From a virus, in the IMG/VR virus record IMGVR_UViG_3300003375_000003, positions 1 to 45,514 of that record: a DNA stretch of 45,514 nucleotides, one strand, 5' to 3'. The position numbers were made by a program, and so were the translations under genes. Every line of letters starts with the position of its first letter. Positions within the stretch are counted from its first letter, which is position 1. Below the pieces are notes generated by a model, which was not told the DNA's origin, did not search any database, and saw nothing but the letters and a program-made list of their open reading frames with translations. This document shows positions 1-45,514 of this stretch, one piece after another.

Positions 1-322
1 TACTACCATCGGCAATGATGCCCTTCGCTCTTGCGGTGCGCTCGTAACGGTCAACCTGCCTGTATGTACTACCATCGGCAATGATGCCCTTCGCTATTGC
101 GATGCGCTCGTAACGGTCAACCTGCCTGTATGTACTACCATCGGCAATGATGCCCTTAGCTCTTGCGGTGCGCTCGTAACGGTCAACCTACCTGTATGTA
201 CTACCATCGGCAATGATGCCCTTCGCTCTTGCGGTGCGCTCGTAACGGTCAACCTGCCTGTATGTACTACCATCGGCAATGATGCCCTTCGCTATTGCGG
301 TGCGCTCGTAACGGTCAACCTG
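1..322. repeat. 66-bp tandem repeat array, about 4.9 copies here plus 1.6 copies at 45418-45514
   Basis: Unit starts at 1, 67, 133, 199 and 265. Copies are identical except at a few positions (cgc/agc, tct/tat, ggt/gat, ctg/cta). The array lies within the LRR ORF. Confidence 0.95.
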
Positions 323-790
323 AAAAAACAAAAATTAAATACTAAATGTGTTGATGGCTATTTATTCGTTATAGAATCAGAAAAAACGTCAAAAGGTATA
401 AAAATATATTCCGGCTATAACTTCTGCGGAATGGAGAAAAATGTAATCAGCAAACAGCCGTGTTTCGTGTCTGAGAAAGATGGATTTACGGCGCACGGCG
501 AAACTGTTAAAAAATCTATTGGCGACCTGCAATTTAAAATCGTTGCTGAGAAACTTAAAAAAGACCCGATTAATAAGGACACGCTTTTTACGGTTAAATA
601 CTACCGCTTACTGACCGGCGCATGTGATATGGGTTGTCGCGACTGGATGGACAGAAACAAAGTGCCCTATACCGTTGTAGATAATCAGGCGGTTGAGGTT
701 AAACCGATAAAGGTTGTTGATCTGTTGCCTATGCTGCAAAAATCAAATGCATGGGGTGTGGAAAAATTCAAATCATTAATAACATTTTAA
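1..790 (+). CDS. BspA-type leucine-rich-repeat (LRR_5-like) protein, 3' part; continues from 45268..45514 across the circular junction
   Basis: Frame 2 is open from nt 2 to the TAA at 788-790. It translates as five 22-aa units (TTIGNDALRSCGALVTVNLPVC) followed by about 155 aa of non-repeat C-terminal domain. The ATG at 431 in the ORF track is internal. 209 nt (45268-45476) plus 790 nt equals 999 nt, which is in frame. Confidence 0.75.
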   Translation, partial: TTIGNDALRSCGALVTVNLPVCTTIGNDALRYCDALVTVNLPVCTTIGNDALSSCGALVTVNLPVCTTIGNDALRSCGALVTVNLPVCTTIGNDALRYCGALVTVNLKKQKLNTKCVDGYLFVIESEKTSKGIKIYSGYNFCGMEKNVISKQPCFVSEKDGFTAHGETVKKSIGDLQFKIVAEKLKKDPINKDTLFTVKYYRLLTGACDMGCRDWMDRNKVPYTVVDNQAVEVKPIKVVDLLPMLQKSNAWGVEKFKSLITF

Positions 791-899
791 CCAAGTTCAG
801 ATTGACAGGGAAATCGGAAGAAAGTACCTGTTTTAACATCTTTTATTAACAACTAAAAATATCGCCCAAAGAGAAGATTAACAATTAAAAACAAATCTG

Positions 900-1058
900 A
901 TGAAAACGAAATCAAAGTCAAGAAACGCAGAGGAAATTAAACTAAGGAACGAATGGGGCTACAATCCAGTCCCGAAAGAATATCAAATAGCAGCCGCATT
1001 AATAGCCCTGTTTTCGGCACTATACATTTTTCAGGGCGTTGGTATTATTCACTTTTAA
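900..1058 (+). CDS. small hypothetical membrane protein (52 aa), below the ORF-track cutoff
   Basis: ATG 900 to TAA 1056-1058. The C-terminal hydrophobic stretch is AAALIALFSALYIFQGVGII. Same strand as neighbours. Competes with track ORF 953..1162 in another frame. Confidence 0.3.
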   Translation: MKTKSKSRNAEEIKLRNEWGYNPVPKEYQIAAALIALFSALYIFQGVGIIHF

Positions 1059-1405
1059 AATTGAATTATGAACCGCAAAACGCAAAAGCACGAACTGTTT
1101 ATAACATTCTATGGACACACAAGACCGAGGAAGCAAAGGGTTTCGATTCGTGTATGGCTTAGCCGATTCTTCCCTGAACTATTATAACAACATCTCTTAA
1201 CCAAATCAAAGTACGGTAATGGAAAATAGCACAGAAACAACGCAGAACATAGTAATTATCTGTTCAAGCTCCGACGAAAGGGATAAGGTTTTTAACATGT
1301 GTAAAGAAAGCGCACCTATTGGACTGTTTACGCACACGCACATACAGAAAATGCAAAGCGAATAGAAGCATCTGAAATAATCGAAAAAGGAATAGCAACA
1401 ACCAA

Positions 1406-1576
1406 ATGACCCTCACCCACCGACAAAAGCTAAGAGAAGCCCGATTGCATTTAAAATCTGCATGGGCTTGTTGGGAGGCGGCACTACTTACCGAGCGTGA
1501 ACAATATTGGTGGGACATGGTACTGAAAAAACAAGACGAAATTTCTTATTTGAAAATGAAAGGAGTAAAAAGGTAA
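1406..1576 (+). CDS. small hypothetical protein (56 aa)
   Basis: ATG 1406 to TAA 1574-1576 gives MTLTHRQKLREARLHLKSAWACWEAALLTEREQYWWDMVLKKQDEISYLKMKGVKR. It is co-oriented with the operon and ends 11 nt before the next start. The overlapping minus ORF 1264..1518 has an implausible composition. Confidence 0.3.
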   Translation: MTLTHRQKLREARLHLKSAWACWEAALLTEREQYWWDMVLKKQDEISYLKMKGVKR

Positions 1577-1587
1577 AAACTTAGATT

Positions 1588-1983
1588 ATGAAACTAGAAC
1601 AACAAGTATGCAGCCTAGAACAGGCAAAACGATTGCAAAAATTAGGAATACTCAGAAACTCTATTTTTCACTGGTGTGAATACAATGGCGCATCTAAGGT
1701 AATGCAGCCGAATAAATACGAAAGGGAAATGAGTCCCGATATATATTTCTCTGCTTTCACAGTTGCTGAGTTGGGGGTAATGTTGCCACTATATTATTAT
1801 TCATACGAGGGTGACAGTGGCAGGGAGTGGTATTGTTTATATGACGGCGATGAAAGTCAATACGAAAAGTATGAGTTTACAAATTCACACACCGAAGCCG
1901 AAGCGCGCGCCAAAATGCTCATTCACCTGCTTGAAAACAACCTGACAACCACATCCGATTGCAATAACCGCCTCAACTCCTAA
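1588..1983 (+). CDS. hypothetical early protein (131 aa)
   Basis: Clean ORF, co-oriented and tightly packed. No motif recognised. Confidence 0.6.
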   Translation: MKLEQQVCSLEQAKRLQKLGILRNSIFHWCEYNGASKVMQPNKYEREMSPDIYFSAFTVAELGVMLPLYYYSYEGDSGREWYCLYDGDESQYEKYEFTNSHTEAEARAKMLIHLLENNLTTTSDCNNRLNS

Positions 1984-1985
1984 CC

Positions 1986-2120
1986 ATGACCATCCTTCCA
2001 TTTTCCACACTACAACTTCTAAACCTGCTCGAATCGGGCATTTGGTTTCTGATAATAATATTACTGTCGGCTTTTGTATGGGCTTATTTCAGGCTTAAAA
2101 GGCAGTATGAGAGAAAATAA
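1986..2120 (+). CDS. small hypothetical membrane protein (44 aa)
   Basis: ATG 1986 lies 2 nt after the previous stop; TAA at 2118-2120. Contains one TM-like segment (GIWFLIIILLSAFVWAYF). Not in the ORF track because it is under 60 aa. Confidence 0.4.
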   Translation: MTILPFSTLQLLNLLESGIWFLIIILLSAFVWAYFRLKRQYERK

Positions 2121-2155
2121 CACCCCCAATTTTTAACAATCAAAATAGAAAAGAA

Positions 2156-2740
2156 ATGAGTACTACAATAACAACATACAAAGCCCCTACCATAGCCGAC
2201 CTTATAGCAGATAAGGAAATGGCTTTTGCGCAGGACGACCTTAATGTTATCCTCAATACACCCGTACCGCAAGCGTGGATAAAGACGCACCCAATGGTTA
2301 AAATAAAAATCAACGGGCAAGACACGCCGCTCCCCTACCTGCCTGTAAACCGTGTGAAATACCTGCTCAAAAGGATATACGGTAAATACGAATGGGAAGT
2401 AAAGGAGTGCAAGCAGGTGCTTAACGCAATGGTAGTAATCGGCAAGCTGACCATTACAAACCCCGTTACGGGAGAAAAAGAATCTCAGGATGGTATAGGT
2501 GCGGCAGCTATCCAAATGGACAAGGGAGCAACACAGGGAGACCTTACGGCGATCAAAGCGAATGCCATACAGATAGGCGCACCCGCCGCCGAAAGCTACG
2601 CACTTAAGAACGCAGCAGAGAAATTCGGCGACATATTCGGCGGCAACATTTACGACAAAGACGGCACAGCATATGCACCCGTTTTTAATGAGGAAGCAAG
2701 GAAATCATACACCCCACAAACTGACGGAAATGGAAAATAA
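2156..2740 (+). CDS. single-strand annealing protein, Rad52/Sak-like
   Basis: 194 aa. The segment PYLPVNRVKYLLKRIYGKYEWEVKE resembles the Rad52-family core (Y-hydrophobic...V...L...FG..W). It sits immediately upstream of, and overlaps, a YqaJ-type exonuclease gene. Confidence 0.6.
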   Translation: MSTTITTYKAPTIADLIADKEMAFAQDDLNVILNTPVPQAWIKTHPMVKIKINGQDTPLPYLPVNRVKYLLKRIYGKYEWEVKECKQVLNAMVVIGKLTITNPVTGEKESQDGIGAAAIQMDKGATQGDLTAIKANAIQIGAPAAESYALKNAAEKFGDIFGGNIYDKDGTAYAPVFNEEARKSYTPQTDGNGK

Positions 2741-3494
2741 AAATCAGGTTTTAGACTACACACCTCAGCAAACCGCAGCATGGTTTGAGCAACGTTTGGG
2801 ACTTATCACCAACTCGGAACTACATAGGCTTATGGCTTACCCCGACAAGATAACCGCAGAAAGCGAACTATCTAAGGGCGCAAAGACCTACATAGAGGAA
2901 TTGTTTTGGGAACTGGCGGACGGTTTCGCAAAAGAAGTAAAAGCGCGGACGTTGGAGTATGGCAACAATCAAGAGCCGAAAGCAAAGCAGAAACTCGCCA
3001 ACTCTATAAAACAGACATTGCACGACTGTGAATTTATCCCGCACCCTGAATTTGTTTTTTACGGTGGTAGCCCCGAATTAGAGCCGGTAATTGTGAACGG
3101 ATTGCGCACCACCACAGAGATAAAATGTCCCGCCACAGGGCGCAGCCACAATGAAAATATTGAGATGTGCAAGGCGTGGAAAGAAGACAATTCAGCATTA
3201 CTTAAAACATATCCTGAATTGTATTGGCAGATAAACGGGAATATGCTTTTACAAAAAACCGATGTATGTGTGTTCGTGTCCTACCACGAAACCAAGCTAT
3301 GTACTACCGACTATTTAGAGCATTATTTTCCAAAGGATGCCACAGCCATTGAGCGCATTAATATCCAACTACCAAAAGCCTATAAATACTATCAGGAATA
3401 CGGCAAACGTCACGGGGTAGATGTTAATGCTCACCTTGCCGAAAGACATAGATTATATTTTGAAAATAAGAAACCATTTACTAACGCAGCATAA
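2730..3494 (+). CDS. YqaJ/lambda-Exo-like recombination exonuclease (PD-(D/E)XK)
   Basis: N-terminal QQTAAWFEQRLGLITNSELHRLM matches the YqaJ signature (W..R.G.IT.S). The preferred start is ATG 2730 (MENKNQ), which overlaps the upstream stop; the track start 2673 would overlap the annealase gene by 68 nt. Confidence 0.75.
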   Translation: MENKNQVLDYTPQQTAAWFEQRLGLITNSELHRLMAYPDKITAESELSKGAKTYIEELFWELADGFAKEVKARTLEYGNNQEPKAKQKLANSIKQTLHDCEFIPHPEFVFYGGSPELEPVIVNGLRTTTEIKCPATGRSHNENIEMCKAWKEDNSALLKTYPELYWQINGNMLLQKTDVCVFVSYHETKLCTTDYLEHYFPKDATAIERINIQLPKAYKYYQEYGKRHGVDVNAHLAERHRLYFENKKPFTNAA

Positions 3495-3503
3495 AAACAA
3501 AAC

Positions 3504-3806
3504 ATGATTAATTTAAGTATTGACCTCAGCAAGATTGACAAAACACGTATCGTAAACGGTAAAAATGGAGCAATGTATTACAACCTCACAGTTGATAAAA
3601 AACAAAGCCCTGACCAATTCGGAAACGACCATACAGTTTATCAGACACCTACTAAAGACGAGCGCACTAATAAAGCCCCAAAGGTGTATGTGGGAAGCGG
3701 TAAGGAGTTTGTATTTAATAGGCAACAAAGTACACCCGAGCAACCCGCCTATGTTCTGCCCGTCAGCAATACGCCACCTACACCCATTGACGACCTCCCA
3801 TTTTAA
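3504..3806 (+). CDS. small ssDNA-binding-like protein with an SSB-type acidic C-terminal tip
   Basis: 100 aa ending in PTPIDDLPF (compare the bacterial SSB tip DDDIPF), preceded by a Pro/Thr-rich linker. Third gene of the annealase-exonuclease module. Confidence 0.6.
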   Translation: MINLSIDLSKIDKTRIVNGKNGAMYYNLTVDKKQSPDQFGNDHTVYQTPTKDERTNKAPKVYVGSGKEFVFNRQQSTPEQPAYVLPVSNTPPTPIDDLPF

Positions 3807-3855
3807 AGCCGCCTAACACGAATCATTGTTAACAGGTAAAATAAAAGAGTAAAGT

Positions 3856-4134
3856 ATGATTTCAAGACGAGTGGGAAAGAAACATTTGTGTCTATCGGTA
3901 AAGGGAGCATTAAAACAAGTACCCAATAATAGCAAATACAGTTTTGCCAATCATGACGACGGGCGACCGATGACAAACAAAGAGTTGCGGGTATATCTTG
4001 CAAAAGCAGACTTTGAAGGTAAGCTAGTTCTGCCAATGGGTGAATGTGACAACTTTGACGACCAATATGGATGCAGAGGGCATGACATTACTCTTTTGGT
4101 TCACGACTATGAATTTGAGGAAGGAAACGGATAA
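3856..4134 (+). CDS. hypothetical protein (92 aa)
   Basis: ORF in the operon orientation. No motif recognised. Start is uncertain. Confidence 0.45.
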   Translation: MISRRVGKKHLCLSVKGALKQVPNNSKYSFANHDDGRPMTNKELRVYLAKADFEGKLVLPMGECDNFDDQYGCRGHDITLLVHDYEFEEGNG

Positions 4135-4190
4135 TTTTTGTGTGAGGTAAACCCATGCTGCACTTTTTTTAAAACTCTAAAACGAACATT

Positions 4191-4511
4191 ATGCATAAGA
4201 AATCGTTTATGCCGCCTGACACCAGTTTGCAAGCCCATGACGGGGTTATTGAGCGCAAACAAAAGATAACCCACGCCGATATAATTATGAACGCTCTAAA
4301 GGTTAAGAAATTCGGCAACTATGAGGAAATAGCAATGTTCTGCAATCTTACATCTATGCAGGTTATACGCCGACTTTCTGAACTGGAAAAAGCAGGTAAG
4401 ATATTTAGGACAGGCAGAACAAGTAAAACGTTTTCGGGTGACCGTGGCGAGGTTTGGGCTATCCTAGAAAAACCGTCAGTAACACAACAGCAGACACTTT
4501 TTGCCGCATAA
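4191..4511 (+). CDS. winged-helix DNA-binding protein
   Basis: NYEEIAMFCNLTSMQVIRRLSELEKAGKIFRTGR resembles a MarR/wHTH recognition helix plus wing. Confidence 0.55.
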   Translation: MHKKSFMPPDTSLQAHDGVIERKQKITHADIIMNALKVKKFGNYEEIAMFCNLTSMQVIRRLSELEKAGKIFRTGRTSKTFSGDRGEVWAILEKPSVTQQQTLFAA

Positions 4512-4550
4512 CCAACACTAACACTTAACGCCGTCCTGTTTGGGCGGGAA

Positions 4551-5366
4551 ATGGAGAATATGAAAACAAAAGAGCAATATCAGATTGACAGGGAAGTTAT
4601 AGAAGCAAACAGGGAATATAAACCCATGCTCATTAACGATCACTTCCAAAATTACAAGTCATACAATATCCCAAAGGCGCAACTGATAATTGCGGATATA
4701 CCCTGTAACATTGGTAAAAACGCTTACGGCTCTAACCCGTCATGGTATATTGACGGCGACAATAAAAATGGAGAAAGCGAAAACGCTAACGCTGCCTTTT
4801 TTGATACCGACAGCGATTTTAGGATAACTGAATTTTTACACTTCTGTTCTACGCTATTGATAAAAGAACCAAAAGAGACGGGTAAAGCCCCATGCATGAT
4901 TGTATTCTGTGAGTTTGAGCAACAATTTGAACTTATACAAAAAGCCCCTAAATACGGTCTGAACGGATATATAAATCTTGTTTTCAGAAAGAATTTCTCA
5001 GCACAAGTTTTAAAGGCAAATATGCGCGTGGTTGGGAACTGTGAATATGCCCTAATTCTTTATCGGGATAAGTTGCCAAAGTTCAACAATGAGGGTAAGA
5101 TGGTTTTTAATTGCCTTGACTGGGTAAAAGATAATACAACGCCGAAGATCCACCCCACACAAAAGCCCGTTAAGCTTTTAGAAAAGCTGATAAGGATATT
5201 TACAGACAGGGGCGATGTGGTTATAGACCCTTGCGCCGGTTCAGGTTCGACCCTATTAGCCGCTTCTCAATGCGAACGCAGATCATACGGTTTTGAGATC
5301 AAAAAGGACTTTGTAAAAGAAGCAAAGGAAAAAGTATTAGGTACGTTTCAAAAAAACTTATTCTAA
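4551..5366 (+). CDS. beta-class N6A/N4C-type DNA methyltransferase (N6_N4_Mtase-like) with a non-canonical motif IV
   Basis: C-terminal HPTQKPVKLLEKLIRIFTDRGDVVIDPCAGSGSTLLAA is the classic PF01555-type AdoMet motif I region. The N-terminal motif IV position reads IIADIPCNIG (DIPC instead of D/S/N-PP-Y/F/W). Confidence 0.8.
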   Translation: MENMKTKEQYQIDREVIEANREYKPMLINDHFQNYKSYNIPKAQLIIADIPCNIGKNAYGSNPSWYIDGDNKNGESENANAAFFDTDSDFRITEFLHFCSTLLIKEPKETGKAPCMIVFCEFEQQFELIQKAPKYGLNGYINLVFRKNFSAQVLKANMRVVGNCEYALILYRDKLPKFNNEGKMVFNCLDWVKDNTTPKIHPTQKPVKLLEKLIRIFTDRGDVVIDPCAGSGSTLLAASQCERRSYGFEIKKDFVKEAKEKVLGTFQKNLF

Positions 5367-5397
5367 TCCCATCACCTGAGTAACGAGTTAAAAGAAA

Positions 5398-5640
5398 TTG
5401 GAAAAACTTATGGCACACGAATGTCCGATATGTTATATGAATTGTCATTGCGGAGGTGATATAGATGATATGTGCCTAGACGGTACAGACGAGCAATTGC
5501 ATTGCACCCATTGCAATGAAGATGAGGAAGATGAGGAAGATGGGGAAGACTGGGAATGTCCCAAATGTGGTGAATGGAATGGGGATCACGACGATAAGTG
5601 TCCGCTGAGAAATCCGTTTTATGATAGCAATATAGATTAA
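5398..5640 (+). CDS. small, highly acidic Cys-rich (zinc-ribbon-like) protein
   Basis: 80 aa with CPIC, CTHC and CPKC pairs plus further Cys/His residues, and an EDEEDEEDGED run. Confidence 0.6.
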   Translation: MEKLMAHECPICYMNCHCGGDIDDMCLDGTDEQLHCTHCNEDEEDEEDGEDWECPKCGEWNGDHDDKCPLRNPFYDSNID

Positions 5641-5678
5641 ATAAACAAAAGCTACCAAAGGATTGCCGTCCCGGTAGC

Positions 5679-5924
5679 TTGGTGAAAAACAAAATTATGA
5701 AACTACCAAATCATAAAATATATAGACCCGTTGAAATTCCCCTGATTTGTGACGGAATGGGGATATACGAGCTTGCTTGTTGGTCCGACTATGCTTACAG
5801 GCATAAACTGTCTGATTTAGCCATAGAAGTTGACAGGTGCGTTAAGAAACTGCCTTTAATAGATCAGGCGCAACTTAATAAACTGACATACTACAAACCG
5901 TATGTTTTGGAAATGGTAGGGTAA
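5679..5924 (+). CDS. hypothetical protein (81 aa)
   Basis: Clean ORF in the operon orientation. Its stop lies 2 nt before the left target duplication of cassette 1. Confidence 0.55.
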   Translation: MVKNKIMKLPNHKIYRPVEIPLICDGMGIYELACWSDYAYRHKLSDLAIEVDRCVKKLPLIDQAQLNKLTYYKPYVLEMVG

Positions 5925-5934
5925 TTTAAAAACA

Positions 5935-6491
5935 GGTAACTATATACTTATTTAACATAAAATGTAAAACAATATGGAACTACAATTTGATTACATAAAA
6001 TGCCCCTTAAACCGTTATACGTTTAAGGTCAAGAATATTAGGGAATGGGTAGAACGTAATTGCGAAGGCACAACACTTAATCTATTTGCTGGAATAACAA
6101 AGTTAAATATAGATGAAATACGAAACGATTTAGACACTATTGATGCTATTGCTGATTACAGGATGGATGCACTTGATTTTGTAAAAAAATGGAAGGGAAA
6201 GAAGTTTGACACTATACTACTTGACCCGCCATATGCGTATCGTAAAAGCATGGAAATGTATAAAGGAATAAGATGCTCGCCTTTCAGGCAACTGAAAGAT
6301 GAGTGTCCGAAGATATTATCTCCAAACGGTAAAATAATCACTTTCGGCTACCATTCAAATATATTTGGTTCAGGTCGTGGATTTATTGTTGAGAAAATTG
6401 CACTATTCAGTCATGGTGGGGCTATTCACGATACAATAGCATCTGTTGAACGTAAAATTAACAATCAAGGGTAAATAAGTATATAGTAATT
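5935..6491. mobile_element. TIR-bounded mobile insertion cassette 1 (557 bp; cargo is a small DPPY methyltransferase; no transposase)
   Basis: Left end is GGTAACTATATACTTATTTAACAT (5935-5958). The reverse complement of the right end is AATTACTATATACTTATTTACCCT (6468-6491). The direct repeat TAAAAACA abuts both ends (5927-5934 and 6492-6499). Confidence 0.7.
5974..6474 (+). CDS. small AdoMet-dependent methyltransferase with a DPPY motif (putative DNA N6A/N4C MTase)
   Basis: 166 aa. Motif I-like LNLFAGIT, an acidic NDLD, and motif IV LLDPPYAY. Its stop codon lies inside the right TIR of cassette 1. Confidence 0.65.
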   Translation: MELQFDYIKCPLNRYTFKVKNIREWVERNCEGTTLNLFAGITKLNIDEIRNDLDTIDAIADYRMDALDFVKKWKGKKFDTILLDPPYAYRKSMEMYKGIRCSPFRQLKDECPKILSPNGKIITFGYHSNIFGSGRGFIVEKIALFSHGGAIHDTIASVERKINNQG

Positions 6492-6608
6492 TAAAAACAA
6501 TACCGTGCTACTTGGCGGCGGCACGGCATAAACATCAATCGTTTGTTACATAGTTTCAAATTATGTGCCAAACGCAATAAAGAAAACGTTAAAGCACAAT
6601 TTTTAATT

Positions 6609-7397
6609 ATGGCATTAAGAGATCAGCCCTACTTACCCCTATATGTTCAGGATTTTATGACGGATGAAAAGTTGGCAGAATGTAGCGCAACAGCTAACGG
6701 GGTTTACATACGTATTATGTGTCTTTTACATAAATCAGAGGAGTACGGCACTATTTTGCTTAAGCAAAAGGATAAGCAAAACTCAAGCAAAAACATCAAT
6801 TTCGCACACAAACTTGCAAAATTTATGCCATATCCTTACTCCGATGTTTTGTCGGGTTTGGAGGAATTATTGAACGAAAATGTTTTGATGATTGAGGGCG
6901 ATAAGCTAATACAGAAGCGGATGTTAAAGGATTCGTGCATTAGCGATAGTAGGTCAAAAGCAGGTAAAAATGGGTACGCCTCAAAAACTTTTGCTCAAGC
7001 AAAACCTCAAGCAAACAGTCAAGCAAATCCTGAATATGAAAATGAAAGTGTAAGTTATAATGAGGGTATAGGTAATAATATAATTCCCGACTTTCAAAAT
7101 TTTGTCCCTCCTTCTGTTTTAGATGCCGTAATTGTCAGACCTCCGAACGCACCTGAATTTCAAAAAGTGTTAGAATTTTTTGTAGGTCATGGGAAAACCG
7201 AGGCAGACGCAACAACTTTCTTTAATCACTTTGAAGGATTAGGATGGAGAAAAGGAATATCCCCAATATTCGCATGGAGATCAATTGCAAACAACTGGAT
7301 CGCTAACATTCCCAATTTCATTAAAAACGAAAACGACAAAAAAGATATTCCAATTTCCCCTGCTGAACAAAAACTACTAAACAAATACAAAAGATAA
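6609..7397 (+). CDS. DUF1376-type replication initiation/primosome protein
   Basis: From ATG 6609: MALRDQPYLPLYVQDFMTDEKLAECSATANGVYIRIMCLLH, which matches the DUF1376 N-terminal signature. The track start 6543 is a TTG. The current stop TAA (7395-7397) lies inside the left TIR of cassette 2. Confidence 0.65.
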   Translation: MALRDQPYLPLYVQDFMTDEKLAECSATANGVYIRIMCLLHKSEEYGTILLKQKDKQNSSKNINFAHKLAKFMPYPYSDVLSGLEELLNENVLMIEGDKLIQKRMLKDSCISDSRSKAGKNGYASKTFAQAKPQANSQANPEYENESVSYNEGIGNNIIPDFQNFVPPSVLDAVIVRPPNAPEFQKVLEFFVGHGKTEADATTFFNHFEGLGWRKGISPIFAWRSIANNWIANIPNFIKNENDKKDIPISPAEQKLLNKYKR

Positions 7398-8387
7398 CTA
7401 TATACTTATTCACCCTAAAAAGAAAAACGAGATGAAAGACATAGATTTTAATAATGCTTTAAAAGCACTTGTAAAATGAAAAAGCGACTACTTATATCTT
7501 TTATCGGGGGTAGAACATCGGAATTTATGCTATGGTGGTTAATGAACAAATGGGAGGACAGACACCTTTACGATATAATAGTTGTATTTGCTAATACGGG
7601 TAAAGAGGTAGAAGGAACGTTGTTTTTTGTTGACGAGGTGGCGCAGGAATTTAACATACCTGTTGTGTGGGTGGAGGGCTACCCAAGCGATAAGGGTAAA
7701 GGTTGGGCAGTCAATCATAAAATTGTCACCTATGAAACAGCCAGTAGAAACGGAGAGCCGTTCGAAGCAATGATAAAAAAGTTAGGCATCCCTTGTAGTG
7801 AAGCTCCATTTTGCTCAGACCAACTAAAAAGAAGTGCTATTGAAAGCTATTTACGTTCGATAGGTTGGGAAAATGGTAGTTATGATGTAGCTATTGGTAT
7901 TAGGATTGACGAACCTAAAAGATACAAAACCAAACGAGGGGTAAGGAAAGTAAAGAAAAACAGGATTTTACCATTGGTTGATATTTTCCCTGTTGATAAG
8001 AAATGGATTTTAACATGGTGGAAACAACAAACATTCGACTTAGACATACACGAGGATGATGGGAACTGTGATAACTGTTGGAAAAAGAGCGACAAGGTTT
8101 TATATCGAAACGCCATAAGAAAACCTAAATCTTTCAACTGGTGGCAAAGAATGACAGATACATACCAATGTATAAGGGTTGAAGGGGTAGTGAATTTCTT
8201 TAGAAAAAACAGGTCACCCAAAGACATTATCTGTCAGGCACAAAAGACAACACAGGAGGAAATAAAGCAACAATCATTATTTGACGAAGTATATGCATGT
8301 GGTGAAAGCTGCGAACCATTTTAAAAGATGGGTTTTACCCACCCTTAGCAGTATTGCAATAACAGGGTAAATAAGTATATAGTTACC
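7393..8387. mobile_element. TIR-bounded mobile insertion cassette 2 (995 bp; cargo is a PAPS-reductase-like gene; no transposase)
   Basis: Left end is GATAACTATATACTTATTCACCCT (7393-7416). The reverse complement of the right end is GGTAACTATATACTTATTTACCCT (8364-8387), so 22 of 24 positions are identical. A perfect 8-bp direct repeat ATACAAAA abuts both ends (7385-7392 and 8388-8395). Confidence 0.8.
7476..8324 (+). CDS. PAPS-reductase/PP-loop ATP-pyrophosphatase family protein (DndC-like fold)
   Basis: N-terminal PP-loop variant LISFIGGRTSE (compare SFSGGKDS), FCSDQLKRSAIE and GIRIDEPKR (compare GxRxdES..R). C-terminal Cys clusters DGNCDNCWKK and ACGESCEPF. Confidence 0.75.
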   Translation: MKKRLLISFIGGRTSEFMLWWLMNKWEDRHLYDIIVVFANTGKEVEGTLFFVDEVAQEFNIPVVWVEGYPSDKGKGWAVNHKIVTYETASRNGEPFEAMIKKLGIPCSEAPFCSDQLKRSAIESYLRSIGWENGSYDVAIGIRIDEPKRYKTKRGVRKVKKNRILPLVDIFPVDKKWILTWWKQQTFDLDIHEDDGNCDNCWKKSDKVLYRNAIRKPKSFNWWQRMTDTYQCIRVEGVVNFFRKNRSPKDIICQAQKTTQEEIKQQSLFDEVYACGESCEPF

Positions 8388-8403
8388 ATACAAAAAATAA
8401 ATA

Positions 8404-9903
8404 ATGGCACTAAATATAAAAAAAGATTTCAATAATAACAGATCGCGCAAGCCAGACTTAACAACTTTGGTTTACGGGAAAATACCACCTCAGGCGCCTG
8501 AATTTGAGGAGGCTATTCTTGGTTGTTGCTTACATGAAAACGGACGGCACACATTTGAAATTGTGTTGGGTATAATTCAACAGCCTGATATTTTCTATGT
8601 AGATGCTCACCAAAAGATATTTGCAGCCCTATTGCGCATGTATGAAGCTCATTTGCCTATTGATTTGCTTCTTACCACGGAGGAATTGAGAAAATCTAAT
8701 GAATTAGAATTGGTTGGCGGTGGTTATTACCTGACAAACCTTATGCGTAAGGTTATCACAGATGAAAATGTAGAATTTCATTGCAGGGTAATAGTTGAGA
8801 AATTTATTCAGCGTGAATTAATACGCATTTCAGGTAATTGCATTGGTGACGCTTACGAGGATAATACAGACCCTTTTGATTTGGGAGAAAAAATAAGCGA
8901 CGAACTATTTAAAGTTTTATCCGGTAACATCAAAAAAGAACCTAAAAACATATCCTTAAGTGTAAAGGAATTATCAGAAAAACTTGAGGAACTTAAAAAA
9001 TCAAAAAGCGATTTAACGGGTGTGCCGTCAGGATTTTCTGAACTGGACGCAATAACGGGAGGATGGCAAAAATCAGACCTTACTATACTTGCCGCCCGTC
9101 CTTCTGTTGGTAAAACGGCATTCGCAATAGCTTTATCGCTTAATGCAGCATTGGCCGGTAAGCCAAGCGTAATTTTTGAGTTGGAGATGAATACGGGGCA
9201 GGTAATTATACGTATGGTATCATCTGTTGGAGAAGTTGAAATGCACCAATTAAGTCACCCAAAAAATATGACGGATGATGAATGGAGTAGGTATTACGCC
9301 GCCGCCGATAAAGTTGGAAAATTGAAAATATTTATTGATGATGAAGGAGGATTAAACATTTTTGAACTACGGGCAAAAGCAAGGAGATTAAAGCAAAAAC
9401 ACGATATAGAATTAATAATTATTGACTATCTGCAAATAATGTCAGGAATTGGAGGCGAGGGAAATAGGGAGCAGGAAATTAGTAAGATCAGCAGGGATTT
9501 AAAGAAATTGGCTAAAGACTTAGATGTTCCGATTATCGCATTATCTCAGCTTAACCGGAGCATGGAAAATACTAATGGAGAGTCAACGCGAGATCCTAAG
9601 TTATCAGATTTGCGGGAATCGGGAGCTATTGAACAAGATGCAGACAATGTAATTTTCATACACGATCCATCTGCCAAGATGATTGCCGCCAATAACATGT
9701 TTATGGGAAAGAAAATCATAAATATAGCTAAGGGTAGAAATATCGGGGTTCATGTGATACCCCTTGAGTTCAATAAAGATATTCAGAGATGGCGAGATGT
9801 TGACCAACCGAGTAATCAATTCCCGACAGAAAAACCGCCCGACAACCCCAAAGCAGGAATAAAAGGCGACTACAACAACTTCAACCGAAAAGACTGGGAA
9901 TAA
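8404..9903 (+). CDS. dnaB: DnaB-family replicative helicase
   Basis: GVPSGFSELDAITGGWQKSDLTILAARPSVGKTAFA (Walker A), IIDYLQIM, ALSQLNRS and LRESGAIEQDAD are canonical DnaB motifs. 499 aa. Confidence 0.95.
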   Translation: MALNIKKDFNNNRSRKPDLTTLVYGKIPPQAPEFEEAILGCCLHENGRHTFEIVLGIIQQPDIFYVDAHQKIFAALLRMYEAHLPIDLLLTTEELRKSNELELVGGGYYLTNLMRKVITDENVEFHCRVIVEKFIQRELIRISGNCIGDAYEDNTDPFDLGEKISDELFKVLSGNIKKEPKNISLSVKELSEKLEELKKSKSDLTGVPSGFSELDAITGGWQKSDLTILAARPSVGKTAFAIALSLNAALAGKPSVIFELEMNTGQVIIRMVSSVGEVEMHQLSHPKNMTDDEWSRYYAAADKVGKLKIFIDDEGGLNIFELRAKARRLKQKHDIELIIIDYLQIMSGIGGEGNREQEISKISRDLKKLAKDLDVPIIALSQLNRSMENTNGESTRDPKLSDLRESGAIEQDADNVIFIHDPSAKMIAANNMFMGKKIINIAKGRNIGVHVIPLEFNKDIQRWRDVDQPSNQFPTEKPPDNPKAGIKGDYNNFNRKDWE

Positions 9904-9935
9904 CCCCACATTTTTAACCAAAAAAAGAAAGAAAG

Positions 9936-10301
9936 ATGAAAACATTTGAACAGCTAATCAAAGAACATGGGATTTGGGCTGATGCCACTTTCCCGAAAGG
10001 AACTGCACAAGGCGCATTGATTCACGGTATGCGTGAGGCGCACGAAGTTATTTTAGATTTTGAGGAAATGGCTTCTAAGGAAAGTAAAGCGGTTGAACTT
10101 TCTGATTTCTTAGGATGCATATTTGATGCAGGCAGAAGATTTGGGGTAGATACAAAAACAGTTGCCCGAATGCTTGATTACTTATGCGATACGAGCGTTA
10201 CTCTTATCGACGTGCGAAATGCATTTGATTTAAAGTTACAAATCAACAAGGGGCGCACATGGAAAGACAATGGCGACGGCTCATATTCACACGTAAAATA
10301 A
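9936..10301 (+). CDS. MazG-like/DUF550-like nucleotide pyrophosphohydrolase (putative)
   Basis: WADATFP...ALIHGMREAHEV...ELSDFLGCIFDAGRRFG...KLQINKGRTW...SHVK resembles the all-alpha NTP-PPase E..E / E..D pattern and the DUF550 C-terminus. Confidence 0.5.
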   Translation: MKTFEQLIKEHGIWADATFPKGTAQGALIHGMREAHEVILDFEEMASKESKAVELSDFLGCIFDAGRRFGVDTKTVARMLDYLCDTSVTLIDVRNAFDLKLQINKGRTWKDNGDGSYSHVK

Positions 10302-10333
10302 CCCCACCAATTTTTAACTTTTAAAACGATATT

Positions 10334-10516
10334 ATGAAAAACAATGAAGGATTGCAAGACAACAATTCTCCGATAGTTCAGCAATCAGTAACAAGAGTTG
10401 AAGTAATCGACCATACCAAAAAAGATAATTGCAGATGTTATGTAAAATACGATGCAAAAGTGGTGTCACTAAGCTACCAAGATGACGGAAGGACATTGAA
10501 AATATTTATCTCCTAA
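10334..10516 (+). CDS. hypothetical protein (60 aa)
   Basis: ORF in the operon orientation. No motif recognised. Confidence 0.45.
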   Translation: MKNNEGLQDNNSPIVQQSVTRVEVIDHTKKDNCRCYVKYDAKVVSLSYQDDGRTLKIFIS

Positions 10517-10541
10517 CCCACTCTTAATTAAAAATTGAAAT

Positions 10542-10733
10542 ATGAAAAAAGTAATAGCCGCTGTTAAATGTTCGCTTTACATAACATTTATTAGCGTACT
10601 CGTTTTTGGCGGCAGTGCGCTTTTCTTTATGCCTATCCTTATCGTAATGGGTGGGGGTAACGCTTGTTATCTTTTCCTTTACATACCGATTATTTTCATA
10701 ATTGCTTTTGTGGGTGAAATATTTAAGAAATGA
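10542..10733 (+). CDS. small two-TM membrane protein
   Basis: 63 aa with two hydrophobic helices (LYITFISVLVFGGSALFFMPILIV and CYLFLYIPIIFIIAFVG). Overlaps the next gene by 4 nt (ATGA). Confidence 0.5.
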   Translation: MKKVIAAVKCSLYITFISVLVFGGSALFFMPILIVMGGGNACYLFLYIPIIFIIAFVGEIFKK

Positions 10734-11167
10734 CCTTTAAACTCCACAACCTCGAAAAGCTGCCAAACGGGATGTATAGGGTGCGAAGTGGCGCAATGGT
10801 ATCAAAAACGGAAAATAAAGCCCCATTTGCCAAGAAAACGAGCAATCAGGGCAATATTAGGGTGGTTGTTGACGGTATAAATTTTCAAAGCAAGAAAGAA
10901 GCCGAAAGATACACCCTGCTAAAGTTGCTAGAAAAGACCGGGAAAATACAAGATTTGAAAAGACAGGTGCCATTTGAATTAAACAAAAACGGGACACATT
11001 CACTTATTTACTATGCGGATTTCTGCTATTACGAAAATGGGGTGTATGTGGTGAATGATGTTAAGCCATTCGATAAGAAGTCGGGAAAGTTCAGATTGTC
11101 GCAGTTGTTCAAAAAGAAGTCAAGATTAATGTTTAAACTTTATTCGATAACTATAAAATTAAGCTGA
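10730..11167 (+). CDS. DUF1064-type endonuclease (putative Holliday-junction resolvase-like)
   Basis: VDGINFQSKKEAERYTLLKLLEKTGKIQDLKRQVPFEL...YYADFCYYENGVYVVNDVKP matches the DUF1064 pattern (F.SK.EA.RY..L.LL...G.I..L..Q..F.L...Y.ADF.Y...VxDVK). Confidence 0.6.
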   Translation: MTFKLHNLEKLPNGMYRVRSGAMVSKTENKAPFAKKTSNQGNIRVVVDGINFQSKKEAERYTLLKLLEKTGKIQDLKRQVPFELNKNGTHSLIYYADFCYYENGVYVVNDVKPFDKKSGKFRLSQLFKKKSRLMFKLYSITIKLS

Positions 11168-11170
11168 GAA

Positions 11171-11761
11171 ATGATAGAGTATAAATACTATAAAGAGTTG
11201 AGGGATTTTGCGGAAAAATCAGGTTTGCCATTTGATAAAGAAACAATGCGACTATATGTAAAAATGGTTGAAAAGTTTACCGAGGCTCAAGGTAAGGAAA
11301 TTGTGAAATTAAAAATGAAAAATCTTGAGGGACGGTTACAGCATGGTGAAATTGGCGTAAACAGAAAAGAGATAAAAGAACATCTTAGGATTTGCAAAAG
11401 GGTGGTAAACGGTATAGATGAAGCAATGAGAATGCCCGTGAATTTTGTTAGAGGCTCTCGCATAGCTAAATTAATGAATGAGTTAAACAATACAATTTTT
11501 ATGGTGGGATTTTCTGTAAAAGAAAATTCATCTATTGAGGGTAAAGCGGATTTTGAAGATGAGTTAATAAAGATATTTGCCGCCAAGCAAGATGATTTAT
11601 TGTTAAAAGCCGCCTTTGATGGAACAAAAAGGCGAAATCTCACATTTTCATTAGACTTAGAAAACGGAAGTAGCGGGACAGTTAATTACAACAAGAAAGA
11701 ATCGCGTTTTGATTTTATAGAATATTCATTACATGGCTACGCCAAACAAATACCACTTTAA
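11171..11761 (+). CDS. hypothetical protein (196 aa)
   Basis: Clean ORF in the operon orientation. No motif recognised. Confidence 0.6.
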   Translation: MIEYKYYKELRDFAEKSGLPFDKETMRLYVKMVEKFTEAQGKEIVKLKMKNLEGRLQHGEIGVNRKEIKEHLRICKRVVNGIDEAMRMPVNFVRGSRIAKLMNELNNTIFMVGFSVKENSSIEGKADFEDELIKIFAAKQDDLLLKAAFDGTKRRNLTFSLDLENGSSGTVNYNKKESRFDFIEYSLHGYAKQIPL

Positions 11762-11882
11762 AGTAACCACATTTTAAACAACTAAAAAGGAAAGTATGAA
11801 CGAAAAGATAAAATCAGCATCCACCGTAGAAATGAGAATCGTAGTAGAACTAACGGAAACATAGGCGAGATTCTTAATACTT

Positions 11883-12056
11883 ATGACCAAATGGGGTACT
11901 AAACCTTTTATAGATTGGTTTACCAAGCACCTTACAAAATATGATTTGAAGCCTTTAATATCAGGTGTAGAGTCTTTGTTTAAAACCATAAATAACGAAT
12001 TGCCACAGCACATAAAGAAGATTGATAAATCGAGAGAAATACTATCAACCAAATGA
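11883..12056 (+). CDS. small hypothetical protein (57 aa)
   Basis: ATG 11883 to TGA 12054-12056 gives MTKWGTKPFIDWFTKHLTKYDLKPLISGVESLFKTINNELPQHIKKIDKSREILSTK. Co-oriented with the operon and preferred over the antisense track ORF 11774..12067. Confidence 0.3.
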   Translation: MTKWGTKPFIDWFTKHLTKYDLKPLISGVESLFKTINNELPQHIKKIDKSREILSTK

Positions 12057-12105
12057 CGCTCCGCCAATGGTCAGAAACCGAGAAACGATTTAAAAAATAG
12101 AAACC

Positions 12106-12459
12106 ATGTTAACCAATATATCCATGTTACCGACAAGTATAGTTTATGCAATGCCATGTTTGCAGAAGCAAATACCCGTATTGATTGAGGAAAATGTAAT
12201 AGCCGACATCTGTAAAGCCTTTAATGTTTCGTGGGAAGATGTAATGAGCCATAACAGAAAGACCAAGTTTAAATATGCCCGTTGGTTTTTTTGGAAGATA
12301 CTAAGGTCGCATGGTTACTCATTGGCTATATGTGGTGGCTATTCAGGACATGACCATACATCTGTGATAAACGGGATGCGGAATATTGACAGGGACATTG
12401 AAAATATTTGGGAGTTATGGTATGCATGGGAGAAAGTTAAAAAACATTATAACGGATAA
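12106..12459 (+). CDS. DnaA domain IV-like (Bac_DnaA_C) DNA-binding protein
   Basis: ICKAFNVSWEDVMSHNRKTKFKYARWFFWKILRSHGYSLAICGGYSGHDHTSVINGMRNI aligns with the DnaA C-terminal HTH pattern (S..R......AR.......L...S...IG...G..DHTTV.H....I). Confidence 0.7.
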   Translation: MLTNISMLPTSIVYAMPCLQKQIPVLIEENVIADICKAFNVSWEDVMSHNRKTKFKYARWFFWKILRSHGYSLAICGGYSGHDHTSVINGMRNIDRDIENIWELWYAWEKVKKHYNG

Positions 12460-12470
12460 AACTAGACAAT

Positions 12471-13049
12471 ATGCCACTAAGAAAATGCCCCGTGTGCGGG
12501 AAAATGAAACACCACGTGCCCGCAAAGATAAGAAAGTACAAAGTCCATTATTGTAGTCAGCAATGCCAGGGCGCGGAGAAGTACACATGGATTGGGTATT
12601 TAGTTGCCAACTCTCCGAAGTTGAGCCGTAATGTTATGGCAGAGCATATAGGTATAGAACTAACAACCTTGCGGGGATGGATAAGCGACTTTAAGCGCAT
12701 CGGGATAAAGTTGGGCTACAAACCTATCGCAACCGCTGATAAGAAAAATGCCAAACGGCTGAAAGTTGGTACTGTCCGAATCCGCGAAAGCCGAGGTATT
12801 GAATATAGGTATATAAAAACTTCCGAAGGGTGGCGTGTGCTAGGTCGTGTAATTCCGAAAATAAAAGACATGTCGTTACAACGCAAGAAACAGAAACGGC
12901 AGGATTTTGACAGGCAGACCATGAGGAAAGCCCCGAAGCCTGAGCCTAAGAAGTTGCCGAGCAAGATAACCACTTTTGATCCGCTGATACATAAAATGGT
13001 TAGGATTGATAGTCGGACATACAAACAAGTACTTAAAATCTCAGCATAA
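12471..13049 (+). CDS. zinc-ribbon plus basic DNA-binding-like protein
   Basis: N-terminal CPVCGK...HYCSQQCQ four-Cys motif and a Lys/Arg-rich C-terminus. No specific family recognised. Confidence 0.55.
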   Translation: MPLRKCPVCGKMKHHVPAKIRKYKVHYCSQQCQGAEKYTWIGYLVANSPKLSRNVMAEHIGIELTTLRGWISDFKRIGIKLGYKPIATADKKNAKRLKVGTVRIRESRGIEYRYIKTSEGWRVLGRVIPKIKDMSLQRKKQKRQDFDRQTMRKAPKPEPKKLPSKITTFDPLIHKMVRIDSRTYKQVLKISA

Positions 13050-13064
13050 CTAAAATTAAAACGT

Positions 13065-13421
13065 ATGGAAATGAAAGTACTCCACCTGATACTAAAAAAG
13101 AAGTGGTTTGACATGATCCTTTCAGGAGAAAAGAAAGAGGAGTATAGGGAGTTTGGCGATTATTGGCTAAAACGATTATCTAATTTCTTTGAAACAGCGG
13201 GGTGTATAGAAAAATCGAAAGAATTTCCTGATGGGTATGAGTTCAACCACTATGACATTGTTTGTTTCCGGCATGGATATGCGGCAAACGCACCTGAGAT
13301 ACGAATTGAGTGCTTAGGTATCAAAGAGGGTAGGTGTCGTCCGAATTGGTCTGACAATGCAAAAGGGACGCATATAGTTATCTCCCTCGGCAACATTATT
13401 TCAACTAACAATATTTCTTAA
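13065..13421 (+). CDS. ASCH/PUA-like domain protein (putative)
   Basis: HLILKKKWFDMILSGEKKEEYRE resembles the ASCH N-terminal strand-helix signature. 118 aa. Confidence 0.5.
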   Translation: MEMKVLHLILKKKWFDMILSGEKKEEYREFGDYWLKRLSNFFETAGCIEKSKEFPDGYEFNHYDIVCFRHGYAANAPEIRIECLGIKEGRCRPNWSDNAKGTHIVISLGNIISTNNIS

Positions 13422-13436
13422 CACAAAACAAAAATT

Positions 13437-13655
13437 ATGAACAAGGTAGAAATGAGTAATGAAGAAAAACTAAGGATATACGCAGCCTATTTGCCATGCA
13501 AAGCGTTTGACATAATTGGTAATCAAATAGTAGATGTTGCGGGATATAGCCACGATACGGGGATGCTCGAATTTTGGGCAATGAAAGATCACAATGATTC
13601 CGCTCGAAAGGATATAATTGTGGCTACGGACGCTACACCCCATCCGATTTACTAA
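13437..13655 (+). CDS. hypothetical protein (72 aa)
   Basis: ORF in the operon orientation. Confidence 0.5.
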   Translation: MNKVEMSNEEKLRIYAAYLPCKAFDIIGNQIVDVAGYSHDTGMLEFWAMKDHNDSARKDIIVATDATPHPIY

Positions 13656-13683
13656 CGCTCAAAATAGTGGAGGAGAAAAAATT

Positions 13684-14082
13684 ATGATACAGAAAAACAG
13701 TTTACGAATAGGCAACCACGTACTCTATAACTCCGAAATATGCGAAGTGTTCGGGCTACTCTCTCAAAATGTGCTATTTAAGAAACCCGATAAGACGATT
13801 GTCGAGGTGCATTATGGTGAAATGGGGTTGATGGGGATTGTAATAACCGAGCAACTACTAAAAGAGATGTGCGGTTTAATAAATTACCATGTAGGGGGTG
13901 AATGGTACAAATTAACGCCCCTGTATTTTTTGTCGAGCGACAAAAGAAGCAAAGGTTACTATACAATCTACAAAGAGATAATGCTAGATGAATGTAGTAG
14001 CATATCCCCTGCGTTTAACATGTATCACACTTTGGAAAACCTTTTTTATAACTTAACCAATTCAGAACTCCCGACGATTTGA
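13684..14082 (+). CDS. hypothetical protein (132 aa from ATG 13684)
   Basis: ATG 13684 is preceded by ggaggagaaaaaatt. The track start 13618 would overlap the previous gene. Overlaps the next gene by 4 nt. Confidence 0.55.
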   Translation: MIQKNSLRIGNHVLYNSEICEVFGLLSQNVLFKKPDKTIVEVHYGEMGLMGIVITEQLLKEMCGLINYHVGGEWYKLTPLYFLSSDKRSKGYYTIYKEIMLDECSSISPAFNMYHTLENLFYNLTNSELPTI

Positions 14083-14330
14083 AGGAAAATAAAGAGATTA
14101 TGATACGTATAAAATTACAGCCAATTAAAGAATGGCAAGAGAAAGAAGGTACTGAAGTAACAGGCAGGATATGGATTTATGTTGGTAAACTTCATGTAGG
14201 GATATGCACCCCTATAAAAAATCCAACCGCCGACATTCCTAAGTTTCGTTTTTCAAGTATGAATTACGGATTGCTTGAAGGGATGGACTCTATGGGTGCA
14301 AATAACCCTACCCCACCACACAAAAAATAA
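14079..14330 (+). CDS. hypothetical protein (83 aa), last gene of the + strand operon
   Basis: ORF in the operon orientation with an ATGA overlap to the previous gene. Confidence 0.5.
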   Translation: MKENKEIMIRIKLQPIKEWQEKEGTEVTGRIWIYVGKLHVGICTPIKNPTADIPKFRFSSMNYGLLEGMDSMGANNPTPPHKK

Positions 14331-14420
14331 AAGCAACTACATACCAAAGGAACGATTTGGGTTTTTTGCTGTACTCGATTTCTCTTTCTAATTGACGTGC
14401 GTAGATGTTCATAAAAGTTG

Positions 14421-14428
14421 TATATTTG
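14421..14428 (+). promoter_or_regulatory. Bacteroidota-type -7 box (TATATTTG = TAnnTTTG) just upstream of the tRNA-like element
   Basis: Exact TAnnTTTG match ending 4 nt before the tRNA-like sequence. No clear -33 TTTG at the expected spacing. Confidence 0.3.
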
Positions 14429-14432
14429 TGGG

Positions 14433-14497
14433 GTAATATTGTAGCTCAGTTGGTTAGAGCCGTTCGGGTCATGGGTTCAAGTCCCTTTTTTATTACA
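14433..14497 (+). ncRNA. tRNA-like element lacking an anticodon arm (degenerate tRNA or tRNA-mimic small RNA)
   Basis: Canonical D-arm GCTCAGTTGGTTAGAGC (14444-14460) and T-arm GGGTTCAAGTCCC (14473-14485). An AT-rich acceptor-like pairing joins GTAATA (14433-14438) to TATTAC (14491-14496). Only about 12 nt separate the D and T arms where about 22 nt (anticodon arm plus variable loop) are required. Confidence 0.45.
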
Positions 14498-14503
14498 TAA
14501 ACT

Positions 14504-14532
14504 AGCAGTCGGGGCAATACGGCTGCTTTTTT
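14504..14532 (+). terminator. Rho-independent terminator between the convergent early and late/lysis operons
   Basis: 8-bp stem AGCAGTCG/CGGCTGCT (one G-U pair) with an 8-nt loop, followed by TTTTTTATTTT. It sits 4 nt from the end of the minus-strand endolysin gene. Confidence 0.65.
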
Positions 14533-14535
14533 ATT

Positions 14536-15111
14536 TTAAGGAATAAAATCGGGAGCATTTACACCCCATTGAAATAAATATGCCTCGCATAGCCTGCGTT
14601 TTTTCAGCCCTTCCACTTCAACCAATTGTCCATTAACATGCGCTTTATCCCATTTCAGAAAGTCAGCGGTAATGACATCGAAATCGAGGGGTTTGGAATT
14701 AACAGATATTCTCAAAGATGAACTGTCCCAAGCACCTTGACCGACATTATAAATGAAGCAACAAAGAGCATCAAATTGCGCCTGAGTAAGGTTATCGGCT
14801 TTAGTTGCATTCAGATGGTCGATAAAATGCATTAGGGCGTTAACAAGGCATGCTTGCGCTTCTTCTTTGGTACACGTTTCACCTTCATATACTCGGTCTT
14901 GATTAGGATAATACGTAGTTCCGTAACCGATTGTCCATATTCCGGCAACATCTTTGTAGGCCGTTAATCTCAGACCTTCAAAATGCTCTAACAGGTCAAA
15001 TAATAATTGTGATGGTATCATTGAAATGGTTTGTAACAGATGAAGTAAATACCAAAAGCCAAAGAGCCTAAAATCAATATGACCAAACCCGTAAATAACA
15101 GGTCTAGCCAT
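14536..15111 (-). CDS. GH24 (T4/lambda R-type) lysozyme endolysin
   Basis: LLEHFEGLRLTAYKDVAGIWTIGYGTT carries the E-x8-D-x5-T catalytic triad spacing, with QFDALCCFIYNVG downstream. An alternative start at 15021 (MIPSQLL) would remove a 30-aa hydrophobic N-terminal extension. Confidence 0.9.
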   Translation of the reverse strand: MARPVIYGFGHIDFRLFGFWYLLHLLQTISMIPSQLLFDLLEHFEGLRLTAYKDVAGIWTIGYGTTYYPNQDRVYEGETCTKEEAQACLVNALMHFIDHLNATKADNLTQAQFDALCCFIYNVGQGAWDSSSLRISVNSKPLDFDVITADFLKWDKAHVNGQLVEVEGLKKRRLCEAYLFQWGVNAPDFIP

Positions 15112-15137
15112 ATCGACTTAGGTTTTTTGGTGTTCAT

Positions 15138-15320
15138 TTAGGCAGGTATTGTTGATTCAACAACATTGAGCAAGGTAAGCCCAAGTGTAAGCCAAATACC
15201 ATTCAGCAACTTTGGAGCAAGCACTTTAGCCGCCTCAATCTGTTCCCTTTTCTTGTCATTAGTTTCTACCGCTGCTATTGAAGCCTCGGCAACTGCGATA
15301 AAATTTGCAATTCGTTTCAT
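15138..15320 (-). CDS. small lysis-cassette membrane protein (one C-terminal TM)
   Basis: 60 aa with a TM-like segment LLNGIWLTLGLTLLNVV. Adjacent to the endolysin. Confidence 0.45.
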   Translation of the reverse strand: MKRIANFIAVAEASIAAVETNDKKREQIEAAKVLAPKLLNGIWLTLGLTLLNVVESTIPA

Positions 15321-15373
15321 GTTAAAATCTGTTTGTTCCCTACTCTTTGATGACGGATTTTCGGGTATCTCCG

Positions 15374-15664
15374 TTAAGCGTTTTTTGGTACTGGCGTTGA
15401 ATTGGCTAGCCCGTCAGTCATTTGTTTAATTTGGTCTGAATGGTTGTCCATCAACTTTTGCATTTGCGTGTCGTTCTTGGCATCTGATGACGCTTTGATA
15501 AGTGCCATTACGCATGTAGAGAACGCCCCGCCAATACATGCCTCAATTGCTGTTGTGGTGGCATCCCCGCCCACTCCCTTTACGCAAAACATTACCATAA
15601 GGGCTAAGAGGCATGCCGCCGATAATATAAAAGATGCCCATTGTTGGAAAGTACCTTGTTTCAT
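15374..15664 (-). CDS. putative holin (two TM helices)
   Basis: 96 aa with TM1 WASFILSAACLLALMVMFCV, TM2 AIEACIGGAFSTCVMALI and a polar C-terminal tail. Located in the lysis cassette. Confidence 0.55.
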   Translation of the reverse strand: MKQGTFQQWASFILSAACLLALMVMFCVKGVGGDATTTAIEACIGGAFSTCVMALIKASSDAKNDTQMQKLMDNHSDQIKQMTDGLANSTPVPKNA

Positions 15665-15724
15665 ATTGTTGATTTAAGAGTTAATTACTTTACTTTGATG
15701 TTATGGTTATACTCAGCCCGTTCC

Positions 15725-15946
15725 TTATTTGCCTGCGCCTGTGTCGCATCCGTTTAAAATGTTCTCAAGGTGCGTAACCCTACTTTCGGTCGACCTGCGC
15801 CATTCCTGCCAGTTACCCAAATCAGCACCCAGGAATATGCATGGAACAAGCCCTATAATCAGGATCACAATTATTTTCCTATTTTCTGTTTTGGAATTTG
15901 GCTTTGTAATAATCGCTGCCAATTGTTCTAAATCTTCGTTACTCAT
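15725..15946 (-). CDS. single-TM lysis-associated membrane protein (antiholin or i-spanin-like candidate)
   Basis: 73 aa with a central TM IIVILIIGLVPCIFLG followed by a charged helix WQEWRRSTESRVTHLENIL. Confidence 0.45.
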   Translation of the reverse strand: MSNEDLEQLAAIITKPNSKTENRKIIVILIIGLVPCIFLGADLGNWQEWRRSTESRVTHLENILNGCDTGAGK

Positions 15947-15958
15947 TATTAAAGGTTT

Positions 15959-16204
15959 TTAGTGTTTAATGCCTATTTGTACAAAATCTGTTTCTGATAA
16001 TTGAACTAACTTAAAGCTATCGGGCTGTATCGCTCTTGCACTATCAATCTGCCTTTTAAACTGACTTGCATTATTAGCGAAAGAATCAACCACGTAATAA
16101 CCATATTTTGTTTGCACACTATTCCAATAACTATCATTACTAATATTAGATACACGACCTAACATTAACAAATGAAACCAATAAGGAATTACATAATACC
16201 ACAT
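15959..16204 (-). CDS. hypothetical protein (81 aa)
   Basis: ORF with a TAATG 1-nt overlap to the upstream fibre-cluster gene. Confidence 0.45.
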   Translation of the reverse strand: MWYYVIPYWFHLLMLGRVSNISNDSYWNSVQTKYGYYVVDSFANNASQFKRQIDSARAIQPDSFKLVQLSETDFVQIGIKH

Positions 16205-17055
16205 TATCTTGGTTTACTTAATTTTAAATTACGATTAGATTCTGCATTATATAAAGAAGTAATCATTGCTGTAGTTAATGCGCCGCTTGAAATCCAAGCG
16301 CAAGCAAAATTATCAGCCGTAAAAAATCCAACCGTACCAGCAACATTCCAAGCACCTATTGTTATTGATTGATTTACCGAAGCAACAAACGATTGCGCAC
16401 CTGTTATTTTTTGAACACCATTTAATGAAAATGTTTGACCGCCGCTAATTCTTTGTATATGCCAATATCCTTTTCTACTTGAATTTGAAAATGATACTTG
16501 AGCATTTGAATTTGAACCACCAAAAGCGTTATTACCGCTTACCCAAGCTTGAATATTAACGCCGTTAGTTCCTGCGTTACTTGTTGCATTTCCACCGTTT
16601 ACGTTAAAAGATGTTGTTCCAACTTCGCGTATAACTAAACCCATTCCTAAATTAACTATTGATTTAGTTGAAGGATTGAAATTTGTATTAACATAACTAC
16701 TTGTGCCATTTGTTGTAACACCGCTATCGCTATTTGTTGGACTACCTACAAAAGATAAAGTAGTTACACTTGGATGAAGAAAATCATATTTTTGTGAAGT
16801 TGCCGTGTTACCATCAAAATGCCAAATAGCACCATTTGTAAAACTATCTGTTATTCTAACAAAAGTTCCATTATTGTCAATTCCATTATTATTTATTTCA
16901 ATATCATATTTCATATCTATTCCAACGTCATTAGCAGTTATAGTATTATTTCCTACACCTACATACGTAGAAATAAATGCCGCCGTATTAGAAGGTAAGT
17001 ATGTTTGTCCTAAACAACAACAAGAAGAAATTAATATTAACAACAATATTCTCAT
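16204..17055 (-). CDS. fibre-cluster protein with an N-terminal Sec signal peptide (lectin/receptor-binding candidate)
   Basis: N-terminus MRILLLILISSCCCLG/Q. The body is Asn/Gly/Thr-rich. Translationally coupled (ATGA overlap) to the 924-aa fibre gene. Confidence 0.6.
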   Translation of the reverse strand: MRILLLILISSCCCLGQTYLPSNTAAFISTYVGVGNNTITANDVGIDMKYDIEINNNGIDNNGTFVRITDSFTNGAIWHFDGNTATSQKYDFLHPSVTTLSFVGSPTNSDSGVTTNGTSSYVNTNFNPSTKSIVNLGMGLVIREVGTTSFNVNGGNATSNAGTNGVNIQAWVSGNNAFGGSNSNAQVSFSNSSRKGYWHIQRISGGQTFSLNGVQKITGAQSFVASVNQSITIGAWNVAGTVGFFTADNFACAWISSGALTTAMITSLYNAESNRNLKLSKPR

Positions 17056-19826
17056 GGCGGTGTTATATAATTTGAACCAAAATCAATAATTGATTTACCT
17101 AACCAATCCGCGTAATACATTTGAAGTATCAAAGCAGGCGTAGCTACCGTATTGCCGCAAAATGGTTGACGACCCGCATTGTATGCAATTGCAAAATTTG
17201 CTCCTTTTAAATAAACCGCCGCAGGTGCATGAACGCTTTGTTGATTGTAAAAATAAATTGTTATCTTATTATTTGCACCACCACCACCTTGAGGTGTGTT
17301 AGTAAACCCTGCAAAAGCAAAAGTATCAAATGCATTTACCGTATCAAGAATAACAACACAACTTTGTCCACTTGTTGCAGTTATCGTATTTGCATGAACC
17401 GCTGTAACAGTATATGAAGTTGGTGAAGAAACAGAAACTGTATAAACATTAGTACCCGTTATTAATGCGATTCCATAACCCGCAACGAGTGTTGTAGTTG
17501 CCCCGCCACCGCCGGCCGCTGTCCACGTGTAACCATTTGCACCGCTATTAACCGCCAATACCTGATTAGCTGTACCAATTGGAACCTGCGTTAGTTTCCC
17601 GTCCGTAGTGCTACCGTAGAAAAGCCCGTATTGCGAAGTCATGCCTTTGAAAAATGTATTACCCGCGCTATCAATGGTCAGCCTGTTATTAGCTGCTAAA
17701 GTGCCGCCCGTGAATATCATTACAGGTTTGTTATTCGATGTGCCAATAGCCAAAGAATCTGTTGAATACACATAAGCCCCGTCTGCCCCGTTGATAGTCC
17801 ATGTTCCCGCTGCTGAAAAGCCACTACCATTCATACCTATATCAACGTAATGGGTTGTTTCTGTTCCATTATCAGCGGTTACAACATAATCACCGCTTGC
17901 GCCTGTCCCATTGCTTTGGTTGCGTAAGTTCACTTGCAGATAGTTGTTTTTAGTCCCTTCATTGTCCTCGAGGCAATTAACTAAACCCGTCATAGCCGAA
18001 ACACCATTTGCGAGTATCATAACGCTATCTGATGCTATCGGGCTACTAACCGTAGGATGGGTAGATAAAACCGCTGTTGATCCGCTGCCCGTTGTCGTTG
18101 CTGCGCTTATAGATGTTCCGTTACCTGCAAGAATAGGGCTGTTAATTGTAGTTGATAATGTAAATGCGGGTGTAGTTGTTGATGTGGCTACCGTTCCCGC
18201 AAAGCCATTGGCAGATACTACCGATGCGCTTGTTACTGTGCCCGTTCCTTTGGTATTTATTGCCGTGGTTAGCCGGGCCTTAGCCGTGTCAACATCAAAC
18301 TTTGTAGGAATCAATGACGGGGTATCTGAGTAGTTTATTTTAGCAAGTAAATCTGTTTTAGTCGCTAAATGTCCCGCTGATGTGTCGGGAGTGAGTGTTC
18401 CTGTTGTTGTGATTGTCCCGCCCAAAAGGTTTGTTCCGGCTGCGACTGAGGTAACGCTACCGCTACCCTTATTATTAAATGTCTGAAAATCCGTACTGTC
18501 AATGTATCCCGCAACGTGAATAGTCGCCTTTGGCATCGCTACGCTGCCCGTTGTTGTTATCGCGCCGCCTGTTAATGGGTAGGTAGTGCCGACAGATGTA
18601 ACTGTTCCAGTAGTAGGAGCAGGATAAACATTAGCCTGTGAAACCTTGCCTTTAAAAGTATCTGCCGTAGCATTATGACCCGCTGCGCTTATATCTGCCT
18701 GAAAGGTAGTTTTCTTAGTAAATGTATCGTTGCCGGTGAACTTAAAATTAGATGCCTGATTTAGAGAAATGTCTACAACTGCGCCGACTCCACCTGCTGG
18801 ATTTAAAACAATCGTCCCGTCGAGGTCTGATAATGAACCTACAACCGTTGGCGGGGTGTACCAACCAAATACACCACCAATAGAACCTAAGTATTTACCT
18901 GCCTGAGAAGTTGGATTGACTGTCGAATATGGAACGTAACCGCCTGCAATTAAACTATCTTTCTTATGAACCACTAAGGCTATACTGTCGGCTAATCTGT
19001 TGCTTAATGAAATAGTGTCCGATGGGTGGAGATAAGTGCCGATTGGTTGATAGGTAGCGTTTATCCTGTTACGAAATGTGTCAATATCAAATTTAGTAGG
19101 GATTAAATTGGGCGTATCAACATAGCGCATATATCCAACTAAAGAAGGAATAGATGAAGTTATACGAACTTTTGCCGTATCAACATCGTATCTTGAATAT
19201 ATTTTACTAGGCGTATCACTATAAGGAATGAATATTGTTGAATTAAATGCATTTGAACCTAAAGTATTCCATAATTGATAAAATCCCCAATATGGCATAA
19301 ACTTACCATTTGCACTTGAATCATTTGTTAATGCATAGTTTCCTATTGGTTGATATAAACTATTTGAGTAATTACGCTGCGCTACCGTGTCAAGTGCAAA
19401 TAACCATGTAGGTAAATAGTGAAGTAATGAATCTTTTTGTCGGGTAACTGTGACGTATATTGAACTATCTGCGCCCGATATACTCGCTCTGATTGCCGCG
19501 CAACTATCATTTAATGTTGTTTGAGATACGCCACCGATTGAAGCCGCCGAAATACTATCAACATAGCGTTTGCTTGTCAAAGTTTGCTTACCATATCCGT
19601 CATTATACATAACGGTTTTAGTAAGTGCAGAATCAAACCATATCATTCCCGTACTGTCGGAACCTACAAAATCAGAGAACTTACGCGGCATCTGAAAGAA
19701 GGTATTAACCTTAATCCCACCGTAGTAATTTGATAAAGTAGTTGCGCTATGCCCATCAGGATAAGTATTACTTTGCCCGTAAGACAGCCCCGAAATAAAA
19801 AGCAGGAATATTGATAGGTTTTTCAT
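17052..19826 (-). CDS. large tail-fibre-like protein (924 aa) with an N-terminal Sec signal peptide
   Basis: N-terminus MKNLSIFLLFISGLSYG/Q. Internal repeats YSDTPS(K/L)I..(K/R)(Y/F)DVDTAK.R, YQPIG(N/T)Y and GTVTSV...GG.ITTTG, plus a poly-Gly AAGGGGATT stretch. It occupies the canonical fibre position. Confidence 0.7.
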   Translation of the reverse strand: MKNLSIFLLFISGLSYGQSNTYPDGHSATTLSNYYGGIKVNTFFQMPRKFSDFVGSDSTGMIWFDSALTKTVMYNDGYGKQTLTSKRYVDSISAASIGGVSQTTLNDSCAAIRASISGADSSIYVTVTRQKDSLLHYLPTWLFALDTVAQRNYSNSLYQPIGNYALTNDSSANGKFMPYWGFYQLWNTLGSNAFNSTIFIPYSDTPSKIYSRYDVDTAKVRITSSIPSLVGYMRYVDTPNLIPTKFDIDTFRNRINATYQPIGTYLHPSDTISLSNRLADSIALVVHKKDSLIAGGYVPYSTVNPTSQAGKYLGSIGGVFGWYTPPTVVGSLSDLDGTIVLNPAGGVGAVVDISLNQASNFKFTGNDTFTKKTTFQADISAAGHNATADTFKGKVSQANVYPAPTTGTVTSVGTTYPLTGGAITTTGSVAMPKATIHVAGYIDSTDFQTFNNKGSGSVTSVAAGTNLLGGTITTTGTLTPDTSAGHLATKTDLLAKINYSDTPSLIPTKFDVDTAKARLTTAINTKGTGTVTSASVVSANGFAGTVATSTTTPAFTLSTTINSPILAGNGTSISAATTTGSGSTAVLSTHPTVSSPIASDSVMILANGVSAMTGLVNCLEDNEGTKNNYLQVNLRNQSNGTGASGDYVVTADNGTETTHYVDIGMNGSGFSAAGTWTINGADGAYVYSTDSLAIGTSNNKPVMIFTGGTLAANNRLTIDSAGNTFFKGMTSQYGLFYGSTTDGKLTQVPIGTANQVLAVNSGANGYTWTAAGGGGATTTLVAGYGIALITGTNVYTVSVSSPTSYTVTAVHANTITATSGQSCVVILDTVNAFDTFAFAGFTNTPQGGGGANNKITIYFYNQQSVHAPAAVYLKGANFAIAYNAGRQPFCGNTVATPALILQMYYADWLGKSIIDFGSNYITPP

Positions 19827-21292
19827 TAATGGTCAAATTTTATTGTAGCTCCTGCGTCGTATGTTGCTGATACGCTGACGATAGTTGTTATGCTTATCAG
19901 GCTAGACGCTTTTACCCTTATTGGCTGCATACGTCCGTTACCGTAACCTGTAGTCGATGCAGATATAATTTGAATTGTCTGAGTGGTGCTATTCTCATCC
20001 GTAAATACCACATTTATAGACACATTGCCGGCTACTGCAGTAGGATTTAAATAAGCACCTATAATGTAAGTTGCGTTAGCTGCCGGAGTTGTGTATGTTC
20101 GTATCGTCGCGCCAGATGTCAGCCCCATAGTGTCCACCTGAGCCACATTAGATACGGACGGTATATCGCTTGTAAATGCGACTGTTCCGCCCTTTGCGGG
20201 GATATAGACATCAAAAGCGCATCCTAATCCCGTACAACCTACCGTAATCGTATCTGCTGCAAATTTTATATTCTGAGTAATATTTGTTGTTGTCCCTATA
20301 TTTAAATACGTATGCGCTATACCTGTTGATAAAAAATTACTCTGCCACATTTGATTTGATACCCTTTTGAATGACTGAAATTTAGTAGTGTCGATTACAG
20401 ACTGAAAATCCGGTGTAGAACTGTGATTTAAAAAACTGAATATCCCGATTGCGCGACTGCTTATATTCCCTGCTTTTAGTACGGAATCTAGTGGAACGTT
20501 AGAAAGGTCGCCTATTGTCGCTAATGTGTCCCCGTTGTGCGCGGTTGAGGGGAGATAATTTGTATTCGATACCCCTGTCAGCCCTTTATATGCATACAAT
20601 TGGTTGTAGTGATGTGGGTTTGTCGCATCTTCAATACCCACCTCACCTACCCCCGCCGCAACAAACAACGCTACCTTTGCGAATGATCCCGAATAAACAC
20701 CAACCCCATTATAATCTAATGCTCCAAAAGAGCCAACCCCATTAACTGTTAATTTGTCCCTCCCATTTTCAACAGGTATTACACCGCCTGTATCAGGGGT
20801 ACTTAAAGACCAGTTTTTATGAAGCGACCCCGCCGCAATAAATGAGTAATGACTAGATGCATTATCTATCCATCTTATTTGTGAATTTGTGACATTGCTA
20901 GGGAAAATACTTATTCCACCTGCGCCGCCGTAAGACATAGTGAAAAATGAAGGGCTTAAAGCGACATTATATCCCGCGCCACCTAAGTTATCTTGCAGGT
21001 TTATTTGGGCTGTACCTCCCGCTACTTGCGTGGCTATGTTTCCTGCGTTTAATGTGCCTTGTAGACCGGTTGCGCTTCCTATCCTAGCATCAAGAGCCTG
21101 TATGAGAACATTGCAGCTATCAATAGGCGAACCAACTTGAACCGGCCCCACACAATCACACCCTGGCAACTTACTTGTAATAGTTGCGTCCGTAGTGACA
21201 ATGTTAGCCGCCGCCCGTACCGAAATGCCCGATTGCCCGTAAGAATTTATTGATAAAATGAGAAATGCGAAAAGGAGTGATTTTAAGCGCAT
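19826..21292 (-). CDS. tail-fibre/receptor-binding-like protein with an N-terminal Sec signal peptide
   Basis: Preferred start is ATG 21292, giving MRLKSLLFAFLILSINSYG/QSGIS. The track start 21361 adds 23 non-signal residues. First gene of a coupled three-gene fibre cluster. Confidence 0.6.
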   Translation of the reverse strand: MRLKSLLFAFLILSINSYGQSGISVRAAANIVTTDATITSKLPGCDCVGPVQVGSPIDSCNVLIQALDARIGSATGLQGTLNAGNIATQVAGGTAQINLQDNLGGAGYNVALSPSFFTMSYGGAGGISIFPSNVTNSQIRWIDNASSHYSFIAAGSLHKNWSLSTPDTGGVIPVENGRDKLTVNGVGSFGALDYNGVGVYSGSFAKVALFVAAGVGEVGIEDATNPHHYNQLYAYKGLTGVSNTNYLPSTAHNGDTLATIGDLSNVPLDSVLKAGNISSRAIGIFSFLNHSSTPDFQSVIDTTKFQSFKRVSNQMWQSNFLSTGIAHTYLNIGTTTNITQNIKFAADTITVGCTGLGCAFDVYIPAKGGTVAFTSDIPSVSNVAQVDTMGLTSGATIRTYTTPAANATYIIGAYLNPTAVAGNVSINVVFTDENSTTQTIQIISASTTGYGNGRMQPIRVKASSLISITTIVSVSATYDAGATIKFDH

Positions 21293-21328
21293 ATAAATAT
21301 TATTTGGTTGTAAAAATAAGTATAAAAA

Positions 21329-21342
21329 TTTGGCTTGCCTAA
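21329..21342. promoter_or_regulatory. late-region palindromic motif, copy 1 (TTTGGC-TT-GCCTAA)
   Basis: Near-identical to 39325-39338 and accompanied by the same 9-mer ATTTGGTTG (21302-21310). Lies in the divergent intergenic region upstream of the fibre cluster. Confidence 0.4.
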
Positions 21343-21408
21343 TTATTTTTATTAGACGCACCTAATTTTATAAAATACCCTTAACTTTGACATAATTCCT
21401 TATAGAAA

Positions 21409-22431
21409 ATGTCAGCACATCAAAGGATAACTTACTTCCCAAATGCAACCGTAGCTTTTGCGCCTGCTGTGTATACAGGGACAAAGGTTATCAGGCAGGC
21501 AAGCTATAAGGAAACACGGCAAACATGGCAGACTAGCGAGGATGATGAACCGTACAATTATAAGGTGCTGTTTACTGATATGCTGTCTATTCAGGTGCAT
21601 ACGCAGTCACTAACAAGCCCAACGCCAACTTTAGCCATTTACGACCATAATAAAAATGTCATTGTCAGCTTAATGGCTACGCCGTATTGGAAAGGGATTC
21701 AGGATTTCCCCGGCAACACTTATGATATTGGCGGCACTCCCTACGCCTTAGCAACAACACAATGGTCATTTAGGTTTGAAGATTTAGCGGCATACATTAC
21801 CGAGGGCGGTATTTATTATCTTGGATTCACCAACTATTACACAGGACAGCCGGACATACTTTATTTCTCAGAGCCTATATTTTTGGACGATATAACCACA
21901 AGCCCGACGCAACTATATCAATTCAGCTTTAATAGTAATAAATCAGGGAATACGAATATCATTGTACAGAATTGGTTTAATGACTACCCCACTAATACAA
22001 TACCCTACAACCCTTTATTTTCAGTACGCGCCGAGGGGTACACGGTTCCGAGTGATATACAGGCAATCAACATCGGCTATCTACAACAGCAATATAGGCA
22101 ACTACAAATAAAGACCGAGCAGGTAACGCTATTCAAGTTAACGGCGGGTGAAATATCATTAGGCATTCCATTCTATTTATTTCAGGCACTTACTCAGGCT
22201 TTATTGGCTGATAATCTTTGGATAGACGGGACAAACTATATTCTGTTCAACCCGAACGGCAACACCTCATTGCAGGCTATTTGGAAATTGCGCAGCATGG
22301 ACGACATAAAAATGTTATTCTATGCGTCTTGCATCTTAATATTTGTTTCCGAGGCTCAAAACGCGCTGTTAAGCCCACCAAAACGCATTGATAGGATATT
22401 TACGGATTCTTTTACCGATTCGTTTATGTAG
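21409..22431 (+). CDS. hypothetical protein (340 aa), oriented opposite to the late operon
   Basis: Clean ORF on the + strand inside the minus-strand tail module. No motif recognised. Confidence 0.6.
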   Translation: MSAHQRITYFPNATVAFAPAVYTGTKVIRQASYKETRQTWQTSEDDEPYNYKVLFTDMLSIQVHTQSLTSPTPTLAIYDHNKNVIVSLMATPYWKGIQDFPGNTYDIGGTPYALATTQWSFRFEDLAAYITEGGIYYLGFTNYYTGQPDILYFSEPIFLDDITTSPTQLYQFSFNSNKSGNTNIIVQNWFNDYPTNTIPYNPLFSVRAEGYTVPSDIQAINIGYLQQQYRQLQIKTEQVTLFKLTAGEISLGIPFYLFQALTQALLADNLWIDGTNYILFNPNGNTSLQAIWKLRSMDDIKMLFYASCILIFVSEAQNALLSPPKRIDRIFTDSFTDSFM

Positions 22432-22481
22432 TATTAACAATTCATTTTTAAATATGGCATTTGTTTTGCTACATTTGAGGC

Positions 22482-22919
22482 ATGAAACACATGAAAATAT
22501 TACTTATCGCTCTGTTGGTTATCGGATGCAAGAAAAAGGATAGCCCGATACCATCATTACCCAACTACAAAACATTTACCTACGAGCAGGCTTTGGATAG
22601 CATGGGTATAAAGGAAGGGAAAATGTATCTGTGGCTGTCAAATGCGTCAAAAGATACAGTTACTTTCAATTCGGATCAGACGGTTACGGAAAACTCATTT
22701 ACTGTAAAAATAGGATTCGAGGTAAAGGCTTATCAAATAATCACGTCCGCGAATCCTAAAGATTCATCATTGATTTATAGAATTTTCACGGTTGGTGATT
22801 CGGCTTATAAAACACATAACTTTCTTGCTTTTGCGCATGATACTTTGGTGATTCAGCTAACTAGCATAAAAAGCGATACAATAACCGCTTCGGGGCATTC
22901 GCTTTACCCCATTAATTAA
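22482..22919 (+). CDS. phage-encoded lipoprotein (superinfection-exclusion candidate)
   Basis: N-terminus MKHMKILLIALLVIGC/KKKDS, with lipobox LVIGC followed by a Lys-rich stretch. The stop overlaps the convergent 887-aa gene by 4 nt. Confidence 0.7.
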   Translation: MKHMKILLIALLVIGCKKKDSPIPSLPNYKTFTYEQALDSMGIKEGKMYLWLSNASKDTVTFNSDQTVTENSFTVKIGFEVKAYQIITSANPKDSSLIYRIFTVGDSAYKTHNFLAFAHDTLVIQLTSIKSDTITASGHSLYPIN

Positions 22920-25579
22920 AGTACCATATCAGGAGTGAGCCACCCTTCAAACTCTGTTGCTATTGAATTACCCGCCTGTTGTACTGCCCTTTTAATAAAA
23001 AAGTGATATTCCTTTACTGCAAATCCGGGCTTCTTCCAAAAGAAACGGACATAGCCATTAGGGTCGGTATTCAATGTCTTGTACATACTAAATGGGTATC
23101 TCGATTTAACACGAATTGCCGAACCTTTGAACAGTTTTGCAGGTAGTGTATTTATTGCCACGTCCTTAAATTCAGTAACTACATTTGCCCCTGCGCCAAC
23201 TTGTAAATTACTTTCCATGCCTGACAACCCGATAACGGTATTATTATACTGCATCACATAGGTATTGCGGAATGTCAGATAATCCGCCTCCATCTGGTCA
23301 AGTTGCGAATGAAGTAACCCGCCGAACCTTTGTAAGTTCCTGCCACCCGTCAATTCTACATTGATAGCTGAATCAGGATAATAAAGACCAAATATATAAG
23401 GCTGCGTTGCCGCTGTCGGGTCCGTGCTTTGCGCTGCGGGTAGGTTTGTTCCGTTGCGCTGTGTTAATTGATACGCAGTTGCCCATACCGCCTTATTTGA
23501 TGGGTCGAAAGGCCGAAATAAATATGGAGTAACCCCCATTGTTACCGTTGGGGATGGTAGGCAGTACAAAACAACATTCTGATTGTCAGATGAAGGGTTA
23601 GAAGGTGAATAGGTTGCACCAATTGGTTGACTTACCTTTTGCGCCCTTAATAGTTCAATTGCATTTTGTTCAGTCAACACGTCCGTTTCCTCATAATCCA
23701 TCGTGCCGGGTATATTTGACAACGGAGTATTAAAATAAGCCTCGGTATTCACAATGTCCACTCCGAAGTTGCTGTTAATATCTGCCTGAGTGTAGCCTAG
23801 TTTTAAGTTTGCTCCCAATCCTTCCGTTATTGGCGTAATCTCCAAATCATACACATCGTAACCTAAATCAAGAATCATCTTTGTATTGTCAAAGAAGTAT
23901 GCAAAGTTTTCAATTCTCAATTTGTCATCCTGCAATGTCGCACCGCACCCTAATGTTTTCTTGCAGAAGTTGAAAAGCTGATTAAATGATAGGGTAATAT
24001 AAGATTGCCCTTGCAGGTCATGTATGCAATATGCAGATGTCCATTTTATTTGTGACGGCACAACGTCCCCCACTGCCGTAGTATTTGCAATGTCCAGAAA
24101 GTCGCTATCCCCTTCGTAGTCTGTAACAACAGGTATTGGGAACCCGTAACCGTCCGTCCGTGTTGTTGCAAGGTTTGGAACTATCTTTTGTAGTAACTGT
24201 TTTAATGTAAATGCAGGGAATACCGACGGATTTAAAGAAGGTGCTGCAATCGGAACGCCTGAAACACCATTATCGAAGTTAGATTCCATGTAAACTTTTA
24301 ATTCCGACAATCCAAAAGAGCAATAGCCGGAAATTCCGAAACCATGATCCGCATCACATATAATACCAAACACATAACATTTATTGTAATTGATAGTCAG
24401 GTTTACTAATGGTGTGGTTTTTTTTGCAAAGCCGGATGGAGAATCAGGAGAAGGAAAAACAGTAGGAAAAAATGGTAGGGCTGTCGAATCGGGTAAATTT
24501 ATCCTGTATATTTCCTGCGGGTGAACATAACGGGAACTTACTACATCTGGGTTATCATCATTATTTATTTCAAACAAGACAAAAGCCATATACCTACCTG
24601 TATCCGTACCGCCTGCTAATGCAACAGGTTGTTCACCATGTATGGGGTCGAACATATCAAAATTCATACAGGCAGACATACTCAACCCCCCTGCGGGTGT
24701 GTTGGGTAAAAGGTTTTTAAGAGAGTAGTTTGATTTAGTTGATGGCTGACTATGGTTGACGCCTGAAAATGACGATTCACTACCAAAGTTTGCAGCTCCC
24801 GGCGTTTGATTCCCTTGTATCAAAAAGGGCTGCAAAATCGTATTGCCTATAAATGTTGTCGCGCCATTATTTTGAGTAATGGAATATTGGTTTAATGCGG
24901 GGATGATATGATAGCCGTCACCCCGTGCGCCACCGTTCCATCCGTTCAATTGATTTCCATCTACAACACTATAAGACAGCGGATTGTCAGGATTTGCTGA
25001 ACTTATATAATTTGTCTGATACCTTAATTTTATTCCATCATGCAAAACCCATTGTGCATCCGTTACCCATACGGGGTCTGCGTCCGTTCCTGTGTTTTGC
25101 CAAATAGGTATATTGAAAGGGGTATCACCGTAGCTGTGTAAATCACGAACTAATCCACTATCCAAAGTATAAATTTCCGTAAGTTCTGTTTGCTCTAAAT
25201 CCTTGTAGGTTTTGAAGTCTAAGTAAGATTCATAAAACAGGTCGTAAGTGATACTACTATCGGTATTCAGTACCCATATTTTGAACAGGCAATACCCCTT
25301 TAAGCATTCCCTTTTATAAATATCGTCAATGATAGCCTTTGCATCCATCGAGAATTTATAAGCCCCATTTGAAGACATGGAACGGAATATACCTAAATAG
25401 TCGTTATCCCTTTCGTATGTGATAGCCGTAACGTCCCATCCATCCGGCAATACTTCAAAATAAGTAAGTGTTGGCAATGGTGCGTTTATTGTCCATGTCG
25501 CATCTGTATTCAGGTCCGCGGTTAAAAATCCTCCCGCCTCATTCTGAAAACTCATTTTAAATAACGGATCAAAGGCCAT
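22916..25579 (-). CDS. large distal-tail/baseplate protein (Dit/Tal position), 887 aa
   Basis: Immediately downstream of the tape measure gene (6-nt gap). Assigned from size and position only. Confidence 0.6.
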   Translation of the reverse strand: MAFDPLFKMSFQNEAGGFLTADLNTDATWTINAPLPTLTYFEVLPDGWDVTAITYERDNDYLGIFRSMSSNGAYKFSMDAKAIIDDIYKRECLKGYCLFKIWVLNTDSSITYDLFYESYLDFKTYKDLEQTELTEIYTLDSGLVRDLHSYGDTPFNIPIWQNTGTDADPVWVTDAQWVLHDGIKLRYQTNYISSANPDNPLSYSVVDGNQLNGWNGGARGDGYHIIPALNQYSITQNNGATTFIGNTILQPFLIQGNQTPGAANFGSESSFSGVNHSQPSTKSNYSLKNLLPNTPAGGLSMSACMNFDMFDPIHGEQPVALAGGTDTGRYMAFVLFEINNDDNPDVVSSRYVHPQEIYRINLPDSTALPFFPTVFPSPDSPSGFAKKTTPLVNLTINYNKCYVFGIICDADHGFGISGYCSFGLSELKVYMESNFDNGVSGVPIAAPSLNPSVFPAFTLKQLLQKIVPNLATTRTDGYGFPIPVVTDYEGDSDFLDIANTTAVGDVVPSQIKWTSAYCIHDLQGQSYITLSFNQLFNFCKKTLGCGATLQDDKLRIENFAYFFDNTKMILDLGYDVYDLEITPITEGLGANLKLGYTQADINSNFGVDIVNTEAYFNTPLSNIPGTMDYEETDVLTEQNAIELLRAQKVSQPIGATYSPSNPSSDNQNVVLYCLPSPTVTMGVTPYLFRPFDPSNKAVWATAYQLTQRNGTNLPAAQSTDPTAATQPYIFGLYYPDSAINVELTGGRNLQRFGGLLHSQLDQMEADYLTFRNTYVMQYNNTVIGLSGMESNLQVGAGANVVTEFKDVAINTLPAKLFKGSAIRVKSRYPFSMYKTLNTDPNGYVRFFWKKPGFAVKEYHFFIKRAVQQAGNSIATEFEGWLTPDMVL

Positions 25580-25584
25580 TCTGA

Positions 25585-28566
25585 TTATCTTTTATGTTGT
25601 AAATTATTCGCCCTTCTCATTTCATCAATCAGCGAATTGTTATTAACCTGCTGTGGTCTATTCGCCTGCATCCCCATTAATAACTTATCTCCTGTTTCAT
25701 CAAAACTATTACCCACTATTTTAGCAACTTCCTTTGCTACTTCTTTAATTACCGTGCTATCTCTTTGATTATTCATTTCATAGCCTGTATGGGTAACATT
25801 ACCCGCTGCATACTTGAATAACTTGGTGGTATCTTCCCCGCTGAATACTTTAGTACCTATCGGACGTTTGTATATGGTTGGTTTGTCAGCCGATAATGAC
25901 ACATCACCCGATGGAGTAACCATAAGTTCTTTCTTACCGCCATCACCCGCTATAAATGTGTTTGTAGTTGTTCCTTGATCCCCTGTACCATATCTGAATT
26001 GGGGTAATGGAGTCGAAGCCGCCGCCGAATATTGAGCCGCACCAATAGCCGCAATAACAGCCATTTGAGCAATAGCGTAAGGGGCTGTATCGGGGTCAGC
26101 AAGACCTACCGCCGCCTTTGCCTCAGCTACGGCAATATTGAACAATACCGCACTTTCAGCCGCTTGTTTATCAGCAATAGCCTTTTTAAGTGCTAACTGA
26201 TTTTGTTTCTGCTGCAACTCGTTTTGTGCCGCTGCGTTTTGTGCCGCCTGTACTTTTAACTGATTGTCTTTGGTTATCTGATAACCCGTTGTCGCATTAA
26301 TAGCCTCTATCTTCTGCTGATTCTGTATTTTAAGTTTCTGAGAAAGGATATTCAATTGCATTTCCTCCTTTGCAAAACCATTGTCCCGAATCGTATTGAT
26401 AGCTGACATGGTTTCCTGAGCCAACTGAATAGACAGGACTTTTATATCCTCTAATGATTTTTTCTTTTTCGCCTTTTCTTCGTCTCCTTTATCTAATGTA
26501 TGCTGATGTACCGCATCTGTCGCCGTCTGCGTATCTGTTTCGGTCTTTATCTTGATTTTAGCGAGGTCGTCAAATGCTGTTTTCGCCTTATCTCTGTCCT
26601 CTGCAATCTTCTTAGTCTGCAATTCGCTCCTATCCTCAACGGGTGTTACCTCGTCAAGGCTTACCGTCCCTGCCGCTTGACTATTTCGTTCGGCTGCTTT
26701 GGCTAAATCCTCATTATCTAACCTTACCTGATTCTGTTTGCTTGAAATGTCAAAATTGGAATCGTCATATTCATGCGCTCTTGCCTTTATTCCTAACAGG
26801 TCAAGACCACTATTTGAATTATGGGCAATGGCATACTTTATCTGCTTGTCCTGAGCCTCAGAAACAAGCCTATCCAATTCCTTTTGGTGGGCAATAAGTT
26901 TATCAAGGTAATCACGGTCATAATCGCTACCTTTTTTCTTTTCAGCAATAATAGCCTCGTTTACTTCACGTACCGTTTCGGATGTTTTGGTAATGGCAGA
27001 TGTGTATTTTTCTGAGTATTCTTTATAACGGGCAAGTTCTTGATTTTGCGTTTCACCAATTTTACCTGCAAATGATTTGAGTATGTCGCTTTCCTTACCC
27101 CATGCAGCACGTTCATGCTCTATTTTATCTGCAAGTAGGTTATATTCGTCATTGTATGATTTTGCGCTATGATTATACTTATCTTGCGCCACATCGTCCG
27201 CCATCTTCTTATTTTCCTCAACTATTTTAAGCTGAGCCATCATTTCTTTTTTATTGTCTTTGGGCGTTCTATCTTTTTTGTCCTTAGTGTTACCCTCTAA
27301 AGCCGCTTTCTCCTTTTCCAATTCAGCCAGTCGGGTATTTGCAAAAATCAAATCCTTGTCAATTTGTAATCGGTCTTTTCTGTTTTTATTGATGTCGATT
27401 TGGGTTTTAGTCAATTCATTTTCTACACCTATGCCCGAATGTTCGGTGCGCTCGGTAATCATTTTTTCCCGTTCAGGTGAAGGGTTATTCACAAACTTGT
27501 TTCTTTTTGCCACTAATTCTTCTGTTAATGCTTCGTTTTGCTGTTGCGCCTGTAACGTGGCACTTTGCAATTCCCTTCCTTTATTTATCTGTTCCTGTAA
27601 CTCTATGTATTTTTGCATAGATGAAACCTGCTTATTCATTCTATCTGTATTCTCAGCCGCCTTAAATCCCTCTTTTGTCATGTCATCCAGTACTGCGGGT
27701 GCTATCCCCTGCAATACCTTGTAAGCCCTAAATCTTTGATCTAATGTTAAGTTTTGGTCTTTAAGAATAGATATTTGGCTATTCATCTTAGATTCATCAA
27801 AATATACAGCGGCTAAAATATCAGCCGCCATATTCGCCTTTGATTTATTGAGTTCCTTAAAGCTGTCATTATATTCAGTCAGTCTGTCTTTTGCCAATTG
27901 TTCCGCATCTGAAACCTTTGTCCATTCTTCCCATAGTGCGGTAATTCCTGCAATTATTGGAACAAATAAAGCCTGCATTAATACCATTCTAACCGCCATT
28001 CTAACGAATACGGCTTCGGCATTTACTCCTAAAATATTTATTGAGTTAGTTGTATTTTTTACAGCAACATTTACAGTACCCATTACGGTTGCTGTTTGTG
28101 CCAACTGCGGGTTGAGTTGCTGTAACGCTGCAATCTGCTGCCGTATCGCATCTTGTGATTTTTGGAAGCCAGCATTTATAATGTCATTATTTCTACCTAC
28201 CTTATCCCATTGCTTTTCACCGGCCTGTAACTGCGCTGTTAAATTTGCTATTGAATTTGCCTGAGTTCCAATAGCCGCCGTTGCCTGTTGTGCATTATTT
28301 GTAATGCTTATATTGGCGGCATTCATACTCTGCGCCGATTGTGCATTATTATTTTGAGCCTGAGTAAGTGAAGCTGTCGCCGCCTCCTGCCTTATTATAG
28401 CATCATTTAAAGCGGTTAATGATTCCGCGCCTATCAAATCAACCTTTATAGTAACAGTTTTACCGTTTATAGTCGTTATCTCATTTTCCACCTCCACCAA
28501 TTGCCCAACCAACGCCTTAAGGTCAGGCATTACACTAGGGTCAACAACATTATTTATATTACCCAT
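25585..28566 (-). CDS. tail tape measure protein
   Basis: 993 aa, dominated by Ala/Gln/Lys/Glu-rich coiled-coil sequence with an internal hydrophobic segment VFVRMAVRMVLMQALFVPIIAGITALW. Canonical position. Confidence 0.85.
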   Translation of the reverse strand: MGNINNVVDPSVMPDLKALVGQLVEVENEITTINGKTVTIKVDLIGAESLTALNDAIIRQEAATASLTQAQNNNAQSAQSMNAANISITNNAQQATAAIGTQANSIANLTAQLQAGEKQWDKVGRNNDIINAGFQKSQDAIRQQIAALQQLNPQLAQTATVMGTVNVAVKNTTNSINILGVNAEAVFVRMAVRMVLMQALFVPIIAGITALWEEWTKVSDAEQLAKDRLTEYNDSFKELNKSKANMAADILAAVYFDESKMNSQISILKDQNLTLDQRFRAYKVLQGIAPAVLDDMTKEGFKAAENTDRMNKQVSSMQKYIELQEQINKGRELQSATLQAQQQNEALTEELVAKRNKFVNNPSPEREKMITERTEHSGIGVENELTKTQIDINKNRKDRLQIDKDLIFANTRLAELEKEKAALEGNTKDKKDRTPKDNKKEMMAQLKIVEENKKMADDVAQDKYNHSAKSYNDEYNLLADKIEHERAAWGKESDILKSFAGKIGETQNQELARYKEYSEKYTSAITKTSETVREVNEAIIAEKKKGSDYDRDYLDKLIAHQKELDRLVSEAQDKQIKYAIAHNSNSGLDLLGIKARAHEYDDSNFDISSKQNQVRLDNEDLAKAAERNSQAAGTVSLDEVTPVEDRSELQTKKIAEDRDKAKTAFDDLAKIKIKTETDTQTATDAVHQHTLDKGDEEKAKKKKSLEDIKVLSIQLAQETMSAINTIRDNGFAKEEMQLNILSQKLKIQNQQKIEAINATTGYQITKDNQLKVQAAQNAAAQNELQQKQNQLALKKAIADKQAAESAVLFNIAVAEAKAAVGLADPDTAPYAIAQMAVIAAIGAAQYSAAASTPLPQFRYGTGDQGTTTNTFIAGDGGKKELMVTPSGDVSLSADKPTIYKRPIGTKVFSGEDTTKLFKYAAGNVTHTGYEMNNQRDSTVIKEVAKEVAKIVGNSFDETGDKLLMGMQANRPQQVNNNSLIDEMRRANNLQHKR

Positions 28567-29401
28567 GACTTTGCTTTATTAAGTTTTTGATATGGTCGTC
28601 TAACCTGCTTTCGAGTACCGCGTATTGCATAACGGTAATACTATCGTCATACCTGCACCCCTCAATTTTATTTATATCCATGAGGCGCATAATAAACCCT
28701 CTGTGTCTGTCCGCTACGCTCATTGTCTTATCGTCATTCTGTGCCTGTTCCCGTTCTTCCAGAGCCTTTTTGAGCCTCTTTAGTTTTCGGGTGTTGGCTA
28801 TTTCGGCGGCACTTACTTTTAATAGGTCGTCCGCTACTGTTTCAGGAATGAATTTATAAGCCGGATATTGCGCTCTTAACGCCTCGGCTGCTGAATAGCT
28901 ATATCTATCCTGCATAATGGTGGAAATCGTCTTTACGAGTGCCTGATGTAGTTCTATTGCTTTTATTTCACGAAGTAGATGTATGTAGGCTTTTACGCCC
29001 TCATCTTTACGAACATCGTAATACTGCGATAGTATAGATTCATAGGCTGCGTTCAATTCCTGCGGTGTTCCATTGCCTAGCGGTGTCAGGTCATTATCTA
29101 CACAGCAAGTAATAAAGTCTTTAAGTAGCAATACTCGTATGGAAGTTATAATATTAGTCGGTATCGGTGTTCCGGGTGCTATTTTTACCCGCTTATGGAA
29201 CGGATGAATAACTTTCTTTGCTTTGATACAACGGACTATATATTCAGCCAAAGCGATTGAGGTGAGTGATATTGCAGGAAACAGCAAACCCCACCATTTA
29301 AACTTGAAGCAAAAAAAAACACATGCCGCAAGGAATATCAATAACAGGACAAATACTATCCTGAATAACCGCTTATCAGATATTTTATAATTTGGATGCA
29401 T
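28559..29401 (-). CDS. two-TM membrane protein occupying the tail-chaperone position
   Basis: N-terminal LFRIVFVLLLIFLAACVFFCF and WGLLFPAISLTSIALAEYIV, then a helical soluble domain. Overlaps the tape measure start by 8 nt. Confidence 0.55.
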   Translation of the reverse strand: MHPNYKISDKRLFRIVFVLLLIFLAACVFFCFKFKWWGLLFPAISLTSIALAEYIVRCIKAKKVIHPFHKRVKIAPGTPIPTNIITSIRVLLLKDFITCCVDNDLTPLGNGTPQELNAAYESILSQYYDVRKDEGVKAYIHLLREIKAIELHQALVKTISTIMQDRYSYSAAEALRAQYPAYKFIPETVADDLLKVSAAEIANTRKLKRLKKALEEREQAQNDDKTMSVADRHRGFIMRLMDINKIEGCRYDDSITVMQYAVLESRLDDHIKNLIKQSHG

Positions 29402-29446
29402 TGGGGTAAATTTGAAGTATGTGGATATTTCTTGTAGTGAGGATCA

Positions 29447-29902
29447 CTAATCAAGACCAATAGCCTCACTCATTTTCGTATTGAAATCATCGACTATCAT
29501 AGGCCATATCAAAGCCTCGTTTTCGGACGTAAGTTCCATAACCTCAGACCCGTTCCATTCTCTTAGCCAATCTGATTTTAATTCCCCCTTGTCGGTTAAT
29601 GCAGGACTATTGAAAAAGTAGGAAGGGCTTTCAACAGATAGATTCATTTCGCCGTGAAACTCGCCCGTTTCATCAAAGTCGGTAAGACCTGATTTTCCCT
29701 CTAACTGTTTATGAATTTTGGTATTTGGTCGGTATTCCCGTAATGGCTGACCTGCGCTATCCGTATGCTGCTCGAGCTGCTGATTAATGAGAAGTGGTAT
29801 AATTTCCTCTTTGTGTTCGATCATACACACTCCGGCAATCTCGTTCACCTGTGATAGCAAAGATTCAATTTCAATTCGGAAATCTGTCGCCGTTCCTGCC
29901 AT
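29447..29902 (-). CDS. hypothetical tail-assembly-region protein (151 aa)
   Basis: ORF between the putative tube and tape measure genes. Acidic. Confidence 0.5.
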   Translation of the reverse strand: MAGTATDFRIEIESLLSQVNEIAGVCMIEHKEEIIPLLINQQLEQHTDSAGQPLREYRPNTKIHKQLEGKSGLTDFDETGEFHGEMNLSVESPSYFFNSPALTDKGELKSDWLREWNGSEVMELTSENEALIWPMIVDDFNTKMSEAIGLD

Positions 29903-29911
29903 GATATGCGG

Positions 29912-30127
29912 TTATTCTCCGTCTAATTCCTCTTTAGCGGGAGGTGCAATGATTGGTTCGGGCACTACAATAGCAGGTTGTTCCACCGCTGCTATTTCGG
30001 GGTGGGTATTATCCCACATCTCCTTTAAATCGTCGGGGTCATGCCTTCCATTACTCCAATTTTTGAAGCTGCCAAAGTCGGCGAATGTCTTTACAAAATC
30101 TGAATCGTAACTCACATTTCTATTCAT
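29912..30127 (-). CDS. hypothetical tail-assembly-region protein (71 aa)
   Basis: Small acidic ORF, in the same frame as the downstream 151-aa ORF and separated from it by TAA plus three codons. Confidence 0.45.
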   Translation of the reverse strand: MNRNVSYDSDFVKTFADFGSFKNWSNGRHDPDDLKEMWDNTHPEIAAVEQPAIVVPEPIIAPPAKEELDGE

Positions 30128-30189
30128 AAAAGTAGGTTAGCAAAGTGGTGGGAACCCCCATTATGAGATTCCCACCCTTAGATTGTGAA

Positions 30190-31227
30190 TTAGAAAGTAT
30201 GTACTGCTGCGTTTGCTCCGTTCTCGGTAATGTTGGCAATTTCACACACCACATTTGCATTTGGTATGATTGCGTTTACTGCGCTCGGTGCTGCCAAAGT
30301 AAGCTGAACCTTGTTTGTCGCTGTGGGTGCGGCTGACAGTATAGCCCATCCATACCAATACGTTTCACCGGCTACCACGATAACACCGAATGTCATAGTG
30401 GATATGGTAAGTGTTGTGCTTAGTGTGATGTTCTTTGCTACAAAGCAGGCTTTGGTAAGTACTGTTGCATAATCCGCTATGAAGTCGCTTGCATCTGCAT
30501 TGTAACGACTACCGATTACTATGTCGGTTGTAGTGGTTATGCCCAACGCAGTGCCAACAATGGAAGATATGTCAAACAATTTCACATTTTCAAGCATGAT
30601 AATACTTGATGTGTCCGTACCTGCTGCGTAATAACGAAAGTCCTCGTTATGCTGCCTGCGGTTAGCGGCCTGAATGCTGAATGAATAGTTATTGCGGGTC
30701 TTGTCCGTTGTTTCTTCAACGTCCATTACGAACAACTGGCTAAGGGAATACGAAGCTAAACCACCTGCGCCGGTAGGGTCTTTACGACCTAACCATGTAC
30801 CATTAGCGTCAATGTAGTAATAATCGTACTTGTCCTGTCCGTTGTGGAACTTTAAATTTTCCTGATGCAGCCCCATGTTTGCACCCATGCAACGGAAAGA
30901 ATGCTTTGGATCATACTTGGTTACATCAAATTGCTGCAACCCTGTGTCCTCTGTTGAGGTCTTTTTGGTAAGGTTTTTCAGGTCGTCAAGGTTGGTAAAT
31001 GCAAACCATCTCGGAGTTGTACCACCCCTCGTATCTGACAGGAACCGCGCATTTACATACGTGTTGAATGTAACGGGGTCAACCATTGCCGATAGCGGAA
31101 TGATAGTTGATTTAGGGACAATAGCAAATACCTTCTTAATGGCAGGCTCACCATAATTTGCAATAGTGCCCGTATTCCCTGTTTGGGCAATATTGTTTAA
31201 GTTAACGTTACTTAGTGCTTCTGACAT
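30190..31227 (-). CDS. putative major tail (tube) protein
   Basis: 345 aa. Assigned only from its position upstream of the chaperone-like ORFs and tape measure gene. Confidence 0.4.
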   Translation of the reverse strand: MSEALSNVNLNNIAQTGNTGTIANYGEPAIKKVFAIVPKSTIIPLSAMVDPVTFNTYVNARFLSDTRGGTTPRWFAFTNLDDLKNLTKKTSTEDTGLQQFDVTKYDPKHSFRCMGANMGLHQENLKFHNGQDKYDYYYIDANGTWLGRKDPTGAGGLASYSLSQLFVMDVEETTDKTRNNYSFSIQAANRRQHNEDFRYYAAGTDTSSIIMLENVKLFDISSIVGTALGITTTTDIVIGSRYNADASDFIADYATVLTKACFVAKNITLSTTLTISTMTFGVIVVAGETYWYGWAILSAAPTATNKVQLTLAAPSAVNAIIPNANVVCEIANITENGANAAVHTF

Positions 31228-31258
31228 TGTTGTGAATTTTAAAGGTTAAAGTTGTTGT

Positions 31259-32197
31259 TTAGATTGTATCAAAAAATGTTATTACTGAAATATCCCCGTC
31301 ATTAAACCCCCGCTGTGGGGCTACTGCGTTTGCGCTCCTGTCCCATATTCCGCGCACATTATCATATACAGGCGTTGCGTCTGACTGATTATTGTAAGTA
31401 AATGGGACTTGTACTTTTCGACCAGCCAAATACCCGTTACTATCTCCTATTCTCATTGGTGTAAGCGTGTTACCCGGCGCATATTCAGCCTGTATAAACC
31501 TGCCATTGCCAACCGCAATAAGGTTGTTAGGGTTTGGTGATGTCTTGGTAAATAATACGATAGAACGCCACATAGTTTGAGGTATATAGGCTTTACTTTT
31601 GGGTAAATTGTGAAGCGGGTTATATGGTATTGACAAATCAATGCGGAAACAGAACTTAGGGTGTAGATCGTTGTTTAATGACTGTCTTTTTGCCGCACCT
31701 GAATATCGCTCCCATACCTTATCAACGTCTTTGTAAATGTTACCGACTTCAAATCCATTTCCTGCCGCCTGTATGTAATTGGCAATATCATTTACTGCCA
31801 CATCATCAAGCCGCTGCCCCTGATTATCCGCAATGCCACCCGCTGTTATCTTTTCGAGGTTTACGCAAAAAATAAGCTGCATATTGGCAATCGAATCATT
31901 GATAGCGTTTTTCTTAATCGGGTCAACTAACCCCATAAAGAATAAAGCCGATACCGTATCTTCAAAGAACATTCCTCCGCTACTGTTTACCCCTGTACCT
32001 GAAACGTAACATTTGGTCGCTGCGTTGTAGTATTGCGGCACATACCCATCATCTGATTTATTGCGTGCCACCCTGCCAAAGCCGTTACAATTCCCATCAT
32101 CCAAACTCCACGTATCTTTAACCTTTTGGTAAAGCCTTTTTATAAAAGCCTCTACCGTAAAATCAAGACCAAAGGCGTAAGGGTTGGAGTAGAGCAT
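31259..32197 (-). CDS. hypothetical virion/head-tail joining region protein (312 aa)
   Basis: ORF in the late operon. No motif recognised. Confidence 0.55.
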   Translation of the reverse strand: MLYSNPYAFGLDFTVEAFIKRLYQKVKDTWSLDDGNCNGFGRVARNKSDDGYVPQYYNAATKCYVSGTGVNSSGGMFFEDTVSALFFMGLVDPIKKNAINDSIANMQLIFCVNLEKITAGGIADNQGQRLDDVAVNDIANYIQAAGNGFEVGNIYKDVDKVWERYSGAAKRQSLNNDLHPKFCFRIDLSIPYNPLHNLPKSKAYIPQTMWRSIVLFTKTSPNPNNLIAVGNGRFIQAEYAPGNTLTPMRIGDSNGYLAGRKVQVPFTYNNQSDATPVYDNVRGIWDRSANAVAPQRGFNDGDISVITFFDTI

Positions 32198-32199
32198 TG

Positions 32200-33585
32200 T
32201 TACGTTAATGTTTGTCTTGCAGGCATGTTGTTAATGTCAAACCCCTGATATTGGTCATAAATACTATTGCCGCCCATCCCGCCACCAACTGCGAAACTTT
32301 TAACTTCCATCTTTGGCTTAAAGCAGTCGGATATACTTTGTAGTGCCCGTTTCAATTGCTGATTCAGTCCATTTACAAAAGGTGTTCCCGCTTCCGAATC
32401 TGGTAGTTTGCCGCTAATTGCAGTATCAATAAGGTCTTTCTTGGTCGCCAAAGCGAGATTATCAGACCCCGAACGGGTAGTATTCTTAATCAAACTCAGG
32501 TAAATAATCGCTGCGGTTAATATGCGTACCTCATCGAGGAGATGTACATTCTCTACGATCACCTGCGTATAATCCCGATAAGCACTCATTTCAACATTCA
32601 GTCCGTAGCTATAAAAAACAGTTCCTACGTAACGCCGGTCAAAGTTTAATTGTCCTGATATTTTAGCAGATGTGAACGGAGTACCACCCCATACAATACT
32701 GTTCTCCCAAAGGTTTAGTTGCTCGTCAATGGCTTGTACGCCGTCCGGCAAATCTGTATCGAAATAACCAATGTAAACTATCCCTCCGTTATGGTTTGCC
32801 TCGGTATAATTTACCGTCCAATTCAATTCTGCCTTAGTCTGGCTATTGGCAACCGTAGTTATCGTTTTGGTCGCAACGGGAGGTGAAAGCAGGTCATTGA
32901 ACAGGTAAATAGGTAGGTTGCAAACGCCATTAAAGAACAAGGAAATAGCATTGAATACTACCGCATAATCTCCCGTACCTATTACTATCCTATATCCGCA
33001 AAAAGCACCGTTTTGTGTCTTTGGTATTAATACATTCTGTTGATAAGCACGACGTAAATAACATAGCCTGTGTTCAACAAAAGGCGTCATAGGGAATATG
33101 GCATTTATGCACCTGATAATTGAACTTCTGTCCTGCTGTCTTAGATACTCGTTAAAATCAGCGTCGGATATGTTTTCATTTTCTTGGCTCTTGTAGATAT
33201 TGTTGATACTTACAAGTTCGTGCCCTTCCATGAAATATCTACCCGATTTGGAAGATAGGTTTTGGTTGTCGATAGTGGGCAATCCTACGCGGCTTGGCTG
33301 CTGCCATCCTATGCGTCCTACTGTGGCGTTATATACCCTTGCAACATTGAATCCGTTACTTACCTGAGAGGCTACCGAATTTATTGTGAACGTTGCTGTA
33401 CTTGTATCTAATCCAGTATAGGTAATAACTGCCGAACCGATTGAAACAGACGTTACTAATCCACTTGAAGCCCCAACTGTGGCAATAGCTGTGTTAGATG
33501 AACTCCATGAGCCGCCAACGGTTGCGTTTAAAAGCTGCGTGGTATATCCAACTGCGACATAGCTATTGCCTGTTATTGGGGTCAT
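32200..33585 (-). CDS. structural protein with an N-terminal Big_2 (bacterial Ig-like) domain
   Basis: YVAVGYTTQLLNATVGGSWSSSNTAIATVGASSGLVTSVSIGSAVITYTG matches the Big_2 pattern (W.SSN..vAtV...G.vt....G.a.It). Confidence 0.6.
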   Translation of the reverse strand: MTPITGNSYVAVGYTTQLLNATVGGSWSSSNTAIATVGASSGLVTSVSIGSAVITYTGLDTSTATFTINSVASQVSNGFNVARVYNATVGRIGWQQPSRVGLPTIDNQNLSSKSGRYFMEGHELVSINNIYKSQENENISDADFNEYLRQQDRSSIIRCINAIFPMTPFVEHRLCYLRRAYQQNVLIPKTQNGAFCGYRIVIGTGDYAVVFNAISLFFNGVCNLPIYLFNDLLSPPVATKTITTVANSQTKAELNWTVNYTEANHNGGIVYIGYFDTDLPDGVQAIDEQLNLWENSIVWGGTPFTSAKISGQLNFDRRYVGTVFYSYGLNVEMSAYRDYTQVIVENVHLLDEVRILTAAIIYLSLIKNTTRSGSDNLALATKKDLIDTAISGKLPDSEAGTPFVNGLNQQLKRALQSISDCFKPKMEVKSFAVGGGMGGNSIYDQYQGFDINNMPARQTLT

Positions 33586-33591
33586 AGTGAA

Positions 33592-34155
33592 TTATCGAAC
33601 TGTTGTTAAGAATCCGCTGTAAACAGATGTTGCCGTGCCCCCTACGATTATTCGCGCAAATAAGTTGTCGAATGAACCGCATATGCCAGAAATTTTCGGG
33701 ATAATGTATTTGTAAGTCTTTGATGCCCCCGGAACAGTAGTTGATCCCGCACCAACACAACCGGCGCAATTCGTAACAGTACCCGTTATTTCAAATGCAT
33801 TTACAGGTAGTGTTTGGAAATCTGTTGCAACCTGAGCCGCTGTAAGTGGTACGCCCTTGTTATTGATTCCGTATAGATGAATAGCAACAGGCGTTACCGT
33901 GCCGGTAACTGTGGTTAGTGTGAACTCGAAAGCCTCATCATACCCATTACCTACCCATATAAACAATGCGCCCGTGTCTGTATTCGTGAGCGTGTCTTTA
34001 AGTGGGGATATTGCCACGCCCTTTGAATTTACAAGGTGCAGCGGCGTTGATGTGTATTGAGCCGTTCCGTTTTGCCCTATGCTTTGCCCGAATGACGGAA
34101 CGCAAAAGGACAATATGCTAAGAAGCATTATTAACTTTAATTTTAAATGTTTCAT
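33592..34155 (-). CDS. hypothetical late protein with an N-terminal Sec signal peptide
   Basis: N-terminus MKHLKLKLIMLLSILSFCVPSFG/QSIGQ. Lies directly downstream of the capsid gene. Confidence 0.55.
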   Translation of the reverse strand: MKHLKLKLIMLLSILSFCVPSFGQSIGQNGTAQYTSTPLHLVNSKGVAISPLKDTLTNTDTGALFIWVGNGYDEAFEFTLTTVTGTVTPVAIHLYGINNKGVPLTAAQVATDFQTLPVNAFEITGTVTNCAGCVGAGSTTVPGASKTYKYIIPKISGICGSFDNLFARIIVGGTATSVYSGFLTTVR

Positions 34156-34211
34156 TTTTGTTGTTTTGGGAATGATAAAAATTTGTTTACTTAGTCGCTG
34201 TTATGCCGGTG

Positions 34212-35276
34212 TTACGATACCCCCATCATTTGCGACAGTTCCATAATCGGGCTATCAGAAGCCAATGACAGCGGAGCAGTTACATATCCGATAGTCAGCG
34301 TCAACTCAGTCTGCAACACAAAATCCTGAGTACTGCCACCTGTTGTATTTGCCGATGTATCGGAACGCTGCGTATATATAGAAACGTCCGCTACTGCGCC
34401 GCTTCCTGTTGGGCTTGCAACTGTACCCACCATACCTATTGAACCGCCCATATCAGGATTTGGCAACCCTGTACGGTTGAGCATTTCGTTCCAGTTCAGT
34501 CCGGCAAATAACCCTTTAGGCATTGCGAACACAGACCCGTTGGTATAGTTGGTATCGAGTACTGCCGCTGAACGTGCGATATTCACACCCTCAAACTGCC
34601 ATCCGAGGTTATTTTGGTTACCTGCACCCTGGTTCATGTAGTTCATGAAGTTGCTACCCATTTGAATGTCGGCAACAATATCAAGTTCAGTACGGTAGTT
34701 GCGGGCAAACATGGCATCTTTCACCTTTTGCAGGAACAGCGTCTTTTGGTTGTCGGGAATTTCTAGGGCGTATGTTGTTTCATTCCATCCTGTCAATCCC
34801 GCTGACTGCAACAGCGGGTCCATCGTAGCTTTTGCAAGCTGCATACGGTTAGCATAAAGGAAAGCGAGGCCGCTGTTATCGTGGCGATCTTCAAGGTTTT
34901 TCCATGCCATTTCGTACTCATTGTTATACACGTCCTGATAGGTGTATACGTTATTTGCACCGATTTTAAGCGGTATTCCGAACGGCTGCACATGAGAAAC
35001 GTAAGTAACGGTTACATAGCCGCTATCTCCGAATGTGCCGGTATGGTTGTATGCTTTGGTAGTGCCTGCGCCTGCTGCAATATCTTTCTTGTAGTAGATT
35101 TGAACGGGACGAAGCGGGGAAGTTCTTAGTGTTGCTGCATCAGGTATTGAAAAATCCTGATTTTGCAGGGCAAGACCCATGACGGTAGGTATTTTTCTAC
35201 GCTGCTCAGGTGCTTGGAATTTGGCTGTGGCTTTTGCCTGACCAATATTTAAAATGGATGCTGCTAAATTAGCCAT
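34212..35276 (-). CDS. major capsid protein (putative)
   Basis: 354 aa from ATG 35276 (MANLAASILNIGQ). Follows the scaffold-like gene. The 26-aa N-terminal extension from track start 35354 looks non-protein-like. Confidence 0.65.
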   Translation of the reverse strand: MANLAASILNIGQAKATAKFQAPEQRRKIPTVMGLALQNQDFSIPDAATLRTSPLRPVQIYYKKDIAAGAGTTKAYNHTGTFGDSGYVTVTYVSHVQPFGIPLKIGANNVYTYQDVYNNEYEMAWKNLEDRHDNSGLAFLYANRMQLAKATMDPLLQSAGLTGWNETTYALEIPDNQKTLFLQKVKDAMFARNYRTELDIVADIQMGSNFMNYMNQGAGNQNNLGWQFEGVNIARSAAVLDTNYTNGSVFAMPKGLFAGLNWNEMLNRTGLPNPDMGGSIGMVGTVASPTGSGAVADVSIYTQRSDTSANTTGGSTQDFVLQTELTLTIGYVTAPLSLASDSPIMELSQMMGVS

Positions 35277-35415
35277 TGTGAATACTTTTAGTAAGTGAGA
35301 TAAAAAGAAAGAAGTGAATTTGAAAGACTTACAATCCCTGTAAGTTTCGGGCATCCCACCCTAAAAGAAATGACGGTAAAAAGTTCAGAGCATCCCGCTT
35401 TTACTAATTACATGA

Positions 35416-35448
35416 CAAAGTTAAATACATTGTTCGGAAATAAACAAA
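35416..35448 (-). promoter_or_regulatory. Bacteroidota-type promoter upstream of the capsid gene
   Basis: On the minus strand, TTTG (35448-35445), a 21-nt spacer, then TAACTTTG (35423-35416). This matches the -33 TTTG / -7 TAnnTTTG consensus and spacing. Confidence 0.5.
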
Positions 35449-35490
35449 TTTATTTTTGCTAGACTAAAAATAATTGTTAGGCGGGACTAA

Positions 35491-35787
35491 TTAAGCTGTT
35501 ACTTTGCAGCCTTCGATATTATTCGTATGCTTGTCACCCTTAGTTACGTAGTTCTGATAAATGTGTTTAATCCTTACATGGTCGAAGTTTTCACTTAGTG
35601 GCACGTATGTTTGATAAGCGTCGGTAATGATACGTGAGTTTTCCTCAACGTTTGCTACCATAATCGGCAACAATGTTTCAGCCTTAGTATTTGGTACTAC
35701 AAACGTCCTGATCAGGATTGGTTTCATGATACACAAATATAAGCATTTTAAAGTAAAAAGCAGGTGTAAGAATACACCCGCCCCCAT
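35491..35787 (-). pseudogene. IS1595-family (ISXO2-like DDE) transposase fragment
   Basis: FVVPNTKAETLLPIMVANVEENSRIITDAYQTYVPLSENFDHVRIKHIYQNYVTKGDKHTNNIEG matches the central and C-terminal IS1595 DDE pattern (VVPN.K..TL.PI....V...S.I.TDE...Y..L....H..VNH....YV.G..HTN.IEGFW). The N-terminal zinc ribbon, first Asp region and C-terminal end are missing. Confidence 0.8.
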
Positions 35788-35808
35788 TTATTAAAACCAT
35801 GAAAATCG

Positions 35809-36642
35809 TTAATTATTCCAGTCGAACGTAGGATTGTCTTTTGCCTGATCCTGAACAAATGCCATAGCGGATGGGCTGACCTCATTTAGTCCGGGGTTAG
35901 CTTCTTTCCATTTGGTCAATGCCTCGCTTTGCGAACGTGATTTACCGCCGCCTGCCGGCCCACCGCCACTATTACCGCCGCCCCTGCCGCCTGCTGCTCC
36001 CGCTGGTGCTTCTGCTGTCCATTTAAATTCCTCAAATAGTTGCTTATATGCTTCTTTGTGCGGTAACGGGGCTTTTGTGGTCGTGTCCTTCATTGGTTCG
36101 CCGTTGCGGTAAACCCCGTCCTGTTTGATTTCTACGCCACGCATATTGAGCAATGCCAAATACTCACTTTCATTCGTAGTCTTTGCCCTGTTGTCGGGCA
36201 GGTACTTGAATTGATCGTAGGTGAACTTTGTAGTTTCTACTTCTTTTTTTGCTGTGTCGCGCTCGGTGGTGAGCGTGGTTTGTGCCGTTAAGAGGTCTGT
36301 TACCTGCTGATTGAGTAGTTTTACTTTCTCATCATCAGATTTGCCAATATGGTCTTTCAGTTGTTTGCCAAGTTCCCCGAAACGGTCAATTTTGTCAACT
36401 TCCAGTTTCAGACCGGTAGACTTGTTTATTTCAGCAATAGCGATAGGCAGCGCATTCTTTTCACCTTCCTTTACACCCTCTTTCTTCGTGTTGACATCGC
36501 GAAGGGTTAGTTGGTCGGCTGTCAGTATTTCCCCATCAGGAATAACAATATCTTTTTCGGCGGGGTCATTTGCTGCGGCAATAATGGCGTCGATGTCTAA
36601 GCCGAGTTTTTTTGCTTTGTCTTTATCTGATTGTTTTATCAT
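35809..36642 (-). CDS. putative scaffolding protein
   Basis: 277 aa, charged and helical, with a Gly-rich tract GGRGGGNSGGGPAGGG. Lies between the portal region and the capsid gene. No protease motif seen. Confidence 0.5.
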   Translation of the reverse strand: MIKQSDKDKAKKLGLDIDAIIAAANDPAEKDIVIPDGEILTADQLTLRDVNTKKEGVKEGEKNALPIAIAEINKSTGLKLEVDKIDRFGELGKQLKDHIGKSDDEKVKLLNQQVTDLLTAQTTLTTERDTAKKEVETTKFTYDQFKYLPDNRAKTTNESEYLALLNMRGVEIKQDGVYRNGEPMKDTTTKAPLPHKEAYKQLFEEFKWTAEAPAGAAGGRGGGNSGGGPAGGGKSRSQSEALTKWKEANPGLNEVSPSAMAFVQDQAKDNPTFDWNN

Positions 36643-36645
36643 GGC

Positions 36646-37146
36646 TTAGTTGCGTTTAGTATTGTTAGAATTAGTATTGCTGTTTCCGCTTCCATTTGCC
36701 GTGTTGCCTTCTGTTTGCTTTGCTTGCGGCTCCGCCTTTTTAAGCAGATAATAAATGCCCGGATGCGTCATTGTGAAATTTGGCACTTGCTCATTCATCA
36801 ACTTTGCCCGTCCTGCCGTGATCCGTGTTTTTATTTCCGGCGTGGTATCTTTCAATCTGATACCCGTAATAATAACAGGCGAATCCTTAACGCCATCATA
36901 CAATTCTTCTTTGAGTACGGCGCACCTGTAACCCTCATAGTCATAAAGGTCATTTGCACCCAACCCGCCTGAACGCAGGTTTTTGGCTGATTCCAAACGC
37001 TTCTTTGGGTTTGCTAATGACCCGATAGTCAGGTTTAGATAATCGTCCCACGAATCTCCCGTGAGTTTGGTGTAATCAAATGCAGCGAGCTTATCCGCTA
37101 ATTCAGCATTGCCGATTTTTGGTTTCGGGCTTTTCTGTTGTTCCAT
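36646..37146 (-). CDS. hypothetical head-module protein (166 aa)
   Basis: ORF in the late operon, 3 nt from the next gene. Confidence 0.5.
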   Translation of the reverse strand: MEQQKSPKPKIGNAELADKLAAFDYTKLTGDSWDDYLNLTIGSLANPKKRLESAKNLRSGGLGANDLYDYEGYRCAVLKEELYDGVKDSPVIITGIRLKDTTPEIKTRITAGRAKLMNEQVPNFTMTHPGIYYLLKKAEPQAKQTEGNTANGSGNSNTNSNNTKRN

Positions 37147-37168
37147 TTTATTGGTTTTAGTAAAATCT

Positions 37169-37450
37169 TTAGCAGGTATGTAGTTGATTTGTCTTGCTGT
37201 GTTTGTATTCTATACTCATTTCATACTCAACTTTATTCCCGTTTGGATAGTAGTTTATGAGTATTTTAAGACCGTATATTTTGCGCTCGATTGTCTTACC
37301 GTTAGGGTAAAATTTGACATCATTTGGCAGTATCATGGCGTCAGTAAGTTCCATGTACCGGCTTTTAATATTGAGTGCGGCGGCTAGTATATCCCCCTCT
37401 GCATTCTTATCTTTTAAGACGCAAAATCTTTCAACTAGGTTTTTATTCAT
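37169..37450 (-). CDS. hypothetical head-module protein (93 aa)
   Basis: ORF in the late operon, 2 nt after the portal stop. Confidence 0.5.
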   Translation of the reverse strand: MNKNLVERFCVLKDKNAEGDILAAALNIKSRYMELTDAMILPNDVKFYPNGKTIERKIYGLKILINYYPNGNKVEYEMSIEYKHSKTNQLHTC

Positions 37451-37452
37451 GG

Positions 37453-39270
37453 TTAATTCTGTTGTGCTGTTTTCATATCTGCGGCCTGTTGCGCTAGTTC
37501 CTGCTGCTCCGTCTTAACCGCATCCGTCTTATCCTTGCAGAATTGTTGAAACAATGCCAATAGTGCATCTTTCATCATAAACTGTTTTTGCAGGTCGTTA
37601 AGCGTTCGCATCCATTCCCCGAAATATATATTAGCCACTTTATCCTCAACGCTTATATCTGTTGCTGCGTTAACAATAACATCTGTTTTATGCGGGAACG
37701 GCTGCAATTCATAGAACTTTATCGCTACGGCAAGTTTATCGGGGTTTGACTTGTATGTAGCCATCAGGAAACGCTTAAATTGATTATCTAGCTCGACATC
37801 AGGCGTACCGTTCTTTAGCATATCATGGTACACCTCTAAAATATCCTCAGGCAATTCAAGTATGTAATTACGCGATAATCTTACACTTGTTTGGTTTGTC
37901 TTCCACATATCAGGAAACCAAAATTTACCTATGAAGTTGGATATGTTTTTTATACAATTCTCCGCCCAATCAGCGGTCATATTCAGACGGGCATACTCAG
38001 GCTGCAAGTTAGTAAGCGTCTTTGTTGCTGTTTCGTCCATATCACCCTTCCCGTTGCTCTGTACACGCACATTAGGCTTAGTACCCCAATAGGTTGCTAT
38101 TATCAAATCTTCCAATGAAATAAGCCCGTCATTCATCATTGTCAACCCTTCAATATCAGGGGTGATATACATAAAAATGTCGGAAGCCTTAAACCTCGGA
38201 ATGTCTTTGAGCATTTCAAGCGGGAAACGCGCTACATCTGCGGGTGTTGTACGCACTTTATAGCCTGAGCCAATACTTTGTCCCGGCAATGTACAATCCG
38301 GGCATGCTTGACCACGATATAAGCCGGTACTATCCCCGTTCGCAGTCTTACAGGTTGTGCATGATATTAGGGGTTCAACCGCTTTTGGGAATCCGTGTAG
38401 CTTCTTATGCAAGTCACGCACCGACCTGTCATATGCGAAACACTCTGCAAGTTCTATTACGAATTGAAGCGGTGAGCCAAACGCCTTAGGATCGTCAAAC
38501 TGGAATAAATCAGAAACAATAAATGCGGGTACTCTTCCAAAGTTGTGATAGATGGGGTTTTTCTGCCTCATCAGCACAATAGTAAGCGTATCGTTATCTC
38601 TCTTGTAAATAGTGTCGGAAACATCATCTACAAAGCGATAATAACCCTTTATGTTATCTCCCGCATAGTTGCCTGTTGAGTTAACAACCTGTTCGATAAT
38701 ACCATAGTCATGCAATTGCTCGGTAGATACATTGAAACACACGTACTCCAACATTCTGCCATTTGGCAGGTAGTCAAATATTTCGTCTGAGCTTTTGTAG
38801 GTCGGGTAGCATTTTGGAGTAGGAAAATTCACGCCGTCAAAAGACAACATTTCCTGAGCCTCCATGAAAATAATACTCATTGGGTCGGATCGGAATGCCT
38901 GCAATGCATAAGTATGTACCCAATGCTGCAACGACATGCCATTGATAACATCATCGGTAAGCGCACGCATTGTGTCCTCTTGTGCTTTAGGAAGCCCATA
39001 GAAAGTACTCCCTCCCGTTGTGGTAAATACTTGATCTTCTTTATGCAGCAAACGCTTAAATAGATCACGGTTGGATATTGCGCCTGACTTGCGCGAAGTG
39101 AAACACGCATCATCCTCTACGTATTTATCGCGCTGTAAATTGTCTTTATAACCAACGGAATGAGTATGGCGGCTATAAAGTTTACGCATTTCCTGAGCCT
39201 TTTTTACTAAGTCCTTTTGAGGATTAGTAAAAATTATATTCTTTATCTGCTCATACGAATAAACGCCCAT
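37453..39270 (-). CDS. portal protein (putative)
   Basis: 605 aa, immediately downstream of terL. Size and position are typical. No explicit motif claimed. Confidence 0.7.
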   Translation of the reverse strand: MGVYSYEQIKNIIFTNPQKDLVKKAQEMRKLYSRHTHSVGYKDNLQRDKYVEDDACFTSRKSGAISNRDLFKRLLHKEDQVFTTTGGSTFYGLPKAQEDTMRALTDDVINGMSLQHWVHTYALQAFRSDPMSIIFMEAQEMLSFDGVNFPTPKCYPTYKSSDEIFDYLPNGRMLEYVCFNVSTEQLHDYGIIEQVVNSTGNYAGDNIKGYYRFVDDVSDTIYKRDNDTLTIVLMRQKNPIYHNFGRVPAFIVSDLFQFDDPKAFGSPLQFVIELAECFAYDRSVRDLHKKLHGFPKAVEPLISCTTCKTANGDSTGLYRGQACPDCTLPGQSIGSGYKVRTTPADVARFPLEMLKDIPRFKASDIFMYITPDIEGLTMMNDGLISLEDLIIATYWGTKPNVRVQSNGKGDMDETATKTLTNLQPEYARLNMTADWAENCIKNISNFIGKFWFPDMWKTNQTSVRLSRNYILELPEDILEVYHDMLKNGTPDVELDNQFKRFLMATYKSNPDKLAVAIKFYELQPFPHKTDVIVNAATDISVEDKVANIYFGEWMRTLNDLQKQFMMKDALLALFQQFCKDKTDAVKTEQQELAQQAADMKTAQQN

Positions 39271-39286
39271 ATCAGGAAGGAAAAAC

Positions 39287-39319
39287 CAAAGTTATGTAAA
39301 ATTTGGTTGAACTAACAAA
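39287..39319 (-). promoter_or_regulatory. Bacteroidota-type promoter upstream of the portal gene
   Basis: On the minus strand, TTTG (39319-39316), a 21-nt spacer, then TAACTTTG (39294-39287). The -7 box ends 16 nt before the portal ATG. Confidence 0.5.
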
Positions 39320-39324
39320 TATTT

Positions 39325-39338
39325 TTAGGCTTGCCTAA
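39325..39338. promoter_or_regulatory. late-region palindromic motif, copy 2 (TTAGGC-TT-GCCTAA)
   Basis: Perfect interrupted palindrome just upstream of the -33 box. The 9-mer ATTTGGTTG (39301-39309) is shared with copy 1. Confidence 0.4.
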
Positions 39339-39362
39339 CTTTTAGATGTAAAATAGGTGTTT

Positions 39363-40829
39363 TTATACCATCCAAACATTACTTTTGCGGGTCTTATACG
39401 CCGTAAATTCCTTTTCGAGTATCTTACATATGAAATACCTCTTAGCGTCCGAGAAGTGCCCAAACGGCTCGTATGTCTGCCCTGTGACTTTATCTTTCAC
39501 CTTTGTTTTCAACATAGCCCCGTCTTTATCCTCCTTCACGCTGATATAATCATCAATGGATACAGGGCAATTATCGCCAATAGTTATGCTGTACCCATCA
39601 TATTCATTTTCGTAAATGTCGTTCACAAACTCAGCAGAGCGTGCAACTTCTGGGTGTGATTTACCTATACGCCTGAATACTGAATAACCCGCCTCTTGGA
39701 GTGTGGAAATGAATTTATCGTACCATGAAAGGTTATTTTCATCAATAGTATTTTGGGAATTGCCGGACGGGTCGCCGTACACATACAGCACGTCTTTGTA
39801 GTCGATACTATCCAGCCATTTAATTACCCTCTTAGCGGCCTTAATTGCATTATTATCGGGATTGCGACATGGGAACTCGTTTATCTGCCTGATATTCTTA
39901 TTCACATATTGCCACGCTCCCACCGTTACATATGGGTTTGCGTTCTGGTCACATGAAAGATGTATTGTAGTGGGTGCAACCTCTATTTTACGCACATGCT
40001 TAACCTCGTCAAATTGCTTCCAAAACTCGCCACCTGTACGGATAATACCACGTTCACCATTGGCATAGATACGGTATAGATTAGGCTTTTTAAGCCGCAA
40101 AACTTCAAAGTTTTCAAGAGCATGAGTATCTATATTCCCGCCACCCCATGGACGACCTACAACCCAATAGTTATCACGGTAAGTAACTTTTATCCAAATA
40201 GTGTCTTTGGCTTTATTTGTGCGCTTAAATGAATATTCGGGGTCTAAACCTGAGAACTCGCGCCCTTCAATCGACAGCGGTAAATCTGTCCATTCCTGAG
40301 TATCAATATCATTCTCATATTGCCACAGCTTTGAACTTACTGGATTCCAGTCGCAAATAAATTTCTGATTAGGTAGTCCTCGTAAACGCAACTTAGCCTG
40401 ATCCCAAACATATTCCTCACATTGATTCCATTCATTGAAATAAATGAAATTGAATTTAGCAATACCCTTTATGTTTTCGTCATCATCAAGACCACGAAAA
40501 CGTATATCAGACTTGCCGTCCTTGCCTTTAAATAGGTTCTGTTGCGGTATGTAGTAATCTAACTCCATGCCGTCTTTAGCCATCTTGAAAGTGCTATAAA
40601 CACTATCCAAAATGTCCACCAATTGAGCGCGAAATACCATTGTTGAATATTCATGCTGAAAGCCGGCTATTAAAAGGGCCTGGCAGATGGAATAGGTCTT
40701 TGCGGCACTACTGCCACCCTCAACCTTAATGAATCGTATAGATGGGTCTAAAAGGGCTTGTAGGACGTGCCAGAATAGCGGATTGAAGCCTTTAGGGGAA
40801 AAGTTATACTGACGGGTGAAATTTGCCAC
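39363..40829 (-). CDS. terL: terminase large subunit
   Basis: 488 aa. Walker-A-like VEGGSSAAKTYS near the N-terminus. A 1-nt overlap links it to the upstream Terminase_2 small-subunit gene. Canonical position. Confidence 0.85.
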   Translation of the reverse strand: MANFTRQYNFSPKGFNPLFWHVLQALLDPSIRFIKVEGGSSAAKTYSICQALLIAGFQHEYSTMVFRAQLVDILDSVYSTFKMAKDGMELDYYIPQQNLFKGKDGKSDIRFRGLDDDENIKGIAKFNFIYFNEWNQCEEYVWDQAKLRLRGLPNQKFICDWNPVSSKLWQYENDIDTQEWTDLPLSIEGREFSGLDPEYSFKRTNKAKDTIWIKVTYRDNYWVVGRPWGGGNIDTHALENFEVLRLKKPNLYRIYANGERGIIRTGGEFWKQFDEVKHVRKIEVAPTTIHLSCDQNANPYVTVGAWQYVNKNIRQINEFPCRNPDNNAIKAAKRVIKWLDSIDYKDVLYVYGDPSGNSQNTIDENNLSWYDKFISTLQEAGYSVFRRIGKSHPEVARSAEFVNDIYENEYDGYSITIGDNCPVSIDDYISVKEDKDGAMLKTKVKDKVTGQTYEPFGHFSDAKRYFICKILEKEFTAYKTRKSNVWMV

Positions 40830-41296
40830 TATTCACCAAAGTTTACATTCTTGATGACGATTTCGCCGGTATTATCAATCTTGTCTGTGAATATCGCTAA
40901 ATGCTTACCGAGTAATTCAAAGGCCTTGTTTGCGCCATTAGAATCAAATTCCCATACATCCCTATCCTCGTCATCCTTTACCTGCTCCATTTTCATGGAT
41001 TGGTTATTGAACCTCATTACTGGATATGCCTGCATGCAACGTTGAGCAACTTCTTTCAATCCCTCCACCACAAAATCAGCGTCAATCATGGTTCTTTTAC
41101 TGCGTTCAGACATAGCATTTTGTATATACGTGCGTATTTCATGTTTCCTCATGTTTTCATATGCAGTATTATACGCACTGTCTTTAGAATATCCGGCACG
41201 AATAGCGGCTTTGGTTGCGTTCAAATCGACTAAATATTCATTACAAAAAAGTAATTGCTTATCCGTGAGGTTTGAAGATTCATTTTCCGTTGACAT
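40829..41296 (-). CDS. terS: terminase small subunit (Terminase_2 family)
   Basis: LTDKQLLFCNEYLVDLNATKAAIRAGYSKDSAYNTAYENMRKHEIRTYI matches the Terminase_2 HTH signature. Confidence 0.85.
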   Translation of the reverse strand: MSTENESSNLTDKQLLFCNEYLVDLNATKAAIRAGYSKDSAYNTAYENMRKHEIRTYIQNAMSERSKRTMIDADFVVEGLKEVAQRCMQAYPVMRFNNQSMKMEQVKDDEDRDVWEFDSNGANKAFELLGKHLAIFTDKIDNTGEIVIKNVNFGE

Positions 41297-41313
41297 ATAG
41301 TAAAAATATTCAC

Positions 41314-41321
41314 CAAAGGTA
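41314..41321 (-). promoter_or_regulatory. possible -7 box (TACCTTTG) upstream of terS
   Basis: Exact TAnnTTTG on the minus strand, ending 17 nt before the terS ATG. No -33 TTTG at the expected spacing. Confidence 0.25.
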
Positions 41322-41863
41322 TAGATTTTACCGTTACTATACTTTTTACAGCAGATATATTTTTTTCAGTAACTCGCGCAACGAAAAGTTAAAAGGGGAA
41401 ATCAGTCTGTCAACCACTTAGAACCCCAAAACAAACTAATATTTTTGTGCCCACCCGATTAACGGAAGTGGTACGAAACTTGCAGGTATTTTTAAAAAGC
41501 AAACTTGTGGCATTGTTGGAATCCTGATAAGTGGTGAATCAGGGCAACACAGCGGGGCATCTTTGGGATTCTATCGCTCAGGTATCAGGGACAAAGGTAA
41601 GTCTATTCCAAAATAACCGCCAAATAAAGTTTAAAGGCTAAGGTGGAATTTAAACAATTTCATCCCGATATAGAAATACAAAAAGACAATCCGACAATAC
41701 TTTATATCCCCTAAAAAGTACTTTTCTCATTCGTGCTATCCCGAATCGAACTACCCCTAAGCGACTGAGCGCGGGACATGTGCAATATCCAAACTACGGA
41801 GAGCAAGAGCAACGTAAAAACGATTGCCCTCTTTAAATACGGGTAGCGCATGGGGAAAGGTAG

Positions 41864-43060
41864 TTATAAAGTGTTAGATACTTTCTTTATTTTATCATGC
41901 TCCCTTTTTTCGCTGTCTATATCGTAGTGGCGTTTCAACATCTCCACACTTTCAGCGTTTTGGATCGCGGCTGCATCTATCCCGATTAGTGCGGCTGTTT
42001 CTGTGGTGTTAAGGTGCTTTAAACTATACATACCTACTTTGATATTCAGCTTCTCTTTTATCCGCTTCCACCGTTGTTTAATGGCATTTGTAGTAATCGG
42101 AGTGTTGCCGGTAAGTAAATCATCAGACCATACATAATCCCCCTTTTTAGCATTGCCAATTGCCTCGCGCCACATGCCTACGGCAATATCCTTAATAGGG
42201 CGTTCTTTATAGCTGTATTCGCGTCCTTTCATTACCAGGTAGGTAACAACCTGTCTTTGTAAATCTACGTCTTTAACTTTGACCCGCAACATCTCTGTGA
42301 TCCTTGAGCCTGAGTGAAAGAATATATTTATAAATAATAGGAATCTTGTGCTTGTTTTCTGCAAATGCTCAATAAGTTTCACGCGCTCCGGCTTGGTAAG
42401 CAATACCTTTTTTGCTCTCGGTGCGGTCTTTTGCCGTTCAAGCGAAATGGGATAATTTGCTTGTACGACTTCAACTATGATCAGCTTTTTATAAAATTTA
42501 CGCAATACCTTTTTATGAGTATTAAATTTATTCCCCGACCATGTACCATCTTTTTTGTATGCAGCCCGTTCACATATCAAATACAAGTGCCTTAGCGTAA
42601 CGTCCCAAATATTCATTTTATCGAACCGAAGATATTGAGCGGCATTTGTAATTTCTCTCAGGCTCCAATCTGTTTCCGCCGTCATGGTCGTGTCGGCCTC
42701 TTTCAATTTGCCTTTTACATATTTCAAAGCCTCAATAAAAGGTGTCCATTTGTTTATTTCCTCATTTTCGGGTATCAATACCGGCTTTTGCGTTCGCTCG
42801 GTTATTGGGTTATACCCTATTACCTCAAGTTCGTAATCCAGTTGTTTAAGAGCCTCTTTCATTGCCTCCCGCCGATCATCAATAGTGTCGAACGTATTGA
42901 ACCGACTTATCATTACCTGCTTATTAGCGCGCAAATTATCATCATAAAACCTATACTTTATATACCACGTTTGACGTAGCAGGGAATTACCCCCCGTTTT
43001 CCATTTATCGGGCTTTACAAGTATGTTGCCGCGCCTGCAATTATTCGGTAATGCTTTCAT
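41864..43060 (-). CDS. int: tyrosine recombinase (phage integrase)
   Basis: 398 aa. FFHSGSRITEML (catalytic Arg region), YSLKHLNTTE (His box) and MLKRHY (C-terminal Tyr). Adjacent to a tRNA 3' fragment. Confidence 0.9.
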   Translation of the reverse strand: MKALPNNCRRGNILVKPDKWKTGGNSLLRQTWYIKYRFYDDNLRANKQVMISRFNTFDTIDDRREAMKEALKQLDYELEVIGYNPITERTQKPVLIPENEEINKWTPFIEALKYVKGKLKEADTTMTAETDWSLREITNAAQYLRFDKMNIWDVTLRHLYLICERAAYKKDGTWSGNKFNTHKKVLRKFYKKLIIVEVVQANYPISLERQKTAPRAKKVLLTKPERVKLIEHLQKTSTRFLLFINIFFHSGSRITEMLRVKVKDVDLQRQVVTYLVMKGREYSYKERPIKDIAVGMWREAIGNAKKGDYVWSDDLLTGNTPITTNAIKQRWKRIKEKLNIKVGMYSLKHLNTTETAALIGIDAAAIQNAESVEMLKRHYDIDSEKREHDKIKKVSNTL

Positions 43061-43150
43061 ATCGTTTGGTAGAAATAATGGTAGAAAATAGTGTTTTTAC
43101 CCTATGATAAATAGGGTTGCAAATGGCGGAAACCATTGTTAATAAAGAAG

Positions 43151-43193
43151 AGCGGAAAACGAGACTCGAACCCGCGACCCTCAGCTTGGGAAG
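43151..43193 (-). other. attP core: 3' half of a tRNA-Gly(CCC) gene (anticodon loop to acceptor 3' end)
   Basis: The minus strand reads C-TTCCCAA-GCTGA-GGGTC-GCGGG-TTCGAGT-CTCGT-TTTCCGC-T (anticodon loop with CCC, 3' anticodon stem, variable loop, T arm, acceptor). No D arm or 5' acceptor lies upstream. It is 90 nt from the integrase start. Confidence 0.7.
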
Positions 43194-43425
43194 GTGTGGG
43201 CTTATGTTTTCGCTCACGTCCAGTAAGGTTTTCAGCCGATTGCCTGTTACTTTTATCTTCAATTTTGGTAGATTTTTTGGAGTAAATAATAAACCCCTAC
43301 AATAGCTGTGTGTGGCAGATGTAGGGGTTTGGTTTGGTATGTTCAAAAGCTCATTTCTGTGTCATAATACACATAATACGGTTGCGGACTTATAGCGGGT
43401 ATATTGATAGGGTAAAAAGGTATTT

Positions 43426-43899
43426 TTACGCATGCCCCGTTTTTCTCCTGACCTCACTCTTTTTTACGCCGGATAGCCTTTCTATAACTGCTATAAGCCT
43501 ATCCATTTGATCTACTTGCCTTTCGATTACTGCAAACTGTCTATTATCCATAAGGTCGCCCGTGTTTTTAGAAACGGGTTTTAAATCTATGGATTTTTTA
43601 TCATTCCCAATACGTTGATTATCAGATTTATTTTGATTTAAAAGGTGGTTTTTGATTGATTGTATTAATGTGTGATTTATCGCGTCAAAATTGTAGTCAA
43701 ACTTTTCGCAGAAAGTTTTTATAAAGTCAAGCGACATTGTACTCTTTTTACTCAAATAGCTACTAACAGTACCCTTGTTGTACTGTGTTTTTTTAGAAAT
43801 TTCAGCTACCGGAAACTTCAAATTCATTAAAGCAACCTCCTTTAATAACCAATCTACACGGGCATCTTGGAGTATATCTTCAAATTCTTTCATGGTCAA
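43426..43899 (-). CDS. CI-like repressor (HTH)
   Basis: FPVAEISKKTQYNKGTVSSYLSKK is an XRE-type helix-turn-helix. Divergent from the early operon across an operator-containing intergenic region. Confidence 0.6.
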   Translation of the reverse strand: MTMKEFEDILQDARVDWLLKEVALMNLKFPVAEISKKTQYNKGTVSSYLSKKSTMSLDFIKTFCEKFDYNFDAINHTLIQSIKNHLLNQNKSDNQRIGNDKKSIDLKPVSKNTGDLMDNRQFAVIERQVDQMDRLIAVIERLSGVKKSEVRRKTGHA

Positions 43900-43943
43900 T
43901 AATGCATTAATCCAAAATAAATATCAAAAGTTGGGTAAAATAG

Positions 43944-43974
43944 TTTGGAAGTTTGCAAACTAATTGTATTTTTG
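43944..43974 (+). promoter_or_regulatory. early rightward promoter (PR-like), Bacteroidota type
   Basis: TTTG (43944-43947), a 19-nt spacer, then TATTTTTG (43967-43974). The 12-bp operator palindrome lies in the spacer. Confidence 0.5.
43950..43961. promoter_or_regulatory. operator O1: perfect 12-bp palindrome AGTTTGCAAACT
   Basis: Self-complementary 12-mer between the -33 and -7 boxes. The identical 12-mer recurs at 44277-44288. Confidence 0.6.
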
Positions 43975-43980
43975 TGTTGT

Positions 43981-43990
43981 AATTGCAAAC
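43981..43990. promoter_or_regulatory. operator O2 (degenerate): AATTGCAAAC
   Basis: Shares TTGCAAAC with O1 and is positioned at the predicted transcription start. Confidence 0.4.
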
Positions 43991-44023
43991 ATCGTAACAA
44001 AGTAACAATAAAATTTTATAAAC

Positions 44024-44278
44024 ATGGCAACAGCTAAAAAAACATCAGACAGGGAAGAAAAATTACTTAGTGCCGCATTACAGGAACTCAATGGTTACGC
44101 CAACCGTAACGACATCGTGAAAACCGCAGCAGACCTCGAATTTTCTATTGGTCACGTTGAGCGCATTTTACGGGGTACTATTCACAATATGGACACAGCA
44201 AAAAAGATATATGACCACCTGCGCACACTTACCCTAAAGCGTTCTCAAAACATTCAGCAAAAACTTCAAAGAGCATAG
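44024..44278 (+). CDS. Cro-like/early regulator (putative HTH)
   Basis: 84 aa, first gene of the rightward operon. RNDIVKTAADLEFSIGHVERILRG is HTH-like. Confidence 0.45.
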   Translation: MATAKKTSDREEKLLSAALQELNGYANRNDIVKTAADLEFSIGHVERILRGTIHNMDTAKKIYDHLRTLTLKRSQNIQQKLQRA

Positions 44279-44288
44279 TTTGCAAACT
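44277..44288. promoter_or_regulatory. operator O3: second perfect copy of AGTTTGCAAACT
   Basis: Identical 12-bp palindrome overlapping the stop codon of the Cro-like gene. Confidence 0.55.
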
Positions 44289-44338
44289 TTACAACAAATT
44301 TGAATCCAAACTATTAATTTTTTATAATATTTAACAAA

Positions 44339-44512
44339 ATGACACTTTCAGAAGCACTCACGGCAAAAGCAAACGCAATGGTTGCCGTTGCGATACTTGA
44401 CGCTGAGATAAAAAAACTTCAAGGAAAAGAAAGTAAGCCAAAGCGGGATGTATCAGGAATCGCAGCAAGAGAGAGATCAAAGAGTATGAGAAAGTTTTTA
44501 AAGTCAGCCTAA
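44339..44512 (+). CDS. small hypothetical protein (57 aa)
   Basis: ATG 44339 to TAA 44510-44512 gives MTLSEALTAKANAMVAVAILDAEIKKLQGKESKPKRDVSGIAARERSKSMRKFLKSA. Co-oriented with the operon and preferred over the antisense track ORF 44358..44600. Confidence 0.35.
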   Translation: MTLSEALTAKANAMVAVAILDAEIKKLQGKESKPKRDVSGIAARERSKSMRKFLKSA

Positions 44513-44526
44513 CCAAAAACACAAAA

Positions 44527-44949
44527 ATGAAAAAGACAGCACTAATAACCGACCTCCACAAAATTTTATTCGGTACACTATTAGAAAGTTGCCCCGACAA
44601 TTTCGATGTGCTTGTATCAATGGCTGAAGGATTTATCAGCCATCACGGATTATTCTTTAAGGATAAAGACGAGGTATCAGATAGTTGCTATTGGGGTGAA
44701 GGCGTTGATGTATCGGATTATTTCTTTGACAAGGTTTGCCCCGGTATCGTTCCGAGCGTTACACAATTCGAGTGTGTATGTAACGACTTCTTTGATTTCG
44801 ATATGTGGGAAATGAAACAGCCGGTTATCGCAATTTTTGACGGTCTTTTAGACGCTGTTTCCGCTATCGCCAAGACTTACCACGTTACCGACGTAGCAGA
44901 GCGTAAAGACAACATCACATTAGTAACACCAACTTTTAAAGCAGCATAA
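44527..44949 (+). CDS. hypothetical early protein (140 aa)
   Basis: Clean ORF in the operon orientation. Acidic and Cys-containing. No family recognised. Confidence 0.55.
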   Translation: MKKTALITDLHKILFGTLLESCPDNFDVLVSMAEGFISHHGLFFKDKDEVSDSCYWGEGVDVSDYFFDKVCPGIVPSVTQFECVCNDFFDFDMWEMKQPVIAIFDGLLDAVSAIAKTYHVTDVAERKDNITLVTPTFKAA

Positions 44950-44959
44950 ACAACCAACC

Positions 44960-45244
44960 ATGAGAGTAACTCCCGAAAATTATCGCAAAGACATGGGTAC
45001 ATTCTACGAAGCTAATATTTCGTCAATAGATGAATTGCAATCGTTTGACGACAGCCGTTTTCTTAACGTAGATAAATTACACCACATCGAGGTTTTGAAA
45101 TACGACCACCGCCAATGTTTCACAGACCGCGACGAGGCGTTAGAAAATATGAAACAGCAATTGAGCCAATTTATTAAAACTGTATCTAAAAAATACTTTC
45201 CTGACAGACCGATTGAATTAATAAGCAAATCAATAGCCGCCTAA
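44960..45244 (+). CDS. hypothetical early protein (94 aa)
   Basis: Clean ORF in the operon orientation. Confidence 0.55.
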   Translation: MRVTPENYRKDMGTFYEANISSIDELQSFDDSRFLNVDKLHHIEVLKYDHRQCFTDRDEALENMKQQLSQFIKTVSKKYFPDRPIELISKSIAA

Positions 45245-45267
45245 CATTTTAAACCAATCTGAACGAC

Positions 45268-45514
45268 ATGAAAATAGTAAACAAAACTCTCGTCTCCGTT
45301 GACACATCCGACCTAAAAGACGGGGTGTTTTTCAACAAAACAATTATCGAAATATCCGATTCGTGTTTTTACAACATGCGTGATTTGGTAGAAATCAATT
45401 GTCCGAAAGTTAAAAAAATCGGCAATGATGCCCTTAGCTCTTGCGGTGCGCTCGTAACGGTCAACCTGCCTGTATGTACTACCATCGGCAATGATGCCCT
45501 TCGCTCTTGCGGTG
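45268..45514 (+). CDS. BspA-type LRR protein, 5' part (continues at nt 1 of the window)
   Basis: ATG 45268 gives MKIVNKTLVSVDTSDLKDGVFFNKTIIEISDSCFYNMRDLVEINCPKVKKIGNDALSSCGALVTVNLPVCTTIGNDALRSCG. The frame is open to the window end, and the last 38 nt equal nt 1-38. Confidence 0.75.
   Translation, partial: MKIVNKTLVSVDTSDLKDGVFFNKTIIEISDSCFYNMRDLVEINCPKVKKIGNDALSSCGALVTVNLPVCTTIGNDALRSCG
45418..45514. repeat. first 1.6 units of the 66-bp tandem array that continues at nt 1
   Basis: Region 45418-45476 matches the repeat unit (Ser-Ser-Cys-Gly variant). Region 45477-45514 duplicates nt 1-38. Confidence 0.9.

Follow-up and report, generated by a model that had tools for sequence, protein, structure and literature searches.

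A small methyltransferase gene in a temperate phage genome, probably carried by a mobile insertion cassette of the IS1595 family

A 557 bp segment (positions 5935–6491) of a phage genome is, with high probability, a non-autonomous 'mobile insertion cassette' that arose by reduction of a 'transporter IS', here a transposon of the IS1595 family with cargo. Its sole gene is a 166 aa methyltransferase ORF. The window (the whole stretch of DNA analyzed, 45,514 nt) represents a temperate tailed phage of about 45.5 kb, with genes for a terminase that is distantly related to Flavobacterium phage terminases, a portal, a capsid protein and an integrase. Since the window has no intact transposase, we infer that the cassette was mobilized in trans.

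The methyltransferase cassette and its sister

The left terminal inverted repeat of the cassette (IRL type) occupies 5935–5958 on the plus strand (GGTAACTATATACTTATTTAACAT), has an intact GG tip and differs from the family consensus at two positions, both in its inner part. The right repeat (IRR) lies at 6468–6491 and reads AATTACTATATACTTATTTACCCT on the minus strand. The 8 bp sequence TAAAAACA directly adjoins both ends as the left (5927–5934) and right (6492–6499) copies of a target-site duplication, the left copy beginning 2 nt beyond the stop codon (5922–5924) of an upstream 75 aa ORF. The cargo gene, for a SAM-dependent amino-methyltransferase, runs from 5974 to 6474 on the plus strand, and its TAA stop codon (6472–6474) falls inside the right repeat, which supplies it. 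The repeats are far beyond what chance would produce. Their 14-mer core ACTATATACTTATT is found exactly four times in the 45.5 kb (5939+, 6474−, 7397+ and 8370−), forming two inward-facing pairs; five sites lie within two mismatches of it, a number reached by none of 100 dinucleotide-preserving shuffles, and the same ends are paired in 28 further elements on other contigs.

A tblastn search with the transposases of the family (described below) gave no match inside the 557 bp, and the only transposase trace in the window is a diverged fragment at 35491–35787. The segment thus has IS-type inverted repeats at both ends, a passenger gene and no transposase, three features by which mobile insertion cassettes are recognized, and the pair of TAAAAACA copies provides the flanking target duplication. 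No Rfam family matched between 5000 and 9000, and a nucleotide search of the cassette region against isolated phages gave no match. The preliminary description of this DNA had placed the repeats, the flanking copies and the stop codon within the right repeat at the same coordinates, all of which re-reading of the sequence bore out. The longer identity between the flanks that it reported is also real, but spans 14 nt and not 13 (GTAATTTAAAAACA at 5921–5934 and 6486–6499).

The 166 aa protein matched PHROG family phrog_11619 ('DNA methyltransferase', E 1.2e-38), and scans of Pfam and NCBIfam gave nothing above cut-off. Motif I (NLFAG, about residues 36–40) and motif IV (DPPY, residues 84–87) are invariant across 40 homologues, and comparison with homologues shows the ORF to be intact. 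AlphaFold predicts a methyltransferase fold of the Rossmann type (pLDDT 82), and the Foldseek neighbors of the model were TrmN, Trm11, the RsmD-like HI0767, M1.HpyAVI and M.TaqI (E 2e-4 to 2e-3). The nearest of these are amino-group nucleic-acid methyltransferases, tRNA and rRNA enzymes among them, and some sources name homologues Trm11 or RsmD; the likely substrate is DNA.

The gene is common in phages, with homologues of 53–81% identity at 38 IMG/VR loci. The cassette repeats were absent from all 43 homologous loci examined, including these 38 and the loci of the closest homologues (90% and 85% identity), whose neighbors are unrelated to those in the window. The homologues without repeats sit in unrelated contexts and not in the same place, which rules out the flanking repeat as a conserved intergenic signal, the reading that the preliminary description had named as fatal to its own. 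The sequence GTAATTTA, just upstream of the 90%-identical homologue (L377), has the look of such a signal and was set aside, as the neighbors are unrelated and there is no downstream repeat. Nucleotide homology to relatives outside cassettes extends to about codon 162; beyond it, the final residues of the protein and its stop codon are derived from the right-repeat junction. The gene would appear to be an ordinary phage gene that was captured by the element. As another cassette (L081), with its own 8/8 duplication, carries a protein of this methyltransferase family at 30% identity, capture from the family has probably occurred at least twice.

The sister cassette, cassette B (995 bp, 7393–8387, plus strand), starts 901 bp from the methyltransferase cassette and is flanked by ATACAAAA at 7385–7392 and 8388–8395. 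Its left repeat (7393–7416) has the tip GA in place of GG, and its right repeat (8364–8387) matches the consensus perfectly. The cargo (7476–8324) encodes a PAPS-reductase-like protein (PHROG phrog_424, E 1.8e-46 in a profile search). At 7432–7479 there is a 15-codon ORF, MKDIDFNNALKALVK, which matches the C-terminus of the accessory protein of the autonomous copies, and the stop/start overlap TAAAATGA is as in the autonomous copy L004. Because it retains the last 15 accessory codons and the L004-type overlap, cassette B is read as a deletion derivative that has lost its transposase gene. When cassette B and one ATACAAAA were removed in silico, the 262 aa ORF ended in ...KYKK* and the dnaB start followed 3 nt later; in at least 18 relatives the 262 aa homologue directly adjoins dnaB, with no repeats between them. 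The sister cassette supports the transposition model.

For the methyltransferase cassette, the junction of an empty site would read GGGTAATTTAAAAACAATACCGTG, and a right junction bearing an unaltered tip ...TATAGTTACCTAAAAACA. No empty site for the insertion came to light: exact-protein look-ups of the four neighboring proteins gave only one further assembly, of the same phage and from one sample. Relatives of the adjacent 262 aa protein on viral and metagenome contigs were at best 71% identical, and gave evidence at the level of synteny, for the sister cassette only.

Related elements, their transposase and their cargo

IMG/VR contigs were scanned with TAACTATATACTTATT and then with GGYAACTATATAYYTATT, and duplicates were removed. 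Many contigs carry the end, and 60 ends gave a 24 nt consensus, GGTAACTATATACTTATTYACCCT. Thirty distinct elements, both window cassettes included, have two inward-facing ends and span 231–2669 bp. The flanks form a perfect 8/8 duplication in 18 of the 30 and match at 7/8 positions in two more, the probability of an 8/8 match being 6.5e-5 per pair, as measured by comparing these flanks at other offsets. The duplicated sequences (90% A+T) differ from element to element. Different 8-mers that are matched within each element are the signature of transposition with a staggered cut, which excludes a conserved intergenic signal. The remaining 10 pairs have no flanking duplication, which points to other routes of movement or rearrangement for some copies, and recombination between ends probably occurs within the family. 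Among representative genomes of 185,579 species, the exact 23 nt end was found in only three contigs, belonging to two Bacteroidota MAGs and one 'Methanobacterium' MAG.

A complete transposase gene is present in seven of the elements, the autonomous copies L001, L004, L018, L171, L175, L181 and L182, and absent from the other 23, among them both window cassettes. Each autonomous copy encodes a protein of 308–333 aa that matches Pfam DDE_Tnp_IS1595 (PF12762, E 3e-41) and, at 208–225 bits (cut-off 75), the NCBIfam model NF033547, 'IS1595 family transposase'; the PHROGs label of the same family is 'unknown function'. The zinc ribbon PF12760 was seen in the transposase at E 0.0023, a match that fell short of the cut-off of the scan. 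It is precomputed for nearly all close transposase homologues, however, and an alignment shows that its cysteine pairs are conserved. From IRL to IRR, the autonomous layout is transposase (zinc ribbon and DDE_Tnp_IS1595 domain), accessory ORF and cargo. The accessory ORF (75–87 aa) is conserved immediately 3' of the transposase gene and has a weak CII-like match only, and the cargo usually lies past it, except in L018 and L175, where it is upstream of the transposase. Autonomous copies that carry passengers are 1.8–2.7 kb in size.

These features agree with what is known of the IS1595 family. The ISNwi1 group of the ISfinder table has the ends ggnnatTAT and passenger-carrying members of 1.75–4.75 kb, which resemble GGTAACTAT and the sizes in the lineage found here. 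Members of the family usually have 8 bp TSDs on either side, and a zinc ribbon is present in all of its groups except IS1016 (PMC8101967). The family member ISApl4 has A/T-rich 8 bp repeats (PMC12561309), and IS of the IS1595 and other families with passenger genes are termed transporter IS in the account of PMC11891212, which cites Siguier et al. 2009 for this. By its sequence features, the lineage has the DDE domain, the 8 bp duplication and the short terminal inverted repeats of IS1595-family elements, and its transposase the N-terminal zinc ribbon.

DNA methyltransferases with profile support are the cargo of 13 of the 30 elements and belong to five families: N6_N4 methyltransferases (L001, L059, L061 and L171), C5 methyltransferases (L072, L248 and L249), Dam-type D12 enzymes (L181, L182 and, just above the Pfam cut-off, L052), PF05869 Dam (L268) and the small DPPY enzyme of phrog_11619 (the window cassette and L081). 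Next in the profile searches come PAPS-reductase-like proteins (L004, L285 and cassette B) and nucleases, the latter of the PD-(D/E)XK type and adjoining a methyltransferase gene (L061, L181 and L182). A pentapeptide-repeat protein is carried by L276, and several small cargo ORFs had no profile match. The preliminary description had proposed a cargo-shuttling family, marked by terminal inverted repeats and 8 bp target duplications, that could spread DNA modification among phages. The census supports each part of this: the family has 30 or more distinct elements, of which 18 show perfect and differing duplications, its autonomous members encode a transposase, and its cargo is dominated by DNA methyltransferases.

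Several autonomous copies lie among phage genes: L175 is beside a portal gene, L171 is between integrase and terminase genes, and L182 is near a tape-measure gene. One phage, seen in 54 blocks of the collection, has a transposase with 94% identity to the L175 enzyme, encoded beside NinG and DUF551 genes. A search of 5.8 billion proteins with the transposase gave more than 120 clusters at 65% identity or above, many of them on contigs of 40–110 kb. Among the isolated phages of INPHARED, the transposase matched only metagenomic records of about 40% identity, so no cultured phage there carries the lineage.

The right tip and competing readings

The right repeat of the methyltransferase cassette has the full length of 24 nt and agrees perfectly with the consensus at positions 5–24. 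Its outermost four nucleotides are AATT on the plus strand where the consensus has TACC (GGTA on the minus strand), a change at three of the four positions that is larger than in any other copy. The altered bases copy the sequence GTAATT (5921–5926) that precedes the left duplication, and these 6 nt and the 8 bp together form a direct repeat with 6486–6499; the flanking repeat measures 14 nt because the tip reads AATT and not TACC. Among the 18 elements with perfect duplications, this cassette is the only one in which the identity extends beyond 8 nt. The chance of a tip matching the opposite flank was put at about 1% across the 18 elements, a rough estimate, and pure chance is an unlikely cause. 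One possibility is that conversion or repair involving the two junctions copied a short tract. As a general cause of tip mutation, gene conversion was rejected: judged by eye, it fits the methyltransferase cassette and, in part, cassette B and L037, but not L052, L056, L061 or L067. The preliminary description had left a choice between an 8 bp duplication with an altered tip and a truncated repeat with a longer duplication. The family rule favors the former, a normal 8 bp duplication that would have been followed by the tip change, although the extra 6 nt of identity are unusual and poorly fit simple decay.

Across the family, tips begin with GG at all 14 autonomous ends and at 39 of the 46 non-autonomous ends, a difference that is a trend only, and G occupies position 1 in 57 and position 2 in 54 of the 60 ends. 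The pattern suggests that tips may decay once mobilization stops, or that changed tips may be selected because they keep a cassette in place. Cleavage by DDE transposases normally requires the terminal nucleotides of the element, and the altered right tip probably immobilizes the methyltransferase cassette. The contrary view, that it is still mobile because the transposase tolerates the altered tip or uses a sub-terminal site, is improbable. It can draw on the intact cargo ORF, the perfect interior of the repeat and the seven non-autonomous ends (of 46) with non-GG tips, several of which stand beside a perfect duplication, so that some tip variation either can be reconciled with at least one insertion in the past or accrues quickly. 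Against it are the strong preference for GG described above, without exception at autonomous ends, the change of three of the four outermost bases, more than in any other copy, and the general requirement of DDE transposons for their terminal nucleotides.

Somewhat less probable still is an origin by recombination rather than transposition, whether by exchange in which the ends of different copies serve as portable homology, so that cargo is swapped or cassettes are moved, or by microhomology-mediated illegitimate recombination at GTAATTTAAAAACA, the right end then being truncated already on arrival. The 10 pairs without flanking duplication are as expected if copies recombine, and about 30 nt beside the right end are common to different cargo genes (cassette B, L052 and L038). 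Rad52-like and YqaJ-like recombination proteins are encoded just upstream of the cassette, and its 14 nt repeat is longer than the 8 bp of the family, with the extra 6 nt replacing the tip exactly. However, the left end is complete and TAAAAACA stands at the exact 8 bp spacing of the family, the right repeat retains its full length with a perfect interior, and none of the 17 other elements with perfect duplications has a 14 nt one. Exchange from end to end would also need an element already at the site, which must itself have been transposed there.

The reading of the 24 nt motifs as regulatory sites (operators, promoters or terminators) around accessory genes, with direct repeats that are coincidental or part of the signal, is highly improbable and effectively refuted by the duplication statistics, the enclosed transposases and the motif-free homologous loci. 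It could appeal to a TATAGT within the motif, which with an internal −35-like hexamer gives outward sigma-70-like matches (6458–6487, 8354–8383 and 5968–5939), and to the position of left-type ends 15–60 nt upstream of the first ORF; but promoter-like matches number 11 against 8.9 expected in shuffles, which is no enrichment, and no Rfam family matched in the region. The flanking 8-mers differ by site, but in 18 of the 30 elements the two copies are identical, the motifs are always paired inward around 0.2–2.7 kb, with an IS1595 transposase enclosed in seven cases, and the motif is absent from the 43 homologous methyltransferase loci and from 124 loci with a homologue of the 262 aa ORF.

Under the transposition model, the methyltransferase gene would have been captured from an ordinary phage locus and would have gained its stop codon from the right repeat. 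The transposase would have come in trans from an autonomous copy on a co-resident phage or prophage and bound both cassette ends, an A/T-rich intergenic target just past the stop codon of the 75 aa ORF would have been cut with an 8 bp stagger, and the cassette would have been inserted there, gap repair then giving TAAAAACA on both sides. Later, the right tip would have changed from TACC to AATT, which probably prevented further cleavage and fixed the cassette. The benefit to the phage would probably be self-methylation against host restriction.

A broader proposal, to which we give about even chances, is that this IS1595 lineage has specialized on phages as a gene-shuttling platform. It would repeatedly capture methyltransferases, PAPS-reductase-like enzymes, nucleases and small genes and insert them into unrelated phages (apparently phages of Bacteroidota) at A/T-rich sites between genes, thereby exchanging anti-restriction functions among them, and tip mutations would fix useful cassettes. 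If the pattern holds, it offers a testable mechanism for the spread of orphan methyltransferases and anti-restriction genes between unrelated phages, explains how phage 'methylase islands' are built, and accounts for the patchy distribution of methyltransferase and anti-restriction genes. Phage annotation pipelines currently miss such elements. The short, defined ends and small transposase could also become a tool for the insertion of cargo into phage genomes. Phages are generally considered to tolerate IS poorly and, for this reason, to be poor vehicles for transposable elements (Leclercq, Gilbert and Cordaux, PMC3429520), and a compact IS1595 lineage resident in phages contrasts with that view.

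Comparison with known systems

The anatomy of the cassette is of a known kind, that of a mobile insertion cassette left by the reduction of a transporter IS, here one of the IS1595 family. Mobile insertion cassettes, such as MIC231 of the Bacillus cereus group, consist of IS ends around passenger genes, lack a transposase and are mobilized in trans. The window cassette resembles these and MITEs in its IS ends, passenger gene, lack of a transposase and flanking target duplication. MIC231, however, is derived from IS231 (IS4 family) and is found in chromosomes and plasmids, whereas the window cassette is derived from an IS1595-family element and resides in a phage genome.

Other modular cassettes of phages share the general arrangement. 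In T4-type phages, promoter-stem-loop cassettes hold single accessory genes between short conserved sequences. The integron attC cassettes found in phages likewise hold single accessory genes between short conserved sequences, and are gained and lost as modules (PMC9892861). The attC and T4-type cassettes depend on a tyrosine recombinase or on homologous recombination and leave no target duplication, in contrast to the inverted ends, 8 bp duplications and, in full-length copies, DDE transposase of the lineage described here.

Among relatives of the transposase, ISApl4 (IS1016 group; PMC12561309) is similar in its 8 bp A/T-rich direct repeats and in terminal inverted repeats that start with GG. 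It differs in being 712 bp long, with no zinc ribbon and no internal cargo, and the resistance genes associated with it travel only in a pseudo-compound transposon, located in a bacterial chromosome. The eukaryotic Merlin elements (PMC8101967) also have a related DDE_Tnp_IS1595 domain, 5'-GG terminal inverted repeats and duplications of 8–9 bp, but they are cargo-free and only distantly related.

A close parallel is with the IS1595 transporter IS, for example ISNha5 (Siguier, Gagnevin and Chandler 2009, cited in PMC11891212 and PMC8101967), which share with the autonomous copies of the lineage a zinc-ribbon DDE_Tnp_IS1595 transposase, terminal inverted repeats that start with GG, 8 bp duplications and passenger genes. 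Relative to these transporter IS, the window copy lacks a transposase, most known sites of the lineage are on phage contigs and not in bacterial chromosomes, its cargo consists mainly of DNA methyltransferases, and a conserved accessory ORF of 75–87 aa lies past the transposase gene. Searches of open-access text turned up no account of IS1595 cassettes that reside in phages and carry methyltransferases. It is the phage home and the methylase-rich cargo of an IS1595 lineage, rather than the anatomy of its members, that apparently have not been described before.

Insertion sites of the two cassettes

Cassette B, the sister cassette with PAPS-reductase-like cargo (7393-8387), lies two codons ahead of the stop of a 262-aa ORF (window positions 7385-7397 and 8388-8406), and the last codon and stop of this ORF are now supplied by the left repeat of the cassette, which changes the C-terminus from ...KYKK* to ...KYKR*. 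The insertion also splits the 262-aa ORF from dnaB; at least 18 relatives have the two genes side by side or overlapping. Just past the right duplication (6492-6499) of the cassette carrying the 166-aa methyltransferase gene is a hairpin, CCGTGC(12 nt)GCACGG, at 6503-6527. In the reconstructed empty site this hairpin would follow a 75-aa ORF by about 15 nt, and it may be the terminator of that gene.

Each cassette end contains the motif TATAGT about 4 nt from its tip. Combined with a -35-like hexamer further inside, the motif gives a sigma-70-like promoter match that faces outward and agrees at 9-10 of 12 positions; such matches lie in the window at 6458-6487 (+), 8354-8383 (+) and 5968-5939 (-); the number of such matches does not exceed that in shuffled sequences, and the consensus used is that of sigma-70, from which Bacteroidota promoters differ. 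An outward promoter in the ends could sustain the expression of downstream phage genes after insertion.

Duplication-free elements and the accessory ORF

The flanking duplication is absent in 10 of the 30 elements with paired ends, namely those of contigs L004/L026, L038, L043, L072, L254, L259 (6321-7028), L268, L276, L277 and L285. In both L043 and L268 a third end is found close by. These features suggest tandem or nested copies, along with recombination between copies at different sites.

A conserved ORF of 75-87 aa always lies directly downstream of the transposase gene (L001, 3951-4190; also L004, L018, L056, L171, L175 and L286), frequently with a stop/start overlap with the cargo gene, and a remnant of it is present in the window at 7432-7479. 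It belongs to no family in PHROG or NCBIfam, and its sole similarity is a weak match to phage regulators of the CII/CP76 type. The encoded protein could be a transposition cofactor or a regulator.

A probable older insertion and the probable form of the genome

A 98-aa ORF (35491-35787, - strand), located between the structural gene upstream and the capsid-like gene, represents a fragment of an IS1595-type transposase, as indicated by tblastn (about 40% identity to the family transposases over their residues 180-246, E 1e-8) and by matches to phrog_13752 and phrog_9697. Because no recognisable element ends flank it, the fragment looks like what is left of a separate, older insertion of an IS1595 element into the structural module. 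Tandem 66-nt repeats occupy both ends of the window (1-396 and 45345-45514) and its final 38 nt are identical to its first 38, so the contig probably closes on itself via the repeat array, with a genome that is circular or terminally redundant.

Cargo pool, host range and relation to annotated families

In contig L377 (2-1146), a gene for a Dam-like methyltransferase precedes the 90%-identical methyltransferase homologue. Its product closely resembles in sequence the cargo of cassette L052 and no repeats are present at the locus, which argues that cassette cargo and phage 'methylase islands' share one gene pool. A 694 bp cassette (L249) with consensus ends, a perfect (8/8) duplication and a C5-methyltransferase cargo occurs on a 170 kb contig binned as an archaeon ('Methanobacterium sp.' MAG, PLXT01000115.1); either the contig was binned wrongly or the element has a far broader range of hosts. 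The IS1595 transposase is matched by phrog_25593, phrog_9697 and phrog_13752, all labelled 'unknown function' in PHROGs v4, and standard phage annotation would therefore miss these transposons.

Follow-up and report, generated by a model that had tools for sequence, protein, structure and literature searches.

The stretch of DNA analyzed here (the window) comprises the 45,514 nucleotides of IMG/VR virus record IMGVR_UViG_3300003375_000003. It represents a temperate Bacteroidota-type phage encoding an integrase, a large terminase, a portal protein, a lysozyme and a YqaJ-type exonuclease. Two segments of its early/replication module, 5935-6491 (cassette 1) and 7393-8387 (cassette 2), are bounded by related 24-bp inverted repeats and have the same orientation as the neighboring genes. 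Cassette 1, absent from the initial annotation, is located in an intergenic spacer, and cassette 2 in the last codons of a DUF1376 gene, immediately before dnaB. The features are listed below.

5927-5934, no strand: left copy of the 8-bp target-site duplication of cassette 1, TAAAAACA, directly outside the terminal repeat and identical to 6492-6499.
5935-5958, + strand: left terminal inverted repeat of cassette 1, GGTAACTATATACTTATTTAACAT, differing from the family consensus at three inner positions.
5974-6474, + strand: cargo gene of cassette 1, encoding a 166-aa DNA methyltransferase with a DPPY motif (PHROG 11619).
6468-6491, - strand: right terminal inverted repeat of cassette 1, AATTACTATATACTTATTTACCCT, with a degenerate tip, found by motif scan.
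6492-6499, no strand: right copy of the duplication of cassette 1, TAAAAACA, identical to the left copy.
7385-7392, no strand: left copy of the 8-bp target-site duplication of cassette 2, ATACAAAA, inside the last DUF1376 codons.
7393-7416, + strand: left terminal inverted repeat of cassette 2, GATAACTATATACTTATTCACCCT, from sequence comparison.
7417-7431, + strand: A-rich leader of cassette 2, AAAAAGAAAAACGAG, kept beside the left repeat across the family.
7432-7479, + strand: relic ORF of cassette 2, MKDIDFNNALKALVK, 15 codons, identified by tblastn and alignment.
7476-8324, + strand: cargo gene of cassette 2, encoding a 282-aa PAPS-reductase-like (PP-loop) protein (PHROG 424).
8320-8363, + strand: conserved subterminal region of cassette 2 (...CCCACCCTTAGCAGTATTGCAATAAC) beside the right repeat, from comparison with elements L142 and L052.
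8364-8387, - strand: right terminal inverted repeat of cassette 2, reading GGTAACTATATACTTATTTACCCT when reverse-complemented, with one mismatch to the consensus.
8388-8395, no strand: right copy of the duplication of cassette 2, ATACAAAA, 8 nt upstream of the dnaB start codon.
35491-35787, - strand: 98-aa ORF, a fragment of the DDE domain of an IS1595-family transposase, identified by Pfam and BLAST.

Cassette 2 is 995 bp long. As initially annotated, its repeats GATAACTATATACTTATTCACCCT and GGTAACTATATACTTATTTACCCT were identical at 22 of 24 positions, and a perfect copy of ATACAAAA adjoined each tip (7385-7392 and 8388-8395). This octamer is not rare by itself, with nine copies in the window against 5.4 expected; its significance comes from its placement exactly at both tips, for which the chance is about 2e-5 at the base composition of the window. 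Removal of the element gave the reconstructed empty junction ACTACTAAACAAATACAAAAAATAAATAATGG, and the codon series proposed for it earlier, AAC AAA TAC AAA AAA TAA ATA ATG, was reproduced. The end of the DUF1376 gene does derive from the element: the ORF (6543-7397) ends AAA AGA TAA, in which the GA of AGA and the TAA belong to the left repeat. The statement that the cassette contains one real gene holds for the cargo gene at 7476-8324, but a 15-codon relic ORF is present in addition, and its stop codon overlaps the cargo start (ATGA).

Using the 22-mer core of the repeat with up to three mismatches, four matches were obtained in the window and none in 100 dinucleotide-preserving shuffles. 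The four form two convergent pairs, one of which bounds cassette 1. Removal of cassette 1 gave the empty junction GGTAGGGTAATTTAAAAACAATACCGTGCTAC. The start codon of its cargo gene lies 39 nt from one tip, and the stop codon 17 nt from the other, inside the right repeat. At the right tip, which begins AATT, three of the first four bases deviate from GGTAAC, and judging from the sequence this end is probably no longer cleavable. The left repeat of cassette 2 has A at position 2, where 128 of 134 family ends among the elements listed have G. Because one tip of each is mutated, both window cassettes may now be immobile. A composite transposon spanning 5935-8387 was also considered and rejected, as its outer flanks, TAAAAACA and ATACAAAA, are unlike.

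A terminal-repeat scan of public viral, genome and metagenome contigs with an exact-match search pattern yielded at least 67 distinct repeat-bounded elements, ranging from 92 to 6430 bp. The 24-bp end consensus was GGTAACTATATA[CT][TC]TATT[CT]A[CA]CC[T], in which most positions are fixed by the search pattern at one end, the partner end being independent with up to six mismatches. At loci with two or more copies, the 24-mers always formed convergent pairs (+ then -) bounding a segment, and not the one-orientation series that the initial annotation had considered for a promoter or operator.

A perfect 8-bp flanking duplication was observed in 38 of the 67 elements listed, and the duplicated targets were 90% A/T. 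Among the same elements, no perfect duplications were found at lengths of 4-7 or 9-12, and shifted 8-bp registers gave a single match, in one of six registers; about 0.05 perfect duplications would be expected by chance, even at 90% A+T. The other 29 had no perfect duplication, three of them being off by one base, and these 29 suggest that recombination also reshuffles the elements. Short imperfect terminal repeats and an 8-bp duplication, the latter in both window cassettes as well as the 38 elements, are those of the IS1595 family.

The search for a full-length insertion sequence with these ends, proposed in the initial annotation, was successful. In the long copies, the gene for an IS1595-family DDE transposase precedes a conserved gene of about 80 aa, and the layout of autonomous copies is left 24-bp repeat, A-rich leader, optional cargo, transposase, ~80-aa gene, cargo and right repeat. 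The transposases of L001 and L004 matched Pfam DDE_Tnp_IS1595 (PF12762) with E-values of 3e-41 to 4e-42, together with an N-terminal Zn_ribbon_IS1595 (PF12760), and that of L004 scored 212 bits against NCBIfam NF033547 (cut-off 75). By BLAST, a transposase with 48-91% identity to those of L001/L004 was also found in L018, L117, L121, L123, L130, L131, L246 and others. The ~80-aa gene had no match in Pfam, NCBIfam or PHROG. In the plasmid collection, annotated IS1595 transposases reached at most 47% identity to those of the family, and no close homologue was found among deposited phage records. The ends (GGTAACTAT) and the L001 motifs ..ADETF.., ..TDEW.., ..LEGFWSLLKR.. and ..DEFVFRYNTR were compared by eye with the signature of ISNwi1; the ends (GGnnAnTAT...; ggnnatTAT type) and the DDE-K + E..R (DDEK + ER4) motifs are presumably most like this subgroup.

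Autonomous copies with these ends were located in genomes of Chitinophagales, Flavobacteriales, Saprospirales, Kordia and Sphingobacterium, and full-length copies in viral contigs (L001, L004 and L018). Of the copies in viral contigs, 11 of 14 lacked a transposase, and of those in genome contigs, 9 of 12 encoded one (Fisher p = 0.016). The element family is widespread and common in Bacteroidota and their phages. It includes MITE-sized members, namely L120 (255 bp), L144 (292 bp), L215 (286 bp) and two 92-bp units in L190. Transposase relics were observed in other cassettes, comprising the first 29 codons in L056 and truncated genes of 123 aa in L143 and 197 aa in L229.

No intact transposase was found anywhere in the window, including between the repeats of either cassette, and the window copies are derivatives of the IS1595 family rather than autonomous members. 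The earlier statement that a transposase is lacking is correct to this extent, but the window does contain the fragment at 35491-35787. It matched Pfam DDE_Tnp_IS1595 at E 5.2e-12 over profile positions 53-120 of 153 and was about 40% identical to the family transposases; no terminal repeats were found near it. This ORF is a relic, predicted to be too short for activity. Because an intact transposase is missing from the window, the cassettes were either moved by a foreign transposase or lost their own after insertion.

The relic ORF of cassette 2 corresponds to the 3' end of the conserved ~80-aa gene, with which it aligned in seven full-length elements and in L038. The same relic is carried by L142. 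Between cassette 2 and L142, the left 86 nt (relic ORF included) were 91% identical and the right 69 nt 90%, while the flanks of the two are unrelated. The subterminal region and right repeat of cassette 2 were 90-96% identical to those of L142 and L052, and the cargo differs. Leaders of the AAAAAGTAAAAA type follow the left repeat in most cassettes listed. A minimal layout, with the start codon 38-40 nt from one tip and the stop codon inside the other repeat, recurred in many cassettes.

The initial annotation had also asked for the same repeats around other cargo, and about 50 different cargo genes were found, including that of cassette 1. Among 54 cargo proteins of at least 100 aa in the elements listed, about 20 were DNA methyltransferases and about 7 PAPS-reductase-like; a radical SAM protein, a nucleoside deoxyribosyltransferase and TnpB were also seen, and L061 carries a PD-(D/E)XK nuclease with a methyltransferase. 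The cassette 1 protein matched PHROG 11619 ("DNA methyltransferase") at E 1.2e-38 and shared 30% identity with the protein carried by cassette L081. The protein encoded at 7476-8324 matched PHROG 424 at E 1.8e-46, its match to Pfam PAPS_reduct (E 0.0024) remaining below threshold, and had 5348 homologues, the nearest 76% identical. No sequence match for the PAPS-reductase-like cargo was found in the PDB. Around the homologues P0123, P0125, P0129 and P0134 (69-74% identity), neither the terminal repeats nor clear inverted repeats were present; in most cases the PAPS-reductase-like gene is an ordinary gene of phages, captured only occasionally. No homing-endonuclease gene was found in either window cassette.

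An empty site was observed at the nucleotide level for a sibling element. In the related contig L169, the two sequences that flank the L241 cassette and its duplication TAAATAAA are joined by a single TAGATAAA, and this occupied/empty pair confirms the 8-bp target duplication. For the window itself, the empty site predicted earlier for cassette 2 was supported at the level of synteny: the DUF1376 gene abuts or overlaps dnaB, and no repeats are present, in the nearest relatives (52-55% protein identity). No nucleotide-level empty site for the window insertions was found in the collections searched, because the relatives are too distant; the nearest DUF1376 homologue among 5.8 billion proteins was 55% identical, and the DnaB-based loci in IMG/VR were at most 45% identical. 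Among 50,697 deposited phage records, megablast with 5000-10500 gave no match, and the reconstructed empty sites of L018 and L061 had no exact matches in viral contigs.

In all likelihood, the segments 7393-8387 and 5935-6491 are non-autonomous cargo cassettes derived from an IS1595-family "transporter IS". The family transposase would insert the element into AT-rich DNA and duplicate 8 bp of the target. The window cassettes would have lost the transposase gene, with the last 15 codons of the ~80-aa gene retained in cassette 2, and would have been inserted by a transposase made elsewhere, from an autonomous copy in the lysogenised host or a co-resident phage; such mobilisation in trans is indirectly supported by the transposase-less chassis that cassette 2 and L142 share in unrelated flanks and by the duplications around MITE-sized members. 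The cargo would be expressed by read-through transcription, and that of cassette 2 also through coupling of its translation to the relic ORF. Phage DNA would be protected from host restriction by the methyltransferase and perhaps also by the PAPS-reductase-like enzyme.

It is rather unlikely that the cassettes instead decayed in place, i.e., that a full-length element arrived and its transposase gene was deleted inside the phage genome, perhaps driven by the packaging size limit, with no movement in trans. Such decay would agree with the persistence of backbone relics (7432-7479, the N-terminal codons in L056, the truncated genes in L143 and L229) and with the full-length copies in viral contigs; moreover, all-against-all blastn of the elements revealed no identical transposase-less cassette at two sites with different duplications, but only the same locus on reverse-complemented contigs. 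However, cassette 2 and L142, whose flanks are unrelated, share one deletion product (leader, ATG, MKDIDFN..ALKALVK, ATGA), which two independent identical deletions would hardly explain. The perfect duplications around the tiny members L120, L215 and L144 and the stereotyped minimal layout common to many cassettes also argue against decay.

Repeated promoter/stem-loop units of T4-type phages have been proposed as recombination arms, and the ends described here could similarly serve as short homology arms, with phage recombinases swapping cassettes or cargo between co-infecting genomes and little current transposition. The elements without a perfect duplication, the conservation of the chassis among cassette 2, L142 and L052 despite different cargo, the pair L177 and L037, which share one flank and not the other, and the YqaJ-type exonuclease of the window phage would fit such exchange. 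As the main origin of the cassettes it is nevertheless improbable: homologous exchange creates no 8-bp duplications, which are present in more than half of the elements listed, in both window cassettes and at L241/L169, the repeats are inverted and not direct, and a matching DDE transposase exists. There is hardly any chance that the 24-mer is a phage promoter, operator or terminator and the ATACAAAA repeat an A-rich coincidence. The tip TATAGT does score as an outward-facing -10-like hexamer at three of four ends, and ATACAAAA is common in the window, but promoter-like matches numbered 11 against 11.1 expected in shuffled sequence, and the promoter/terminator reading was rejected on this count. 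Convergent pairing at every locus with at least two copies, a separate 8-bp duplication for each pair, the transposase encoded by full-length copies and the occurrence of the 24-mer in unrelated phages and bacterial genomes are also contrary to it.

One example of a mobile insertion cassette (MIC) is MIC231 from the Bacillus cereus group; the IS231 transposase mobilises it in trans. The initial reading of cassette 2 as such a cassette agrees with the ends of an autonomous IS, the absence of a transposase, the one or few unrelated genes and the IS-typical duplication, all found in both window cassettes. The term MIC is used in PMC6199540, PMC6542083 and PMC4337579. Unlike the MICs, the present cassettes have an IS1595 parent rather than IS4/IS231 or Tn3, reside in phage and are so far predicted to be mobilised in trans; their end chassis also supplies a leader and often a stop codon.

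IS1595 members with passenger genes are termed transporter IS (tIS) (Siguier, Gagnevin and Chandler 2009, cited in PMC2853133; TnCentral preprint 10.1101/2021.05.26.445724). Full-length relatives with a DDE transposase and zinc ribbon, short terminal repeats, an 8-bp duplication and internal passenger genes are common to both, whereas here the window copies lack a transposase, the elements lie in phage genomes, the cargo is mostly DNA methyltransferase and PAPS-reductase-like genes, and an ~80-aa gene follows the transposase. Transposon-like restriction-modification units described by Furuta, Abe and Kobayashi 2010 (PMC2853133) likewise have methyltransferase or restriction-modification genes between imperfect inverted repeats, with 8-bp duplications, and the corresponding site is cleanly empty in a related genome; in one Neisseria unit, a gene bearing a transposase motif is present as well. 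As presented there, those units are single chromosomal cases with a unit-specific repeat pair, in contrast to one repeat family with dozens of cargos, largely in phage contigs.

Like MITEs, the window cassettes would be non-autonomous and dependent on a transposase made elsewhere, and the family includes MITE-sized members. In contrast to MITEs, which have no coding capacity, the window cassettes hold complete and, from their sequence, apparently functional genes, with intact cargo ORFs of 166 and 282 aa and strong family matches. The MPMEs of mycobacteriophages are about 440 bp long, with 11-bp repeats, one small ORF of their own and no cargo, and they are not known to be linked to IS1595. 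Their likeness to the present family is that of small elements with terminal inverted repeats in phage genomes; MPME1 and MPME2 are polymorphic among related phage genomes (PMC3029335, PMC5356059). T4-type regulatory cassettes, with direct repeats, a promoter and terminator and no target-site duplication, differ in that the repeats here are inverted and accompanied by 8-bp duplications.

The transporter IS and mobile insertion cassette mechanism of IS1595 is already known, and the present finding extends known biology without a new principle. Consistent with the initial remark that such cargo cassettes were not known for phage DNA-modification genes, no description of IS1595-type cassettes with modification genes in phages, or of a conserved end chassis, was found in the mostly open-access literature searched. 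As a tentative proposal, more doubtful than not, the elements may form a standardised "plug-and-play" cassette system in which autonomous copies resident in the host move DNA-modification genes between Bacteroidota prophages. The chassis may consist of a left part of about 86 nt (repeat, A-rich leader and optional mini-ORF ending in ATGA) and a right part of about 69 nt (subterminal palindrome and repeat), and may provide the sites recognised by the transposase, a leader for translation, a mini-ORF for coupling and, in many cases, the stop codon. The space between these parts may accept any gene for DNA or nucleotide modification, including many methyltransferase classes.

Among the "flexible" genes of phage populations, orphan DNA methyltransferases are the most frequent (PMC7468147). 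If the proposal is true, it would explain their position as the most variable genes there, and the elements would serve phage anti-restriction genes as integron cassettes serve resistance genes. A vehicle for the movement of methyltransferases between phages has rarely been shown before and is here concrete and testable, and transposition into prophages is a plausible way for Bacteroidota phages to gain such genes. The compact ends are a candidate genetic tool for Bacteroidota and their phages, and the 24-bp end is suitable as a query for new phage genes of DNA modification and anti-restriction. Methyltransferases share their cargo slot with the PAPS-reductase-like family of phages, which is poorly understood.

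The 995-bp cassette carrying the PAPS-reductase-like gene (cassette 2, 7393-8387), described in the initial annotation as having 24-bp terminal inverted repeats and an 8-bp target-site duplication, was borne out by sequence reading at 6900-8900 and by a repeat finder. The observation is real, and its overall reading as a mobile insertion cassette is supported.

7393-7416, + strand: left repeat of cassette 2, GATAACTATATACTTATTCACCCT
8364-8387, - strand: right repeat, reading GGTAACTATATACTTATTTACCCT on the other strand and matching the left end at 22 of 24 positions
7385-7392 and 8388-8395: duplication ATACAAAA, directly outside both tips (the outermost ends of the repeats)

The upstream DUF1376-type ORF (6543-7397) terminates in AAA AGA TAA, of which GA and TAA are supplied by the cassette. 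Removal of the element and one ATACAAAA gave the proposed empty site, ...AAC AAA TAC AAA AAA TAA ATA ATG, in which the start codon of dnaB (ORF 8404-9903) lies 3 nt past the DUF1376 stop. The 22-nt repeat core, at up to three mismatches, was found four times in the window and never in 100 shuffles. ATACAAAA on its own is common in the window (9 copies versus 5.4 expected); its weight lies solely in its placement at both tips, for which the chance is about 2e-5. The direct repeat also runs on imperfectly past 8 bp, with 14 of 16 positions matching between 7385-7400 (ATACAAAAGATAACTA) and 8388-8403 (ATACAAAAAATAAATA), so that the target just beyond the insertion point resembles the repeat tip; in AT-rich DNA this likeness may be fortuitous, or it may reflect a preferred target.

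The initial annotation recognized cassette 2; the window also holds a second one, cassette 1, inserted in the intergenic stretch that separates a small ORF (5679-5924) from the DUF1376 gene.

5935-5958, + strand: left repeat of cassette 1, core match, convergent with the right repeat
6468-6491, - strand: right repeat of cassette 1, core match with deviant tip AATT
5927-5934 and 6492-6499: perfect duplication TAAAAACA
5974-6474: sole ORF of cassette 1, a 166-aa DNA methyltransferase (PHROG 11619, E 1.2e-38), whose stop codon falls within the right repeat
4551-5366, + strand: another DNA methyltransferase (Pfam N6_N4_Mtase, E 1e-24), upstream of the cassettes and without flanking repeats

The same ends with other cargo are thus already present 900 bp from cassette 2, and the phage carries two methyltransferases and a PAPS-reductase-like gene within 4 kb. 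Position 2 of the left repeat of cassette 2 is A, likewise a deviant tip; as each cassette has one such tip, both may now be fixed in place.

For the wider family bounded by the 24-bp repeat, viral contigs were scanned with the 16-mer TAACTATATACTTATT, and genome contigs with the degenerate pattern GGTAACTATATAYYTATTNANMC, which also served for metagenome contigs, there covering the matches listed. Many lone viral-contig matches to the 16-mer are chance. Where a locus held two copies, the repeats were always convergent and bounded a segment. After de-duplication, 67 elements of 92-6430 bp were obtained among the matches listed, of which 38 had tips flanked by a direct repeat that was perfect and exactly 8 bp long, and 3 more had one with a single mismatch. 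Perfect flanking repeats of length 4-7 or 9-12 were found in none of these 67, and six shifted registers gave a single match. The duplicated targets are 90% A/T; even with 90% A+T flanks, about 0.05 duplications would be expected by chance. A chance origin of repeats and duplications is therefore excluded (0 of 100 shuffles; 38 duplications versus about 0.05). The end consensus was GGTAACTATATA[CT][TC]TATT[CT]A[CA]CC[T], most positions of which were fixed by the search pattern at one end per pair, partner ends being found separately. A promoter or operator role, which would place the motif in one orientation upstream of genes, was also looked for and fails: all multi-copy loci showed convergent pairs, each with its own duplication, and promoter-like matches stood at shuffled expectation. 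Three members of MITE size (L120 304-558, L144 6638-6929, L215 70-355; 255-292 bp) had perfect 8-bp duplications, and L190 held two 92-bp repeat-to-repeat units (3871-3962 and 4823-4914) without duplications.

The full-length insertion sequence anticipated for these ends was found, and it belongs to the IS1595 family, of which an 8-bp duplication is the hallmark. Elements of at least about 1.6 kb (L001, L004, L018, L117, L121, L123, L130, L131, L246 and others) encode a transposase of 305-356 aa. The L001 and L004 proteins match the IS1595 zinc ribbon as well as Pfam DDE_Tnp_IS1595 (E 3e-41 to 4e-42), and that of L004 scores 212 bits against NCBIfam NF033547 "IS1595 family transposase" (cut-off 75); the remaining transposases were assigned by BLAST similarity to these two. 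The nearest annotated plasmid IS1595 transposases share at most 47% identity with the family, and the deposited-phage collection yielded just two unannotated transposase fragments (38% identity). In most full-length elements examined, a conserved small gene of 75-90 aa comes after the transposase and abuts or overlaps its end; it had no Pfam, NCBIfam or PHROGs match and may assist or regulate transposition.

L001 3951-4190 and L004 1577-1816: examples of the small gene (also L118, L130, L131, L247 and others)
7432-7479: relic ORF in cassette 2, 15 codons, MKDIDFNNALKALVK, corresponding to the small gene's 3' end
35491-35787, - strand: IS1595-family DDE-domain fragment, 98 aa (Pfam E 5.2e-12), about 40% identical to family transposases

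The relic ORF aligned with the small-gene 3' ends of seven full-length elements and of cassette L038, and its stop and the start of the cargo overlap in ATGA, the same arrangement as in L004. Longer small-gene tails are retained in L038 and L052, an intact small gene with the first 29 transposase codons in L056, and truncated transposases in L143 and L229. Given such relics, the cassettes are internal-deletion derivatives of an IS1595 transporter IS. Cassette 2 lacks a transposase, as first noted, and the window as a whole has no intact copy, its sole similarity being the 98-aa fragment. This fragment, near which no terminal repeats were found, is a third, older mark of IS1595 activity in this phage; it lies between head genes, preceded by a hairpin and by a Bacteroidetes-type TATATTTG box.

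Across cassettes, an A-rich, AAAAAGTAAAAA-like leader adjoins the left repeat and ...GCAATATTGCAATAAC the right one. In many, the start codon lies past this leader, 38-40 nt from the left tip, and of 34 single-gene cassettes 15 have their cargo stop within the right repeat, mostly as the TAA of AGGGTAAAT (compact examples are window 5935-6491, L114, L115, L169, L170, L199 and L210). Between cassette 2 and L142, identity is 91% across the left 86 nt, relic ORF included, and 90% across the right 69 nt, yet their flanks are unrelated and their cargo proteins, both of PHROG 424, are not alignable by BLASTP. L052, with a D12-type methyltransferase as cargo, is likewise 96% identical across the right 70 nt. 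From uniform ends around differing cargo and flanks it would follow that the transposase-less form spread as such; it also follows that either cargo was swapped within a fixed frame or the ends were held uniform by selection for transposase recognition.

By gene content, the window is a temperate phage, and a 38-nt direct overlap between the contig ends (1-38 and 45477-45514) indicates that it is probably a complete circular or circularly permuted genome.

41864-43060: integrase
39363-40829: large terminase
37453-39270: portal
14536-15111: lysozyme

Genomes with autonomous copies bearing the same ends come from Chitinophagales, Saprospirales, Flavobacteriales, Kordia and Sphingobacterium. The transposase was present in 9 of 12 genome-contig copies and absent in 11 of 14 viral-contig copies, the window included (Fisher p = 0.016, small sample). 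In the simplest model, transposase from an autonomous host copy would have transposed the cassettes into a prophage. Alternatively, a full-length copy may have inserted and then lost its transposase by deletion in place. Purely recombinational exchange of cassettes explains part of the data, accounting for the shared chassis and for the 29 elements (of the 67 among the matches listed) without a perfect duplication, but it leaves the 8-bp duplications unexplained.

No close relatives of the window phage were found in the collections searched, and megablast against deposited phages gave no match; identity is 55% for the nearest DUF1376 homologue and 45% for the closest IMG/VR DnaB. In L102-L104 and L108, the nearest relatives, the DUF1376 gene and dnaB have a few bases in common and no repeats are present, so the intervening gene of the window is an insertion at gene-order level. 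For a sibling cassette, the C5-cytosine methyltransferase element of L241 (203-936, TAAATAAA on both sides), both flanks meet at one TAGATAAA in the alignment with L169 (about 90% identical; ~8060-8080, - strand), making the two a clean occupied/empty allele pair by nucleotide comparison. The foreseen empty site was thus recovered for the window in gene order, not at the nucleotide level, which L241/L169 provided. Part of the right repeat is duplicated in tandem in L241, and a different, MT-A70-like cassette of L169 (6953-7549), about 500 bp from its empty site, hints at an insertion hot spot.

The mechanism is a known one, that of an IS1595 transporter IS and of mobile insertion cassettes derived from it. 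In this family, transporter IS that carry passenger genes are already known (TnCentral preprint 10.1101/2021.05.26.445724); the present elements match them in mechanism, the window cassettes being mobile insertion cassettes of this kind. In bacterial chromosomes, methyltransferase or restriction-modification units bounded by inverted repeats and showing 8-bp duplications have been noted (PMC2853133). The literature searched held no account of one repeat family bounding dozens of alternative, mostly DNA-modification, cargo genes, of such a family mainly in Bacteroidota-type phage contigs, or of ends forming a streamlined chassis with leader, coupling mini-ORF and often stop codon.

Among the matches listed, non-redundant cargo proteins of 100 aa or more number 54. 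DNA methyltransferases make up about 20 of these and span at least six Pfam classes, covering N6_N4, C5, D12, MT-A70, Dam, EcoRI-like and RsmD-like small enzymes, the last including that of cassette 1. Orphan methyltransferases are the commonest flexible genes of phage populations (PMC7468147), and the cassette family offers one concrete vehicle for them. About 7 of the 54 are PAPS-reductase-like (window, L142, L239, L038, L004, L246, L194). The cassette 2 protein belongs to PHROG 424 (E 1.8e-46), with a Pfam PAPS_reduct match below threshold and no PDB relative by sequence; a slot shared with methyltransferases and the distant kinship of such proteins to DndC, seen for the L004 cargo, suggest a DNA-modification role. 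Its nearest homologue is 76% identical, versus 55% for the flanking DUF1376 gene, which fits horizontal movement of the cargo; no repeats were found around four close homologues (69-74% identical).

Cargo in Kordia genomes included RhuM, RadC and Bro-N. A radical SAM element present in two identical copies on L223 (870-2047 and 8506-9683) and a nucleoside deoxyribosyltransferase in L189 (1751-2468) fit a nucleotide- or DNA-modification theme. On viral contig L061 (3813-5221, duplication TTCACAGG), a PD-(D/E)XK endonuclease beside an N6/N4 methyltransferase may be a complete restriction-modification pair. In L170 (1189-2444, duplication TTAATGAA) and L254 (277-1549), the sole gene between the repeats encodes a TnpB-type protein of 397-400 aa with Pfam OrfB_IS605 and Cas12f1-like TNB domains, an RNA-guided nuclease gene carried in another transposon's cassette.
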